Assembly: GCF_006345805.1 (NCBI RefSeq)
Contig: NC_043008.1
Location: forward strand, 53,568,001 to 53,632,000
Source of the DNA: Octopus sinensis
Lineage: Eukaryota
DNA: 64,000 nt
Direction: 5' to 3'
The notes beneath the pieces are model-generated. The model was not told where the DNA came from, searched no databases, and worked only from the letters and a program-made list of their open reading frames with translations. This document shows, piece after piece, positions 1 through 64,000 of this stretch. How positions within the stretch are numbered: the first letter of the stretch is position 1; each line of letters starts with the position of its first letter. The translations under genes were made by a program, and so were the position numbers.

Positions 1-210
<210 letters not shown>

Positions 211-294
211 CATGTACAGTGTATCCTCCAAAATGTGTATACACATTTAGATAGTTGATAACTAATTTCTTATTAGGTTTAACCCATTAGAAAC

Positions 295-500
295 AATCTT
301 TCTACTATAGGCACAAGGTCAAAAATTGGGGAAGGGACAGTCGACTGCATCGGCCCCTGTGCGAAACTGGTATTTATTTCATCGATTCCGAAAGGGTGAA
401 AAGCAAAGTCGACCTCGGCGGAATTTGAAATCAGAAGATGAACGAAATACTGCAGAGCATTTTCCCCGGCGAGCTTACGATTTAGCCAGCTCGCCGCCTT
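295..500 (-). mobile_element. tRNA-derived SINE family B
   Basis: Reverse complement begins GGCGGCGAGCTGGC and contains TTCAAATTCCGCCGAGGTCGACTTTGCTTTTCA, homologous to 25050-25278. Confidence 0.85.
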
Positions 501-1036
501 TAAGAAACTTCTATATTATAATGGAGAAAGTTTCTTATTAATTAGATATGTAGCGATCACTAAAAAAAAAAGCAATTACTGAAGATTCCCACTCATATCA
601 CTTATTTCCTTTCCGTCGTCATCTAAGAATTATCAAATGAATTTGTTGCTATGGCTATTGGATACGTTATAGCTATTAAAATATCTCTATGTGATCGCTG
701 CTACTTTTTCTACACCAAACGTAATTGGACTACCTTTATGTTTGTTTTAAAAAAGAGAGATTATGACTGTGATAAAATAATGAATGCAATATTTACTAAG
801 CAAATGAACACTGTTATACAAAGAAATAATCGAGAATATAATGTGCTGCCTCACAAAGTTTGATCAAAGCGACGAGAATATTTTGATAAATTAAATTCAA
901 ATGTTGAAGTGAATCTAACAGTTTTGGTGTGTTTCTTAAATGACTTATAAACACCTTCCATGCTGAAATTACATTCATAATGTTCTTGTTATCATTTAAC
1001 ACTTCTAAATTTGTATTTTACAAAAGTTTTCAACAA

Positions 1037-1212
1037 GGCGTAGGAGTGGCTGTGTGGTACGTAGCTTGCTTACCAACCACATGGTTCCGGATTCAGTCCC
1101 ACTGCGTGGCACCTTGGAGTAGTGTCTTCTGCTATAGCCGCGGGTCAAACAAAGCCTTGTGATTGGATTTGGTAGACGGAAACTGAAATAAGCATGTCGT
1201 ATATATGTATGT

Positions 1213-1296
<84 letters not shown>

Positions 1297-1645
1297 AATA
1301 CTGTCATATTTATACACACACATATATATATATATATTATATATATATATATATATTATATATATATATATGTGTGTGTGTGCGTGTGTGTGTGCGTGTG
1401 TGTGTGTGTGTGTGTATGTTTGTGTGTCTGTGTTTGTCACCCCCAACATCGCTTCACAACCGATGCTGGTGTGTTTACGTCCCCGTCACTTAGCGGTTCG
1501 GCAAAAGAGACCGATAGAATCAGTACTAGGCTTACAAAGAATAAGTCCTGGGGTGGGGGCGATTTGCTCGACTAAAGGCGCTGCTCCAGCATGACCGCAG
1601 TCAAATGACTGAAACAAGTAAAAGAGTAAAAAGAGTAAAAAAGAG
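1037..1645 (+). mobile_element. tRNA-derived SINE family A, full length, with internal (TA)n/(TG)n
   Basis: Head GGCGTAGGAGTGGCTGTGTGGT...TTCAGTCCC, internal microsatellite about 1200-1425, tail GACTGAAACAAGTAAAAGAG repeats; more than 10 homologues in the window. Confidence 0.92.
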
Positions 1646-2179
1646 AATTATTGTAAAGCAATGTCAACGTTAAGGATAAAATTAAATGGAATCAGGTGTG
1701 TATATTTAGCAAACTTTATGCAGGTAAGATAGAAAACTCTGATAGAAGACTTTCAAACAGTCATAAGGCATTACATCTGGCGTTACTTGTTTGTCCTCTT
1801 GAATTTTTCTAATTAAAAAAACCTACTGATAATTGCAAATATTCTTACTGTTTTGAGGAATGTTTAGGAAAGGTCATTCTTGTTTATAGTATCTTTGAAA
1901 TGTTTTTAAAATAACTTGGATATTTTCACGTGTTTCCTAATCAAATTCTTTAGAATATGTTGTTTCTTCTTGTTATTGTTTTGCTGAAAGTTTTGAGAAC
2001 ATAATGGCATACACACTTTGAGAGAAAAAAATGAAGAAATAAAAGAGAAATCTCATTAAATACTATTGTATATCAGCACCATTATACATACATACATGTA
2101 TATATATATATATAAATATATATATATACACGTACATATATATATATGTGTATATATATATATACATATATATACGTAC

Positions 2180-2294
<115 letters not shown>

Positions 2295-2296
2295 GC

Positions 2297-2382
<86 letters not shown>

Positions 2383-2386
2383 GCAT

Positions 2387-3520
2387 ATGATCCGGTTCTT
2401 GACTGAAGGCTGAGGGTTTCGAGTGTCCTGTCCGTGTTATTGTGTCGTCTTCTAGAGTTATACGTTCTTGTCCATGTTGTATTTTTCTACATACCTTAAC
2501 ATATATTCCAGGCGCCCCGTACCCCCCTTATCATAATGTGAGCACATATTCTTAATAATTGGTACGACTCTCTGTTTGTCTTTCTCTCTCTCTCATTTTT
2601 ACTTGATCTGTCCCCCTCTCTCTCTTTTCTCTCTACTCATCCTCTCTTTCTCTTCTCTTTCCTCTGATTCTTTGGTCTAGTCTTCCACTACCCTCCTATT
2701 TCTTTGTCTCGCTCTGCACTCACAGGTCATTCTTCGACACCCATCCCTTCTCCTCTCTGATTCCTTCTTTCTCTCTCTCTCTCTTTTTACTTGATCTGTC
2801 CCCCTCTCTCTCTTTTCTCTCTACTCATCATCTCTTTCTCTTCTCTTTCCTCTGATTCTTCCACTACCCTCCTATTCTTTGTCTCGCTCTGCACTCACAG
2901 GTCATTCTTCGACACCCATCCCTTCTCCTCTCTGATTCCTTCTTTCTCTCTCTTCTCTCTCTTTGTTGCGTTTGTCCCTCCTCTCTCTCTCTCTTCCTTT
3001 GCTTCTCTTTCTTTTCTTTTCCCTCTTCTCTGTCACGTGACTGTTGGCCGAAATCTGCCTTTCAGCTCCTGACCCTCGTCGTGTTAACATCGTTGTTTTT
3101 CGTCCGCCGCTATAAAGGCTTCTTCCAATGCGCCAGAGAAAAAATTTGTTTGCTTGTTATCAGTCGTAAGACACTTGTTGTTTTCACCGTTAATGCTTCT
3201 GTATTTCATGTTTCTGTATTCCATTATTGTTTTTTGTTTTTTTTTATATCTGTCCCTTTTGCTGTCCTGGTGTTCGTATGCATTCGATCCTTCTTCCAGG
3301 AAATCTACGCTTCCAGCTTAGTTTTTCTAATGCTCGTTGCTTAGTTTTTCTTGGAGGGCTGGCCGTGATCTAGTAATCTCAAGATTAATCAGCCGAAATT
3401 ACTACGATGATCCGGTTCTTGACTGAAGACTGAGGGTTTCGAGTGTCCTGTCCGTGTTTATTGTGTCGTCTTCTAGAGTTATACGTTCTTGTCCATGTTG
3501 TATTTTTCTACATACCTTAA
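2387..3520 (+). mobile_element. Non-coding Penelope-like/retrozyme-like element with about 113-bp terminal direct repeat
   Basis: 2387-2499 is near-identical to 3407-3520; pyrimidine-rich interior with a roughly 185-bp tandem duplication (about 2590-2950); (TA)n on both flanks; carries a permuted hammerhead. Confidence 0.7.
3361..3433 (+). ncRNA. Candidate non-circularly permuted hammerhead ribozyme
   Basis: Stem III TAGTAAT(3371-77)/ATTACTA(3398-3404), cleavage triplet AUC(3376-78), stem I TCAAGA(3379-84)/TCTTGA(3417-22), CTGAAGA(3423-29), stem II CTGA(3430-33)/TCAG(3389-92) with 2 extra nt before GAAA(3395-98). Confidence 0.65.
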
Positions 3521-3537
3521 TATATATATATTATATA

Positions 3538-3580
<43 letters not shown>

Positions 3581-3618
3581 ATATATACATATATATACAT
3601 GTATATACATGTACATAT

Positions 3619-4403
3619 CGAAATCAATACGGGACCTGGGGATAGACATGAGTGACGATGCATCTTTTTCTTCACACATCGCGAAGGTGGCGACAATGTG
3701 CAGACGACTCACTGGCTGGATCCTGAGGACATTCCGGACAAGAGACTGCGAGACCATGTTGACACTATGGAGGACATTTGTCCTAAGCCGCCTGGACTAC
3801 TGCTCCCAACTGTGGTCACCGCATAGTGTCAAACTAACCACAGAGCTCGAGACAATCCAAAGACATTTCACCAAGAGGATTTCCACCATGAAAGAAAAGA
3901 ACTATTGGGAGAGGCTTAGGGAACTCAATTTGTACTCCTTGGAACGAAGACGAGAGAGGTATGCAGTGATATACATATGGAAAATCCTGGAGGGACTAGC
4001 ACCAAATTTTGGAATTGAGAGCTGTTCCAATCCCCGTACAGGACGTCACTGTGTGATGCCAAAGGTCCCGTCTTCCACATCCAGGGTAAGGAGCAGATAC
4101 TGTAATAGCCTGGGGTTCAGGGGCCCTCAGCTTTTCAACAGACTGCCAAGAAAACTAAGAGATCTACATGATGCGGATGTTGACATTTTCAAAAAACATC
4201 TAGACAAGCTGCTTTCCGGGATCCCAGATGAACCCACTGCAAGGTACGAAGGTAACCTAAGGGCAGCAGCTACAAACTCTCTCTTAGATCAGTGGCCAGC
4301 CACGGCAAACTGGACTTAGAGAGGGTAGCAACAAGGGCGGTGCCCCAGCATGGCCTCAGCCGGATGGCTGAAACAAGTAAAAGAGTAAAAGAGTAAAAGA
4401 GTA
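3619..4403 (+). mobile_element. 5'-truncated CR1-group LINE (C-terminal ORF2 plus 3' UTR and tail)
   Basis: Open frame to stop at 4319 with RDLGI..., VLSRLDYCSQLWSP, LETIQRHFTK, YWERLRELNLYSLERRRER, FNRLP, FKKHLD, typical of the post-RT region of CR1/L2-group ORF2; ends in a stem-loop and (GTAAAAGA)n. The ORF track's N-terminal YIYI part is microsatellite read-through. Confidence 0.92.
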
Positions 4404-4631
4404 TATACGTACATATATATAATATATGTCTGTGTTCATAAGTTAAAAGTGCAACATTTCAAACAGTTTGTTTTTACTGTTGTTCATACATTATTTTTCC
4501 TTGTATGAGTTGCTGCTGTTTATAACATAATAGCGATATTACAGAGATTATTGGCTCAGTTTCTTCTCAAAATCGCGAGGCATTCTACATTACACTGTTT
4601 AAACGAATCAACGAAGCATCTCTTTTAACTT

Positions 4632-5240
4632 GGCTACTATGGCAGGGCAGATGGAAGGAAACCTTTATGTATCCAAAGAAGAATTTAGTGGGCAAATGAG
4701 ATGGCAGAAAGAGCCATAGGCTTTAAGGAAACCGCCATATTCTTGGGCGAATCAAGATTTGCCCAGTTTTCTGACAGTGGCTGTGTGTGGGTCTTCAACG
4801 CCTTAAGCTAACCATCTGCCACTAACCATGAAATGAGGCGGGTGGTTCAGTGTTGATGTAGGGAGCTATGTGGAGTGCTGGTAATTCAGACCTTGTGGAA
4901 TATATTGGCAACATAGACTCAGAAAAATACATCCCTTTCCTTCGGAAAGGACTTTCAAATTTCTCCAGGGGTCAGGACAATTGGCTGCCTGGAGCCAGAA
5001 ACAGAAGAGTTTTTTGGCGAAGGTAGTTGGCTGTTATGAAATCCTTTAAACACATTCGAGTTGTTCTTGTCATAGTAGCGAAAAACCATGGATATCTATG
5101 TCAAATGTAGATTTGTTCAAATATTTGGGCGCAGCCTTGACAGAAATTCCTCATGCAATTTCTGAATTCACTAATATAGATTCTAAAGGGGTTTAATAAT
5201 AAAAACTGCGCAAGACAAGTCGGTAAAATACTAAATTATG
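4632..5240 (+). pseudogene. Decayed Tc1-family DDE transposase
   Basis: Translates GYYGRADGRKPL...R*WA...IFLGESRFAQFSDSGCVWV and, after a frameshift, GGSVLM*GAMWSAG...GNIDSEKY, matching the Tc1 RKP / FSDESRF / GGGSVMVWG / MNSEKY motifs. 3' extent approximate. Confidence 0.85.
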
Positions 5241-5694
5241 TATGTAAATGCATCAAATTAACATTATTTTGGTTCTGAAAATAGTGTTTGAAACATGATG
5301 CCTAAAGATGCGTAGAACAAAAGCAAAGGAGGGATAATTGTAAAGTGAAACGGGTAGAGAGAAAAAGCAACAGAAAGGTAAGATGATAAGAGAAGAAAGA
5401 CAGAAAGATGAGAGATGAAAAGAGAGAAAAACAGCTACATAACATGACAGAGAGAGAGTGAGAGAGAGCAAGAAAAAGAGATAAAGAGAGAGAGAGAGCA
5501 AGAAACAGAGAGAGAGAGAGCAAGAAATAGAGAGTGAGAAGTCACTCCAGATATCACCCGCTGCATAGAGTGCCGCTAAAAGTGGGGACAAAACAGGTAC
5601 TAATAAACCGTTTGGTATTACTGTGGGAAAAAAAGAATGCTCAATACTATGACAGTGATTAATGATATTTTATTTTTGTCGAATCAACAATCTC

Positions 5695-5732
5695 TTGCTA
5701 CTCTGAGTTTCACCATAAAGTACTCCAGGCAA
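5695..5732 (-). ncRNA. Decayed type I hammerhead-like motif
   Basis: Minus strand UUGC-CUGGAGU-ACUUUAUGGU-GAAAC-UCAGA-GUA-GCAA; stem I intact, two core substitutions. Confidence 0.45.
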
Positions 5733-7084
5733 ATTATGATTGGATAATTGGTGTGGTTAGTACGTTTGTATATATTTTTTCTAGTAATCTATTTATTTTC
5801 CCGATTTCTTTACCCTAAGCTTAAATTATTTACTGGACTTCTATTTCACCTAATTTTCCGTTCATATTTAAGGTCTTATTTCTTTTGTCTTCAGTTCCTG
5901 TTTTTACTGTTTTTACCTGTTTTTTTTTGCGTTTTTTCCCCTATGTATTTCATAATTTAAACGGCTTTTATCATCCCTTTCAACATCCTTACATTTTCAT
6001 GTACCCCATTATTTTTCCATAATCTTTTACAGCTACATTTTTCTAACCATTTTTCCGAATCATTTTTCCTATTATCTTTTTCAACATTTTCCTTAGAATG
6101 TCATTTTTATCTCCACCGATATTCTTAATTTCTTTTCCCTTTTTCTCCATCTTTTTCCCATTTTGTCTCCATTCTTATTCTATACATTTTATTCTACTTT
6201 ATTCCATTCGAACTTGTGATCATTCTTCTAAACCAATATCTCAGTTGGGTTTTCTATTCGTTTTAATTACTATGTTTTTCAGTGACCTCCAATACTTTAT
6301 TCACCCCACCCTGCATCTTCATTCGCCCCTAAAATGTAATATATTATTTTTATATTTTGTTTACTCCTTTGCCATTTTGTCCATCCCTGTCGTTTTAACT
6401 CTCATGCTATTTTTCATTCATTCCAGCTAAGAGTTCATTATCTCCTTTTCCAAACTCTATGCCTCCAACACCTGTTCCCTCTTTCTCAATTACTTTCTTT
6501 CCCTTTTCATTTCTCTCTCAACCCTTTTCTCTTTTCTACTTTTCTTTTTTATTTTTTATCCTTTTCTTTCTTTCACACTCCTTTCTCTTTTTTCCCCTCT
6601 TTTCCTTTTCCTGATTTCTTCCTTTTTCTCGGCTTTAATTTTCTTTAGATTTTTTTTTCTTCTACTCTCCTTCCATCACAACTTCTCCCTACCTCTTCCT
6701 TCCTTCCCGCTTGCTTTCCTCCTATTTCCTGTCCTTTATCATACTTTCTCCCCACCATCACACCATATGGCTAGAAAACTCTATATGTAAATGTGGAAAC
6801 CTCATCAATTTTCCAGTCACACCTTGCTTGAACATCCCCTGCAATTACAGGTGAAACTCAAAACAAAAAAGATACTGACTTCATCAAGAAGTCAAAAATT
6901 TTGCAATATTTTTGTAACTTAGTTGCTTCATTCGTCAACTACAACAAAAGCAGCCTACCATTTAAACTAGACGTCACCATGTGAAACTGTCTCAAGCCAC
7001 CATTCTGTTAGTTCTTTGTTCCCTCACTGATACCAGTCCTGGTCCTTCGAGACTAAGGACTCATTCACAGAAGCTTCCGCCTTA

Positions 7085-7566
7085 TCTTGGTTGATGAAGT
7101 GTCACGAGCTCATAAAGTGAACCATAGACCGGAACAGTTAATAATCCTAGGGACATATTTTTTTCTGTAATTCCAACGTGCATAAGCAGTGATTGAGCAA
7201 GTGGCAGCTTCCGGAATCTATCGCCCAACATGGGTGTTTCGTACCCAATATGATACTTTGCATCTGGTGGAATATGAGGGCGTAATACAGTAGGAGCTCA
7301 ATGCAGAAGGCCGAAACACTCGCGCTATTCCTTTACGCTGAACAGTTGGAGTGGATGTATACCTTCCTGCCACAAAATACCCGCCACTGGTTAACAGAAA
7401 TCGAGCGCTTCTGCTGCAAGAACTCATACGACTCAAACGGCCCGGAAGAGGCTACTGAAATTCGAGGGAATTGAATTGATGTCACATACAAAATATAGCC
7501 GGACCAAGCTCCTTTATTCCGGTCCATGGCTCACTTCCTGTGCCTGAGACGCTTCATCAACCAAGA
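7085..7566. mobile_element. MITE-like element with 50-bp terminal inverted repeats
   Basis: 7085-7134 versus reverse complement of 7517-7566: 41/50 identical by manual count; no transposase inside. Confidence 0.65.
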
Positions 7567-7589
7567 GTGAAGGAGTTCATATTCGGTAA

Positions 7590-7920
7590 AAATCGCTTAT
7601 TGACGTGTTTTGTTCCATTTTTTCCCTGACAAGATGACTGCATTGTTTTACATCATTTTTATTCCCTCCCGAACAATCTCAATGCTTTTTTCGAAACGTA
7701 TGTTGGAAGTATAAATGATTTGAATAACAGCTGCATTCGACTTCATTTCTTGATTTATCCATGTTATACAAAAACAATTCACTTAACACTGGAATTTCTA
7801 CCTTTATAAGTAGGCTGTAATATCTTTGGTATTTATTGGAATTTTTGCTACCCTGATAACTATTTATTTACTTTTTTCCTTGTTATTGTACACATTGAAA
7901 AGTATCCATACATTTATATA
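7590..7920 (+). mobile_element. Penelope-like 3' terminal repeat with decayed hammerhead
   Basis: Homologous to the reverse complement of 13690-13990; HHR at 7621-7709 with core CUGACAA (G8 lost) and GAAACGUAUGUU; 3' end runs into (TA)/(CATA)n. Confidence 0.7.
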
Positions 7921-7940
7921 CATACATACATACATACATG

Positions 7941-7991
<51 letters not shown>

Positions 7992-8049
7992 TTTAATTTA
8001 TGTATGTATATATGGATGGATGGATGTATTATGTATGTATGTATATATG

Positions 8050-8160
8050 TCATTATTCAGTTTATTTCAAAAGTTTTTGCCAATAGAGAAAGAACCGGTT
8101 TCTAACCTAGATCCAAGGTTCCTTCATTGGAATTTCAACATCAACAACAGGGTATTTTTG
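8050..8160 (-). mobile_element. Short repeat with hammerhead-like half core, embedded in (TATG)n
   Basis: Minus strand CCAAUGAAGG-AACCU...AGGUU-A-GAAACCGGUU; 5' core deviates from CUGANGA. Confidence 0.35.
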
Positions 8161-8782
8161 CTTGTATGTATGTATGTATGTATGTATGTATGTATGTATG
8201 TATGTATGTATGTTTGTATGTATGTATGTATGTATGTATGTTTGAATGCATGTACATGAATGCATAGGGTGTGTGTTTACGGACGCTTGGTTGGCCATTC
8301 ATGCAGGTGATCTGATGTAGAACAGCTCTTTTCAACCTTTACTACTCATCGTTATTCTCCTGTTACCGAAATTCTGCCAACACACCCCTCCTCCACTCCC
8401 CGCATGGCGGGCGATCGAAACAAAATCAAATACATTCACTATTTCCCAATCTGATTTCAAAAGCAAAGTACACCAATACACTGAAGGTTTGCTGTTCAAC
8501 GGTTTAACTACAAACTTGATTTCTCCAGGCACCATCCCCATTCCCCATACAGTCTCATCGACGACGCCACAAAGATTAAAAAAAAAGGCGGGGGGGGGGT
8601 CTTACTTCCACGAAGCTACAAGGCACAAAAGAAAAATATATATCTCTCTCTATTTTCTGAGTTTAATACCTTCTTTGGTATTCACGATAGTTTAACATCA
8701 TGCTATTGCAATATTCCGGCTACCTGGAAGTCTAACCTATAACTCGTTCTGTAACCTTTGTTATCCTTATCTTACTTTTCCG

Positions 8783-8918
8783 CCGTCATCATCATCATTA
8801 ACATCATCATCATCATCGTCATCATCCTCATCGTCATCATCATCATCATCATCAACACCACCACCACCACCAGCACCACAAGCATCATCATCATCACCAC
8901 CACCACAACCAACACCAC

Positions 8919-8980
<62 letters not shown>

Positions 8981-9006
8981 ACACCACCAGCACCACCAGC
9001 ACCACC

Positions 9007-9037
<31 letters not shown>

Positions 9038-9648
9038 CCATCACCACCACCATCACCATCATCATCATCATCATCATCATCATCACCTCCACCACCACAA
9101 CCAACACCACCATCATCATCCTCATCGTCATCATCATCATCAACACCACCACCACCACCAGCACCACCACCAGCACCACCAGCACCACCACCACCATCAT
9201 CATCATCATCACCACCAGCACCACCACCACCATCATCATCCTCATCATCATCATCATCATCATATCATCATCATCATCATCATCATTCATCATCATCATC
9301 ACCACCAGCACCACCAGCACCACCACCAGCAACCACCACCACCACCACCATCACCATCATCATCATCACCTCCACCACCACAACCAACACCACCATCATC
9401 ATCATCATCATCATCACCTCCACACCACAACCAACACCACCATCATCATCCTCATCGTCATCATCATCATCAACACCACCACCACCACCAGCACCACCAC
9501 CAGCACCACCAGCACCACCACCACCATCATCATCATCATCACCACCAGCACCACCACCACCACCATCACCATCATCATCATCATCATCATCCTCATCGTC
9601 ATCATCATCATCATCATCATCAACACCACCAGCACCACCAGCACCACC

Positions 9649-9679
<31 letters not shown>

Positions 9680-9784
9680 CCATCACCACCACCATCACCA
9701 TCACCATCATCATCATCATCATCATCACCTCCACCACCACAACCAACACCACCATCATCATCGTCGTCTTCATCATCATCATCA
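8783..9784. repeat. About 1-kb compound (CAT)n/(CAC)n/(CAG) trinucleotide array with higher-order repeats
   Basis: The block ACCACAACCAACACCACCATCATCATC recurs at least five times. Confidence 0.95.
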
Positions 9785-10250
9785 ACCGCGACATATATTT
9801 AGTATTTCGCCATTATGCAACTTTTTCTTGTTGCTATAGTGTTTTTTTTTATATTTTTTAATTATTTTTACCCTTTCTTCTGGTTCTTCCCATACTTTAT
9901 TATTTCCCCCAATTCCTACACATATTGATTCATAAAAATCCATGAATAAACACACAAGTATTACATGTCTGCACATACACACACACAAACACATACGGAC
10001 ACACACGGCTACACACACACTCACACACGTACACACACACAGACATAAGCACACACAAAATTATTTACACACATTACATACATACATATATATATAGATA
10101 CGCACTCATACAAAACAGGGCGCAAATTTTATATAAATATTACTAAAAATACAACTATATATGAATATAAACACAAATTCAAGCGTTCAGAGATATATTG
10201 ATACATCCTTCTTCTTTCTCCCTTTCCTTCTGCTCCTCCTACTACTACTC

Positions 10251-10297
<47 letters not shown>

Positions 10298-11308
10298 CTT
10301 CTACTTCTCCTTTGTCTTTTCTTCCCTTCTTCCTTCTTCGTTCTACTTCATTACTTCGCCTCCTCCATTCTCCCCTTTTTTTTGCTTTCCTTTTTAACTC
10401 CCTCAACACATCTCCTCCCTTCCAATTCCGTTCCATCCACACATCTTCAGCTTCTCAACCTCTCAACCTGCCCACCCTGTTCATTACCATTAATGTACAA
10501 AAACAATAACAACAATAACACAACGAAGATCAGAAACAAAGGTGAGAGAAAACCGCGATAAAAGAGATAAGGCCACCTGTGCAGGCAAGGAGCATCATGG
10601 GTAACTTTTTAATAGGAAATAGATTTAAAGATTTTTCAGGATTGTCGCCATAACTTCACCAATACAGCCATTAATCTCACGTAAAAACTGCCTACCTCCT
10701 TGGCTTCTTGTTCCTATAAATACTTGTTGTCTATTCTCATCTGTATATTTTAGATGTGTTCTTTAATCTCTAAGTATTTTATATTTCCATAGAATGGCTT
10801 GGATTCTGTTAATTTCCTTTTTTGTTTTTATAGGGAGACAATTTTTTGTTGTTTAATTTGACTAACACACATTGAGAGGCACATGGAAATATGTAGTCAT
10901 GCGTACATATACGCATTCGAACGTGAAAATATATGTATATCTATCTATCTATCTATCTACCTATACACATAAGCACACACACACACACATGCACACGCAC
11001 ACCCATGCACACACATATATATATAAAAGTGTGCATATATAAAAGTGTGCATATACAGACATACACAATAACGATTATATTTATAATTACAAATATGCGC
11101 ACGCATATATGTACATACGCACACATACACGCGAACACACATACACACACATGTGTATATATATTATATATATATATATATTATATAATATATATAGTGA
11201 TATATACGCACAACCATACATATATATTCATATATATATACATATGTATGTGCTATGTATGTATATATTATATAATATATATATATATATACATATGTAT
11301 GTGCTATG

Positions 11309-11404
<96 letters not shown>

Positions 11405-11406
11405 TG

Positions 11407-11459
<53 letters not shown>

Positions 11460-11644
11460 TGATGTGTGTGTGAGTGTGTGTTTATATACAAACAGAGACA
11501 AACACAGATAAATATCTGCATATATGTTGATATCCTAGCAATTTAACTTTAGTAATACATTATCCACCCCCATATTACAAGTAGCCACCTTCGGTAACAC
11601 ACGCACACGCATACAGACACAGGCGCACACATTCACCCACCCAT

Positions 11645-11681
<37 letters not shown>

Positions 11682-12159
11682 CACCCTTCTTCACACAAAC
11701 ACACACACACGTGTGTCTGTATATATATATATATAATGCCAAGATAATTTATCTGACGTCTTCCAACCTTTTGTAAGCCTCATTGCGTTATGTAGTCTTT
11801 CACACGTCAATGCAACCGCTAACCTTTGCACTACTTGATGCGTAGGTTAAAGGTTCGCGGGAAAAATTACCTCTCGTTTTACATCATCGCGTATTCCACC
11901 ACACGTTTACACTTAAGAAATTAGATTAATAAGTTAATACTTGTCGTGTGTGAGCTCTACTCTCTTTCTTTCTCATTTCTGGTTGTTTTTTTTTTGTTTT
12001 CGTTTTGTACTTTTATATTTTCTTTTTAAGAATAAGTCTAGTTTGGAATATCACAGCTTTGCTATATACATTTGATAAAGGAATAACCAGGAGTATGAGA
12101 AGCCGTTCTTACGCTCTAACGGCATCTTTGCCATTTCACCAGATGGAACACAGCGAAAG

Positions 12160-12458
12160 TGGGAAACTGGTTAGAGCTTTGCCTATAATAGCTTGTGATA
12201 TTTCTTCTGAGACTTTGCATTCTGAGTTCAAATTCCGCCAATACCATCTTCACATTTTGTTATTGCCAAGATCAATAAATAATCCCTTCTACGGCAGTCA
12301 CAAGGACTGAAATTATGTGGAGCTGTGCCTAAACGGTACTCATTTTATCGATCTCGAAATGATAAAAGGGTGACCTCTGTAGAATTTCAACTCAGAACGT
12401 AGATGCCGCTACCATTTTTGTCTACCGTGCTAACAATTCTGAAAGTTCGCTTTCTTAA
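12160..12458. mobile_element. Two decayed family B SINE fragments, tail to tail
   Basis: TCTGAGTTCAAATTCCGCC on + near 12221; AATTTCAACTCAGAACGT (minus-strand B box) near 12382. Confidence 0.65.
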
Positions 12459-13569
12459 GGGTCAATAAATAATATAGAAAAAAGTAAAAGGACAGTACCA
12501 ATTCCATGTAGAGCGCTGTCGGATCTGTAAGAATTAGATGTCTTACTCCGTTTGTTTAGGATCTTTGGGTTCTGGGTTCAAATCCTACCATGGTCTCCGT
12601 CACCAAGTTTTAACAATACTACCTGGCATCATCGGTAATCTTTACCGACTTCATTCTGTTGCCAGGCCCCGGACAAGAGGTTCAGTTCTCACTCCTTTCT
12701 CTTTCCCTCCCACCAGTCACCGAGGCTCTGCTAAGAGTGATAAGAGCGTCTTCTTACCTTGATTAAAAGATGAAAAGAAAAGCAACAAAAAGAAACAATG
12801 TGGTAGGTGCTAAAGTATTTAGTGTAGAGGGCCAATGCATTTTTGATTATGCATTGAAAATAGCATTAGTTTAATTATAAATTCCTGGACCGAGCAGCGC
12901 ATTGTATATTTTAGCAAAAAGCTTCATTTGAATCTTTTCCAATCTATGATATTGAAAATAAGTACCAACTCACTGTTCAGTAACCACATCATCGATATTT
13001 CGCAAGGGCAAAGATGTAGCGGGACAAGAGAGTATATCTCTGTATCCATGTCAACTCGTGACCTCATATGTATCCAAAATAATTAACGACAGCGTGGTAT
13101 GAATCTACTCCAAGCCATACTCGCTTGCGAGTGATGGCCGTAGTTTATATGATAGCACGGCTAATCATTGGCACAAACCTGTATTATAAACCAGCAATTA
13201 CCTCTGAAAACACTATCATTGTCTACGCATAGGAAAAATGACTATAGAGTGATTTTAGACCAAAAGGTTACATTTGTTATATATGAAGTCATTTTCAGAC
13301 GTTTGCTGTCTGAAAGAACTTGGATGAAACTTCTATAATTGTCTGACGTGAAATCCTAATAGCCTGTCATACTGATAACAGAACACACAGCGATATATTA
13401 CATTCTGGCATCTTGCAATATTTCTCTGCTTCTATATTTCAAAAGAGTTGTAACAACTACTTGCTACATGTTATTCAGTTTCAACAATTAGAAAGAGTGA
13501 TTGCACATTTGAAATACCAAGTTATATTCTTTACTATTTGCTTATTGATGTATGTGTGTATATGTATAC

Positions 13570-13688
<119 letters not shown>

Positions 13689-13689
13689 T

Positions 13690-14728
13690 TATAAATGTAT
13701 GTGTATTTTTTCAATGTGTACAAATAACACAGAAAAAATAAATAAAAAGTTACCATGGTAGCAAAAATTCACATAAGTGCCAAGGACGTTACAGCCTACA
13801 TAGAAAGGTAGTAATTCCAGGGTTTAGTGAAATGTTTTTGTAAAATAGATAAATTAAGAAGTGGACTTTAACGCAAGTGTTATTCAAATCTTTATACTTC
13901 CGACACATGTTTCGAGGAAAACATTGGTATTATTTCCGAGGGAATAAAATGATGTAAAACAATGTAATCATCTCGTCAGGGAAAAATGTGAAACAAAACA
14001 CAAAAATAAGCCATTTTTACCGAATGTGAGTACCGCGTATATGGTAAAGGAAACGCAGGCAAGTAATTTTTTAAAACACCGTTAATAGATTAAACGTCAA
14101 AGGCAATTTATAGGGAGAGAAAGAGGAGAGAGAAAGTAATTAACAGAAAATTAAGAGTGGAGAAATATTGTGCGATAGATGAGTGGAAATAAAGCTTAAA
14201 GGCGTGTAAATAGATATATGTAGTGGAAATGATTTGTACGAAGACTGTTAAAAGTCGAATTTTATAGATTGGTAGAAATTATTTATAGGAACTAAAGGTA
14301 TGTTTTTAATGTTTGCCACGATAAATTCACAAGAGAATTCTCCGAGAACAATATGAGATACTATTCTCCGTTACAGAGCCGACAGAAGAATTAACCTTTG
14401 TCATATGGAAAGGATCTAGCGAGAATATTCCACTCCAAATCAAATTGTTTATTATGGAGTTTTCAACCTCGATCCTTTCCTGTTCATAAAGGGTTTAGCT
14501 TTATGGCGTATCGTCAGATCCCAAGACCTGTTAGCCCAAGACCTCTTAAAAATATGGAGGTGGAAATGCCTGACTTCTCAAAGGTAAGAATTGGGATTAT
14601 CTCCCTTTGCTATTGGCTATCGGCTTCCGGCTGTGCCGCCATCTTTTGGGCTCCAAATAGCTACCAGGAACCTCCTAAAATGGAAATATGGGATGAAAAT
14701 CTATGTTCTGGTGTCAAGGATGTTCCTT
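13690..14728 (-). mobile_element. Penelope-like element 3' part: decayed endonuclease end, 3' region and hammerhead
   Basis: Minus strand gives GTSLTPEHRFSSH...EIIPIL...AIKLNP (GIY-YIG C-terminal-like, disrupted); terminal 300 bp homologous to 7590-7920; ends in (TA)n. Confidence 0.6.
13897..13983 (-). ncRNA. Type I hammerhead with intact core and long stem II
   Basis: UUUCC-CUGACGA-GA..ACAUUG...CAAUGU..UC-GAAAC-AUGU-GUC-GGAAG. Confidence 0.75.
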
Positions 14729-14731
14729 AAC

Positions 14732-14782
<51 letters not shown>

Positions 14783-14834
14783 ATGCATATGTATGTATGT
14801 ATATATGTAATATATATATATAAGGAGAGAAAGA

Positions 14835-15265
14835 AAGAGAGACATGCATATCTGGGTAGAGGACGTCACCAATGGTGCAAATAACATGAAATACGCAAAC
14901 GAGGGAAAAATGAGGGGAATACGTAAACAACGAGAAGGAAAATGGAAAACAGGACAATTAATCACTGGGAAAGGACCCTTCATCAGTTGTCGGCTGTGTA
15001 TCAATCCTCATTTCGAGCATTCAACGACAATATCAGTCTTCAAAGACAGTTGCGCCCATAAATTCTAAAATAAAGTTTAAGATTTATAGAAGGTCATAGT
15101 TGGGAACAAAACAAATGACAGCGGAGACATACAAGGAAACCGAACGAAAACAAACATGGAGGGTCGTTGGACCAGAACGAGAAGAAATTAGTGAAGGCTG
15201 GGAGAAACATTTTTTTTTTTTGTTTTGAAAAGGGAAATGGTAGAAATGAGAAAGAAAAACACACA
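14835..15265 (-). mobile_element. Fragment of a non-coding element carrying a permuted hammerhead
   Basis: Architecture and 3' end (GTGACGTCCTCTACCCAGATAT) resemble 54544-55452 (GTGGTGTCCTGTACTCACGTAT). Boundaries approximate. Confidence 0.55.
14975..15051 (-). ncRNA. Candidate non-circularly permuted hammerhead ribozyme
   Basis: Minus strand gacuga-UA-uugucg-uugaau-gcuc-GAAA-ugag...cagc-cgacaa-CUGAUGA-a-gggu; stem I 6 bp perfect, stem II GGGU/GCUC, stem III with one mismatch. Confidence 0.65.
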
Positions 15266-15749
15266 TATATTAATAATGCATATTCAAAGGCATAAATGGT
15301 GTTAAAACAGCAGAGAACGGTTAGATTTATCCAAGGCTGATTGGTGACATATTTTTCCGCTTTGTATGGATATTTTATCCAATCTCTGCTGTTCTATCAG
15401 CATTTATGCGCTTGAAAATGAATTATCTTATTTGTATCTCACAATACATATTTCAACGCTTCTAAAGCAAACATTAGTTTGTTTACATTTATCGCAATAT
15501 ATATATATGCATACATACATGCGTACACAGACACATATATATATATGTATATATGTATGTGTATTTATAAATATACACACATACGTACACATATACATAT
15601 ATATATATATATATATGTTTATCTATCTCTTCGTGTGTATATATGTGTGTGTGTGTAAATATAATATGCAAATATAATAATTATTCGGAATGATTGTCAC
15701 ATATTATATTTACAGATAAATTCCTCTATTTACATAATATTGTAATATA

Positions 15750-15785
<36 letters not shown>

Positions 15786-15860
15786 TGTATGTATGTATGA
15801 TGTATGTATGTATGTATATATATATATGTATATGTATATATATATTATATAATATATATA

Positions 15861-15904
<44 letters not shown>

Positions 15905-16254
15905 AGTAGACAGGTCGTTAGATAGATAAATAGATACATACGTACATACATACCATACATGTATATTATATGAATATGTAAGTCTAATTCCTTTTGGGAA
16001 CAGTGAATCTCGAAGTACATAAAGCTATGCATGATACCTTATATATATTGCGTTGTGAAACCATTTTGGATGGAAGGAAAAACGACATCTATTCTCTCGA
16101 AAGTTGACAAATTCTTATGGCGTCAAAAAAAAACATACATACACATATACATACGCATACACGCACGCACATTAATTTTCCACCATTACATATGTCTTAT
16201 TTGGTAATAGACATCACAAAGTTCTGGATTTTACCCTACCTACATAATATTCTC

Positions 16255-16293
16255 ATATCTGTCTGTCTCTCTGTCTGCCTATCTATCTATCTA

Positions 16294-16350
<57 letters not shown>

Positions 16351-16474
16351 GTCTGTCTGTCTGTCGTCTGTCTGTCTGTCTGTCTGTCTTTCTGTCTGTC
16401 TGTCTGTCTATCTGTCTGTCTATCTATCTACCTATCTATCTCTCTCTCTCTCTCTCTTTCTCTCTATCTATCTA

Positions 16475-16535
<61 letters not shown>

Positions 16536-16640
16536 GAGGAGCTAGCTAGCTATCTGCCAGTCTGTCTGTCGTCTGCTTCTCTGTCTGCCTGTCTGGCTAT
16601 CTATCTATGTATATACATGCATATATACATACATACATAT

Positions 16641-16715
<75 letters not shown>
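16255..16715. repeat. Compound (TCTA)n/(TCTG)n/(TC)n/(TA)n microsatellite
   Basis: Directly visible. Confidence 0.95.
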
Positions 16716-17300
16716 TTATACGTTTGCCCAGTTGGTTTCTTTCTCCTAGGAACTTGTTATCGAAATCGATAATTTTCAGTTTTATAACAAACAATACAAT
16801 CTTTCCTATTCCTATTACTTTTTTTTTTCACTTCCAGCGTTCGTAATGTATCGCCATATGTTAAGGCGGCAGTGCGAATATGACTATAGAAACTCTAAAT
16901 TGACTTTTAATGAAGAAACGAAACTGATCTAGAAAAGATAGAGATTTTCAAGAAAATATATATGGAAGTAGTTTATTGACTTAATGTTTCTTAAGTGTTT
17001 TGAAACTTAGACGAAGTTCCATTTGATTTAGCAATAGATAAAATATAGATAGTAGTATTATCTACATAAAGGTTCCTTTATAGTTCCATTCTTAATTCGT
17101 TATGTTAGGACAGATATCGCAATATTTTAAAAGAGATCGTAGTATATTTTTTGTACTTTGTGTTTATCACGTTCTGGCATTGGTGGAGCAGAATAAAACA
17201 ATTTCATCATGATGAAGGAATATATATATATACATACGTATATACATACATATCAATATTTATGTGTGTGAGTGTGTGTTTATATGGGGACAGAGTGTGA

Positions 17301-17340
<40 letters not shown>

Positions 17341-17483
17341 ACTCTAAGAAACCTAGATATCTATATATCTACCTACCACGCACACAAACACAGATACACA
17401 CAAGCACACACGCGCGCGTACATTTATAGGACGGATATCGTAAACGATATCACTTCGAGATTCTTATCTGTCTATCGATTTAT

Positions 17484-17521
<38 letters not shown>

Positions 17522-17532
17522 TATATATATAA

Positions 17533-17880
17533 ATAACAATAGGGTAATAAGAAATTATTATTACCACTGGCATAGCACAAAAACGAATTAGTCATTAGAC
17601 TATATATTATTCACATAGAAATACAAAAAGAGACTTCCAAATAGCAAAGCCTTGTGCTAGAAAGAGCAGAAGAAAACTCAAAACCACCAAATAAGGATAA
17701 ATTCTCGAAAGGAATGAAAATTCAAAACGTTTACCATCTCAATTATTTCCCAGACCATGGTTTCTAACTATTTCCAGCAAAAAAATATTCGCTGAAGGTC
17801 AGTTTCATCAGTGGGAGAGCCTTTAGATTTCAAATGTACATACAGCCAGATCCACATGTAAAACTAACTGCCTGTATATT
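17533..17880 (-). mobile_element. Penelope-like terminal repeat fragment
   Basis: Contains an intact hammerhead; its 3' end abuts (TA)n at 17532. Confidence 0.6.
17748..17816 (-). ncRNA. Type I hammerhead ribozyme, best-preserved canonical copy in the window
   Basis: UCCCA-CUGAUGA-AACU...CAGC...GCUG...AGUU-A-GAAAC-CAUG-GUC-UGGGA; 5-bp perfect stem I, palindromic stem III. Confidence 0.82.
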
Positions 17881-17887
17881 CTAACAT

Positions 17888-17995
17888 TTCAGTCCCACTG
17901 CGTGGCACCTTGGGCAAGTGTCTTCTACTATAGCCTCGGGCCGACCAAGGTCTTGTGAGTGGATTTGGTAAACGGAAACTGAAAGAAGCCCGTCG
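17888..17995 (+). mobile_element. Family A SINE, partial 5' half
   Basis: TTCAGTCCCACTGCGTGGCACCTTGGGCAAG...GAAAGAAGCCCGTCG followed by (TA)n. Confidence 0.9.
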
Positions 17996-17996
17996 C

Positions 17997-18029
<33 letters not shown>

Positions 18030-18033
18030 AATA

Positions 18034-18145
<112 letters not shown>

Positions 18146-18189
18146 GTATATATATATATATTTATATATATAATATATATATATACATA

Positions 18190-18604
18190 GGCACAGGAGT
18201 GGCTGTGTGATAAGTAGCTTGCTTACCAACCACATGGTTCCGGGTTCAGTCTCACTGCGTGGCATCTTGGGTATGTGTTTTCTGCTATAGCCCCGGGCCG
18301 ACCAATGCCTTATGAGTGGATTTGGTAGACGGAAACTGAAAGAAGCCTGTCGTATATATGTATATATATATATGTGTGTGTCTGTGTGTCTGTGTTTGTC
18401 CCCCTAGCATTGCTTGACAACCGATGCTGGTGTGTTTACGTCCCCATAATTTAGCGGTTCAGCAAAAGAGACCGATAGAACAAGTACTGGGCTTACAAAG
18501 AATAAGTCCTGGGGTCGATTTGCTCGACTAAAGGCGGTGCTCCAGCATAGCCGCAGTAAAATGGCTGAAACAAGTAAAAGAGTAAAGAGTAAAAGAGAGA
18601 GAGT
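18190..18604 (+). mobile_element. Family A SINE, full length
   Basis: Head, internal microsatellite and GTAAAAGAG tail all present. Confidence 0.92.
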
Positions 18605-19007
18605 AATAGCAGCATCGATAAAAAATGTAGCATTGAAGTATGGTGGTCGATTTAATATAGAAATAGAAATGTGACAAAAACCGTAGTAATTAGTGATGGA
18701 TGAAATTTATCATAATTAATGCTGGATGCAGTCGGAATGTTAAGTATATTCAATTATGCTTTGAAGAAAACCACGATGGAAGTCAATAGCTAATATTACT
18801 TTACTTATGGGGAGAAGTAAGGGAGAAAACTTCAGACATGTTTCAGGTCTCATCTGCAAAGTATATGTGTCATAATTAAAGCTGGTTTAAATTTAACATA
18901 TTTAGTGCAAGATACATTTAGTATGTTAACTAGATACAGTTATAAGACATCCGATATGATTTGGTATCATGGAAAACTCATCCGTGAAGTATATATATAT
19001 ATATATA

Positions 19008-19319
19008 TCACCGTGATCACCGTGACCGACCAGGCTATCAGATGTTGCTACACATCGCCGGTCACAATGCGCTTCGCATTGTTTTAGCCTTCAAATGACG
19101 CCACCCCGCTGGCCAAGGGAGCAGTCAAACAGAAGCAAGAGTGTGAGAAAGTTGTGGCGAACGATAACAGCAGGGATCGCCACCACCGCCCCCTACCGGA
19201 CCCTCGTGGAACTTTAGGTGTTTTCGCTCAATAAACACTCACAACGCCCGGTTGGGAATCGAAACTGCGATCCTACAATGGCGAGTCCGCTGCCCTAACC
19301 ACTGGGCCATTGCGCTTCC
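19008..19319 (-). mobile_element. tRNA-derived SINE family D
   Basis: Reverse complement begins GGAAGCGCAATGGCCCAGTGGTTAGGGCAGCGGACTCG...GTTTCGATTCCC (A/B boxes) and ends in (TCACGGTGA)-type repeats next to (TA)n. Confidence 0.8.
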
Positions 19320-19398
19320 ACGTATATATAGACCCACACACACGCACGCACGCAAACACACACACACATATATACGTTTATATACCGATATATGTACT

Positions 19399-19430
<32 letters not shown>

Positions 19431-20054
19431 GATACATACACACACACTTACATACACACCACAAATGTATATACGTTTATATACAAATACATGTACTTAT
19501 ATATATATACACATAGATACATACACACACTAACCATCTCACGTTACAGTGCTTTTAGTGGGAGATGCCGTTATGGAATATTATCTTTTGAAAGCACTCT
19601 CGTAATACAGTAGGCCTTGGTGAAGACTGTGCATTTGCAAAGAAGTTGGAGATAGATTTTCTTGTGTTACTAATTAGATTACTAACAACTATACATGTGT
19701 GAGAAGCGATTTTATTAATACACATGCTTCCTGTTTGGCTTAATGTAAGGCTTCTATTACCAGTGTGTGTGTGTATGTGCGTGTTTGTATGTGTGTGTGC
19801 GTGTTTGTATGTGTGTATTTGTTAGTACTAACATCTAGGGAAATTTACGATGGTGAGTTTAGTGGTTGTATCTAGTTGTAAGTTACCATACCTTGAATGT
19901 GTTAATGAGGTCTTTTATGTACTGTACTGTATGCCAGTTATCATTATTATCAGTAGAAGTAGCTAACACGTCATCTGTGTGTGTGTGTGTGTGTGTATGT
20001 GTGTGTGTGTGTGTGTGAAGATATATACATACATACATACATGCATACATACAT

Positions 20055-20105
<51 letters not shown>

Positions 20106-20107
20106 CA

Positions 20108-20282
20108 CCCACATTTTTTCTCTCCTTGTTTCTCTCCTTGATTTTTCTGCGTCCCATTCTGTAGAAGAGCGTAGGCTCGAAACGTAAAAGACTTTTTCTG
20201 CTCCTGAGCGTTATACTAATACATCTGCTTGCTTTGTACACCACCTGCCTTCGTCTTATGTATTTTTCGTAAACTCTCCCTA
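20108..20282 (+). mobile_element. Short Penelope-related terminal repeat with minimal hammerhead variant
   Basis: CUGUAGA-A-GAGC-GUAG-GCUC-GAAA-CG-UA at 20159-20186; related to the 37977 and 52632 copies; (TA)n on both sides. Confidence 0.65.
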
Positions 20283-20336
<54 letters not shown>

Positions 20337-20409
20337 CACTTAAGTAGTAGGTATATAAAAATGGGCAACTTCAGATATTTCTTCGTCGATTGTAAACTCT
20401 GATGAACAG

Positions 20410-20972
20410 CCTTATTCGATTTTCGAGCCTTATTGACTTCTCATCAGAGGTGTGTGCATCAATTTCATCAATCCTAGAGAACCAATCAGCCTTTTTGTTT
20501 ATATACTGAAAGTTTTCATTTGCTACGGGGAACTGGAGCTAGTAATTTTCATATTTTGTTTTAACACTTTATTCAATACCAGGGGCCTGTCGATGGGGAT
20601 GTCAGTGAACACCGGATCAAGGCGTGATATAATATATGGAACCTATGTAGTTGATAAATAAGAAAGGCTAATTTAGCTATTTCTACATAGATTGAAAAAA
20701 TGATAAATTTCCTTAATCGGTTTCCTACTCTTATTGAAATACCTCATAAGAGTTATCTACATCAATGTGAATAATCCCAGAGAAGCAAGCGGCTAATCTG
20801 CTTATACACTCAGCAATTCAGTAGCTACAAGAGAAACGGAGATGCTAATTTGCAAATTGTAAATGTTAACACTTTATTTAATATCAGAGGCCTCTCTAAG
20901 GGGACCTCAGTTCACAAATAACAAGGTATGATATTATATAAGTAATATATGTGGAAGATACATGAACAAGGC
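20410..20972 (-). repeat. Diverged tandem repeat, about 300-bp period, one decayed HHR-like core per unit
   Basis: Colinear shared blocks (CATCAAT..AATCC.AGAGAA, TTAACACTTTATT.AATA.CAG.GGCCT, CAAGG..TGATAT.ATAT) at an offset of about 300. Confidence 0.7.
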
Positions 20973-21285
20973 AAAATGAATGTAAGATCCAAGGATCGAA
21001 GTGTAGAAAGAAAGTTAGCTTCGAGCAATCCGTAGAAAATATATATAAAAAAAACAACGTTCAGGAACAATAGTGGTTTATTAAGACAAAAGGTTGTGGA
21101 GTATTTTTCTTTATGGAAGAACTATGTGCAGCAAAAAAGGTTGGTTTTATATTCCACGGCAAGCGACCAGAGTTGCCAATTGCTCGAAAAAGATAACAAG
21201 AGTTACGGAATGGAGTAGGAAAAATCCGGGCTACATATGAGGTTTCATTCGTTCTGAAACATATATAGCTCGGATTCTTAGATAG

Positions 21286-21366
<81 letters not shown>

Positions 21367-21575
21367 CGTTTTTCTCGGAGAGTTTATGGTAGTAATAGTG
21401 CCTTTTGACGTCTATTTTTCAGTGCGTAGTGAGGCGCAAGCCAAGCCCTTGTTATAATTATGTATATAATTATAAAATACTTATAAAAATTTACCTATGA
21501 GGTTTTATTTCCGCACTGACCACTTGGTAAAAATCATTTATGATTTTACCCTTTATTATTATTGTATATACATAC

Positions 21576-21608
<33 letters not shown>

Positions 21609-22670
21609 TGTATGTATGTATGTATGTATGTATGTATGTATGTATGTATTATGTATGTATGTATGTATGTATGTATGTATGTATGTATGTATGTATGTAT
21701 GTGTGTGTATGTGTGTATGCGCCTGTGCGTAATTATATGAATTATATGTACGTATGTGTATTTCTTTGTGCTGAGTTGATTTTATTTTCTCCTAATGCAT
21801 TCATAAGAATTCTTATTGGTGAAACTGAATAATGGTGTTTTTATGTAAACAGAGTTCAGCATCGTGTTAATTACTACGCAATTCCGGAGGATTTCCTTGT
21901 TTTTATGTCTGTTAGGCCCTTCTTATATATTCCTTTTTTCTTTCCCTTCGCATTTATGCAAAAATTACTCTCTTAAAAGGAAGGTATAGACACACACACA
22001 CACACACGTGCGCAATCACATGCAAACACACAGGAAATTCTTCATATGCTTTGTGTATGTATGATAGTATTTGTGGACATCGGTCATGTTTCTGCTGAGT
22101 CAATATCACGCAGTGGCCAGTACTATTGAAAAACTCATTTAATATATATCATTGATGTAAGGACGAGCACAATATAGTTGTCAAATATTATCTGAAAACA
22201 CGGTGTAAGTAGTTTAGACGTAGGAGTTTCAAATGAAATCGATGTTGTTTACGTAAAGCTATCATCTTTCATATGAATAATGGCGTGATAGGAATCAATC
22301 GAAATATTGAACTATATCGGTATATGACAGCCGTTTTAAACACATTTAATCATCGAATTTTTGTTTTAATGTAAAATATCTGTCTTTCTGAACAATCTAT
22401 AAGGATACCATGTTACTATGTAAGATGTATGTATTGACTTTCAGCCTACGATGATGTCTTTATGCAGTATGTCGTGTTTCCCAGTAATAGCAGCCAAATC
22501 CTTCTCAAAGTCACACCTACATGCTTTAAAACAAAAATTACGAGGTGTGTAGATACGGGATAGTCACGGTTGGGATATCTTGAATCATAAAGATTCATTT
22601 AATCAAGGCATTCATTGAGATAAGCAACAAGTGTATCACACAATCACTGATTAGCACACAGATAACATTG

Positions 22671-22825
22671 GGCCTTAAGTTTTGGCACAAAATAATTTCG
22701 GTGGAAGGATTCACTCCATCTTGCCGACCACAGAGTTCAGCTGGTACTTCTTTTATCGACCCCCGAAGACAGAAAAGGCAAAGTCGACCTGGGCGCAATT
22801 TGAACTCAGAACGTAAAGACAGACA
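22671..22825 (-). mobile_element. Family B SINE, partial
   Basis: AAAGGCAAAGTCGACC...TTTGAACTCAGAACGT. Confidence 0.8.
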
Positions 22826-23002
22826 AGAGCAGAGAGATAATATTACAAATGACGTAATTCTCGTTACTGCCAGGACTAAATCAGGCCCCAACAAATCAAC
22901 ATGTCATCAAAATCATTCTTGCTGTAATTATTTTTAGGCACAGCATTTCTAGGACTACATTACCTAATGTGTCCTTACTTCTTTTAAAAAGTACATTATA
23001 TA

Positions 23003-23163
23003 GGCGCAGGAGTGGCTGTGTGGTAAGTAGCTTGCTAACCAACCACATGGTTCCGGGTTCGGTCCCACTGCGTGGCACATTGGGCAAGTGTCTTCTGCTA
23101 TAGCCCCGGGCCGACCAATGCCTTGTGAGTTGATTTGGTAGACGGAAACTGAAAGAAGCCTGT

Positions 23164-23198
<35 letters not shown>

Positions 23199-23404
23199 GT
23201 GTGTTTGTGTGTCTGTTTTTTGTCCCCCCTAGCATTGCTTGACAACCGATGCTGGTGTGCTTACGTCCCCGTCACTTAGAGGTTCGGCAAAAGAGACCGA
23301 TAGAATAAGTACTGGGCTTACAAAGAATATGTCCCGGGATCGATTTGCTCGACTAAAGGCGGTGCTCCAGCATGGACTGAAACAAGTAAAAGAGTAAAAA
23401 AGAG
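23003..23404 (+). mobile_element. Family A SINE, full length, apparently inserted in an older repeat
   Basis: Complete head and tail with a small deletion in the 3' stem-loop. Confidence 0.92.
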
Positions 23405-23489
23405 TATATTTAAAGGGAGGCTTTCTACTATTTGTCGCTCATCGAAAAGTGATGGAAGCACTCTGAGACTGTCTCAGTTGAATTACAAT

Positions 23490-23662
23490 ATAGCTACCAA
23501 TCTTTCCTCAAATCGCTTTTTACTGTTTTACCCGAAGGAATGTTATATTGCTCGATGTGGTCTTAAGCATATCAATTTTCAATAAAAATTGGATTGTCAT
23601 GTCTGGAACGCCTTTGATTATAAATCTCGATGAGATTTGACCCGGGACTACACAACAACAAC
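23490..23662 (+). mobile_element. Old interspersed repeat (SINE-like 3' body); related copies near 22485, 22880 (-), 35630, 41690, 62220
   Basis: Recurring ATAGC.GCCAAAT.T.CCTCAAA start and (AAC)n tail, heavily diverged. Confidence 0.5.
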
Positions 23663-24251
23663 CTATATGAAATTAATCAGAACATTTCCTATAAGCTATT
23701 GATTCGATGGTGTCGCTAAAATGTATTGACCGAAGGACAACCAGGACTAGGAATTATACTTCATGAAAAGATCTTTGACCGTGCAATTAATAATATCGAC
23801 CGCCTCAATACTAAGTCCATAATGGATATTGGCCAGTATAGGTGGAAACACATTTCATAAATATGTAATAATATATCATTGAAATAAGGTTGGCTGGCTA
23901 TAAAGTTCTGAACTATTATAGGTCAACACGGTGAATGAATGTACTTTATCAGAAGGACATTTTCAAATGAGACACGTGATCAAAGTGGAGTAATCATCTT
24001 TCATATGAATAGAGATGTGATGAGAATAAATGGATATTTGTAATAAGTCAGTCGTTGGCAATCATTTTAAACATCGTTTAATCATCTGTCTTTTCAATGG
24101 AAGATATATATGATACTAAGCTTCTAACAATAAGTACTTTGTAGAATCTCTCTCTCTCTCTTTCTTTTTCTCTCTCTCTCTCTCTCTGTATGTATACATA
24201 CTTCTGTATGCATATATCTATACATATTTACATATATTTGAATATGTATAA

Positions 24252-24283
<32 letters not shown>

Positions 24284-24323
24284 AACATCTGTATATAAAT
24301 ATGTCTGTACATGCGCATATATA

Positions 24324-24560
24324 GAAGGTGCGTGGCTTCGTGGTTAGGGATGTTCCACTCATAATCGTAAGATTGTGGTGTCGATTCCTGTAGAGGGCGA
24401 TGTGCTGTGTTTGAAAGCAGAACACTTTATTTCATGTTGCTGCAGTCCACTAAGCTCCTACAAATCAATAATCCTGCGACGGGCCGGTGTCCCGGCCAGA
24501 GGGAAATATATACGTCACAGAATCCGATAAAGCAGCCTTACGATCCTATGGCTCTGGAAG
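24324..24560 (+). mobile_element. Family C SINE, diverged
   Basis: GAAGGTGCGTGGCTTCGTGGTTAGGG...ACACTTTATTTCATGTTGCT, as at 39281. Confidence 0.75.
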
Positions 24561-24593
24561 TACTTTCCATACATACATACATAATACATACAT

Positions 24594-24743
24594 GTAGGAG
24601 TGGCTGTGTGGTAAGTAGCTTGTTTACCAACCGAGTTCAGTCCCGCTGCGTGGCACCTTGGGCAAGTGTCTTCTACTATAGCCTCGGGCCGACCAAAGCC
24701 TTGTGAGTGGATTTGGTAGACGGAAACTGAAAGAAGCCCGTCG

Positions 24744-24786
<43 letters not shown>

Positions 24787-25015
24787 GCGTATGTGTGCTT
24801 CTGTGTCTGTGTTTGTCCCCCTAGCATTGCTTGACAACCGATGCTAGTGTGTTTATGTCCCCGTTACTTAGCGGTTCGGCAAAAAGAGACCGATAGAATA
24901 AGTACTGGGCTTACAAAAGAATAAGTCCTGGGGTCGAGTTGCACGATTAAAGGCGGTGCTCCAGCATGGCCGCAGTCAAATGACTGAAACAAGTAAAAGA
25001 TAAAAGATAAAAGAT
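24594..25015 (+). mobile_element. Family A SINE, near full length
   Basis: Same head and body; tail variant (TAAAAGA)n. Confidence 0.92.
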
Positions 25016-25049
25016 ATATATATGTATGTATATATACACATATATTGTG

Positions 25050-25278
25050 GGCGGCGAGCTGGCAGAAACGTTAGCGCGCCGGGCGAAATACTTAGCGGTA
25101 TTTCGTCTGTCGTTACGGTCTGAGTTCAAATTCCGCCGAGGTCGACTTTGCTTTTCATCCTTTCGGGGTCGATAAATAAAATACCAGCTTCGCACGGGGG
25201 TCGATGTAATCGACTTAATCCCTTTGTCTGTCCTTGTTTGCCCCCTCTATGTTTAGCCCCTTGTGAGTAGTAAAGAAA
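25050..25278 (+). mobile_element. Family B SINE, best-preserved copy
   Basis: GGCGG...CCGCC acceptor-like stem, A box TGGCAGAAACG, B box GAGTTCAAATTC, then GTCGACTTTGCTTTTCATCCTTTCGGGGTCGATAAA. Confidence 0.9.
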
Positions 25279-25297
25279 AGAATATATATATATATAT

Positions 25298-25350
25298 ATG
25301 GCCACAGCTCATTAGCTGAAACTGGAAAAATCAAAAATCAATCAAAATCA
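25298..25350 (+). mobile_element. Extreme 3' end of a sister CR1-group LINE/SINE
   Basis: ATGGCCA-CAGCT-CATT-AGCTG-AAAC followed by (AAAATC)n-like repeats; same stem-loop frame as the LINE tail at 4357-4370. Confidence 0.6.
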
Positions 25351-25440
25351 TATAAATATATATATATATATCCCCAGACATAAAAAATTGTTTTAACACA
25401 CGAATCCACATAAAGAATCTTACAAAACAGATAAAAAGCG

Positions 25441-25486
<46 letters not shown>

Positions 25487-26044
25487 GATATATGCATATA
25501 TGTATGCATATATACATATATACAAATACATATATACATATAAATATATACATATACATATATACAGACACACACAATCACATATGTATATGTTTGTATA
25601 TGCACAGTATGGTGATGTAAACAGGAAGAATGGAACTCAAAACTTATGAAGATTTTTTATCAATATTTAGCAGAAGCAACAGAGTGACTCACGGGCTGAG
25701 AGTTTCGTACGTCGGTACTTTAGTGCCAACGCACAAAACTCTTAACTCTATATATACATATACATAATATATATACATGTATAAATATATATATATATAT
25801 GCATATATGTATGCATATATACATATATATGTATATATATATATATATATATATTTAGCGTGTATAGACACAGACAGTGTGTCTATAGCCAGCCGGAGGA
25901 GGTGTCTTCCTGGGGCTACAAACTACAGTAGCATCCACCTTAGGGGTTAGCCATATTCAAATGGCAAATATACGTCACGATGTGTTGCTGCTACTGTTTA
26001 TAACTCGCTCTGAGATTTATCATTGTTTATATATATATATATAT

Positions 26045-26075
<31 letters not shown>

Positions 26076-26519
26076 CATACTAATACACAAACATATAAAC
26101 GTGTATATATATGTGGAGAGGGAGAGAATGTGAGAGAGCGAGAGAGAGAGAGAATTCTATAGTTAAGATGGCCGTAATATTTCTAAAATAGTGATGGTGA
26201 TATAGTGATGGTGGTACCGGTGATTGTTCCAGATCGTAATTTAACGAGCTGATACATTAATCGAAATCCTTCCAGCTGTCACGTTGTCTCTTTTTTCTTT
26301 TCTGTTTTTTTTTTTCACGTATGATGGTGACTGTAACTGAAGCCGTCATCTTCTATATTAAAAATGATGTTATAGAAATAAATGTCTTTATGAATAACAC
26401 ACCGATAAGTCGTGAACGTTTTACACGTTTCCTTTCGTTTGTTAAGGATACAAAAGGCACAACCTTATTAATCCTGTCACACTAGGACCGTAGCACATGA
26501 TACTCTTGATGAAAGAAGA

Positions 26520-27180
26520 GAAAGGACAGCGGCGGCGACGACCAGGAGGAGTTGGGTGAGGAAAGAAGAAAAAGGATGGGCAGGAGGAGGAGGATGTGGA
26601 TGTGGAAGAAGGAGGAAAGATAGAGGAGAAGGAAAGAAAAGACAGAAACGGAAGAAGAGGGAGAAAAGGAAGAAGAGAAAGAAAAGGAAGGAGGGGAAGA
26701 AAAGGAAGAAAGTAAGAAGAGGAAGAAGAAGAAGAAGGATAAGAAGAAGGATAAGAAGAAAAAGAAGGATTAGAAGAAGAAGGAGAAGAAGAAGAAGAAG
26801 AAGAAGGAGGAGGAGGAGGAGGAGGAGGGGGAGGACGACGACGACGACGGCGACGAGTGAACGGAGGAAATAGGAACAGAAAAGGAAAGAGAAAAGAAAT
26901 GGAGTAAGAAGAGGAAGAAGTAAAAGTAAAATTAGAAGGAGAGGAGAAGAAAGGAGAAGAAGATGGAGGCGGAAGTTGAAGAAAAAGAAGGAAGAAGTGA
27001 AGGAGAAGAAGAAGAAGTGAGGAGGAACGGAAAGAGCGAAGAAAAGCAGAAAAAGCAGAAGAAAGACAAGAAAAAGAAAAAGATGAAGAAGAGTATTAAT
27101 AACATAGGAAAGAGCAAAATGACAAAAGCAACAGCAATGACATCAACAGCAGCAACAACATGAACAACAAGAATAACAAC
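26520..27180. repeat. Polypurine (GAA/GGA) low-complexity tract ending in (AAC/AGC)n
   Basis: Directly visible. Confidence 0.92.
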
Positions 27181-27398
27181 AAAATACGACTTGAAAAGAA
27201 TGAACTAAAGCAGGAGCCTTGACAGGGTTCGCTCGCCCTCCTCAAAATCACATCGCAACCATCTTCAGCCTTTAAAGGATGGACATTATCAGTCGGTGTT
27301 TCATTACAGAATATTGGCCATCATCAGTTTTGACGTCTCAAAAAGTGTACATGGATACGGCCATATCCATGTACCTTAAAGGAAAGTGGATATTTTAT

Positions 27399-27612
27399 GG
27401 CACTAAGCTGGCAGAATCGTTAGCACGCCAGGCAAGGTGCTTAGAAGCATTTGGTCCGGTTTTACGTTCCGAGCTCAAATTCCGTCGATGTCAACTTTGC
27501 CTTTCATCCCTGTCGGGGCCCATGAAATAAGTACCAGTTGAGCAGTGGTGTCAATGTAGTTGAATTACCCACTTACTCGAAATTGTTGGCTTTGAGCCAG
27601 AATTTGACACCA
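27399..27612 (+). mobile_element. Family B SINE, diverged
   Basis: AGCTGGCAGAATCGTTAGCACGCC...CTCAAATTCCG...AAATAAGTACCAGTT. Confidence 0.85.
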
Positions 27613-28020
27613 ACATTTTATGGCACTTTTCGACGATGAAATTGTAAATTTTATTGTGCTAAAACTAACAATTATTGTAATTTTTGTATTTAATTAAAGT
27701 GAAAATAAGTATAAAAATTATCCTTAAGATAAAGAGCTACTGTTTTTTTCTTTGCCCGTTTGGCATACGCATTCGTGTAACCCTCTCGCGCCGTTTAAAG
27801 CTTAATAACGAAGGGAAATATCAGAATATGAATTCTTCTTTATCCTTTAAAATGATCGCGACTAGAACACTTTTGGTTATAGGTGAACCCCGAGTTGATT
27901 TGGAGATAAAGAGTATCAACAACTATAAGATAGGAATAACGAATAATAATAATAATAACAATAACAATGGTTTAAAATTTTGCAACGTGTGTACTTGGGT
28001 GCCTTGGTGTGTGATTTTTG

Positions 28021-28183
28021 ATTATTTTATTAAAGCCGCAAACAAACTTCACTAAACTGTTATTTAGAGTTTCACGAGACCATTCATCTCACAATTGTAG
28101 TAATGGCTATTGTCTGATGAATGGTCACGTGAAAATCTGAGTGACAGTTTTGTGAAGTTTGCTTGCGGCTTTGATAAAATAGT
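28021..28183. repeat. 75-bp inverted repeat built from two divergent-facing hammerhead-bearing copies
   Basis: 28021-28095 pairs with 28109-28183; right arm AUUGU-CUGAUGA-AUGGUCACGU-GAAAAUCUGAGUG-ACAGU. Confidence 0.85.
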
Positions 28184-28599
28184 ATGTGTGTGTGTTTGTG
28201 TTGCTTTCAATAATCGACCAATTAGTTAAATAGATTCAACTACTTACTATCTTATTTTTATGGCATGTAATTTTATTTATCGTAGTTTATATACAATAAT
28301 ATCATTAATTATAGGTTCCCAGCGGTCTAATCGTCCGTTGATAGCATATCTGATGGTGTAAAGAAGGCGTGTCAATAATACGGAGTACATTAATTGACTT
28401 CGATCTTGAAGTATCAGCCTTTCCGTCCTCTCGAGGGCATTTGCGTACACACAAATATTTGATAACTACATTATTTTATGGACCCTTGCTAGTCAAAAAG
28501 TAAAGTAGAACCTGGCGAGACATGAATTTGAACTCGTAAAGGACAGGAGCTTAATACAACAAGGCATTTTCGTATCACACCGACAAGGCCACATTTAAG

Positions 28600-28633
<34 letters not shown>

Positions 28634-28658
28634 CTGTATACCTTGTTATTTAATCCAT

Positions 28659-28741
<83 letters not shown>

Positions 28742-29033
28742 CACACACATATATATACATATATATAATCGTTTGCCTTGTTATTTAATCCTTAGAAGAT
28801 GTAGTGAATGGTGTTTACAAAGCAAGAGGCCGAATGGCCAAACGGATCGATAGACATTATCACTCATGGCTTGCCTCATGCAGATGTAGAGTGGTGTGAG
28901 TGTAGTGAGTAGAGACAAATGGATTCTCACTAATCTCCACAGCTAATTGTTCAGCATTCTCAACGTTGTATCTATTTAGGCTGATATATCGAGGATATTA
29001 AGTGATATAGTAAGGTATTACACACACATATAC

Positions 29034-29079
<46 letters not shown>

Positions 29080-29099
29080 AATGTATTATATATATTATA

Positions 29100-29166
<67 letters not shown>

Positions 29167-29439
29167 GTCTGTATGCATGTATGTATGTATGATTCTATAT
29201 ACATGGTCGTGAGATTGTGTGTAAGTTTGTAAGGATGTATGTAAGTTTGTGTGTACATAAATGTGTATATATGAATATATATATATATATATATGTATAT
29301 ATATGTTTGTATGTATATATATATGTAAATGTATATATGTATATGTATATATATGTTTGCATGTATATATGGATATATAAACACACACATTAAGATAAGA
29401 GAATGATGTAGTGATATTTAGAGTACTTATATGCATATG

Positions 29440-29471
<32 letters not shown>

Positions 29472-29739
29472 TGTATTTATGTGTGTCTGTGTGTTTGTGT
29501 TTGTGTGGCTGTGCGTGTGTGTTTGCGTGTGTTTGTGTGTGAGTGTGTATAAACATATACATATATAATGCGTCTTATCAAAATCAATTCAGCTGCTGAC
29601 ACGTTTTATAGCTTAGAAGCTTCACTATTAGTTTTCTGAATATTTTTCTGACTGGCATTTCCCATTTACTTTACGTGTAAGTGTCAGCGCAAGTTATAAA
29701 AACAACTCGCCATTATTACATGGAAAAGCGTTGCAGTCA

Positions 29740-30165
29740 GATTCTTTAGGGATTGCTTTAAAATCAATATTGATAATAGAATAAATCATCTCCAGTTATC
29801 CATCTCCTTAGCAACATTAACTGCCACATGTGCTCTACACAAACACTATGTAGTTCAGACGCAAGGAATTCATTTATGATTCTGGAGTTGATTTAACTTT
29901 GAAGGAGAAACTGGAAACGGAGAGCCGAGGCCTGTTGATAGCCTGATATTCTTCCATATTACTGCTGGACAAAATGATTTGAGTCGATAAATATTTACCG
30001 TCACCACAAAAGGCCATATTGCATATAGATTAACACTTTGGAAATTTTCTGCCATGTGAAATATTTACCTTGTAAATCATTGCACCAGGCTAAATAAGTG
30101 TCAGGCAAATGTCTCTTTTGTTTGATAGGTTTCTGGGATTAGCAGTAAAACAATGGGAAACTTTG
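29740..30165 (-). pseudogene. Highly decayed LINE AP-endonuclease fragment (CR1-like)
   Basis: Minus strand CFTANPRNLSNK..., VIWKNIRL..., ITGD/(frameshift)INIDF echo the 'YTNARSL.NK', 'VW..I' and 'GDFN..IDW' motifs in order. Confidence 0.45.
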
Positions 30166-31059
30166 ATTATTAATGAGGTTCATTATTGAATCCTACGTTT
30201 TTGCAACAGATGTGTCAGAAATTAATAGAAGCGGGGAAAATTTTTAAGGAACTAATTATAGAGAACGTGTATGACTGGACTGATAATGTACCCAGGTGGT
30301 AAATTTTCCTATTTCGATTGGATTTTTGGCCGAAGTAATAGGTGGCGAGTAAGGTGTGATCCACTCGATATAGGACGCAAAGGATTTGCAGGCTAGTTTA
30401 TCTGCAGAGCTTTCAGCATGGTTAGCATCACAGGAGTTTGTAAGCAGTAAGCCATCTTGCTGGCTGTGGAGGCAACAGAGGTTGTCTCAAGGTGGTTGTT
30501 GATCAGAATGTGAAAGCCCTGAAAGGAACATTGGTGCCAGCAATCATGCTAAAGAGACACAAGGTGGGGCTGGATCAAACCCAAATGGGTAAACTAGGGG
30601 AGGCTGTCCAAATTTGAAAGAATCCAAATACCTAATGGCGCCAAGTGGCCGGAAGTATGTAGATGCAGTCAACTTCGAAGGCAACAATAAATATTGGAAA
30701 GAAAGAAAAAAAAAATAATAAAATAAATTTCGTTTCCAAAGGAAGTCGAAATCTTAAAAGGGAAGATGTTGTGGCGAGAGTCACGACACACTTTGCAGGA
30801 ACAGACTTGACTGAACAACTATAAATAGTAGTGTTCTGAGTAAGAGACGCAGAGTAGGCGTTAATCGTTTTTGTTTAAAGCCTTGTGATTCGGTTGAGTA
30901 TTCTTGTTTACCTGATTGTTGAAGGCTTAGTGCCTATTGTTGAATTTTGTTGAAGACTGTTGCCGTTTTGTCTGCGGGCCTGTGTATTTGTTTGTTTTCT
31001 TTCCACCATTTAGGAGCGAAGAGACTTGGAAAAAATGAATAGCGAACCGGAACGAGTCC

Positions 31060-31940
31060 ATGCCGGGAGCTATGCTTCGGCGACGAAAACGCTGGAGGTG
31101 CGTGAAGTATGAATTGAAAGGAAGAATTTGGAGTGTTGTAAGGAACTGATCCAAAAAGAGAAGTCAAGTTTAAGGTCCACCCCTCCAGAGGAATTAACCA
31201 GAAGAATGAGGAGGACAGTGGTGTACAGAACGCCGTACATAACCAATAAAATAGAGATGGCATCAGAGGAAGCCATTGAGAAATGTATGGAAGACGTGAA
31301 GAGTGCCGTGAAATTCTACACTAGAGGGAGAAGATATGGCACAGTGGAGGTAGGTGAGGTTTGTCACCGAAGAAGAAGCAATAAATCACTCCACTGTGCC
31401 ACTGAGATCACAAGAATAGGTGCTCCTGCCGATCTATTGCGACAAAAGAGTTGCAAGAATTAGAATCAGCAGAGTGCCACCTGAAATCTAAGAAGCATGA
31501 CTGGTGACAACCGTGATGTACGGAATCAAAGAGAACGCAAAGTTAATCTAAGTTGCAAGAACGAAGAAAATGAATTGTTGGGGTACGGCTTGGAAATGGT
31601 TATCCAGGCCACCCAGCAAGACTTGAATGAAATAGCAAAAGAGGTGCTGTTGCCTGAAGATACAAACCTGGGAGATGTGGTAGAGGGGCACATTAAAATA
31701 AAGTACCCCCAGATAAGTAGTGAAACTACAGAGAACCAGGAAGAACGTAGGCGTACTGTAACGGCAGCCCAAGCCCAAGATGAGGGTATGGAAGAAATAG
31801 AGGAGGAGGGATTCGCCGAATTATCGAAAAGGGAAAGAAAGGATACTGTGAAAACACCCCCTATATGTACAAAGAAGAAGAGGAATAGCAAAACAGAGGA
31901 GATTATACAGCAAGCAGACAACACAAAAAGTTCGAAATAG
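31060..31940 (+). pseudogene. Frameshifted non-LTR retrotransposon ORF1-like (gag-like) remnant
   Basis: SYASATK..., EEAIEKCMEDVKSAVKFYTRGRRYGTVEV/(fs)RFVTEEEA...LLPIYCDKRVARIRISRVPPEI*; intronless with stops, acidic/basic C-terminal tail. Family assignment is inference. Confidence 0.5.
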
Positions 31941-32048
31941 AGGGAGTTAATCAGGGAACTTTTCGATATTAGGAAGATAATAAAAAAGTGTTGGGAATGA
32001 TTAGGTTTTGTTAATTCAACATGATTTTGTTTTGGTAGAGTAAAATAT

Positions 32049-32377
32049 TAGAAATGGTTCAGATTAGATTTATATTTTTCAATGAGGTAAGTTTCTTTAT
32101 TTAAAAATGCTAGAAATGGTTAAGTTTTGGTTTACATTTTTCAATGAAGTAGGTTTCCTTATTTAATTTAACTTGTGTTGGTGTTCCAATTGGACATTGA
32201 TAGAAAGGTAAGATTACAAATTGTGGTAGCAGTTGTTTTGCGCATCTCTCAATGTGTTCAGTAAAGGGTATCATTCTGTATTCTGGGAATGCAATCTGCT
32301 GTCCGTGTAGATGGCATCTGCGTCTGGACAATAATCCGGTAGACCCTATGTAACTCTGGTGGCAGGCTGAGTATCTT

Positions 32378-32380
<3 letters not shown>
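32049..32380 (-). pseudogene. Penelope-like GIY-YIG endonuclease C-terminal fragment
   Basis: VIRYSACHQSYIGSTG...RR..LHGQQI..PEYRMIPFTEHIERC...FVILPFY...KETYFIEKCKPKLN*; last 56 bp are duplicated at 32049-32104. Confidence 0.88.
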
Positions 32381-32466
<86 letters not shown>

Positions 32467-32467
<1 letters not shown>

Positions 32468-32629
32468 CGGCGGGCTTCTTTCAGTTTCCGTCTATCAAAT
32501 CCACTCACATGGCTTTGGTCGGCTCGAAGTTATATTAGAAGACACTTGCCCAAGGTGCCACGCAGTGAGACTGAACCCGGAATCATACGGTTGGGAAGCA
32601 AGCTTCTTACCACAGACCCATTCCTGCGC
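32467..32629 (-). mobile_element. Family A SINE, 5' half
   Basis: Reverse complement of the family A head up to the internal microsatellite. Confidence 0.9.
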
Positions 32630-32748
32630 TTATGGTTAATATATGTTTGCCTTTGATGAAAGTTCTCTTCTTGCACAACTGCAATTTGGAGCGTATACAA
32701 CGCCCTGGACTCTGGTTTGGTCAACGTAGTATTTTTCTTCATAGACAG

Positions 32749-32784
32749 GACTACGACTTCGACTGTGTTTGACCTCATCAGGTC
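32749..32784 (-). ncRNA. Decayed minimal hammerhead-like motif
   Basis: GAC-CUGAUGA-GGUCAAACACAGUC-GAAGUC-GUA-GUC; GAAA altered. Confidence 0.45.
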
Positions 32785-32799
32785 AGGTCTGGTATAGTT

Positions 32800-33000
32800 A
32801 TCTTTTACCTTGTTCTTGATTCAGGAACTAGACTGCGATCATCCTGTAGCACAACCTTTAAGTGTTTACTCGGACAAATTTATCCATCTGATACTTATTC
32901 TATCTGCTACTTTTGCCGAACCACTCATTTACTGAGGGGTATACCAGCCCACATCGGTTGTCAAGCGGTGTGGTGGGGACAAAACACACACACACACAGA
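32800..33000 (-). mobile_element. Family A SINE, diverged 3' half
   Basis: TTTTGCCGAACC...CATCGGTTGTCAAGCG...GGGGACAAA. Confidence 0.75.
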
Positions 33001-33198
33001 TATGACAAATCTATAGGCTTGCACCTATAGAATAATTAAAATAACTTTTGACAGTATTTTCCTCGAATCAGGATGACGCTCCAATTTTTAATGATATTGT
33101 CTTCCTTTCCATCATGTTAAATATTTATCCGATAAATGTCTAAAAGGTGTGTAGATTAATCAACCGAGATTACAAATACGAATAGAGCGTGTATATCG

Positions 33199-33232
<34 letters not shown>

Positions 33233-33241
<9 letters not shown>

Positions 33242-33347
33242 AACTCACACACACATGTATATAAGTGTGCGTGTATATATATATAAAAGCACATAGTTTT
33301 GTGTGTCTGTGTCTGTGTACATATATACATACAATCATACATGTATG

Positions 33348-33393
<46 letters not shown>

Positions 33394-33521
33394 ATATATA
33401 ATATATATATACATAAACTCACACACACATGTATATAAGTGTGCGTGTATATATATATAAAAGCACATAGTTTTGTGTGTCTGTGTCTGTGTACATATAT
33501 ACATACAATCATACATGTATG

Positions 33522-33540
<19 letters not shown>
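33233..33540. repeat. Near-exact tandem duplication of about 125 bp between (TA)n tracts
   Basis: CATAAACTCACACACACATG...CAATCATACATG occurs twice. Confidence 0.9.
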
Positions 33541-33581
<41 letters not shown>

Positions 33582-33624
33582 ATCCGAAATGTATAGTATT
33601 AAATATCCATCACGACTGGTCTTA

Positions 33625-33703
33625 CTAATCGGTTTCCTGTAAAGAATACAACGGAGTTTTCGGTAACAAACCGATTATATAACTTTACGCACATCAGAGT
33701 TAG
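33625..33703 (-). ncRNA. Decayed hammerhead-like motif with long stem II, inverted relative to the adjacent Penelope fragment
   Basis: CUGAUGU-GC-GUAAAG...CUUUAC-AG-GAAACCGAUUA. Confidence 0.45.
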
Positions 33704-33780
33704 CTGATACGGAAGGGAATATGGCAACTACTCTTTATTGTCGGGGGATGTCACTTGATTGGGTATGATGTGAAGCCGGC

Positions 33781-34110
33781 AAGTATGTGGGGCAGTAAAA
33801 GCCCCTTCAGAACCCGCTTTAATAACCACAAGTCTTCATTCAACATCCCAGAGAGAAGTAACGCTACAACCCTAGCCAAGCACATCTGGACTTTGAAATA
33901 AAGCGTCACAGAGTACAGCATAAAGTGGAAGATCCTAGAAAGCTACAAACGTATTTCAATAGCAGCAGGAAGAGCAGATTATGCCTGGCTGAGGCGAGAG
34001 CTATTTTAAAAGGTACCCAACGCCCGGATGTTTACCTGAATAGCAGGAGTGAGGTGTTTAATCCTTGCCTGCATGAAAGGAAATATATTCTATCGTACCT
34101 GCGCGCCTAA
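33781..34110 (+). pseudogene. Penelope-like (Neptune-type) GIY-YIG endonuclease C-terminal fragment
   Basis: KYVG/(fs)PFRTRFNNHKSSF...NATTLAKHIWTLK*...YSIKWKIL/(fs)...RLCLAEARAI...LNSRSEVFNPCLHERKY. Confidence 0.88.
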
Positions 34111-34366
34111 TCGTGGCTGCAATCACAGGTCGACCTTCCGCAAACGACATCCACCAATGCCATTGGGCCCAGCAAAAAAAGTTTGATGAAAGCACACACC
34201 AAGGTACCCATGTATACACACGCACACATCCCTAGAAGGCGGACACGCACACGTCCCTATAAAGTAGATATCCCACAAAATAAACTGTCTCCCGCGCCAA
34301 CACATACCCCTTCGCATAAATTGTACTCCCACATATACACAGACCTCCCCCCACACACACGTTACA

Positions 34367-34564
34367 CACTGCAAAATTTGGAGGGAAGGAATGAGTCGAT
34401 TACATCGACCCCAATTGTTCAACAGGTACATATTTTATCGAATCCGAAAAAGATGAACGGCAAAGTCGACCTCAGCGGAATTTGAATTCAGAACGTAAGG
34501 ACGGATGAAATATGGTTAAGCATTTTATCCGTCGTGCTAATGATTCTGCCAACTCGCCGCCTTA

Positions 34565-34615
<51 letters not shown>

Positions 34616-35140
34616 CTCAAATTTTTGCACAAGGCCAGTAATTTCAGTGAAGGGGTAAGTCGATTACATTGACCCCGGTCCTTAACTGGTACTTATTTTA
34701 TCGACCCCTAAATGGTGAAAAGCAAAGTGGACCTCGGTGTAATTTAATCTGAGAACGTGAAGACGGAAGAAATAGCGCTAAATATGTTTTCTTTTTTAGT
34801 TTCAGTGTGAGGTCGGCGATTTTTGAGGAGAGGGCATTAGTCGATTACAGACAGCACACTTCTTGACAGTTACTTTGTTTTTCACTCAAGAGGGAAGAAA
34901 GATGGAGGTAACCAATGAGCAATTTTGACTCAGAGTGTAAAGAGTTAGACCACCATAAAGAGTTATTTCGAAAATGACAAAAATTTCACGGGGAAACAGC
35001 CGCCAGTCACAGAGATCCACAATATGATTTGTGTCTATTTTGTTGATTCTAAAAGCAAACGGAAAGGCAAGTTTGATATTCGAGAGATTGGAACTCAGAA
35101 CATGAAACGCTTCATCTAAATACTGTAAAGTATATTGTCT
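34367..35140 (-). mobile_element. Cluster of four same-orientation family B SINEs of increasing decay, with (AAT)n at 34566-34614
   Basis: Repeated AAAGTCGACCTC.GCGGAATTTGAA.TCAGAACGT-like blocks near 34460, 34722, 34920 and 35066. Confidence 0.8.
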
Positions 35141-35492
35141 AAAGCTCTACCCATTGAAAACCCTCGGTGGTCATATGTAGGCATAATCGGTTCTGACCTA
35201 GAGTTACAGAACAAGAACAGCAAACCCATTTTTAATATTATCTCTATGCAAACATCAAAAGCAATATCAGGTGTTTACGTTGCATACATCAAAAGAAGAG
35301 ATGAGAGCTCGAAAAATGCCAGACTGTTATAAATGCCTGACATTTACAACACATATTATAGTCGTTGTATGGGTTTGGTGAATCTTCATACATAACCATT
35401 GCCCAATAACAACAGCATTCCTTACAGCTTTTGTTGATTTAAGTAGGTGTTAGATAAATTTCTTGCCAGAGAAAAAGAAGGGATGTTGAATA

Positions 35493-35617
35493 ACACGAAG
35501 AAGCCTCGACGCAGTCCCGATAGAGCATCGGAGCAAGCTCGACGCAGCTTCGACGCAGCCGTGGCGCAGCCTCGAAGAATCCGTGACGCAGCCTCGATGA
35601 AGCCGCGACTCAGCCTC
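35493..35617. repeat. CpG-rich 11-bp minisatellite, about 11 units, consensus CCTCGACGCAG
   Basis: Exact 11-bp phase from 35504 to 35613 with no indels. Confidence 0.9.
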
Positions 35618-35734
35618 TCGGCCTGCTATATAGGATAGCCAAATATCCCTCAAATTACCCTATGAATTCTGGGGAAAAATAAGATACATTTGGTTAATAT
35701 TGTATTACATACACTATGTCACAAAACAAAGCAG

Positions 35735-35865
35735 ACTTATTCTATCGATCCCGAAAGGTTGAATAGACTAAGTCAACCGCGGCAGATTTGAACTGGGAAC
35801 GTAAATAGACGGAGAAAGGACGCTGAGCATTTCGTCCGGTGTTCTTACGATTCTGCTTAATCACC
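35735..35865 (-). mobile_element. Family B SINE, diverged partial copy
   Basis: TATCGATCCCGAAAGG...GTCAACCGCGGCAGATTTGAACT. Confidence 0.75.
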
Positions 35866-36336
35866 AATAGTAAAAACAACTACAGGATTATCGATCCCAA
35901 TGGATGGTGGTAAAAGCTTTATTAGATAGTAATGATAAACAAAAGTGTGGAAAAAAAAAGAAAAACAGATTTCGAATACAAAGTATTATGTTATTGATTT
36001 AATATAACCAATGAAATCTAAGTATCACCTGATCGATCTAAATTTCGTGATTCTGAATAGTAAATAAGATTATTTAATTTTTCTATTATATTAGCTAAAC
36101 ATATTTCCATGACAACCAATCGTGTTCATATTTGCCCATTTTTCAAAAATTTTACAGGTGACAAAATTAGACAATGTTTTCGTAATGTACGTTGTTTTCG
36201 AAAGATTATTTACAAAGATAGGAATGTTGATAACGTGAAGTATGGGCGATATTTTATTATCTATAATGTTTAATATCTCTCTGATAACAGAACTTGAACG
36301 AAGAGAACAGAATAAAACAATAACAAAATCATGATA

Positions 36337-36370
<34 letters not shown>

Positions 36371-36846
36371 TATTATTATTATTATTAATTTTATGGTTGA
36401 GAACGTAAAATTAAATCAAAATTCCGCCATATATACGGCAAAAATATGACAAACAAACTATACTTTCATTATAATATAAACAAATAGTAGATAGAGCTTC
36501 TACTAATTTTCTTATCGCTTCCCAAATAGTATTAACTTATCACTGATTTTTTTTTGCTTCGTAACACACACACACACACGCACACACACACACACACATA
36601 TATATATACATGTATGTACATATATATATAGGCACAGAAGTGGATCTGTGGTAAGAAGCTTGCTTACCAGCCACGTGGTCCTAGGTTCAGTCCCAAGCAT
36701 GCCTATACCACGGCATAACTTCATGCTTATATATCAGTGGTACAGGTTACAAAGCTGAGGCAGTATACAAGCTGTTGACTAAGTAGGTAGCGATATGAAG
36801 ATAGAATAGGGTGGTATAGATAAATATGGCTGATCTAAAACTATAT

Positions 36847-37054
36847 TCTTTACTCTTTTACTTGTTTCAGTAATTTCACTGCGGTCATACTGGAGCACCG
36901 CCTTTAGTCGAGCAAATCGACCCCGGGACTTATTCTTTGTAAGCCCAGTACTTATTCTATCGGTCTCTTTTTGCCGAACCGCTAAGTTACGGGGACATGA
37001 ACACACCAGCATCGGTTGTCAAGCGATGTTGGTGGGACAAACACAGACACACAA

Positions 37055-37093
<39 letters not shown>

Positions 37094-37258
37094 CATGACA
37101 GGCTTCTTTCAGTTTCCGTCTACCAAATCCACTCACCCGGCTTTGGTCGGCCCGAGGCTATAGTAGAAGACACTTGCCCAAAGTGCCACGCAGTGGGACT
37201 GAACCCGGAACCATATGTTCGGTAAGCAAGCTACTTACCACACAGCCACTCCTGTGCC
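36847..37258 (-). mobile_element. Family A SINE, full length (a 5' fragment also lies at 36630-36695 +)
   Basis: Complete reverse-complement match from head to tail. Confidence 0.92.
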
Positions 37259-37285
37259 TCCTCAACCTACAACAACTTTATCACA

Positions 37286-37674
37286 GGTCGGGGCAAGTTG
37301 ACACACTGTGTCAACTTGCCCCGACCCCGTTTCCCTCGTAAGCGTAAGCACTGAGAGAAAACCACTAGGGTTTCGCAAGAATCCATTTGTATGGGGTCGT
37401 GAGAGATATTTTACTAACTCCTTCAGGTTTAATACATATAATGCAGTCTTAAACAATATCCAAAATAACTAATTATCAAAAATGTCGAAAATAACATACC
37501 AAGTGGAAAATTTCAATGTTGTCCACGTGTAGCAGACGAACCCTCACAATGGCGACGAAATCAAATGATGGGGAAGCTTATACTAACAGCAGTACTATGA
37601 TGCCATTAAATCGTCTGAAAATAGTTTCGCATTTTCTCTAGAGAAAATGTGTCAACTTGCCCCGATCTCCCCTA
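37286..37674. mobile_element. Partial DNA transposon/MITE with repeated TGTGTCAACTTGCCCCGA motifs
   Basis: Perfect 20-bp palindrome at 37286-37326; third motif copy at 37648-37665 ends ...TCTCCCCTA like a TA-flanked TIR. Confidence 0.7.
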
Positions 37675-37721
37675 TACATACATGCATACGTATATTTATA
37701 TATGCATACATACATATATAT

Positions 37722-37900
37722 GAAAAAACAAGTCAAGATAGAAAATGCTAAAATAATTTTATAAAGAACATTTCAGTACCGGTTTCAATCATTTGAGACC
37801 TTTTCAACTGTAACAATTAAATGATTAAATTTAGAAAAATTAAAAGGAAAGGTTTTTTTAAAGAGTATTTGTATAGTGTTCAAATATAAGTGGCATTTTC
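37722..37900 (-). mobile_element. Penelope-like terminal fragment with variant-core hammerhead at 37774-37810
   Basis: CAG-UUGAAAA-GGUC-UCAAAU-GAUU-GAAAC-CG-GUA-CUG. Confidence 0.55.
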
Positions 37901-37976
37901 CTAGTTTCTGTCTTTCTCTCTCTCTCTTGTTTACACTTGTGGGTTCCAGGTCGTTGTGTTTATATATATATATAAT

Positions 37977-38175
37977 GTGACCGCATGTGTACTGTTGGGG
38001 ATTTTTTTCCTCTGTCTTCCCTTCTCTGGATCTTTCCTTCTCCTATGTTTCCGACGAAGAGCTCCGCTCGAAACGTTAATCCCTCCTTCTTTCCTTCTTT
38101 CCTGAGCGTCCAATAATACTATATTTGTTCCACGTCCTCGCGTTGTTGTGTTTTTTTGTGCTTTCTTGTTTGGAT

Positions 38176-38180
<5 letters not shown>
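37977..38180 (+). mobile_element. About 200-bp Penelope-related terminal repeat with minimal hammerhead
   Basis: GUUU-CCGACGA-A-GAGCUCCGCUC-GAAACGUUA at 38047-38078; closely similar to 52632-52837; (TA)n flanks. Confidence 0.8.
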
Positions 38181-38221
<41 letters not shown>

Positions 38222-39107
38222 AATATATACATATGTACGCAGTGATATACATACATAGTAACGCACGCAGAATCATATAATATCATTTCCAGGAGATGCC
38301 GACTCTGCTCCGAGGAATCTCTGTCTATTTTGTGGACCAATGAGGAGACGATCAATAGAATTTCTGAAAGACTTCATACAAATAAATGTACTTTCGCACA
38401 ATGCAGTAAGAATAAATTTGAGTAACTGTTAACATAACTTACTTTAAGGTATGGATGAATTAAGTCTAGCTTTAACCTCCCCATTCTTTCTAACTCGCTA
38501 TGTGAACATGTGTGCTCCAAAGCACACGTGTTCATATACTTACATCTTCGTGGATGCTTGCATGAGTGAGTGTACATGCGCCATACAGCTTGCGCGTGGG
38601 CGCTTATTCATCCATGTCCGTTACAGTTATCTTAAATACTTTTCTCGCTGTATTGCACGTTCGCTGCCTTTTGGCATTTATTATTTTATTCTTCAGAAAT
38701 ATTAAATTTCTAAATATCTCATAGAGATATGTGCGGTGGTGGAGCGATAGAGTGGTTGTATGCATGTCTCTAGATGCAGGCCTAGCTGTTGGGGGTGTTT
38801 GTTTCCCCTTCGTAAATATATAAGGACACAGGAAATGTGTCAAGGCCGACAAGAAGCGTCGATTCTTCCTAGGGCTAAATAGCGGTGGTGTAATTCCCTT
38901 TATGGGACTGTCATTTTAAGTTGACAGTATACAACCACTCTATTTTATTCTTGATCTGTTATATAAATCCTTTAATTTTCTGCTTTTCCTTATACGAAAT
39001 GAGAAGATACATTACGAAACTGTTATTTTAACGAGTTATGTCTATTTATCGCCCGAAGAAACCCACCTGCATCGTTCGATGCTTCTGAACTAGTTGTTAA
39101 GTATTCC

Positions 39108-39196
39108 AATCCTGATGGTTTGATGCTAGATGTGCCGAAACAATTGTAGTGATTAATAAAAATTACCGTATCTTCCACTTCCGTCTTTCATTTACC

Positions 39197-39200
<4 letters not shown>
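39108..39200 (+). ncRNA. Decayed hammerhead-like motif near a 3' end that abuts (TA)n
   Basis: AAUC-CUGAUGG...GCC-GAAAC-AAUU-GUA-GUGAUU with palindromic stem III. Confidence 0.5.
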
Positions 39201-39247
<47 letters not shown>

Positions 39248-39280
39248 TACAGACCCCCCGAGGCTACAGAAAACACTTGT

Positions 39281-39611
39281 GAAGGCGCATGGCTCAGTGG
39301 TTTGAGTGTCGAGCTTACGATCGTGAGGTTGTGAGTTCGAATCCAGGACCGGGCTGCGTGTTGTATCTTGAGCAAGACACTTTATTTCACGTTGCTCCAG
39401 TTCACCCAGTTGTAGAAATGAGTTGCGACGTCACAGGTTCCAAGCTGTATCGGCCTTTGCCTTTCCCTTGGATAACACTGGTGGCGTGGAGAGGAGAGTT
39501 GATATGCATGGGTGACTGCTGGTCTTCAATAAAACAGCCTTGCCCAGACTTTTACCTGGGAAGGTAACTTTCTAGGTGGAATCCCACGGCCAGTCATGAC
39601 CGAAGGGGGTC
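39281..39611 (+). mobile_element. Family C SINE, full length
   Basis: A box TGGCTCAGTGG, B box GAGTTCGAATCC, body TTGAGCAAGACACTTTATTTCACGTTGCTCCAG. Confidence 0.88.
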
Positions 39612-39619
39612 TCATATGC

Positions 39620-39676
<57 letters not shown>

Positions 39677-39959
39677 GAGGCAGAGAGCGTAATGTGGCAT
39701 CGGCAAAATGTTTAAGCATGTATATAGGTATATGTACACATACATGCGTGTACATACGCATAAAGGTGTGCGTATTTGTGTGTGTGTATTTGTGATTGTG
39801 TGTGTGATTTTGTGTATGTTTGTATGTGTGCATGTATGTGTTTGTGTGTAATGGTGTAGGTTTTATATTTCCATGAAAGGTGACACCTATTGGATTGTTA
39901 CTCTGAGATATTTTGCCAATTATTCAAGCAGGTTATGAAGCGAAGCAACGAAACAGCGG

Positions 39960-40019
<60 letters not shown>

Positions 40020-40086
40020 AGAGAGAGAGATGCAAATGTACATATATGTATACACACATACAATCTCACACGCACGCACGCACACA

Positions 40087-40145
<59 letters not shown>

Positions 40146-41911
40146 CATACTCAGAAATATTAATTTATTCTCTAGATGTATAAGTTTGAAGTTTATTGAA
40201 TGATATTAACAAGTCTATATCGATTGGTCAGTTATAGAACTCACCATCTCATCTATTTATGGCCCCAGAAACTGTGATCTTTGTCTCTTAGAGAAATATA
40301 ACACCCTATTGCAATTTCTCTGCAATATTTAATAATTTTTCGCAGTTGGTGAATTCATGCAGTACTTACCTTCAAATTTATTGGAAGCTTTCTTATTACT
40401 AAATGGCTTAAATATGATTCCCAGAATAGATTTGGTCATATACTGAAAATGGTCACATATTGAAAAAATTTCAGTTATTCATTAACGCTAAATCTATGTG
40501 GACAAATGCCAACGTTCTTGCTTTTGTGTATTGTACATATATGATACTGAAGATATGTAAATATCTCACATACTTTAGATTACAAATAGATGAATAAATC
40601 ACATGTTCTGCGCATGAAGACCGAATAGGTGATACAGGGTATTTTCTAATTTTTCCCTCAAGCAATGGATCTCAATGAGTAATCCTATTTCGCCGAATTT
40701 GAGAACGTATTAAATTACATACTGTCAACGTTCCGTCTTCAGGCGTGTGAAAGGTATTTACTTGTGTGTATGTATGTGTGCGTTTATGTGTGTGTGTATG
40801 TGTGCATGTGCGTGTGTGAGCACGTTTGTCCATGCATGCTTATGTATTTGTACGTTTATACAGATATATATATATATATTCATATACGTATCCTTTAATT
40901 TATGTTTGACCATATTTGTGTATAATTGTTCATCCCCCTCACACACAAACACATGTAGCTTCTTATTCACCACTCTCTGTTGAGAGTGGTGCTGGAGTTT
41001 GTTGTAGAAATATTGTTATTATTTGTTGCATTGTTCCTGTTCAAATTGCTGAGCTTGTTGAAACAAGATCTTTAGTATTTCAAATGTTCAATTAAGCCGC
41101 TCCCTTGTTGAACACCTAAGCACAGCTTCTCTCTCTGATGATGTTTAGAAAATCTACCACAATAAGAAAAAAAAAACCTCAAAGAAAATTCTATGTATGT
41201 TCATTACGCTTCAATAATCGTTTGTTTAAAATCATGTCGTTGTGTAACATGACTTAATGAATCTCTTAATTGGTAGACGGACATATAATTTACCCGAGGG
41301 AAATATTTCAATTATATCAATACTAATACTTGACTGGTACATATGCTGCCTGTTTCGAACATATGAAACACAAAGTAGATCCCAAAAGATTTGAAAGTTT
41401 GAATCTCGAAGTAAGGCAACGCATTAGTACAAGGCATTTTGTCCCCGATACTATTGACTATACCAAACCGCAATCTTAACATGGCTGTTATAGTTACCAA
41501 CATGCATAGTGTTCGAGCCTGCTGCCGTTACATTGCTGGTTCCTCTTTTCTTTCTTCTTTCATTTGTATAGTAAGAAAGAGATCCAAAATAGTTCTTATC
41601 ACCTAACAAAAAATAAAACTAAATTGCAAGGCGCAGAGGAGCCTCTCTGAGTTTACATAATTTCTACGTTGATGTTTGAGGATCTCGAAGTAGCAGCTAA
41701 ATACCGTCCAGATTTTACTTTAGTTTAAACCATCTGGTCCAGACTGTATAATTCCTAACAGAAAAAAAAGGTGTTGATCACAGCTGAAATACACCTGATT
41801 TACTAGGTGATGAGGGTTTATTTAGGGCTGAGAGGCCATGCAAGAGAAAATTAGGGTCTACTTGGAGGTAAACAACTTCGCCAAATTGGGGCTCATTTAC
41901 AACTCCTGGTG

Positions 41912-41992
41912 AATAAGTCCTGGCGGTCGATTTTCTCGACTAAAGGCGGTACTCCAGCATGGCCACAGTCAAATGACAGAACAAGTAAAAGA
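41912..41992 (+). mobile_element. Family A SINE, 3' tail only (5'-truncated)
   Basis: AATAAGTCCTGG...GGCGGTACTCCAGCATGGCCACAGTCAAATGAC...AAGTAAAAGA. Confidence 0.88.
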
Positions 41993-41993
41993 A

Positions 41994-42028
<35 letters not shown>

Positions 42029-42199
42029 TTGTGACAGTAACAGTGATTCGGTTCTATGCAACTTAAAGTGATTTGTAGACGCATCACTCGAACCTAGATC
42101 GTCAAGCTTATTCATGTGTGTGTATATATTATATATGCATGTATATATATGTGTGTGTGTTCATTGATATATATACATACATGCATACATACATATATA

Positions 42200-42286
<87 letters not shown>

Positions 42287-42631
42287 TAAGGTTCTGTCGT
42301 GTTAAAAATGATGTACTACATGGAACAATTGAGCAGCAATTAAACATACATTCTATATATTTAATATAGATTTATATAGTAATAATAATTTTATGTTTAT
42401 TGAAAACATTTTGAAGGATCCATAGGGAATTAGATATGAAGGTAATTAAATGTAAGGGTAAGGTATTACATTAATTATTACATTATTTTATTGAACTTTT
42501 AACAATAAAACCTCTTTCGTCAATTGTTGAACATTTCTCCATCAATTATTTCAATAAATCTCTAGTGATTTAATGAAATATAAGTAAAAATGACAATTTG
42601 AACATATCAAATTTTAATCATGTTCTCGAAA

Positions 42632-43035
42632 GGCGTTGATGTGTGGTACAAAGCTTGCTTCCCAACCATATCGTTCCAGGTTCAGTCCCACAGCTTAGGC
42701 AAGTATTTTCTACTATAGACTGAGTCCAATCAAAATCCTGTGAGTGGATTTGGTGGACGGAAACTGAAAGAGACCCTCGCATGTATATATACGTGTGGTG
42801 TGTGTGTGTGTGTGTGTGTTTGTGTGTTTGTGGTTGTCCCCAGCATCGCTTGACAACCGAGGTTCATGTATTAACGTCTCTGTAACTTATCGGTTCGGCA
42901 AACGAGAAAGATAGAACAATTATCAGGTTTTAAAAGAACAGTTGTAGGGTTAATTCATTCGACTAATATACTTCAAGGCAGTGCCACAGGATGGCAATAT
43001 TCCAATGACAGAAAGAAGTAGAAAGATAGAAAGAT
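42632..43035 (+). mobile_element. Family A SINE, older diverged copy
   Basis: Colinear head, internal (TG)n, body and tail. Confidence 0.85.
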
Positions 43036-43164
43036 GGCTTGTGTGAGAGAATGCGGAAAGAGTTTACAAATTTCACTGATTACATTTTAGTTATACTCGC
43101 TTATAAACAAATGATGTCATGTACATTTGCAGTCGAAGATTAACGTTCCTAAACAATTTGTATA

Positions 43165-43582
43165 TTCTTTTACTTGTTTCCGTCATTTCACTACGGTAAT
43201 GCTGAAGCATTGCTTTAAAGGGTTTTAATTAGACAAGACGACCCAAGGACTTATTCTTACTATTCTTACTTATTCTCTCGGTCCCTTTTGCCGAACCGCT
43301 AGGCCACTGGGACGTGAACACACCAACATCAATTGTCAAGCAATGGTGAGAGGAAAAGCAAAGACACGCAGACATAAAAACATACACACACACACACACA
43401 CACATACATATATATAAGTGTAAGACGGTCTTTCAGTTTCCGTCTACCAAATCCACCCACAAGGCTTTGGTCGGCCCGAGGCTATAGTAGAAGACACCTG
43501 CCCAAGGTGCCACGCAGTGGGACTGAACCCGGAACCGTGTTGTTGGGAAGCAAGCTTTTTACGACACAAACGCGTCAGCGCC
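43165..43582 (-). mobile_element. Family A SINE, full length
   Basis: Reverse-complement match. Confidence 0.9.
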
Positions 43583-43618
43583 TATATATTAATATATTAT
43601 TGATATATTATTAATATG

Positions 43619-43649
<31 letters not shown>

Positions 43650-43657
43650 TATATATA

Positions 43658-44053
43658 TACTCTTTTACTTTTTTACTCTTTTACTTGTTTCAGTCATTTG
43701 ACTGTGGCCATGCTGGACCACCGCCTTTAGTCTAGCAAATCGATCCCAGGACTTATTCGTTGTAAGCCTAGTACGTATTCTATCGGTGTCTCATGCCGAA
43801 CCGCTAAGGTACGGGACGTAAACACACCAGCATCGGTTGTCAAGCGATGTTGTGGGGGGCACTCATGCATATATATCTATATACATATATACGGCGGGCT
43901 TCTTTCAGTTTCCGTTTACCAAATCCACTCACAAGGCTTCGGTCGGTCCGAGGCTATAGTAAAAGACACTTGTCAAGGTGACACGCAGTGGAATTGAACC
44001 CTTAACCATGAGGTTCGTAAGCAAGCTTCTTACCACACAGCCACTCCTACGCC
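43658..44053 (-). mobile_element. Family A SINE, full length
   Basis: Reverse-complement match. Confidence 0.92.
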
Positions 44054-44104
44054 TATAGATATTTACATACATACATACATACACACACAAATATATATAT
44101 ATAC

Positions 44105-44135
<31 letters not shown>

Positions 44136-44165
44136 ATATATATATAATATATATATATATGTATA

Positions 44166-44213
<48 letters not shown>

Positions 44214-44830
44214 ATATATATTATATATATATATATATTTAACCAAGAATATGATAATCGATTCATACCTTGCATTGGTCTAACGAAAAGTAAGCATTTT
44301 GTTTTTGTTTTTACGTTTACATCCTGGCCCTCAATAGATCGTCATTGGCGTCACCGCCATTAACACCTACGCCATCATCAACCTTATCGTCATAACCATC
44401 CTCATCAATTCATAATCAACTGTATCAAAACAAAAGATCGTTATCCCTTATCACCGTGTAATCTCAATATATTCCCACTATCACTATTGTAAACACTATT
44501 ATTATAGTCTTACGTGTATTATCTGGTAGCCTGCCTAACAATCTTATCAACAACACCTTATCAATGGTATCTTCGTATCTTACATCGTATTAACATCATC
44601 ATCAGCATCCATTCTTCCCCCCACCCCATCACTGGTCTTTCTCCTCTTTCTTCGTCATCCTCGCAGCAAAAGTAGCAGCGGCAGCAACAGTAGCAGCAGC
44701 AGCAACAGCAGCAGCAGCATTGCTCTTCTAAATTTCATTTAATTCGTCAGCTTCGATTGCTCTTAATAAATTGTCGTAGTTGTTTTTCTAATTTCACGAA
44801 GTCGTGTTAATTATTACTTCTCTGTCTCAC

Positions 44831-44864
<34 letters not shown>

Positions 44865-45786
44865 CCTTTCTTTCTCTCTTTCACACACACACACACATAC
44901 ACACACATACATACGCATACATTTATCATCGTCATTTGTACTGTGTACAATGAGACCTGAAGTAGTAATTTGCATATTCATCCTGAACACGTTCCGGCAG
45001 ATTCGAACGCTGATACTCAGTTTGCTGTTTTGTACATCACGAGAGAACATATTTTCCCTTTTGCCCAGACTTTATACGTTCATAACGCTCTGAGTTCATT
45101 GGCACAAGGAATTCTTATCATTACTGTTACGACGCGCAATGTCTCGTCAGCCAGTAGTATATGTGCGCAGGTAAAAAGAAGGGCTCCTCCTGACAGACCG
45201 CACTGTGGTTCTTTGACAGCTCCCCAGCGGGACTGAACCCGGAAGCATATGGCTGGGAATCCATGCCGGCCAGTTCAATATCGAAATCCTACCTCAACTA
45301 AAAACCCTTATATTGCATCTGATATTAGTACAATTTATATTTTTCATGTAGTCTCCAATGAACAATGCCCGTAATGCTCAGTTGAATGTTCATTGGAACG
45401 TCGTATTCTATTTAAGCATGTTTATTGCATTCGCTCACTGAGCGGCTTTCTTTTTCACTTTCCATAACGTTGTATACATACGTAAAGATAATTCAGCATT
45501 CTTACCATATATGCGACATTTACCATAGTTTGTTTTATGTCATAAGACCTAAGTAACTCTGGTAATTGGAAAAAAATTGGGGTTGTGCATCATATATATG
45601 ACACAGGGGCAGCATAGAAATATGTCTGGAGATAATGTGATGCACAAGACAGTTAAAAGATTAAGATTTCAAAAATGAGATGAAAAACACATAAATTTAT
45701 AAAATATATTTCAAACAATCTCTCTGCGAGTTCGTTGCTATGAATTCTCTACGAGGTCGTATGACCAACTATTTTATTATTTCTCC

Positions 45787-45828
<42 letters not shown>

Positions 45829-45893
45829 ATATATATATATTATATAATATTATATATATATATATATAATATATATATATATATTATATATAT

Positions 45894-46121
45894 ATTTGGT
45901 TATTCGGAAAGTTCGTACCGATTTATAGTAGCTTACCTTTCGACTTACACTCCCAGGCACCGCAATTCTGGGAAGAGGGTATTTTCAAGTTAGAGGAAAG
46001 ATGGTGACGCATTGTGCAAGAAAATGGTTCATATTTGGCTGATTAAAAATGTAATGGCAAGTATTTATTGACCTTTTTCTTTCCTTTAAAAATCGGCAGG
46101 AACTTTCCGGACTGTCCAATA
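45894..46121 (+). mobile_element. Internally deleted mariner element
   Basis: TIRs TTGG.....CGGAAAGTTC.T.CCGATTT at both ends, TA flanks; interior encodes QFWEEGIFKLEERW*RIVQENGSYLAD*, the mariner transposase C-terminus. Confidence 0.9.
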
Positions 46122-47165
46122 TATACAAATATATATCGTTCTATGGCCATTTATCTGTAGACAACCAGCCATATAGATATATAACTACAGAAAATGCAGC
46201 TGGGTCGATTATTTTGATATTTCATTTGTTTCTCTCTAGATGTAGAGGCGTTTAATTTGTTGATGTGATAGTTAATAGGCTGTTTGAAAATATATTGATA
46301 AACATTTATTAATTTTTAATATGTAGCTGACCTGAGCAGATTAATCATGTTATTCCCTGTTTCCAATAACAATATGAAGGTCGTTTATATAAATGACAGT
46401 TAATAAAGGTCCCAAAAATAAACAGACAAAAAGCGAAAAGAAAACAAATATACACTCATAGGAAACGGCTTTTATTGATATCAAATATATTGGATTTGAA
46501 AATAATTACAGACACAATAATTCTTCAAATTTGTTGTAATTAGACCGTGAACTTCTCATTACGCTACTCTTCTAATTGGCTAATGTCGGAAAAATAACCT
46601 TATGACTCACATCAAATATATATAGCGAAATAAAAAAATTACTTGTCGGTAGAGATGTGTGTATGTGTGTGTGTGCATGATCATGCATGTATTAAATACA
46701 AAAACGATTGTAATACATGCATTTCTGAGAATGTATTGAATATATACCGAATATATTGACCAATACGGCTTCCATTTTAAATAATAGTTTCGAGAAAATA
46801 GCTTTTTTGTGCCACGAATCGAAACATTTGAAACACTTTGTGGGTATATGTTCCAGAAAGCCTCTTTCTCTCCCTTTCTCTGTTCCCTACACACACGCAC
46901 GCATAGACAGACACATATATAAATGAACTTATAAATGTACTAATGTATAAATATATGCGTATGTCAGTATACATCTGTCTGTGTATATGTATATATATAC
47001 ATGTAGATGCATGAGTGTGTATGTATATATATATATATAAATATATATATATGTATATGTATATGTATGTATGTATCTATCTATATATATATATATCTGT
47101 GTGTGTGTGTGTGTGTGTATGTGTGTGTGCGTGTGTGCGTGTGTGTGTGTGTGTGCGTGTGTGTG

Positions 47166-47218
<53 letters not shown>

Positions 47219-47281
47219 GACGTCACTAAACTGACAGAGGGCACAAAATGGTACAGCATTGCTAGAAATAAAAGTCAAAAC

Positions 47282-47669
47282 GACTCATTATCCCAAGAAC
47301 ATTATCTTAATAAATTGACAAGGGAGATAAAACTCGCTACGGTCGCAGATATAGTCATATCACGTGATTTCAAATTTTGATACTGAGCATCTTAATTCTC
47401 GTCAGTGGCTCTTACTGCACCTAGGGTTAATCTCAGTTCACCTCGTCAACTAATATGAAATAATATTAGCGTTTTGAAAATAATATTAGTGTTTTGAAAT
47501 CAGTATATGCTTTCGACAGCGTTTCTTATAAGTTGACAACGGGGGTTGAGCCACTACGAGAATTAAGCTGCTCTGCATCAAAATTCGAAATGAGGTAATA
47601 TGGCTATACCTGCAACCGTAGGGAGCTTTGTCTCTTTTGTCATCTTATTAAGATAGTGGCTAATGAGTC
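47282..47669. mobile_element. Foldback/MITE element with roughly 125-bp imperfect inverted arms
   Basis: 47282-47411 pairs with 47548-47669; an inner inverted pair (about 47441-47460 and 47522-47543) surrounds a 20-bp tandem duplication. Confidence 0.85.
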
Positions 47670-48770
47670 ACACAGGAGAGCAAGGGAGAAGGGGAGATAA
47701 TAAAGTAGTGGCGATCCCAAAACGAAGGTGGTGCGATCGTATGTATAAGAGAGTTTGTATGTGCGTGTGGAAGAGGGCTGGTGATCTTGACGTGAACGTG
47801 TTTGTATATGCTGGTGTATGTATGCATATACGAGTGAATGTACAAACGAAAGAAGAGCATTCAACCAATTTATTGGAAGTTACATGGATGGATCAAAACA
47901 GTTTGATTCAAGTTCTTTGTTACTCTTGAGTTTTAAGCGCGAGGCTAGTCGTCAGCCATTTTGAATTTGTATGACAGAAAGTGATTGTTATTACCGTAAG
48001 GTAGGTTGCGAGTGGTGGAGAGTGTGGTCACGCGGTGTTGTGGCTGTATGTTGGTATATATGTAACAGCTAGTTTGAAAATACGGCATTGCGAACAGGAA
48101 ATTGACCACGTGGATGACAGGAAATAGTCTAGAAATCAGACAGGTTGATGGGGGAGAAGTTGGTAGGAGCGGCATATGCAAGTATATAGTTCTATATGTG
48201 GCTGTGCAGACGCGTTCATATGGTTTTGCGTTCATGTGTATATTGATGCGAGTGTGCGCATCTGTCCATAGGTACGCACGCGTACGTCTGCACATACACA
48301 CACAAACACACGATTGGAGCAATAAGCACGCGCACATACGCACACACATACGCACACATACGTACGCATACGCACACGTGCACACACGTACATGTACGCA
48401 CGCATACGCACACACACACACAGACATGGACGCACATACACGAACGCACACATAAGCGTATTCGTTCACATGTATATATGTATATTCACATGCATGTACA
48501 TACGTATATCAGCGTGCGCACCCACACGTACGCACGCACGCAAGGAAAAGCTAAGCTAAGAGCATTAGATTCCTTGGAAGAAAGCAGACGGAAAAAAGAA
48601 AACGGAGAATGTTACACAAATACAAATAACAGGACATAACAACTGGTGTCTTTAGACTAAGGACGAATTCAATTAAGCTGGCATGTGTTGAAATAAAGCC
48701 TTACGGCAGAGGTACAAGAGTTCACGGGCACAGGGAGGAATATACATGTTGCACGGACGACGGCCGAACG

Positions 48771-48847
<77 letters not shown>

Positions 48848-48896
48848 CATACATATATATAGTATATGCACACACGCTTATACACACACAATATGA

Positions 48897-49037
48897 GTTT
48901 GTTTCAGTTTCTGTCGACTAAATCCAGATGCACTAGACTTTGGTCGGTCCAAGCTGCTACTGCAGGGCAATGGGACTAAAACCCAGACCCCATGCTTGGG
49001 AAGCAATCTTCTCAACCACAAACCCCATGCCTGCGCC
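48897..49037 (-). mobile_element. Family A SINE, diverged 5' half
   Basis: TTTCAGTTTCTGTC..CTAAATCC...GGGAAGCAA..TTCT.AACCACA...CCTGCGCC. Confidence 0.75.
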
Positions 49038-49168
49038 TCTCGTAATCGCTTGATTGAGTTGATCTGATATTGTAGCTTCAGCGACCGTGTAGTCAGTAAA
49101 TTTGCGTGTATATATGTATACATACATACATACATATATATATATATTAACACACACACATAATAGTG

Positions 49169-49203
<35 letters not shown>

Positions 49204-49339
49204 GCTTATATATTTGCTTTCAATATACATATACATATATATATATATATATATATCTTATATATTTGCTTAAATATATTATTATATTATATATATATAT
49301 TATATATGTATATATTTTGCTTTATATATACATATACAT

Positions 49340-49372
<33 letters not shown>

Positions 49373-49386
49373 CTTATATATATGCT

Positions 49387-49427
<41 letters not shown>

Positions 49428-50162
49428 GTATATATATAAAAACATAGGTGAGTATCCATGCATATACTTACAGATATGTACGCATGTGTATATGTGTATA
49501 TACGTATGTAATATATGCATGCGTATATGTAATACGTGCGTGTGTGTGTGTATGCATGTATGTGTGAATATAACCATTGCTTAAGTCCAATCCTATTATA
49601 AATACGAAGAAAACTTGAAACGAATGTTGAGTTATAATTTGTTTCTCATTATTTTTTTCACATTATTCTCTTCGTTCACACGCTTAAAGTATGGAACATT
49701 TTGAGCAGACGTAACACTGAAAGGAGCGCAGAAACTATTAGAAACAAAACAAGAGTCATCTTTGAAAGTCTATTTAAATACAAATACATTTATTGATCTG
49801 CGACAAAGAAATACGTAAGCCTAAGAATACTTAGAAATAATATTGTTTCATTTATATAACCACAACGTACCTACTTATTTTCAAAATAAACTATCGTTAA
49901 TCAATGCTTTAACAAAAGAATATATATTTACTAAATAGGATTGGCTATAGGCATATGTTTTTAAGCTGCCACGACTATTTAACTCGTCGCCATTTTAAAA
50001 TATAATTTTAAAACTGTCCCAACAATTATATCTTCAACTATATGACAATTTGCCAAATCGAAACAGAAAAATATTAATAAATAAACTATGATTCCTAACA
50101 AAGGCACATGGTGTAGATGGTAGGTTCTTCATTGAAGCCCAATATTTGAACTCGAAGTTGTT

Positions 50163-50660
50163 GAGCTGGCAGAAACGTTAGCACGCCGGGCGAAATGCTC
50201 GGCGATATCAGTTACGCACTGGGGTCGATGTAATCGACTTAATCCGTTCGTCTGTCCTTGTTTATCCTCTCTGTGTTTAGCCCTTTGTGGCTAGTCAAGA
50301 AATAGGTATTTCGTCTGACGTTACGTTCTGGGTTCAAATTCTGCCGACGTCGACTTTGCCTGTTATCCTTTTGGGGTCGGTTAAATAAGTACCAGTTACG
50401 CACTGGGGTGGATATAATCAACTTAATCCGTGTGTCTGTCCTTGTTTGTCCCCCCTGTTTTAGCCCCTCGTGGGTAGTAAAGAAATAGAAATAGATATTT
50501 CGTTTGTCTTTACGTTCCGAGTTCAAATTTCGCCTAGGTGGACTTTGCCTTTCATCCTTTTCGGGGTCAATAATTTAAGTACCAGTTGTATACTGCGGTC
50601 GGTCCAATCGACTGCGCCCCACACCGAAAATTTTGGACCTTGTACTTAGAGTAGAAAAGA
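50163..50660 (+). mobile_element. Head-to-tail tandem of three partial family B SINE units
   Basis: CAGTTACGCACTGGGGT...TTAATCCG..GTCTGTCCTTGTTT repeats; units 2 and 3 restart inside the tRNA head at TATTTCGT. Confidence 0.88.
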
Positions 50661-51394
50661 ATATTTGATTTCTATTTTATTCTACAGTTTCATGACAGGT
50701 GAAGGGTATAAGATCACCGTCAGTATTTGCCGTCTATAACATGATGATAACTCTGCTTAAGTGTATTTATTTACAGACATGATTCTCATAGGCTTCACCC
50801 TTATTCTATGCGGATTGTGTTGTCTTTCATACGGTCTGAGGTATGCTGAATTATTCCTATGTCACTCCAGCTTTAAATACAGCAACGACGTATATATCGT
50901 CCTCACACATTCTCGAGAATTAGTTGTTAGAGAAGTAAGGCTATTTATATACACATTACTCCTGTCAGCAATCGCTTTTCGTTTCCATTGAAATCCTTAA
51001 TAAAAACATTCTTTAATCTGGTCGTATTAGAACACATGGACGTATGGCTTGCAGGCTTGAACGTCGAACAACATTATGGCCAAGACGTTACCTGGGACTA
51101 TTTTTGTTGTAAAAATTATTTTGCTTAAGATTAAACAAGTTGCTTTATTTCATACTAATAGCTATTTACATCAATTTGTAGTCAGAGTTTGAAGGACATC
51201 CACGAGAGTAACAGTAACATAGCAAGGTACAGACCAGCGTCAAAAGCTATCTTATAGTGTTGCCATACTGATGCTAGACATCAGTGCGATGTTGCTTCAC
51301 TGCTTATGGATAGCCTAATTGATGAAGAGCTGTCTGACAAGACCCAAAAATGCATTTTTCTCTCTACCTTCTCATTTTCCATAATGTTGCAAAG

Positions 51395-51395
<1 letters not shown>

Positions 51396-51464
<69 letters not shown>

Positions 51465-51663
51465 TTCTATGTAATCTCAAGTTTTAAAACAAACATTATT
51501 TTCTTATAGTTTCTTAAACATTCACTAGTACAACAATAAGTACAAAACCAAATATATGGCACCCTAGGCATAACACCAACATGAAGTTCCAACTTGTTGT
51601 CTCTTGGAGCCTACTTGTACAAATGTAAAGCAAAAGTCAAACACAGAATAATGATAATAATAA
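51396..51663 (+). mobile_element. (AAT)n tract with an inserted roughly 185-bp segment, possibly the 3' end of an R4/Dong-like LINE
   Basis: Unique segment 51465-51647 has (AAT)n on both sides; Dong-type elements are known to target (TAA)n. Family call is inference. Confidence 0.4.
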
Positions 51664-52470
51664 AAATACAAAGCAATATTAAAATAAGCATACGGACAAC
51701 ATACACTATACGCAAGCAAAATTATATCAAACTTATATATCTCTAATGGCGTATAAATCTCATGCTCAAAAATTCAGATTTTGGTGGAGATATTTACATC
51801 AAAGTGCAACAGAAACTCGCAAAAACATCATTTCATGTTGAAGCTTGGACTACGAAGAGCTATAAGGTTGATGGTGGATTTTACAAAGTACAGAGACATA
51901 AAGAAAGCCAAAAAATACAACCTGTTTTAAAAAAATAGCATCAATGACTCTGGGCAATGTAATCTAGATGTACTACAGCTAGGAAACATTTGAATATAGA
52001 CCTTTTATGTTTGGGTTTACCTGCAATTAAACAATAACAGCTGTAACAAAGCTAAAAGTCAGTTTCATTCATAACTGAACGTCACATCTATCTGTGTCCT
52101 TATTATGCATGTATTTCCTTTTCATATCTCCTACATTACTGCATCGTTCTACACAATTCAAACTTTATTGACTATTATCCTAAGCAGAAACATCAGACAG
52201 TCTGTTGTAATCAATATACCGAATATAATTGTAGTAGTCTTTCGCATTTATTGCAGATAAAACGATGTAAGATCACTGAAAATTGACATAATTTAGAGTG
52301 GGAATCACCGATACAAAGAGGGAAAATTTAAAAGGCAAATTCTGAATCCGGTTGCTTGATAAAAGCTTTGTATTATCCACTGCATAATTATGTTGAGGCA
52401 AAACAGACAATAACTATAAGTAAGCGCACTGATAATGAATAATTAAAAAAACACAGGTAAAAGCAGAGAT

Positions 52471-52630
52471 TGCTTATCTTTTATCTTTTAGCTTTTGCTT
52501 GTTTCAGTCATTGGTCTGCGGACATGCTGGGGCAATGACCTAAATGAATTATAGATAAAGAAATGAACCTTACTGCTTACTGTTTTTTTTAAAGAATGCT
52601 ACCTATTATATCGTTTTCTGTTGCCGAGCT
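52471..52630 (-). mobile_element. Family A-related SINE, diverged 3' part
   Basis: TATCTTTTATCTTTT...CTTGTTTCAGTCATTGG.CTGCGG.CATGCTGGGGCA. Confidence 0.75.
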
Positions 52631-52631
52631 T

Positions 52632-52910
52632 GACTGCGTGTGTACCGTTGGCGATTTTATTTCCTCCGTCTTCCCTTCTCTGGATCTTTCCTTCTCCTAT
52701 GTTTCTGACGAAGAGTTCCGCTCGAAACGTTGAACCCTCCTTCATCCCTTCCTTCCTGAGCGTCCAATAATACTATATTTGTTCCACGTCCTCGCGTTGT
52801 TGTGTTTTCTCTTTGTGTTTTCATGTTTGGATTAACTTTATATAGATATATGTATATATTTATTTCCGTAAACCTGCCTTCGTTTTTGTCTATTCTCATA
52901 AAGCTTCCCG
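52632..52910 (+). mobile_element. Penelope-related terminal repeat with intact minimal hammerhead (52701-52735)
   Basis: GUUU-CUGACGA-A-GAGUUCCGCUC-GAAA-CG-UU-GAAC. Confidence 0.82.
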
Positions 52911-52911
52911 T

Positions 52912-52936
52912 TATATATATATATATATATATATAT

Positions 52937-53002
<66 letters not shown>

Positions 53003-53048
53003 GGATGGATGGATGGATGGATGGATGGATGGATGGATAAATAGATAA

Positions 53049-53103
<55 letters not shown>

Positions 53104-53114
53104 GATAGATAGAT

Positions 53115-53183
<69 letters not shown>

Positions 53184-53190
53184 TAGATAT
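52912..53190. repeat. (TA)n/(GATA)n/(GGAT)n compound microsatellite
   Basis: Directly visible. Confidence 0.97.
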
Positions 53191-53553
53191 GTGCGTGTAT
53201 TATTCATAGAGCTTTTTCACTTGTAAGGCATTGTTTGGTCAGGTTACTATAGTACAAGATGTTAAACTAAGGGGGTTCGTAGTGGGACTGAACCAGAGAC
53301 CACGCGGCTGTTGCAAGTCGAGCTTCTTCATCACTCAGAAGTATCTGCTTCTATAATGACATTCTGATTGCCACACTCCGAATTGCCACTTCGGATTGCT
53401 ACACTCCGAAACTATGACTGGCATAGTTGATTAAATATCTATCAAGATATGTATGTCTGTGCCTGCACCTCTGCATGCATATTTATACATTACGTAATGT
53501 ACACGTATAAACTCACATATATATACATATATATCTACATACTTCTTTTATAT

Positions 53554-53605
<52 letters not shown>

Positions 53606-53743
53606 AATGTATATATATGCATATATGTGCAAATATATGCCATGAATATATATATATGTATAAATATGCGTGTATATCTATAAGATATATATATGTGTGT
53701 GTATATATGCGTATATATATTTATATATGTATATGTATGTATA

Positions 53744-53805
<62 letters not shown>

Positions 53806-54543
53806 CCTATATATGTATAGATATACATATATATTTATATATTTATGTATGTCACATACGCATAGACATACATGTATATATATTCATGTATATAAAAATG
53901 TACTTGTGCTTACAAAGATTATATGCGTGCGTGTGTGTGTGTGTGTATTTTTATATATAATTTTCTTATATCTGTCAACACATTATATTAATTCATGTAT
54001 AATTTACTCTTTTTACGATACGAAAAAAACCGCCATATGTATTATGTCTTTATTTTTAATCACTAGAGTATACATCATCATGATCGCCATCATCATACTC
54101 CGCATCCTTCTCCTCCACATCATCACCGTATTCATCAATATCGTATTATATATCTTGTTTTATTTCCCTCTTTTATGTTACATTGTTTAAGCAATCTGTT
54201 TTTGCTGTCGTGAAATGATACAAAAAAAAAGACGAAGGTGAGGGAAGCGAAGACAAACGGCTTTCAGTTGCTTTACTGCGTTTGTTGTCTTTATTTCTAT
54301 CCTGCGTATCTCTGTGTGCAATATTGAAACGTAAACGTACAATATATTTTAATACTAGCTGTTTTCAAATACGTTCGCACATCCGTTTGCTAGATCTCCG
54401 AATATAGCTGCTATTATTCTGCGATGACTGAAGCTTAATCGCAAGCACGCACACAAACACACACACACACACACCACACACACACACACACACACGCACA
54501 CACACACACATATACATATATATTTACTCTACTCTTTTTACTC

Positions 54544-55452
54544 GCATATATTTTATTTATTACACTATTGTATGACTGAGCGCCCTCGCGTCGATTCGAT
54601 TCGATTCGTTCGTTTCGTTTCGTTCTTCTTCTCCAAGTACTGTTTTTATATATAATTATGACGCGAAACTCTTACCTCTTTGCTTTACCTTCCCTTCTTT
54701 CCCTATCTCTCTCTCACTCCTCCTCATCTCTCTCAGCCGCTTGTCTTCCTCTATCTCTTTCTCTCCCTCTCACTCCTCCTCATCTCTCTCACAGCCAGCC
54801 AACTCTTCCTTTTACACGCGGCCTTCTAACTGTAAACACACGGTTTTCCTTGCGCTCTCCAGAATCTTCCTCGTCTAGGCCAAAAAAGGCCCTTTTCGTT
54901 TGTTTTTCTTGTTTTGTTTTTATTTCTCGTATTATAATTTTTTGTAATTGTATTTTTATTTTGTATTTTATTTTGTATTTTTATTTGTATCGTTTTTACG
55001 TCCTGTTTTTGTTACATTTTTTCTTTCTTTGTTTTTACCCCTCTGCGAAGTAATTTTATTTAATTTCTTCGCAGGAAGGGCTAGTTCGGCGAGTCGTGTT
55101 CTGTCCTACCTTCGAAACACGCTGGAGTTGAACTAGGGACAGCTGATGAAGGGGATTTTTTCCTTATGTAGTTTGTCTTGTACTCTGTTTTTCGTTGTAA
55201 AAAAATGGTCTGTTCGATGCTTGTTTTTCCGTTTTCGTTTCTCGTTGAGTTCTACGTCTATTTGTGGTGTCCTGTACTCACGTATATATATTTATATATG
55301 CATGTATATATACATGTAGATGTAGGTACGTACATATAGGTATGTTTCTATGCATATATTTTATTTATTACACTATTGTATGACTGAGCGCCCTCGCGTC
55401 GATTCGATTCGATTCGTTCGTTTCGTTTCGTTCTTCTTCTCCAAGTACTGTT
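54544..55452 (+). mobile_element. Non-coding element with 101-bp terminal direct repeat (808-bp period), carrying a permuted hammerhead
   Basis: 54544-54644 matches 55352-55452; pyrimidine-rich interior; same layout as 2387-3520. Confidence 0.75.
55081..55154 (+). ncRNA. Candidate non-circularly permuted hammerhead ribozyme
   Basis: Stem III CGTGT(55095-99)/ACACG(55117-21), triplet GUU, stem I CTGTCC(55101-06)/GGACAG(55137-42), CTGATGA(55143-49), A, stem II GGGG(55151-54)/CTTC(55110-13), GAAA(55114-17); extra helix CTAGTTC(55081-87)/GAACTAG(55130-36). Confidence 0.72.
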
Positions 55453-55485
55453 ATATATATGTATATATATATGTATGTATATATA

Positions 55486-55622
55486 CGACACGCTTTGTTT
55501 TAGTTTCCGTCTACCAAATCCACTCACAAGACTTTGGTCGTTCGAAGCTATAGTAGAAGGCAGTTGGACTGAACTCGGAACCATGTGGTTCGTAAGCAAT
55601 CTTCTTACCAAATAATCACTCC
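55486..55622 (-). mobile_element. Family A SINE, 5' half with internal deletion
   Basis: AGTTTCCGTCTACCAAATCCACTCACAAG...GGAACCATGTGGTTCGTAAGCAA. Confidence 0.85.
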
Positions 55623-55645
55623 TATACACACACACACACACACAC

Positions 55646-55680
<35 letters not shown>

Positions 55681-55780
55681 TAGATAGATCATTTTGAGAG
55701 TCACTGTTAGTCCTACATAAGGTAACGATCTCAGAACTACGAGCACACCGGACAAAATTATAAAAATAATATAAAAACAA

Positions 55781-56285
55781 AATATAATATAATAACTGTA
55801 ATTGCGCGTATGGTGTCGGTTTTTATATAAACATATATGTAAAGGTTTCATTCTCAGTTTCATTCTCTGCATGTAGCAATATTTCTCAACACCGCTTGAG
55901 AAGGAATATTGCTGTAAGTAAGAGACAAAATTGTTTTCATTTCTAGAAGGCAGGTGACGAAGGCTGTGTACTGCATTGCAAAGTTTCTGAAACGATATAA
56001 TATAATATTTATTATTGTGCACGGGGTGTCTTTATACATAAGCGTATATATTAAGGAGTCCTTCTCAGCTTTTGTACTCAAGCCCAGCATACCGTAATGT
56101 CTCTCAACACCACTGACAAAAGAGAGCACTGCTGTTAGTAGGTGTCGAAATCATTAGAAGCTTTGAAATGCAGCTTAAGAAGGATGGTGTAATGCATTGC
56201 AAATTGCCTGAAAAAATATGCTATAATATCTGTAACCGACTGTGGTGTGGTCTGTGTTTATACATAAGCATATATATAGAAGTGC
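55781..56285 (+). repeat. Diverged tandem repeat, about 220-bp period, 2.3 units, one decayed HHR-like core per full unit
   Basis: Shared blocks TTTATA.ATAA.C.TATAT, TCTCAACACC, TGCTGT.AGTA and TGCATTGCAAA recur at about 220-bp spacing. Confidence 0.75.
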
Positions 56286-56673
56286 AACGTTCAACTAGAC
56301 ACTCCCATATTATCTCGCAGATGAGAAAACAAATAAAAAGTAATTTATGCCGAATAAACAAATACAAAACCATATGAAAAATATCAAACAAAACATTGAT
56401 CGACATATATTTTAATGGACAAAATAGTTTTGTGTTACATATTTTTTATTGAATTTTCCTCTTTTTTTTGTGGTGCATATTAAGTTTCCATTTCTTTTTT
56501 ATTAAAGACAAGCAGACAATAGGTCTAATTGCCAAGATGTAGATATGGATTATCATTTTAAGATCGAAATGCATATACTTAAACAAACAATGTGTAAATG
56601 GTAGAAAGAGTTCGGCATTATGTGACCATGTTATTTGCAGAAAATAAAATCGATCTCACAAATATAAAGGTGC

Positions 56674-57032
56674 ATGCATACACAAACACATGTATACATG
56701 CATGTATGTATGTATGTATGTATGTATGTATGTATGTATGTATGTATGTATGTATGTATGTATGTATGTATGTATGTATGTATGTATGCATGTGTGTATG
56801 CATGTATGTATGTATGCATGTATGTATGTATATATATATATATATATACATGTATATCAAATCCGCATATATGTTTACATATGTACACGTATACAATATA
56901 TATATATACACAAGCACATTTGTATGCACAGACGTGTACATATACACACAACACATATATGAGCATGTATATATATATATATATATATTGTATACGTGTA
57001 CATATGTAAACATGTATGCGGATTTTATATAC

Positions 57033-57079
<47 letters not shown>

Positions 57080-57274
57080 CATACATGCATGCATACATAT
57101 ATACATACATACATACATACATACATACATACATACATACATACATACATACATACATACATACATACATACATAAATACATACATGCATGTATACATGT
57201 GTTTGTGTATACATGCTCATATATGTGTTGTGTGTATATGTACACGTCAGTGCATACAAATGTGCTTGTGTATA
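56674..57274. repeat. Interleaved inverted duplication (A-B-A'-B') in microsatellite-rich DNA
   Basis: AAATCCGCATA.ATGTTTACATATGTACACGTATACAAT and CACAAGCACATTTGTATGCAC.GACGTGTACA each reappear reverse-complemented. Confidence 0.88.
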
Positions 57275-57749
57275 CACAGACACATGATGTGGTGCACACC
57301 GCACAAACACGCAGTCATAAACACGAACACATAGATATACACACAAACACACACATATATGCAAATTCGTGTACACAAACGCATCATATTCATATAATCA
57401 TAGATCAGAGGTTAAAAACAAAGTAGAGAGAAGGAGGAAAGTCAAAAGTGTAGGTTTGGAATGAAGGGGGAGAAAATGGGGACATGCAGTGCTTGTTAGG
57501 AAACTTTTGTGACTTGAATGATGCAAAAGTGCAAAATATACTTAAAATCTCTCACGGATTTTGTATTTGGTTTTCATGTGTATTCGTATAAGGGAGCACA
57601 CTCGCAGGCAGAAGCATATATATATATATATATATATATACACTAACGCACACAAATAAGTTATACATATATGCGTACACATATACACCAATGTACGCAA
57701 ATATACGATGATCGATTTGGTACATACATACGTCTACATGTAGTAAGAA

Positions 57750-58180
57750 CAGGCAGCAACAGCAGCAGCAACAATAACAACAAGCAGCAACAGTAATGAT
57801 GATGATGCGGAGGAGGAGGAGGGGGAGGAAAATGCGGAAGAAGAGGAAGGGGAGGTAGAGGAGGTAGAGGAGGTAGAGGAGGAGGAGGACAATGAGGAAG
57901 AAGATGAAGGGGAGGTAGAGGAGGTAGAGGAGGACAAAGAGGAAGTAGAGGAAGAGAAAGAGGAGGAGGAAGAGGAGGAGGAAATGGAGGAGGTGGAATA
58001 GGAAACGGAGGAGGAGGGGGAAGAGAAGGAGGAGGAAGTAGAGGAAGAGAAAGAGGAGGAGGTGGAGGAGGAAACGAAGGAGCAGGGGGAAGAGAAGGAG
58101 GAGGAAGAAGAGGATGAAGGGGAAGAGGAGGAAGAGGAAGAGGAGGAGGAGGAAGCAGAGGAGGGAGAGGATGATGATAC
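57750..58180. repeat. (CAG/CAA)n followed by a polypurine (GAG/GAA) tract
   Basis: Directly visible. Confidence 0.93.
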
Positions 58181-59188
58181 TTTCTTTATAAGCCACAGGT
58201 GGTGGAAGTACATGATGCACACACACATACACACACACACACACACAGCAGAAATCAATACATCTGCTGGTGTGTGTTGAGGCTTGGCAATTTGGAATTG
58301 CATTCACATAAAAATACGATGCAACTAGTTTCAAAATATTGACGTATCCAGTTTTTACGTAATACGGTTCCTGCACTTTAGTACGTTAAAATGTACAGAA
58401 ACAAACGAAAAAAGTAAATCTAGACACTTGTATTTTGATCCTCAGTACTTCGTGTGCGAATTCTGAACAGATTTAATGGCTTACCGAAAGAAAGAAAAAA
58501 GTAAGAGAAGCACCATGGAGATTATCACAGCATCCGAGACTGTTGGGATGAAAGCAGTAAAGTATTCGAAAATCGGATCCTAGTTCTGCACCTTACTAAA
58601 AACACACAAGATGCCAGGAGGTGGCCTTAAACCAAGCAGCCGTTTAACCCTACCAACAACAGTCATTCCTTTACACTTCCACAGCTGACGTCTACTTAAT
58701 CTCACTTACGAGGTTTTTCGTAAAAGCTGTAGAATCAAGTCAGATATCACAAGTACTTGCAGAGCAGATAATTTAATCGGCAACAGCCCCCGTCTCATCT
58801 CATGGTTTATAGCTGTTATAACCAGACGAACGAAAAGCACTTTTTGAAAAGAAGTATAGGATATCTTAGAATAAAACAATATCTCGGTTCTACTTGGTAA
58901 ATTGATAGATTGATTTCATTAGCTGTACTGAGGTACTGTCTGCAAGAGTAGATTATTCTTTAATATATTGTTCTTCGCCATGCGAATGAAATATTAGAAA
59001 TGTTCCGTTGAAAGCAATAAAGCGTCTTCAAGCTTCTTAGGAAATAAACCAACTTCTTACTTTATCCGTCTACGACTTTTGCTTTTGTTATTAAATCTTT
59101 TCACGGTGACTGATACGAATACAGCATCATTCAGTAAAGCTAAGTACATATTAAGTGTATACGTATGTAAGTATGAAAATATGTATTT

Positions 59189-59232
<44 letters not shown>

Positions 59233-59330
59233 CACACACACACACATACACACATACACACACACATATATATATATGTATATATGTATATATATATATG
59301 AATATATATAAATATATATGCATACATATA

Positions 59331-59376
<46 letters not shown>

Positions 59377-60427
59377 ATATATATACATACATACATATAT
59401 ACATACACACATATATATATATACATGCATACATACATATATATATTATATTGGAATTAATGTATATTTTTATATATATATATGCATACATACATATATA
59501 CATACATATACATATTTCTATATATGCATGCATAGATAAATACATATTTGGATGTGTGTGTGTGTGTGTGTGCGTGTGTGTGTGTTTCTGTGTGTGTGCG
59601 TGCTCATACACATGTATGCATGTACATGCTTATATACAAGACGGAAACTATTCGGCAAACATAAAACCACGTACTTACACACAAATATTATTTTGTGTTG
59701 ATATTTCAAACTTTTCGTTACTATACATCATACACTTTATAGTAATTCTTCACAATGGCAAATGAACTGGAGAAAAAAGTGCATGCACGCAAATACACGC
59801 ACAAATGCACACAAATACGTATTACACACATTTTTCTATACGCATTTAGACACGGGTATATGTCTATATGTGCCTGTGTATGTATATGTATATATATTAT
59901 ACACACGTGTGTGTGTGTGTGTGTATACAAATTTAGGGAATAGAGCAGGTAAAATCTAGGCTACATATATTTCGTAGATAGCAGGATCTCAGAAGTACTA
60001 ATTACTAGTCGAGGGTACTCCACTAGCTACTTATTAGACCGAAGGTACCTTAGTTAAATGAAGGTTACGTTGTCGCCAAGGGATCCCAAGTTAATTCACA
60101 GATTTGGTCGAAGATTTATATATGAATATAAGCATTAACATCTGTCTATCTCTGTACTTACCTCCAAACACACTCACAGACATACAAATGCTCGCACATA
60201 CACACACACGCACACACACAAACTTACATAAATACACATCTTTTTTTATCTTTTTCTTGTTTCCGTTTTAAGACTGCGAATATGCTAGGGAATGCCTCAA
60301 AGAATTTTTATTCGAATGGATGACTTCTAGTCCCTTTTTTTTAAATTTAAACCTGATCCGTATTCTACCGCTCTATTTTGCAGAAAGGCTAAGCGGCGGG
60401 CACGAAACGCACAAATAGATAGACGGA

Positions 60428-60525
<98 letters not shown>

Positions 60526-60540
60526 TATAATATATATATA

Positions 60541-60588
<48 letters not shown>

Positions 60589-62808
60589 GTGGATGGATGG
60601 ATGGATGGATGGATGGATGGATGGATACATTCGTACATACGTAGATACATACAAACATCGCACTTAAACACTTGACATTCTGAGAAACCAAAGGAAGCGG
60701 ATGTGCCTATAGATAGATTTCCCCAAAGGTGCACTTCAGCTAAACTACAGATCTTACGAAGCCGTTATGTAAGTGGCATAGATAATGCATACGCATGTGT
60801 ACACGTAGGAAATTTACGCACATCTATAGGTTTATCAGGCACACAACCCATCAACCAAACAACCAACTAACGAAATCCATCTGATTTTTATTTCCGTAAC
60901 ACACGACCAACAAAAAGACCATGTTCCCAGTGGTTTTTGATTTTTCACTAAATGATATTTAAACATTTGATCTCCGATTTGTGTAATTATTCTTATATGT
61001 AATGTTTAAATTTCCGTTGTAACCTTTATTCGTCCAGTAGTGCTTAATCGCGGAATAAGTCAATTTTGTTCATATTTACAGAAATATGTTCCTCATTCAG
61101 CGAGTGTATTTCCTCATTCCTTTCTGAAAAATGAATATTTTTGATAATAATTTTCTATAAATACGTTTTAGATGGTATAGAATTTTTGTGACAATCTTTT
61201 TTCGAAGGACGGGAGCGGATTTTCGGATAAATCACACGCCTAGACGTTTTCCCTCATACATTTTGATGATATAGATTGCAATTATGTTGTAATTAGTTTC
61301 TTTTGAAACCCACTTGATCCTTGATGCAATTTAGTATTTATTACTAGTGTTAACATTAGTAGAATTCTTTCAGGGACTTTTCCGAAAATGATGGAATATT
61401 CCGAAAAGTTTCCAACATAATTTTAATCTACGTAATTGTAACCGCTGGATCAAAGTCTGAATATTCTGATTAATCCATAACAGGTACCCTGCCAAGTGTT
61501 TACAATTCTGGGTCAGAGTAGAACTGGATACAATAATATCTAAGAAGTGGTTCAGCACTCCACAATACCTGGAGACTCCTGAACCAGTGCCTCGTATAGT
61601 TCAAGGTGTGGTGTGATCAACATGGATATTTGACCGTGGATTTGCTATGAAGGTTTTGCTATGTCTCCCAAAATTTAGCCTTCAATATTCTAGTCTATGC
61701 ATAAAAACCAACAATACAACAGCAACAAGGCATTAAGCATCTTCGCAATCAAGTTTTACTTTGTTGTTTTCCGCAAGGCTACCAGGAAAAGACAACTTAC
61801 GCGGGCAAAAAATTTATGCTGTAACTGACTTTCCTGAATGTTTAATGCTTGGAAGGTGCAGGTGAATTCCAAAGAAGTGCTCATAATTACAAGTTATATT
61901 GCCATAGAAATACAACACACAAAGTTCGTGACATGGATTGGCATGAACAAAAGTTCTGATTATCAGTGTCATAGGTGCTTGGGAAAACTAATGTGGAGTC
62001 AGCACAGGGAATGAAGGTTCTGAGGCAGGATGGATTTACACAAACAATGTTAATGCAAAATTAGATGTATTAGGCTTGGGTCCCTCTGATTCGAACCTCA
62101 AGGATCTATGGAAAAAAAAAGACAGCAAAATATCAGTGACGCCAGGAGGGAAATGTTTTCATTTTAAAAACCATTTCATACAAACAAGTGAATGAGAAGT
62201 CACCGAGTGAGTTTTTGAACTGCTAGAAAGAGAAACCATATCTATCTGAAACCACACTCTACCCTTTTAACATAAGGATGAAAATCTCTAGTTAATGTGG
62301 CCTAAAGTGATCTCTTCCAATGGGAGAATATTTTGATTGGCAGCCTTTTTTCACATGACAGCTTTTAAGGTTTAGCTAGGCGAGATAATACCAAAGAAAA
62401 AAACAAGACAATCTTAAAATGAAATGAGGAAAAATGCAGAATCTTTCTCAAAAATAGTTTTACTTATCAAAAAGTAAATCTATGTGTGTAATTCCATTAA
62501 GAACGTTCTATAGGAGACAGTGTATCTGTTCTTGATGAAAATACGCATGTGTGGTTTCTTATTCTAAATATAAATTAAATTCTTGTCAGAGATAAAGTTA
62601 AAAGTAAGTACATCATTGCATTAGTGCAAATATTTATATACATGCATATAATGTATATGTGCCTATGTGTAAACACACGCAAACACACACATACAGCATT
62701 CTCACACACAGAACACACACACACATATATGTAATATACATAGATACATATGCATACCTATACATGTACACATGTATTTACACATCTCGCTCTGTATCTA
62801 TATATATG

Positions 62809-62839
<31 letters not shown>

Positions 62840-63079
62840 TATATATGTATGTGTGTGTGTGTGTGTGTGTATGTTTGTGTGTTTGTATGTATGTATGTAT
62901 ATATGTATATTAATATGCATACACTTATGCTTATAAGAATCTATTTTTTTCAATAAAATATATTTTTGTATATGTGCACTTAGTGTATGAGTAAGCATAT
63001 GGGTATTTACGTAAATATAAGTGTGTGTGTGTGTGGTGTGTGTGTGTGTGCGAGAGCGTGTCTGAGTGCGTTTGTGTGT

Positions 63080-63118
<39 letters not shown>

Positions 63119-63171
63119 TTTGTGCGTGAATAAGTGTATGAATACTGGCATGCATAAATATTTACATATAC

Positions 63172-63216
<45 letters not shown>

Positions 63217-63602
63217 CATACACATACATATAAATATACGTACTTACACAGAGACGTAGATTCTTCGCGAATTTGCACGTATGAATGAGTGCAATATGAC
63301 ATATACACTTATATGTTAAACATTAAAAAACCAAACAAACCAGATGAGATGAAAAGATAATTATCCACCACACAGTATATATATCATTGATCATCTAGAA
63401 TCCTTTGTGAAGTTGTTGAAGATCCCTCTTGTGTTTATCTTCCACCATCACTTCTTCTTCTGCAATAATTCCTCCTTGCATTCACAACGCCGCAGAAGAC
63501 ATTTACTATAATCGATAAAACGTACAGAAACAACTCTGTGTGTATTTATAGGTGAATCGCGCGGATATATGCGCACGACGACGGCGATGAGGGTGTTGCT
63601 GA

Positions 63603-64000
63603 TGTTGGTGGTGGTGGTGGTGGTGGTAGTGGTGGTGGTGGTAGTAGTGGTGGTGGTAGTGGTGGTGGTGGTGGTGGTGGTGGTGGTGGTGGTGGTGGTG
63701 TTGGTGGTGGTGTTGGTGTTGGTGGTGGTGTTGGTGGTGGTGTTGGTGGTGGTGGTGTGTTGGTGGTGGTGTGGTGGTGGTGTTGGGGTGTTGGTGGTGG
63801 TGTTGGTGGTGGTGTTGGTGGTGAAGGTGGTGGTAGTGGTGGTGGTGGTGGTGATAGTAGTGATCGTGGATTGTGGTGATGACTATGATGATAATGTTGG
63901 TAATGGTGATAATGACGATGATGATGATTTAGATAATGGTGAGGGTTAAGGTGATGGTGGTAATGGTGGTGGTGGTGATTACGAAAGGGAGGATAGTGAT
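63603..64000. repeat. (GGT)n/(GAT)n trinucleotide array running to the window end
   Basis: Directly visible. Confidence 0.96.

Follow-up and report, generated by a model that had tools for sequence, protein, structure and literature searches.

A probable split-core hammerhead ribozyme near the 3' end of a non-coding retroelement of Octopus sinensis

The window, i.e., the whole stretch of 64,000 nucleotides analysed here, comes from Octopus sinensis (assembly GCF_006345805.1, contig NC_043008.1, positions 53,568,001 to 53,632,000 of the forward strand). It contains an insertion of the repeat family F1 and, at 55 kb, a motif of the family F2. The features are as follows, with positions counted from the first letter of the window.

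2387..3520, + strand: F1 insertion, consisting of a 5'-truncated head copy and one full unit, with (TA)n flanks
2387..2506, + strand: F1 head copy, counterpart of 3407-3527 (97.5% identical), without the cut site and carrying CUGAAGG
2507..3279, + strand: interior of the F1 unit, non-coding, with a CT-rich tract
3280..3293, + strand: 5' strand of helix P0, pairing with 3432-3446 (3289-93/3432-36 and 3280-87/3439-46)
3294..3356, + strand: P1 hairpin (3294-3303/3347-56), ending directly before G10.1
3357..3362, + strand: stem II strand 10.1-10.6 (GGCUGG), upstream of the cut site
3363..3370, + strand: 5' strand of helix X (partner 3409-3415), in the place reported for the stem I-stem II interaction helix of SGC and CSG hammerheads
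3371..3384, + strand: block S, with a stem III strand, U16.1 (3377), C17 (3378), the predicted cut 3378/3379 and a stem I strand (3379-84)
3389..3404, + strand: block G, with the stem II strand UCAGCC, GAAA (3395-98) and a stem III strand
3409..3429, + strand: 3' strand of helix X, a stem I strand (3417-22) and CUGAAGA (3423-29)
3430..3446, + strand: 2-nt linker CU and the 3' strand of P0
3447..3520, + strand: F1 3' tail up to the fixed element end, joining (TA)n
55038..55154, + strand: F2 motif of split design, with P0 55038-42/55150-54 and P1 55043-50/55067-74
Within the F2 motif, + strand: stem II 55075-79/55109-13, predicted cut after 55100, and CUGAUGA 55143-49

The full F1 unit of the window measures 1020 bp, compared with 769-906 bp in other arrays. 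F1 copies end at ~3515-3527 in (TA)n, have a variable 5' truncation, and form head-to-tail arrays of 769-1020 bp units, with the hammerhead motif ~140 nt from the fixed 3' end. A genome search with 3040-3520 gave 2,326 first-look candidates, the best 40 of which are 98-100% identical. An exact 18-mer common to F1 and its sister family F1b occurs 4,973 times in the genome (1,597 + 3,376), and the two families together comprise about 5,000 copies of a non-coding, tandem, (TA)n-inserting repeat. The sole long stop-to-stop frame of the F1 unit (162 codons) has no Pfam match, and the frame and Pfam check of the unit found no ORF with an N-terminal GIY-YIG and a C-terminal RT. Two interior motifs are presumably TATA-like (3111-16) and initiator-like (3160-65), both labels being putative. 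The 3' tail, we infer, is the priming site of reverse transcription.

The preliminary description had read the core strings UAGUAAU-C-UCAAGA (3371-3384), UCAGCC-GAAA-UUACUA (3389-3404) and UCUUGA-CUGAAGA (3417-3429) correctly from the sequence, and likewise stem III with 7 bp (3371-77/3398-3404) and stem I with 6 bp (3379-84/3417-22). Direct sequence comparison confirms that the F1 stems are unlike those of the copy at 55 kb. The window motif possesses all hammerhead core letters, namely C3 U4 G5 A6 G8 A9, G12 A13 A14 A15.1, and U16.1 H17. The descriptor of the motif matches only two sites in the 64 kb window, 3423 and 55143, against none after 100 rounds of dinucleotide shuffling of the window; a sample of 400 kb of unselected genome gave 1 strict match vs 0 in 5 shuffles. 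Of the 56 copies read in loci L001-L030, 54 have CUGAAGA, one has CUGAUGA and one CUGAAGG. CUGAAGG at 2403, once thought to say something about the core, is thus a private change of the head copy, and CUGAAGA is the family form. Rfam covariance models returned no hammerhead family in 3200-3520 at E up to 10.

Stem II consists of 3357-62 paired with 3389-94, and not of the bases after CUGAAGA. It had been drawn earlier as UCAG/CUGA with two unpaired C, in a plain Z-Y-X order (type SGC). Both parts of that drawing are given up, as the partner that completes stem II lies upstream and the catalytic strand is interrupted after A9, before G10.1. A plain type-SGC hammerhead, whose stem II would use the bases right after CUGANGA, is highly improbable. 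Such a stem is possible with 4 bp in F2 and, if a CC bulge is allowed, in F1, and in several families the stem II strand has a possible partner in the G-rich P0 strand. However, the downstream pairing in the window copy is 6 kcal/mol weaker (-2.4 kcal/mol for UCAG/CUGA vs -8.3 for GGCUGG(3357-62)/UCAGCC(3389-94)), leaves C11.1 unpaired in F1, is reduced to a median of 1 bp in the sister family F1d, and is absent from those Naiad ends that were examined in the published records. Diverged copies have also lost it, and have kept the partner that lies 20-26 nt upstream of U16.1. With the corrected pairing, which gives a stem II of 6 bp including G10.1-C11.1, the former caveat of an atypical core vanishes. 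The upstream hairpin and the extra helix of the preliminary description both exist, but G3361-62 and G3357, which had been assigned to them, belong to stem II.

The choice of partner was examined with a descriptor blind to stem II, which gave 150 distinct instances; clusters with AT-rich upstream flanks were dropped, and 19 clusters were kept. The best run reached at least 5 bp upstream in 10 of the 19 clusters and downstream in 3, and in two control windows it did so in 3 and 1 of 19. An anchored partner-swap test was applied to 19 chosen representatives with 20,000 permutations and a stem II score out of 5. The upstream partner scored 4.53 in native and 3.40 in swapped combinations, with none of the 20,000 permutations as high, a count that is not a probability, the 19 copies being related and picked by the authors. 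In contrast, the downstream partner showed no specificity, with 2.89 native vs 2.78 swapped and 5,401 of the 20,000 permutations as high. The cluster-run test and the swap test have many sequences in common. A MAFFT alignment had been tried as the basis for pair counting; it misaligned stem II and the F2 group, and the anchored swap test was used instead.

Among the same 19 copies, stem II has three Watson-Crick pair types at each of positions 2, 3, and 5 and four at position 4, and the G10.1-C11.1 pair is kept in 17. Stem I, stem II, and stem III positions are paired in 15-19 of the 19 copies with several pair types, i.e., they covary; stems I and III served to place the cut, and stem II alone is an independent covariation test. 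The core letters are invariant in the 19 diverged copies, partly by construction because the copies were found by core-letter patterns. The reading of a non-circularly permuted hammerhead core under structural selection is upheld.

The order of the F1 motif from 5' to 3' is the 5' strand of P0, P1, stem II strand, helix X, block S, a 4-nt link, block G, helix X, stem I strand, CUGAAGA, and the 3' strand of P0. A9 leads into P0 and not into stem II, and P1 leads into G10.1. The predicted four-way junction would split the catalytic strand between A9 and G10.1. Closing the ends gives C, S, G, which is the circular class of SGC and CSG. A fold of type I or III spanning tandem copies was considered and rejected: the repeated unit keeps the non-circular order. 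The earlier drawing of the motif was incomplete, lacking both the closing helix P0 (3280-93/3432-46) and the setting in a high-copy retroelement. The minimum-energy fold includes P0, P1, and the upstream stem II (z = -3.23), and a pseudoknot-free fold gives no weight to stem I and little to helix X. P0 consists of 15 continuous bp in F1b; in F2, F5, and L217 it begins directly after A9, and its first pairs are A-U, C-G, and G-C. P1 of at least 6 bp and P0 of at least 5 bp are each present in just 9 of the 19 copies; both helices are clear in well-preserved families and weak in single worn copies, which many of the 19 are. F1 differs from its sister families in the unpaired CU after A9 and in having no kink-turn. 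It is a derived form, in which a longer stem III and a 4-nt bulge replace the loop of F1b, F1d, and Naiads, a loop that we take to be kink-turn-like.

In hammerheads, the metal site uses the phosphate 5' of A9 and N7 of G10.1, and the missing A9-G10.1 link therefore need not be fatal. P0 would stack on P1, with stem II stacked against the core on its A9-G12 side, and the usual active site may form in this way.

About one third of the copies have their 5' end just 3' of the predicted cut (C3378), approximately ten times more than have it just 5' of the cut. A pattern leaving out most intact copies gave 1,597 matches, from which 100 rows were listed and 30 loci fetched. Scripted 5' starts of the 30 loci fall in 3379-98 in 24 cases, in 3399-3412 in 2, and in 3359-78 in 4, but in three of the 30 the ungapped script misread an internal deletion or a gap. 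A count by eye of the 100 listed rows gave ~75, ~7, and ~8 starts for the same three intervals, the other 10 being left out of the count as intact, deleted, duplicate or complex rows. Starts 3' of the cut also occur in 13 of 100 rows of the complementary set, and therefore in ~35% of all copies. For F1 only, genome-wide matching gave 143 starts at 3384-86 vs 16 at 3374-76, in matched 3-nt windows that both contain TAAT, the second pattern being 10 nt longer. Among the first 100 matches for 3384-86, 16 are one-base deletions of intact copies, as are 5 of the 16 matches for 3374-76, and their removal leaves ~120 vs ~11.

Copies scored as starting at or after 3379 are solos, and BLAST extended 0 of the 26 into the unit interior; of the 30 copies, 2 do continue there, and both start upstream of the cut. 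One solo-scored copy (L178) appears by eye to continue into interior sequence. Approximately two thirds of the copies run across the cut site, which indicates that cutting would be incomplete or reversed by ligation. In four sequencing runs guessed as RNA, assembled contigs are deeper from ~3380, some of them crossing the site; this depth step is not used as evidence because the DNA copy number steps there too.

F2, which is unrelated to F1, has the same 5'-end step at its own predicted cut. By eye, 31 rows start 3' of it over 29 nt and 4 rows start 5' of it over 21 nt, among 100 listed rows. The F2 insertion of the window (54545-55450, +) has a short head copy (~54545-54645) that is repeated at its 3' end (~55345-55450), and the fixed end of F2 therefore lies ~350 nt after the predicted cut, a larger distance than in F1. 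Short deletions or inversions inside several F1 and F2 rows have a breakpoint either at the predicted cut or up to ~20 nt 3' of it. Template jumping at a cut RNA end would be expected to give such breakpoints.

Taken together, the motif is probably a split-core self-cleaving hammerhead, carried close to the 3' end of a non-coding retroelement, which would depend on a Penelope-like element. The predicted cut 3' of C3378 coincides with the place where insertions begin. The start of new insertions directly after this site makes it likely that the ribozyme cuts itself in cells. Array transcripts would be cut after C3378 to give unit-length RNA, and a reverse transcriptase for which nicked (TA)n DNA serves as primer would start at a distance of ~140 nt 3' of the cut. 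With cut linear RNA as template, the enzyme would run off the 5' end and leave solo insertions of ~120-140 bp; on uncut or circularised RNA, read-through would give tandem arrays. F1 likely borrows its enzymes from a Penelope-like element. Reverse transcription in the Poseidon Penelope-like element (PLE) has been shown to start internally (PMC11167929), and the solo copies after the cut fit internally started reverse transcription of that kind on cut RNA. According to the available text of the same source, the Poseidon hammerhead is dispensable for insertion in vitro, with no reads ending at its site. The insertion pile-up at the predicted cut would be a genomic record of cleaved RNA as template, and bears on the role of hammerheads in such elements.

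A conserved structure that is not cut in cells, with the 5'-end step arising from a transcription start or a reverse-transcriptase stop, is unlikely. Such a structure would account for the many copies and some public contigs that cross the site, and for the starts being spread over ~20 nt with no pile-up on 3379. In contrast, it leaves unexplained why the step stands at the bond predicted from the hammerhead in two families with unrelated stems, and why it lies inside the fold and not at the 3' border of the fold. Moreover, the core spacing pattern is enriched genome-wide, with 555 matches from many families vs 82 for the reversed pattern. A self-cleaving ribozyme that needs help is a similarly improbable reading. 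The helper would be a protein (the RT of the element or one that binds kink-turns) or another RNA copy giving the upstream half in trans. The kink-turn-like loop in the sister families and the tandem copies supplied by arrays suit this idea, and the PAc hammerhead of Poseidon is reported to cleave only with protein (PMC11167929). However, all strands of the F1 motif are present in cis within 167 nt in a domain closed by P0, and F1, which has no kink-turn, still shows the 5'-end step.

More families were taken from the genome pattern search because the unselected sample contained only one strict match. Naiad-like 3' ends in this genome match the published octopus Naiad consensus sequences, and of 30 Naiad-like RT remnants, 10 are followed by the motif on their own strand in the fetched flank. 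As far as their text is accessible, Craig et al. 2021 (PMC8557442) describe no canonical hammerhead in Naiads and flag Naiad_Ovul just as 'HHR_half_core'. In the supplement of that paper, the 3' end of Naiad_Ovul has by eye the full split fold with stem II GACACC/GGUGUC. The 3' ends of Naiad_Aacu and Naiad_Anas likewise have the split fold with stem II GGCUCC/GGAGCC (one mismatch in Aacu), and a further Naiad record has it with GGCCCC/GGGGCC. In these and other Naiads the split fold lies ~70-100 nt from the 3' end. F1 also resembles Naiad PLEs in its (TA)n targets, partial tandems, and 5' truncation, but has no reading frame and no BLAST likeness to the Naiad 3' region. A single BLAST match between the two (L201) is a separate opposite-strand F1-type insertion. 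The listed RT matches contain no intact Naiad; all are broken, with a best open frame of 320 aa, in contrast to the close likeness of the best F1 copies (98-100%). The 3' ends of nematode Naiads (records before Naiad-3_Nbra, Naiad_Hcon, and Naiad_Asuum in the supplement) have the hammerhead order C-S-G without a split, a permutation known until now from two metagenome sequences.

The F1 motif shares with the type-SGC (HRIMA-1) and CSG hammerheads of Eckert et al. 2023 (PMC10085705) the non-circular topology class and the core order S, G, C. Stem I and the stem II strand are joined by a short link in both, with 4 nt here (UUAA 3385-88) and typically 3 there, and a helix joins the far sides of stems I and II, which is helix X in F1. 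In the available text of that study, CUGAnGA and the adjacent stem II strand are taken as inseparable; in F1, block C is not intact and two helices stand between CUGAnGA and the stem II strand. The SGC and CSG examples described there come from metatranscriptomes and metagenomes, none from the genome of a known organism, whereas thousands of copies of the F1 motif are present in the genome of an animal. The non-LTR retrozymes of Cervera and de la Pena 2020 (PMC7229834) and Li et al. 2026 (10.64898/2026.07.22.740005) are, like F1, non-coding tandem units with one hammerhead each and a link to Penelope-like elements. On the other hand, as reported in those two sources, non-LTR retrozymes have type I hammerheads in units of ~170-400 nt, compared with the split non-circular form in units of 769-1020 nt in F1. 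Expression as circular RNA is a further mark of non-LTR retrozymes. The motif would act like a type-SGC hammerhead in a retrozyme, yet fails a defining feature of each. Core insertions occur naturally in F1 and in the variants of Perreault et al. 2011 (PMC3088659), but those in the accessible text of that study are of one or two nucleotides (A6a, U13a, 2a/2b), with no helices seen between A9 and G10.1. A search of the text of the open-access literature found no description of the split form.

It is rather probable that the motif represents a seventh natural wiring of the hammerhead, in which a four-way junction takes the place of the A9-G10.1 link. This wiring would cut in animal cells and would be the missing ribozyme of Naiads and of a large class of dependent retrozymes, and nematode Naiads that keep the unsplit CSG form would mark a path between wirings. 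If true, it overturns the assumption that the CUGAnGA strand and stem II form one block, moves non-circular hammerheads from environmental RNA into animal genomes in thousands of copies, and explains the apparent absence in Naiads of the ribozyme found in other Penelope-like elements.

The genome RT matches and the Pfam search contained no autonomous partner of F1. A random sample yielded a 5'-truncated Penelope-like element in (TA)n on the - strand (L083:9341-10000 and L084:1-1827; G000:C5:40029341-40031827). It has an uninterrupted frame of 829 codons with an RVT_1 match, and in its 3' region a minimal type I-like hammerhead whose core reads UUGAAGA. We take it to have a C-terminal GIY-YIG and to belong to Neptune. 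It is a possible mobiliser of F1.

The F1 stretch is also present in sequencing runs of three organism codes (A, B, and C), and the family is therefore probably common to related species. The repeat search of the window is dominated by microsatellites, and Rfam on the whole window gave microsatellite-driven miRNA matches among the 150 of 396 that were listed. A frame fragment at 3620-4316 (+), right after the (TA)n tract, is separate from F1 and has no Pfam match; it is presumably the C-terminal part of a LINE-type RT frame. Finally, a tRNA-like Rfam match of 34 bits at 1-64 (-), cut by the window edge and not called by ARAGORN, is probably the head of a SINE.

What the first reader, a model, noticed from the sequence alone, without database searches (positions are those of the whole stretch)
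14975..15089. Third Z-Y-X hammerhead, minus strand
Seen on the minus strand: upstream hairpin CUAUAAAU/AUUUAUGG, then CUGA-UA-UUGUCG, GCUC-GAAA-UGAG, and CGACAA-CUGAUGA-A-GGGU, with a short extra helix CUGU/ACAG. Stem I has a third distinct sequence; stem III has one G-G mismatch, probably decay. Three divergent instances in 64 kb suggest an abundant, diversified motif in this genome.
Basis: partly seen in the sequence, partly recalled or inferred. Interest (0 to 1): 0.8.

Follow-up and report, generated by a model that had tools for sequence, protein, structure and literature searches.

The report
Split, scrambled hammerhead in octopus retroelements
This is a mutation-damaged copy of an abundant repeat in an octopus-type genome whose family carries all the parts of a hammerhead RNA in a scrambled order, with an extra upstream strand likely completing one helix; the intact form is predicted to cut its own RNA and likely explains why Naiad retrotransposons were thought to lack this ribozyme.

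Summary
The motif is real. It is one decayed copy of a roughly 750-bp non-coding repeat with Penelope-like hallmarks. The hammerhead blocks run cut site, GAAA, CUGAUGA: the non-circular order 'SGC', published only from metatranscriptomes (Eckert 2023). The stem III mismatch is decay: 91 of 100 copies have C, only this one has G.

In four unrelated families the strand before GAAA pairs with a fourth, upstream strand (5 Watson-Crick pairs each, different sequences). The strand after CUGAUGA pairs further upstream instead. So the core is opened between A9 and G10.1, a form I did not find in print.

The same fold ends published octopus Naiad consensi; a clean CSG order ends nematode and spider Naiads (read by eye), a clade reported to lack canonical hammerheads. 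Copy 5' ends pile up at the predicted cut in three non-coding families but not in the Naiad sample. RNA-seq showed no ends. Cleavage is untested, and this copy has several lesions and is probably dead. The scan noted this motif before in this and other genomes.

The parts
14845..15262 (-). 5'-truncated copy of repeat family 1 (full unit about 746 bp), ending in a (TA)n/(CA)n tract
15090..15095 (-). strand a (GACCUU; consensus GACCCU), pairs with a' just after A9
15056..15089 (-). hairpin between strands a and b (8 bp plus an upper stem, U-rich loop)
15051..15055 (-). strand b, the fourth strand, predicted to supply G10.1 and helix II (GCGCA here; consensus GAGCA; lesion at 15054)
15044..15049 (-). 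5' strand of the extra helix O (CUGUCU), the likely counterpart of Eckert's stem I-II interaction helix
   Evidence: inference from PMC10085705
15037..15043 (-). left side of a GA-rich internal loop (kink-turn-like bend)
15031..15036 (-). block S: stem III 3' strand CUGAU (consensus CUCAU; G at 15034 is private) and A17; predicted cut between 15031 and 15030 after AUA
15025..15030 (-). stem I 5' strand UUGUCG
15007..15019 (-). block G: helix II strand UGCUC, GAAA, stem III strand AUGAG
14994..15006 (-). right side of the internal loop (one base lost) and 3' strand of helix O (ACACAG; consensus AGACAG)
14980..14992 (-). stem I 3' strand CGACAA and core CUGAUGA
14974..14979 (-). strand a' (AGGGUC) directly after A9
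55038..55154 (+). family 2 copy, same architecture with unrelated stem sequences (b GAAGG / CCUUC; triplet GUU)
3357..3436 (+). family 3 copy (young; best-matching copies 99-100% identical), same order (b GGCUGG / UCAGCC; triplet AUC)

Best explanation
The window holds a decayed copy of a non-coding Penelope-like repeat whose family encodes a hammerhead core in scrambled (cut site, GAAA, CUGAUGA) order, likely completed by a fourth upstream strand, and the intact RNA is predicted to cut itself after AUA. Shown by sequence: block order, stems I and III, the extra helix O, and the repeat's fixed 3' end, ragged 5' ends and tandem or inverted copies. Inferred from four-family covariation: strand b pairs with the strand before GAAA and supplies G10.1, while the strand after A9 pairs with strand a. 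A hairpin and the a/a' helix therefore replace the A9-G10.1 backbone link. Helix O, reached through a kink-turn-like bend on stem III, would hold stems I and II together. Topologically this is Eckert's CSG/SGC class re-opened at a new point inside block C. From established hammerhead chemistry (recalled): the 2'-OH of A17 attacks the adjacent phosphate, with G12 and G8 as base and acid, leaving a 2',3'-cyclic phosphate and a 5'-OH. Inferred role: cutting tandem or read-through transcripts into unit-length RNA, possibly circularised, that a Penelope-like (most likely Naiad) reverse transcriptase copies into (TA)n sites. This particular copy is probably inactive.
For: Core C3-A9, GAAA and U16.1 are kept in all four families, while N7 varies and the base at the cut is never G. 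Stems I and III have 5-7 Watson-Crick pairs with unrelated sequences. The b pairing has 5 Watson-Crick pairs in 4 of 4 family consensi, always starting with G-C, 20-24 nt upstream of U16.1; shuffle P = 0.043, 0.017, 0.108, 0.025. a/a' is 6 Watson-Crick pairs in family 1, and its commonest variants are C>U against G. The same fold ends the published Naiad_Obim and Naiad_Ovul consensi, and that motif has 69 exact matches in this genome against 0 for the control. Three nematode and spider Naiad ends read by eye as CSG with a 3-nt linker and an interaction helix. Craig et al. list 'HHR_half_core' Naiads with the second half of the core 35-50 nt away on either side. Family-1 5' ends: 21 of 89 fall at +12..-4 of the predicted cut against 6.0 expected; 18 against 5.7 at +10..-4, but 10 against 14.3 over the structured +41..+11 part. 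With the same window, family 2 gave 8 against 3.0 (P = 0.012, 71 ends) and family 3 gave 3 against 0.65 (P = 0.029, 30 ends).
Against: No cleavage assay. The family-1 window was chosen after seeing the data. The Naiad sample shows no pile-up (3 against 3.1 of 52; its search pattern hides ends beyond +7), and family 2 is just as raised at +33..+13, which fits reverse-transcriptase stalling or trimming. Most copies run through the site. Raw RNA-seq laid on a family-1 copy gave flat depth across the site and no pile of read ends; those reads were under 99% alike, of both orientations, and 80-85% ran on into other sequence. No reverse-transcriptase or endonuclease ORF was found joined to family 1 in the seven long copies read upstream or in the ORF listing of L001-L080 (output partly cut), nor upstream in 52 Naiad-type loci. 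Family 1 and Naiad share only short words (best E 0.07). Craig et al. call cephalopod Naiads long inactive, yet family 3 is nearly identical copy to copy. The a/a' partner is ambiguous in family 3 and in Naiad.
Confidence: 0.68

Rival explanations
1. Ordinary type-SGC hammerhead: block C stays whole, one extra A sits after A9, and GGGU pairs with GCUC; the upstream strands only form a competing or regulatory fold.
For: The conventional helix can be drawn in families 1 and 2 (2 Watson-Crick plus 2 G-U). One extra base after A9 occurs in the canonical type-I family of this genome, in many Hydra-clade hammerheads and in the spider Naiad end.
Against: It has no pairs in family 3 and two in the Naiad family, whereas b gives 5 Watson-Crick pairs in all four. 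Isolated helix energies are -1.5 against -5.4 kcal/mol, and a/a' (-8.7) sequesters the GGGU strand.
Confidence: 0.1
2. A hammerhead-derived but non-cutting structure, kept as the recognition or folding signal for the Penelope-like reverse transcriptase; the 5' end pile-up comes from stalling at the pseudoknot.
For: Most copies extend through the site; no pile-up in the Naiad sample and raised ends downstream of the site in family 2; no read ends in RNA-seq; metazoan PLE hammerheads cleave poorly in vitro (PMC4209133 passages).
Against: Exactly the catalytic residues are conserved while N7, the base at the cut and all stems vary. In family 1 the excess of ends lies 5' of the last 3' helix strand, where the fold is already unwound, and not in the structured part.
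Confidence: 0.15
3. The same helices form between two neighbouring units of a tandem transcript, or two molecules, rather than within one unit, so that only multimers are cut.
For: Tandem arrays with 737-850 bp spacing occur in all three families; dimeric action is proposed for metazoan PLE hammerheads; the monomer needs a sharp bend between stem III and helix O.
Against: Stem III is a full non-palindromic 5-7 bp helix, so nothing forces a dimer. A standard kink-turn pattern sits at the bend in the Naiad family. Published SGC and CSG RNAs cut as single constructs.
Confidence: 0.06
4. Chance arrangement of short motifs in an AT-rich repeat.
For: CTGATGA alone is no more frequent than expected in the window (10 against 10.0).
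Against: 0.01 SGC hits per shuffled window; the same layout recurs with unrelated stems in four families.
Confidence: 0.01

Closest known systems
Type-SGC hammerheads (HRIMA-1 and variants), Eckert et al. 2023, PMC10085705
   Same: Order S-G-C; full core; short linker from stem I to the helix II strand; a helix joining the other sides of stems I and II.
   Different: Theirs were found in metatranscriptomes, none in genomes of known organisms, and block C is assumed unbreakable. Here the helix II partner and the interaction strand lie upstream of S, A9 leads into a separate helix, a hairpin is inserted, and the motif is in genomic repeats.
Type-CSG hammerheads (Eckert et al. 2023; two metagenomic sequences)
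   Same: Same cyclic order of strands: helix II strand, interaction strand, S, G, interaction strand, stem I, CUGANGA.
   Different: CSG starts before block C and keeps it whole; this form starts between A9 and G10.1.
Naiad Penelope-like elements, Craig et al. 2021, PMC8557442
   Same: (TA)n insertion sites, 5' truncation, tandem and inverted copies; octopus Naiad consensi end in the same fold.
   Different: Family 1 has no ORF found and little sequence similarity to Naiad; the paper reports no canonical hammerhead in Naiads.
Non-LTR retrozymes and type-I hammerheads of PLE pseudo-LTRs (PMC4209133; bioRxiv 10.64898/2026.07.22.740005)
   Same: Non-coding tandem units with one hammerhead each, thought to depend on PLEs.
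   Different: Those carry type-I (CGS) minimal hammerheads with a short stem III; descriptors for them cannot detect this order.
Viroid hammerhead with an extra nucleotide after A9 (De la Pena and Flores 2001; only its title seen in a reference list; content recalled)
   Same: An insertion between A9 and G10.1 is tolerated (recalled).
   Different: One base, not a two-helix branch with a change of strand.

Membership tests
Hammerhead ribozyme | Core CUGANGA, GAAA and U16.1-H17 in register with stems I and III | tested here: met
   Family consensus meets all; the window copy has one G-G mismatch in stem III
Hammerhead ribozyme | Helix II closed by G10.1-C11.1 | tested here: met
   Met through upstream strand b in 4 of 4 family consensi; the window copy has a C-U mismatch at the second pair
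Hammerhead ribozyme | Site-specific self-cleavage after H17 | not testable with these tools
   Only an indirect, mixed 5'-end footprint; RNA-seq uninformative
Type-SGC hammerhead | 5'-to-3' order S, G, C | tested here: met
Type-SGC hammerhead | Block C intact: helix II strand follows CUGANGA within 1-2 nt | tested here: not met
   Weak in families 1 and 2, absent in family 3, two pairs in Naiad
Type-SGC hammerhead | Interaction helix joining the other sides of stems I and II | tested here: met
   Helix O follows b and precedes the stem I 3' strand, but its 5' strand lies upstream of S, not at the 3' end
Penelope-like element, non-autonomous | Fixed 3' end at microsatellite, ragged 5' ends, tandem and inverted partial copies | tested here: met
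   TA-type tract 79-155 nt after the probe in 30 of 30 loci (loose motif; such tracts are common here); inverted neighbour in 3 and tandem in 3 (one array) of 30; 5' ends spread over 485 nt
Naiad clade | ORF with N-terminal GIY-YIG, CxC linker and C-terminal reverse transcriptase | tested here: not met
   No ORF found joined to family 1; family 1 is filed as Naiad-like, not as a Naiad
Non-LTR retrozyme | Tandem non-coding units each with a type-I hammerhead | tested here: not met
   Tandem units yes, hammerhead type no
Non-LTR retrozyme | Circular monomer RNA in vivo | tested here: inconclusive
   The stretches laid were shorter than a unit and a religated junction equals the genomic sequence
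Kink-turn | 3-nt bulge followed by tandem G-A/A-G pairs between a canonical and a non-canonical stem | tested here: inconclusive
   Standard pattern in the Naiad consensus and L057; family 1 keeps GA/GA, U-U and a 3-nt bulge but has extra GA pairs; family 3 has a plain bulge (read by eye; motif definition recalled)

The most novel reading that the evidence does not exclude
[quoted passage not shown] This would be a permutation outside the six-order scheme, present in thousands of genomic copies and used to cut and circularise element RNA.
Probability: 0.5. Interest if true: 0.88.

Novelty: new variant of a known kind. Interest (0 to 1): 0.76.

Why it matters
It would move non-circularly permuted hammerheads from unidentified environmental RNAs into animal chromosomes, give them a host element, and explain a stated gap (Naiads 'lack canonical hammerheads' but show half-cores). 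A core opened between A9 and G10.1 breaks the assumption behind the six-permutation scheme, so current descriptors and Rfam miss a large class. Because stem III is complete, single units may be assayable, which would make the open question of what PLE hammerheads do directly testable. The window copy itself is only a decayed fossil of the family.

Tried and rejected
Rfam at gathering threshold: no ribozyme match. MFE folding of the copy: not informative for a pseudoknot. Repeat finder: swamped by microsatellites. Pattern CGAAA-N12-40-CTGATGAAGG gave 11,964 hits against 44 in the control, but 21 of the 30 loci viewed belong to a different family with a canonical type-I hammerhead downstream, so I do not use that count as a copy number. 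Looking for an ORF upstream of family 1 or of Naiad-type ends: none found; the PLE reverse-transcriptase fragment in L057 and the GIY-YIG-like fragment in L029 appear to be neighbours, not parents (by eye, not run against Pfam). Run search: no RNA holder listed. Family 3 had 0 reads in three RNA runs (no test) and 103 contigs in a run only guessed to be RNA. A 10-bp straight helix O in family 2 and a sarcin-ricin-type reading of the family-1 loop were considered; neither is shared by all families. Lunse et al. 2017 is not held. Forgia 2023 and Perreault 2011 passages showed no split-core form. Search of earlier scan findings by sequence returned nothing.

Full report
Observation. The described motifs are all present on the minus strand. 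A descriptor allowing any order of the three hammerhead blocks found two loci in the window, 14975-15036(-) and 55094-55154(+), both in the order cut site (S), GAAA (G), CUGANGA (C); the third row of that output is a second parse of the first locus. One hundred local dinucleotide shuffles gave 0.01 such hits per window. A looser scan found a third locus at 3357-3429(+). CTGATGA by itself is at chance frequency, and Rfam does not detect the motif.

It is a repeat. The 151-nt query had 2,384 first-look candidates in the genome, of which 40 were scored, mostly at 88-92% identity; a 24-nt probe had 205 exact matches against 0 for the control. At 6-8% divergence from the consensus that suggests one to two thousand copies (inference). 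The window copy spans about 15262-14845. Copies share a 3' end at a TA-type tract, have 5' ends spread over 485 nt, and occur in tandem (746-bp spacing) or next to inverted partial copies. Families 2 and 3 behave alike, with units of about 737 and 850 bp. These are the structural hallmarks listed for Penelope-like elements. No coding region was found joined to family 1. The genome is octopus-type: the 3' motif of the published Octopus Naiad consensi occurs 69 times exactly.

C16.3 is C in 91 of 100 aligned copies; the G is unique to the window copy. The extra helix is 6 bp in the consensus. Of 76 copies covering the whole fold, 11 keep the core and helices I, III and b/II, and 6 also keep O and a/a', as expected for neutrally decaying insertions. 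The window copy carries lesions in stem III, helix II, helix O and the internal loop and is probably inactive.

Stem II needs re-drawing. In the consensi of family 1 (90 sequences), family 2 (32), family 3 (16) and the Naiad family (11), the strand before GAAA has a 5-pair Watson-Crick partner 20-24 nt upstream of U16.1: GAGCA/UGCUC, GAAGG/CCUUC, GGCUG/CAGCC, GACAC/GUGUC, always opening with G-C. Shuffle probabilities are 0.043, 0.017, 0.108 and 0.025. The conventional partner after CUGANGA gives 4 pairs (2 G-U) in families 1 and 2, none in family 3 and 2 in Naiad. Of seven single divergent copies parsed, four had a b helix of 5-6 Watson-Crick pairs; two decayed family-3 relatives had 3 and one was mis-parsed. 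The strand after A9 pairs with strand a upstream of the hairpin: 6 Watson-Crick pairs in family 1 and 5 in L053. In family 2 the script picked a different partner and I read CCCCU/AGGGG by eye; in family 3 and Naiad the partner is ambiguous. Isolated helix energies are -5.4 (b/II), -1.5 (conventional II) and -8.7 (a/a') kcal/mol. Within-family variation is mostly decay and gives little covariation; the support is between families.

How the fold relates to known ones. Eckert et al. [quoted passage not shown] In the present motif b runs into the 5' strand of helix O, whose 3' strand runs into stem I. That is the interaction helix they describe, but placed upstream. The cyclic order of strands equals CSG, with the opening moved to between A9 and G10.1 and clamped by a/a' and the hairpin (inference). 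Between stem III and helix O the Naiad family has a standard kink-turn pattern; family 1 has a related but non-standard GA-rich loop and family 3 a plain bulge (by eye; motif recalled). A bend is needed there for a monomer to fold.

Naiad link. Craig et al. (PMC8557442; passages, preprint passages, supplement parts 1-2 and search snippets) report that Naiads lack canonical hammerheads but mark several as 'HHR_core' or 'HHR_half_core'. I saw the last few hundred bases of 13 consensus ends and read them by eye only. Three show the cephalopod form (Naiad_Obim, Naiad_Ovul, and Naiad_Esco, whose helix II partner is unclear). Three show a clean CSG with a 3-5 nt linker and a 9-16 bp interaction helix (the entries preceding the Hcon, Asuum and Lpol headers; by table order Naiad-3_Nbra, Naiad_Hpol and Naiad_Smim). 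Seven showed nothing I could parse in the visible part, some being incomplete consensi. Family 1 shares architecture, target and two short positional words with the octopus Naiad end (best E 0.07), so Naiad is the likeliest but unproven mobiliser. Family 3 is very young although cephalopod Naiads are called long inactive.

Indirect test of cleavage. If the RNA is cut, reverse transcripts should end at the site. From 90 of the 205 probe matches I mapped 91 5' ends, 89 after collapsing two tandem duplicates. Twenty-one lie at +12..-4 against 6.0 expected (P = 1.5e-6; window chosen after inspection; sparse far-upstream windows reach similar rates on 3 events). The excess is 5' of the last 3' helix strand (18 against 5.7 at +10..-4) and absent over the structured part (10 against 14.3), which argues against simple stalling. 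The same window gave 8 against 3.0 in family 2 (71 ends from 70 of 556 matches, one row duplicated; +33..+13 equally raised), 3 against 0.65 in family 3 (30 of 75) and 3 against 3.1 in the Naiad family (52 of 69; ends beyond +7 invisible). The footprint is therefore suggestive and mixed. Copies that run through the site need uncut or re-ligated circular templates; circles would also explain the tandem arrays (inference).

RNA data. Three raw RNA-seq runs (about 6% of each read) gave 607, 480 and 447 reads on a family-1 copy at 85% likeness, none 99% alike, in both orientations, 80-85% running on into other sequence, with no pile of ends and no dip at the site. They look like passengers in other transcripts of a related species and neither show nor exclude cleavage. 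Family 3 was not testable.

Novelty. Searches for non-circular permutation or type-SGC with hammerhead, hammerhead with octopus, Naiad with hammerhead, kink-turn with hammerhead and retrotransposon and core insertions or extra helices returned no report of this order in animal genomes or of a core split at A9/G10.1. The 2026 retrozyme preprint used type-I descriptors only (passages), and a 2026 paper cites only Eckert and two others for variant hammerheads (passages). The library lacks most subscription papers and Lunse 2017; bioRxiv supplements were closed. The scan itself has noted this motif in this genome and others; those notes are leads, not support.

Verdict. Real, repeat-borne, hammerhead-derived: near certain. 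Four-strand helix II: likely (about 0.85-0.9). Active self-cleavage of the intact form: likely but untested (about 0.75). Mobilised by Naiad: about 0.6. New variant of a known kind; interest 0.76.

Noticed in passing
L083, L090-L102 and others (21 of 30 loci): A very abundant separate repeat next to (AAT)n/(AAG)n tracts carries a canonical type-I minimal hammerhead with one extra A after A9; its helix II (GGCUG/CAGCC) is the same sequence as the b/II helix of family 3, a possible ancestral link.
   Followed up: partly
window 2387-2437 (+): A second, 5'-truncated family-3 copy that starts inside the ribozyme and forms a tandem with the copy at 3285-3520.
   Followed up: partly
L012, L013, L072 (upstream parts of the units): Families 1 and 3 carry CACGTGAC words, family 3 a TATA-like box, and family 1 a splice-donor-like AAG/GTAAGT at the unit's 5' end, resembling the internal promoter and intron described for Penelope pseudo-LTRs.
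   Followed up: no
L053, L098, L104, L106, L087: Intermediate subfamilies mix family-1 loop sequences with family-2 helices, giving a graded series suited to covariation analysis.
   Followed up: partly
L057:2328-3180 (+); L029:255-900 (+): Fragments that look like a Penelope-type reverse transcriptase and a GIY-YIG endonuclease beside, but apparently not joined to, the ribozyme families.
   Followed up: no
window 1-64 (-): tRNA-like match (Rfam 34 bits), probably the head of a tRNA-derived SINE.
   Followed up: no
window 3560-4319 (+): Open frame resembling the C-terminal part of a LINE reverse transcriptase directly after the family-3 copy.
   Followed up: no
window 56657-57227: Long inverted repeat (263-nt arms, 86% complementary, 45-nt spacer) of microsatellite-rich sequence.
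   Followed up: no

What the first reader, a model, noticed from the sequence alone, without database searches (positions are those of the whole stretch)
55043..55154. Non-circularly permuted (strand-swapped) hammerhead ribozyme candidate, clearest copy
Established: a hammerhead has three strands, X (stem I-CUGANGA-stem II), Y (stem II-GAAA-stem III) and Z (stem III-UH-stem I); types I-III are the circular orders XYZ, YZX and ZXY. Seen: all core nucleotides and all three stems are present here in the order Z-Y-X (CGUG-UU-CUGUCC, CUUC-GAAA-CACG, GGACAG-CUGAUGA-A-GGGG), which no circular permutation gives. A 7-bp extra helix (CUAGUUC/GAACUAG) lies next to stem I, and an 8-bp hairpin (55043-55074) precedes the motif. 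Inference: a pseudoknotted hammerhead in which a 2-3 nt covalent linker joins stems I and II, which lie side by side in the active fold. Standard type I-III descriptors would miss it. I recall that non-circular hammerhead permutations have been reported, so novelty of the class, as opposed to this family, needs checking.
Basis: partly seen in the sequence, partly recalled or inferred. Interest (0 to 1): 0.92.

Follow-up and report, generated by a model that had tools for sequence, protein, structure and literature searches.

The report
Scrambled hammerhead ribozyme in animal retroelement
This stretch carries all the parts of a hammerhead self-cutting RNA in a scrambled order so far reported only from soil RNA samples, and here it sits in thousands of copies of a small mobile repeat whose RNA it likely cuts.

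Summary
Observation confirmed. Window 55095-55154 has the hammerhead blocks in the order site-GAAA-CUGANGA, the type SGC of Eckert et al. 2023, so the topology is known. That paper found none in genomes of known organisms.

Here the motif lies in an ~810-nt protein-less repeat. Two exact core patterns give 7,806 genome matches against 8 for controls. In 75 aligned copies, stems I and III and the extra helix change in compensated ways on several tree branches. The cleavage-site U is kept in 74 of 75 and position 17 is never G; neither was searched for.

The 5' ends of truncated copies pile up just 3' of the predicted cut (34 of 157, about 7-fold), which suggests past cleavage in vivo. Copies are truncated, tandem or inverted and end in (TA)n, like Penelope-like elements.

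Two differences from published SGC: the helix joining the C-block flanks is missing, and a covarying 5' leader can displace the weak stem II, a possible off-switch. Cleavage is untested and no autonomous parent was found. The scan holds one type-CSG note from another genome and nothing on this DNA. Verdict: new variant of a known kind.

The parts
54544..55460 (+). Host repeat (family A): ~810-nt unit plus a ~110-nt repeat of its start (55352-55460 matches 54544-54653); no credible ORF; runs into (TA)n
   Evidence: tandem period 737 nt in L011/L012
55043..55074 (+). Upstream hairpin, conserved with compensatory changes across subfamilies; its base can overlap the leader
   Evidence: 5 of 8 pairs with changes on both sides, 35 sequences
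55075..55079 (+). Leader GAAGG, complementary to CCUUC 55109-55113; predicted competitor of stem II
   Evidence: 93.6% of cells paired, 3 of 5 columns compensated
55081..55090 (+). 5' strand of the extra helix
   Evidence: (75.3% paired, 7 of 7 pairs with double changes)
55095..55106 (+). Block S: stem III strand, U16.1 (55099), H17 (55100; predicted cut 3' of it), stem I strand
55107..55109 (+). 3-nt linker joining stem I to stem II
   Evidence: a linker of typically 3 nt in published SGC
55110..55121 (+). Block G: stem II strand, GAAA, stem III partner
55127..55136 (+). 3' strand of the extra helix, running straight into stem I
55137..55154 (+). Block C: stem I partner, CUGAUGA, extra A, stem II partner
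14975..15036 (-). Second SGC copy in the window, subfamily B, with different stems I, II, III, extra helix and leader; one stem III mismatch in this copy
   Evidence: (2274 first-look candidates, 40 scored)

Best explanation
This is a hammerhead motif with its three blocks in the non-circular order S-G-C, conserved by compensatory changes in a high-copy protein-less repeat, and it likely cuts the repeat's RNA 3' of U55100 to give the template that a Penelope-like element's enzymes would copy into (TA)n sites. Shown: block order, core nucleotides, covarying stems, copy number, truncated/tandem/inverted copies ending in (TA)n, and a pile-up of 5' ends just 3' of the predicted cut. Inferred: stem III and the extra helix form a long hairpin; its loop holds the stem I and stem II strands, and block C pairs with both as a double pseudoknot; the extra helix stacks on the far end of stem I. 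Also inferred: cleavage, mobilisation in trans by Penelope-like RT/GIY-YIG protein, and gating by the 5' leader, which can take the stem II strand (off) until the upstream hairpin or a protein frees it (on).
For: Topology equals type SGC, which cleaves in vitro (PMC10085705). 3508 + 4298 exact G...C matches against 3 + 5 controls. Alignment A1, 75 copies: 86.7% of cells paired against 73.6% shuffled and 42-53% for slid registers; 270 double-changed cells, 0 of 500 shuffles as high; stem III 93.3%, stem I 87.7%. U16.1 in 74 of 75 and H17 = C38/A23/U14/G0, neither in the patterns. Compensated stem variants sit on separate branches of a tree built from downstream flank only. Stems I>=4 and III>=3 form in 85 of 113 copies that keep block S (90 of all 157), against 2 of 240 pattern matches from viral and metagenome contigs. 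34 of 157 copies begin 3-16 nt upstream of G12, against 69 ends in the next 200 nt (Poisson p 6e-18). With an anchor 150 nt away, 3 of 58 ends lie next to the anchor and 13 of 58 fall around G12. 22 of 28 family A 3' ends run into TA repeats. The extra base between positions 9 and 10.1 is a trait of Penelope-like hammerheads (PMC4209133). RT + GIY-YIG elements in this genome also end in (TA)n.
Against: No cleavage assay. Stem II is weak (mean -2.0 kcal/mol), and the leader pairing is stronger in 67 of 73 copies; part of stem II was fixed by the search patterns. The helix that joins the C-block flanks, required for cleavage in SGC-3, is not supported: 38 of 73 copies beat their shuffles. The 5' ends are spread over ~13 nt 3' of the cut, with a mode 5-8 nt upstream of G12, not at the scissile bond; in the anchor control 3 of the 13 ends lie inside or 3' of GAAA. 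Two of five whole-structure measures did not beat the shuffles (pairs with a double change 67/500; pair types 321/500), and most double changes are transitions. No homology to six sampled autonomous element loci beyond TA repeats in the part of the output seen. An anole Penelope-like hammerhead did not cleave without protein and was dispensable for insertion in vitro (PMC11167929).
Confidence: 0.72

Rival explanations
1. The fold is real and selected but does not cut to any useful extent. It serves as a protein-binding or RT-stopping structure, with the leader helix as the main state, and the 5' pile-up marks RT stalling at that helix.
For: The leader helix is fully Watson-Crick and stronger than stem II in 67 of 73 copies. 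The peak of ends lies just upstream of GAAA, where RT would meet it. Penelope-like hammerheads cleave poorly in vitro.
Against: U16.1 and non-G H17 are kept without being selected. The stronger upstream hairpin makes no peak (3 ends in the 40-59 bin). The peak stops at the scissile bond (34 ends in 14 nt, then 7 in the next 24 nt).
Confidence: 0.16
2. The blocks work between two units or two molecules, as in the dimeric type I hammerheads of animal retrozymes, so the active order is not SGC within one unit.
For: Same-strand pairs 737-879 nt apart occur. Animal type I motifs act as dimers (PMC4209133).
Against: Stem III is a non-palindromic 5 bp extended by the extra helix within ~60 nt. All partners lie in one unit. 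The 2-6 nt linker matches monomeric published SGC. Most listed copies are single.
Confidence: 0.07
3. The complementarities are chance or DNA-level fold-back leftovers in one amplified repeat.
For: Fold-back inversions are common in these copies (L125, L156, L234). Related copies inflate covariation counts.
Against: 0 of 200 shuffles. Several branch-specific compensated stems in a crossed geometry that an inversion does not make. 2 of 240 outside matches pass the same test.
Confidence: 0.03

Closest known systems
Type-SGC hammerhead ribozymes (HRIMA-1 and SGC variant; Eckert, Friedrich, Weinberg, Weinberg 2023, PMC10085705)
   Same: Block order S-G-C, full core, crossed stems I and II, ~3-nt linker between stem I and stem II; one of the paper's two SGC search patterns also has one inserted base after CUGAUGA (a U).
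   Different: Published ones are 583 sequences from soil RNA, with none in genomes of known organisms. Here the motif is genomic and high-copy, with an inserted A, which their search patterns exclude. It lacks the helix between the C-block flanks and has a 5' extra helix, a competing leader and a wobble-rich stem II.
Animal non-LTR retrozymes (Cervera and de la Pena 2020, PMC7229834; Li et al. 2026, 10.64898/2026.07.22.740005)
   Same: Protein-less, low-GC, dispersed and tandem repeats with one hammerhead per unit; linked to Penelope-like elements.
   Different: Those carry type I hammerheads in 150-450 nt units; here the type is SGC and the units are 737-879 nt. Expression and circles are untested here.
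Penelope-like elements and their minimal hammerheads (PMC4209133, PMC8557442, PMC11167929)
   Same: 5' truncation, partial tandems, inverted 5' copies, (TA)n targets, a few fixed 3' ends, extra base between positions 9 and 10.1, G10.1-C11.1 pair.
   Different: No RT/GIY-YIG ORF; no shared sequence found with the autonomous loci sampled, whose own hammerhead (seen in L281 and L283) is type I with a U3-A8 core; stem III here is not a palindromic dimer stem.

Membership tests
Type-SGC hammerhead (Eckert 2023) | Blocks in the order S, G, C | tested here: met
Type-SGC hammerhead (Eckert 2023) | Core CUGANGA, GAAA, UH, G10.1-C11.1 | tested here: met
   one inserted A; U16.1 in 74 of 75, H17 never G
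Type-SGC hammerhead (Eckert 2023) | Covarying stems I, II, III | tested here: met
   stem II has one double-changed column and was partly fixed by the patterns
Type-SGC hammerhead (Eckert 2023) | Short linker from stem I to stem II | tested here: met
   3 nt here; about 2-6 nt across A1
Type-SGC hammerhead (Eckert 2023) | Helix joining the other sides of stems I and II (C-block flanks) | tested here: not met
   pairing with the 3' side -6.6 against shuffled -6.6 kcal/mol; the segment pairs with the 5' side instead (63 of 73 beat shuffles). Hence filed as a variant of the topology, not a member of the published alignments.
Type-SGC hammerhead (Eckert 2023) | Self-cleavage 3' of H17 | not testable with these tools
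   indirect only: 5' end pile-up
Animal non-LTR retrozymes | Type I hammerhead in each unit | tested here: not met
   order is SGC
Animal non-LTR retrozymes | Protein-less tandem units of 150-450 nt | tested here: not met
   protein-less and sometimes tandem, but 737-879 nt
Animal non-LTR retrozymes | Expressed as linear and circular RNA | not testable with these tools
   only contigs were available
Non-autonomous Penelope-like element | 5' truncation, partial tandems, inverted 5' copies | tested here: met
Non-autonomous Penelope-like element | Insertion into microsatellites | tested here: met
   22 of 28 3' junctions and 20 of 34 peak 5' junctions
Non-autonomous Penelope-like element | Shared terminal sequence with an autonomous family | tested here: inconclusive
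   25 GIY-YIG loci scanned and 6 compared in detail, out of 5029 first-look candidates: 2 have a same-strand SGC copy beyond the element's own 3' end, and no shared sequence was seen

The most novel reading that the evidence does not exclude
An animal retroelement lineage evolved the non-circular SGC hammerhead on its own from a Penelope-type minimal hammerhead and built a strand-exchange switch into it (upstream hairpin, leader, stem II) that holds cleavage off until the RT protein or the folding order releases it. The 5' ends of thousands of genomic copies are a fossil record of that cut acting in retrotransposition.
Probability: 0.3. Interest if true: 0.87.

Novelty: new variant of a known kind. 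Interest (0 to 1): 0.74.

Why it matters
It moves non-circularly permuted hammerheads from anonymous soil RNA into a eukaryotic genome at thousands of copies, with a natural subfamily series for structure and kinetics. It implies that type I-III descriptors undercount genomic ribozymes. It bears on an open question: whether hammerhead cleavage matters for Penelope-type retrotransposition. An in vitro study found it dispensable and saw no RNA ends at the site (PMC11167929), while here the insertion ends point to the site. The competing leader is a directly testable natural off-switch.

Tried and rejected
Rfam: no hammerhead match in the window.

Alternative stem II registers (no insertion, or an insertion before GAAA): they fail in subfamily B, so the extra-A register was kept.

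Leader pairing with the pyrimidines 3' of block C: 78.4% paired against 77.0% shuffled, not supported. Hairpin of block C purines with those pyrimidines: 88.5% against 88.9%, no double change; its 5' side was fixed by the pattern, so it is uninformative.

Published-type helix between the C-block flanks: not supported.

Twenty arbitrary 10-kb regions: 0 copies in 200 kb, about 0.6 expected from 7,806 per 2.7 Gb.

This shows no absence.

Sequencing runs: no RNA holder listed. Contigs of 4 runs under three coded organism labels cover the motif but cannot show ends, strand or expression.

Viroid-like rod: the unit folded as a circle has 46% (plus) and 42% (minus) of bases paired, so not a rod.

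Autonomous parent with an SGC motif: none found; SGC copies beside GIY-YIG elements lie past their 3' end.

Literature: searches found no report of type SGC in a eukaryotic genome; 'type-SGC' occurs in 1 paper. The library lacks most subscription journals. 'Octopus' and 'cephalopod' were used as search terms on an untested guess from genome size and repeat make-up.

Full report
Observation. A descriptor for the six block orders ranks 55095-55154 first in the window, as order S-G-C. Of 200 shuffled windows, 0 gave an SGC hit with stems 5/4/4 and 2 gave a hit of any order. Rfam finds no hammerhead here.

What is known. Eckert et al. 2023 (PMC10085705; I read the introduction, sections 7 and 13-15, the kinetics part and the start of the discussion, supplement parts 1 and 8 and a term search of the supplement) name this order type SGC and show cleavage. 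[quoted passage not shown] Their patterns demand CUGAUGAG or CUGAUGAUG; this motif reads CUGAUGA-A-G and would be missed. Eight searches gave no report of SGC in a eukaryotic genome; most subscription journals are not held.

Host. The genome is 2.7 Gb, microsatellite-rich, and holds RT + GIY-YIG elements; I infer an animal. The motif lies in an ~810-nt unit, 54544-55460, with variable 5' starts, shared 3' ends, tandem arrays and inverted pieces. It has no credible ORF. A second subfamily lies at 14975-15036 on the minus strand. Two disjoint exact patterns covering only blocks G and C match 3508 and 4298 times, against 3 and 5 for reversed controls.

Covariation. Of 157 distinct pattern-selected copies, 51 were dropped because they had under 45 nt of upstream homology; the other 106 were collapsed to 74 by distinct G-C linker and aligned with the window copy by MAFFT. 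Seventy of the loci were taken in list order or nearly so from each end of the lists and 40 were picked for linker diversity, blind to the upstream part. On the named structure 86.7% of cells pair (shuffles 73.6%, slid registers 42-53%), with 270 double-changed cells (0 of 500 shuffles). Two other measures did not beat the shuffles (67/500 and 321/500). U16.1 is kept in 74 of 75 and H17 is never G. A tree from downstream flank alone (74 rows; its subfamily B part is poorly resolved) joins all subfamilies and puts compensated versions of stems I and III on separate branches. The same stem test passes in 85 of 113 own copies that keep block S and in 2 of 240 outside matches.

Periphery. The published helix between the C-block flanks is not supported. 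Instead, the segment before stem I pairs with the 5' side (extra helix). A 5' leader, GAAGG (GAGCA in subfamily B), pairs with the stem II strand CCUUC (UGCUC): 93.6% of cells, 3 of 5 columns compensated, though mostly by the one split between B and the rest. It is stronger than stem II in 67 of 73 copies and excludes it. The conserved upstream hairpin can cover the first two leader bases. I infer a strand-exchange switch; this is untested.

Sign of cleavage. After setting aside 8 loci as internal deletions, 34 of 157 copies begin 3-16 nt upstream of G12, that is at or just 3' of the predicted cut, against 7 in the next 24 nt and 69 in the next 200 nt. With an unrelated anchor 150 nt downstream (first 58 listed matches, some being the same copies), 3 ends lie next to the anchor and 13, by my reading of the printed junctions, fall in 21 nt around G12. 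So the peak is not an anchor artefact. It is spread and its mode lies 5-8 nt upstream of G12, so RT stalling at the leader helix remains a rival.

Mobilisation. 22 of 28 family A 3' junctions run into TA repeats and cluster at two positions. Truncation, partial tandems, inversions and microsatellite targets are Penelope-like traits (PMC8557442, passages), as is the extra base after position 9 (PMC4209133, parts 1-2 of 4). The autonomous elements sampled also end in (TA)n, but the ones inspected (L281, L283) carry their own type I hammerhead with a U3-A8 core, and no shared sequence was seen (the output of 89 was cut). The partner is therefore inferred, not found. Animal retrozymes carry type I motifs in shorter units (PMC7229834, passages; 10.64898/2026.07.22.740005, part 1 and passages; its supplements were not seen). 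An anole element's hammerhead needed protein and was dispensable in vitro (PMC11167929, parts 1-2 of 4). PMC13725137 (passages) only cites the 2023 paper.

Verdict. It works like a type-SGC hammerhead in a retrozyme-like repeat. It is not a member of the published SGC alignments or of type I retrozymes, since one defining feature of each fails. My estimates: selected hammerhead fold about 0.9, family-level cleavage about 0.8, Penelope-type mobilisation about 0.75, leader switch about 0.45. New variant of a known kind; interest 0.74.

Noticed in passing
window 52640-52840 (+), core at 52705: A different repeat (1504 first-look candidates) with a conventional type I minimal hammerhead: extra A after CUGACGA and a palindromic stem III.
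   Followed up: partly
L281:5935-5975 (+); L283 (minus strand, position 5226 of the reverse complement): Autonomous RT + GIY-YIG elements (781-aa frame in L281) carry a type I minimal hammerhead with a U3-A8 core near their 3' end and end in (TA)n.
   Followed up: partly
L147 (G000:C18:30841119-30844382, minus strand): An SGC repeat copy is fused directly to the 3' end of a GIY-YIG element without TA repeats between; in L137 the two are separated by (TA)n.
   Followed up: partly
L263, L295, L310: A subfamily with two U residues instead of the single A between CUGAUGA and stem II.
   Followed up: no
L151, L165, L212: A compact subfamily with a G-C linker 5 nt shorter and a changed but still paired extra helix.
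   Followed up: no
L125, L156, L234, L014: Fold-back inversions whose junction lies at or near the predicted cut site.
   Followed up: partly
window 1-64 (-): tRNA match cut by the window edge (34.2 bits), next to a TA array; may be a tRNA-derived SINE head (inference).
   Followed up: no

Follow-up and report, generated by a model that had tools for sequence, protein, structure and literature searches.

A terminally redundant, non-coding and probably Penelope-like element of octopus with a predicted non-nested hammerhead whose core is split by two helices

Introduction

Within the 64 kb of Octopus sinensis DNA analysed here (the window), a repeat at 54544..55452, which we call element A, holds the parts of a hammerhead ribozyme in permuted order and carries the same sequence at both of its ends. 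What kind of element is this, how did it come to be slightly longer than one unit, and could a hammerhead arranged in this way fold and cut? The reading that we prefer, with a probability of roughly 0.6, is that element A represents a single insertion from a high-copy family of non-autonomous Penelope-like elements (PLEs), most likely mobilised in trans by the reverse transcriptase (RT) and GIY-YIG enzymes of the Naiad clade, and laid down as a partial tandem.

Published systems are cited below from the portions of their texts that were available to us. In that portion of Eckert et al. (2023, PMC10085705), non-circular hammerhead permutations (types SGC and CSG) come only from meta-omic, viroid-like contexts, and the classification assumed that CUGAnGA is inseparable from stem II. 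If our reading of the fold is right, the high-copy occurrence of a conserved split fold in an animal genome would enlarge the known range of designs for the best-studied small ribozyme.

Anatomy of element A and its insertion site

Element A consists of an 808-bp unit plus a 101-bp direct repeat. Positions 54544-54644 and 55352-55452 are identical at 101/101 letters with a spacing of 808, the identity extends past neither edge of the repeat, and the unit with a repeat of its own start that the earlier note had described is thus exact. The upstream terminal repeat (54544..54644, + strand) is a pLTR-like, 5′-truncated copy of the unit's 3′ end and is devoid of the hammerhead core. The full 808-bp non-coding unit (54645..55452, +) starts with a short TA-rich tract and ends with the downstream terminal repeat (55352..55452, +), which is the unit's 3′ end; between them lie a C/T-rich tract within which 47 nt are duplicated at 83% identity (54689..54791, +), and an internal degenerate TA tract just ahead of the downstream repeat (55282..55351, +). 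The C/T-rich first half noted earlier is also present (76-77% C+T at 54645-54846), though the whole + strand is T-rich as well. The window contains no further copies of element A.

Element A is non-coding. Its longest stop-to-stop frame (157 aa) and longest ATG frame (131 aa) are both low-complexity, and the 157-aa and 100-aa frames have no Pfam match, in agreement with the earlier statement that no credible ORF is present; a coding element was set aside on these grounds. Neither TG..CA ends nor a TSD is present, and the hammerhead core is absent from the 101-bp repeat, so that no ribozyme lies inside the LTR-like repeats; an LTR element or LTR retrozyme, with a ribozyme in both repeats, was rejected accordingly. 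The locus had been proposed to be a non-coding, terminally redundant Penelope-type retroelement, with TG..CA ends and TSDs named as the signs to the contrary, and their absence supports the proposal.

On the left, element A is flanked by the approximately 20-nt head of a host repeat of about 420 bp (54525..54543, +), recognised by comparison with full copies at 36831, 18591, 23401 and 43669. On the right, where its 3′ end runs into (TA)n, a (TA)n target tract is followed by the second half of the same host repeat (55453..55623, +). This host repeat, which we take to resemble an octopus repeat, recurs often in the window; at the element A site, about 200 bp are missing between its two halves. 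From these flanks we infer an insertion at a (TA)n tract with loss of target DNA. The microsatellite flanks reported earlier therefore hold for the right side but not for the left, where the adjoining sequence is the host-repeat head and (CA)n sits 34 bp further left.

The terminal repeat also carries a motif of CUGA, a small hairpin and GUC at 54577-54591 (and again at 55385-55399), which is not a hammerhead core. The end of this motif can pair across the repeat/body junction (54662-54668), and a comparable stretch is found close to the 3′ end of a record that we read as Naiad_Sdum (name inferred).

A predicted hammerhead fold with a split core

The hammerhead core of element A lies at 55095-55154 in the order S-G-C and is the window's sole strong three-block match, none occurring in 60 shuffled windows; the hairpin/hammerhead region folds with z = -3.95. 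The ribozyme module as a whole spans 55038-55154, all on the + strand. It begins with the 5′ strand of P4 (55038..55042), which pairs with 55150-55154 by 5 Watson-Crick pairs, and continues with the P0 hairpin (55043..55074), directly 5′ of G10.1, and the 5′ strand of stem II (10.x; 55075..55079), which pairs with 55109-55113, also by 5 Watson-Crick pairs. The extended stem III (55081..55136) follows, built from a 10-bp outer helix (55081-90/55127-36) and a 5-bp core helix (55095-99/55117-21). Block S (55098..55106) contains the GUU triplet, a cut site predicted by analogy after 55100, and the stem I strand 55101-55106; block G (55109..55121) contains the stem II 3′ strand, GAAA (55114-55117) and a stem III strand; and block C (55137..55154) contains the other stem I strand (55137-42), CUGAUGA (55143-49) and then the 3′ strand of P4. 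The order is thus P4, P0, stem II 5′ strand, extended stem III, cut site, stem I, stem II 3′ strand, GAAA, stem III, stem I, CUGAUGA, P4. The core is complete (CUGANGA, GAAA, and NUH with A15.1-U16.1), helices I, II and III flanking it have 6, 5 and 5 Watson-Crick pairs, respectively, and the linker from stem I to stem II is 2 nt long.

A classical type I hammerhead does not describe this arrangement, as the order is S-G-C and the hairpin after CUGAUGA is not followed by GAAA. To judge from the sequence, the hammerhead is non-nested (S-G-C), yet it is probably not a plain type SGC. Because P4 pairs the bases after CUGAUGA and P0 sits between P4 and the upstream strand of stem II, the chain runs from A9 into P4 and enters G10.1 from P0. 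The upstream stem II has a predicted stability of -7.8 kcal/mol, against -2.6 kcal/mol for a downstream stem II (4 bp, two of them G-U pairs), and a mis-registered stem II that uses G8/A9 is about as stable as the former (-7.7 kcal/mol). That register counts against activity, and so does the nested-only ensemble of 55000-55200: in this kind of folding, which cannot represent pseudoknots, P4 and stems I and II are each given a probability of 0 and a rival helix occupies their bases. Thus, the hairpin and permuted hammerhead that the earlier note had placed in the second half are both there (55043-55074 and 55095-55154), but the module is larger and is wired unlike a plain SGC.

No Rfam ribozyme match was found in the window, in element A, or in two metagenome loci with the same fold (L065 and L070, below). 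For element A this is expected, since the Rfam hammerhead models are nested, and if the split fold is real, the same property explains why nested searches (Rfam, RNAmotif) overlook it.

We consider it very likely that the split-core fold is real and probable that it cleaves. P4 and P0 would stack end to end and hold A9 beside G10.1 as at a four-way junction, and the catalytic core would then form and cut after 55100, which taken together we also regard as probable. The two helices inserted between A9 and G10.1 could instead disable the core.

The same fold in other elements

A four-block descriptor consisting of the upstream stem II and the extended stem III, with P0 and P4 left out and designed with sites A and C in view, finds three sites in the window compared with 0 in 200 shuffled windows; the site in element B (3357-3429) was found blind. 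Element B (2387..3527, +) is unrelated to element A in sequence and has the same anatomy: a 1020-bp spacing, a terminal repeat of about 120 bp (97.5% identical), a C/T-rich interior, (TA)n on both sides, and the ribozyme fold at 3357-3429. Its upstream repeat begins inside the ribozyme, 28 nt past the predicted cut site. Directly after its (TA)n is a frame (3600-4316, +) that presumably resembles the C-terminal part of a LINE reverse transcriptase and has no Pfam match. Element C (14821..15330, -, boundaries approximate) represents a third family, with a fold at about 15095-14974 that is probably decayed, since its stem III contains a G-G mismatch and its stem II two G-U pairs. This element ends in (TA)n and has a 70% inverted repeat upstream (15273-15426); no direct terminal repeat was found there. 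A minimal canonical (nested) Penelope-type hammerhead core is also present in the window, at 52700-52735 (+), in a different repeat.

Among loci fetched by their core words, the four-block fold was found in 2/84 metagenome loci and in 0 of at least 120 viral, 0/3 further viral and 0/36 prokaryote-genome loci; the exact element A family pattern was found at 0 metagenome loci. The two positive loci, L065 and L070, are homologous (78-88%) and form one family of redundant units of about 970 and 959 bp, respectively, with no long ORF and 51-52% GC. L065 is redundant end-to-end, and L070 is a partial tandem that forms a pLTR, its redundant unit lying within 94-1109. Four of their stem I pairs were fixed by the fetch pattern, and the other helices were free to vary. 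Another metagenome locus, L006, was discarded as an example of the fold because it has stems I and III only.

By a strict rule, P0 and P4 are both present at 4/5 sites (3/4 families), against 27-75 of 400 random positions; site B fails this rule and passes only a looser one. The upstream stem II has 5-6 pairs at all five sites, and the downstream alternative has 4 pairs at A and C, 2 at L065 and L070, and 0 at B. The helix pairs differ across the four families with pairing retained; these counts were not drawn from the MAFFT alignments of the modules, which are out of register.

The element A family in public sequence runs

Element A belongs to a high-copy family. Parts of the family occur in public runs under five organism labels (20/24 rows among the matches listed), and four runs contain 2451, 2805, 898 and 484 contigs that match it at 80% likeness. 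None of the runs listed is recorded as RNA, though run X12 may be. The summed depth in one run (X2) is 130,000-518,000 over 55015-55179 versus 4,000-31,000 over 54586-54849, which is not a copy number. Overall the 3′ half of the family is about 10-fold deeper than the 5′ half, and as depth tracks divergence too, this may reflect either 5′ truncation or divergence.

Among the matches listed, there is no contig that spans the whole of element A and there are no pile-ups of ends. Contigs that run from the repeat into the body make up 5/32 of the pieces listed and have 3-16 differing letters, which suggests that this junction is a trait of the family rather than a local duplication. The earlier note had asked whether the 101-bp repeat is unique to the locus; the diverged contigs speak against this, but they reach only 18-28 letters past the junction, where our rule for bridging is 31.

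The family's variants are unphased, and what follows concerns the variant rows listed. At the P0 T-T mismatch (55051, 55066) most of the depth reads G and C; at 55089 most of it reads A, turning a G-U pair of the outer stem III into A-U; a T-to-C variant at 55129 turns G-U into G-C; and a G-to-A variant at 55047 accompanies loose ends that read T at 55070. The pairs of P0 and the outer stem III are thus kept or restored by the variants, and none of the variant rows listed falls on a core letter of the hammerhead.

Relationship to Naiad Penelope-like elements

Naiads are PLEs that form partial tandems, prefer (TA)n targets, and have been reported to have eight hammerhead "half cores" and no canonical hammerheads (Craig et al. 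2021, PMC8557442). We read by eye the last 400-600 letters of 32/54 Naiad consensus records, with names inferred from the header and the file order. The split-core fold with P0 and P4 appears in eight of these 3′ ends (Obim, Ovul, Plae, 4_Dst, 2_Movir, 3_Chem, Esco and Bfor), with mismatches in stem II and P4 of Esco and a stem I of only 2 bp in Bfor. Six of the 32 carry a complete type CSG (Hpol, Hcon, Parc, 2_Nbra, 3_Nbra, Ptep), 2/32 a complete SGC in which a helix separates stems I and II (Ppla, Smim), and 2/32 an S-G-C arrangement with stems I and III only (Lpol, 1_Dst). The remaining 14/32 showed no fold that could be resolved by eye (Mmer, Omin, Adux, Sdum, 2_Dst, 3_Dst, 1_Chem, 4_Chem, Tama, CGi, Tgra, Mcor, Asuum, 1_Movir), several of these records being incomplete or ending beyond the 400-600-letter excerpt. 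In the same by-eye reading, 7/8 of the half cores resolve into permuted folds, which would answer the stated puzzle of Naiads without canonical hammerheads. In the two Octopus Naiads, both among the eight with the split-core fold, stem I differs by eye from that of element A by one compensatory pair (C-G for U-A). Separately, the Naiad 5′ ends 1_Skow, Cmel, Sglo, Pmar, Mgal and Amil share a short motif around GCTGGTGGA that looks like structured RNA.

Outside the ribozyme, element A and the Naiads were found to share no sequence in a search of the Naiad consensus file with four short motifs, of which three gave 0 matches and one matched only a Chlamys record. The 64-kb window was also checked for Naiad protein motifs and gave none. 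The available text of PMC8557442 describes cephalopod Naiads as long-inactive remnants and makes no mention of a non-autonomous Naiad; the identity of element A's two repeats, set against such long inactivity, counts against a Naiad partner. By analogy with the Naiad folds, we nevertheless think that element A probably rides on Naiad enzymes.

The enzymes had earlier been attributed to PLEs such as those whose GIY-YIG relics were placed at 32049-32380 and 33781-34110, and this attribution gained no support. The first relic (32113-32379, -) is broken and is GIY-YIG-like by ESM Atlas only (0.93, with the family on 23-31% of cluster members); the second (33704-34107, +) is a broken, PLE-like endonuclease relic whose piece 33862-34107 has no usable match. 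Neither has Pfam support. Both lie about 20 kb from element A and have no sequence in common with it, and by motif we take both to be C-terminal endonucleases, unlike the N-terminal endonuclease of Naiad. The ribozyme fold points to the Naiad clade rather than to these nearby relics. Elsewhere in the window, 31113-31937 (+) contains two stop-free frames (116 and 151 aa) that resemble mobile-element protein fragments, and positions 1-64 (-) give an Rfam tRNA-like match (34.2 bits) that is probably a SINE head.

Proposed mechanism and alternative explanations

Under our preferred reading, a PLE endonuclease would have nicked the (TA)n tract inside the host repeat. On an RNA longer than one unit, RT would then have begun at a UA-rich position, passed through a ribozyme that was uncut or had been re-joined, completed one unit and ended 101 nt inside the following one; about 200 bp of target DNA would have been lost in the process. 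Measured from the predicted cut, element A begins 557 nt upstream and ends 352 nt downstream, and the upstream repeat of element B starts 28 nt beyond its own predicted cut. Because of these offsets we infer that cleavage sets neither end, in which case the site that RT passes must be uncut or re-joined. In vitro tests of one PLE, PAc, show that RT starts at internal positions, that hammerhead cleavage is protein-dependent and dispensable, and that uncut RNA serves as the principal template (PMC11167929, available portion). This behaviour favours read-through tandems, and we consider a read-through tandem transcript about twice as likely a template as a circle. A 5′-truncated read-through tandem explains a single ribozyme and ends away from the cut site equally well as circles do, and any circular route strikes us as somewhat unlikely. 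If real, the split-core fold offers a handle on whether Penelope partial tandems arise from circles.

As to the fold, the active form might be an ordinary type-SGC hammerhead in which the downstream G-run supplies stem II and one A is bulged, the upstream helices being inhibitory or unrelated. Sites A and C do allow a 4-bp downstream stem II, PLE hammerheads often have a bulged base 5′ of stem II (PMC4209133), and complete SGC forms are visible by eye in 2 Naiad ends. We nonetheless find this very unlikely, given that the downstream pairing in element A is weak (-2.6 kcal/mol, with its two G-U pairs) and falls to 0 bp in B and 2 bp in L065 and L070, that the upstream pairing persists at all five sites, and that the downstream bases form P4. 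The split fold could also be real but non-catalytic, a hammerhead-derived protein-binding or RT-recognition element. The dispensable, protein-dependent cleavage of PAc (PMC11167929), the unusual split at A9/G10.1, and the several Naiad families with no such fold by eye would all fit this idea. Retention of CUGANGA, GAAA, A15.1-U16.1 and NUH (never NUG) at the five sites and in the by-eye Naiad cases makes it improbable in our view; the Naiad cases carry this argument, since the first four sites were partly selected for those letters.

As to the route, a retrozyme-like circle would arise if a tandem or read-through RNA were cut at successive ribozymes, the monomer ends, still clamped by P4, stem II and stem III, were re-joined, and RT went slightly over one turn. 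The cut 5′ and 3′ fragments of element A are predicted still to pair (co-fold -40.7 versus -31.0 kcal/mol apart), its two repeats are identical though the family varies there, L065 is redundant from end to end, and circles have been proposed for PLEs (PMC4209133) and demonstrated for type I retrozymes (PMC7229834). Elements A and B, however, have one ribozyme per copy, so these loci alone cannot release a monomer; the element A unit has only 46% of its bases paired, carries no core on the minus strand and does not resemble a viroid; an end-redundant contig may be a collapsed tandem; and PAc in vitro reverse transcribes mainly uncut RNA (PMC11167929). On balance we are doubtful of this route. 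The mover might instead be a PLE of another clade (Neptune, Poseidon or Hydra type) or a LINE, with the ribozyme acquired separately: the relic at 32113-32379 is GIY-YIG-like, Hydra PLEs, which are present in Octopus, likewise target (TA)n, and cephalopod Naiads look old (PMC8557442). This too seems unlikely, as Hydra and other PLEs have canonical hammerheads (PMC8557442 File S2), and the relics are broken, 20 kb off and unrelated in sequence to element A. A bolder form of the split-core reading is that it is an active new hammerhead topology, with its core split at A9/G10.1 and bridged by stacked P4:P0, carried by Naiads of several animal phyla and by several families of non-coding satellites of about 1 kb that depend on them, and serving as a cut-and-rejoin device that circularises tandem transcripts, which then template longer-than-unit insertions. 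The cut-and-rejoin role is suggested by the cut ends remaining clamped by about 25 base pairs; we regard this form of the reading as rather unlikely. Our preference stays with a non-autonomous PLE insertion made in trans, most likely by Naiad enzymes, as a partial tandem.

Comparison with known systems

Among the literature matches listed, which cover few subscription papers, there is no report of permuted hammerheads in Naiads or other animal repeats, or of a split core, and the term "Type-SGC" is used only by Eckert et al. (PMC10085705). The available portions of PMC10162972, PMC7936874, PMC6765202, PMC13282606 and bioRxiv 2026.09.16.752053 show no split-core fold, and a tested precedent for a two-helix insertion between A9 and G10.1 was not found in the literature searched, as far as those texts were available. 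Weinberg 2015 is cited in PMC13725137 among reports of hammerheads with additional helices, and these variants may lessen the novelty of the extra helices in element A.

Plant LTR retrozymes are similar to element A in size and terminal redundancy, but they have type III hammerheads in their LTRs and 4-bp TSDs (bioRxiv 10.64898/2026.07.22.740005), both of which element A lacks. The non-LTR retrozymes of animals are, like element A, non-coding hammerhead repeats of low GC, and are thought to use PLE enzymes (PMC7229834; bioRxiv 10.64898/2026.07.22.740005). They differ in having nested type I hammerheads, at least two ribozyme-bearing tandem units and demonstrated circles (PMC7229834), where element A has 1.125 units and one non-nested ribozyme. 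The possible retrozyme-like system of the earlier note thus fails on hammerhead type (not type I) and on copy arrangement (one ribozyme-bearing unit at this locus).

The non-autonomous Chlamys PLEs such as MRC1 are, like element A, non-coding PLE derivatives, and those of the MRC1 type make pLTRs and head-to-tail insertions; they differ in being green algal, in having 3′ sequence in common with a known partner, and in having no ribozyme described in the available text (PMC8557442). With Naiad, element A has in common the partial tandem, the (TA)n target, the lack of a TSD, and a fold recognised by eye near the 3′ end. Naiads are 3.4-4.4 kb long with an EN-RT ORF (PMC8557442), whereas element A is 0.8 kb and has no EN-RT ORF, and no sequence shared with them was found outside the ribozyme.

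With respect to the ribozyme itself, the closest described forms are the type-SGC and type-CSG hammerheads of Eckert et al. (PMC10085705), which element A resembles in placing S before G, in its short linker between stems I and II, in its three mutually crossing helices, and in its full core. In those types CUGAnGA stands beside the stem II strand, and no insertion of more than 1-2 nt between the two is known in the available portion of that report (PMC10085705). The chain of element A, as we read it, is split at exactly this point (A9/G10.1) by P4 and P0, and it is found in a high-copy repeat of an animal genome.
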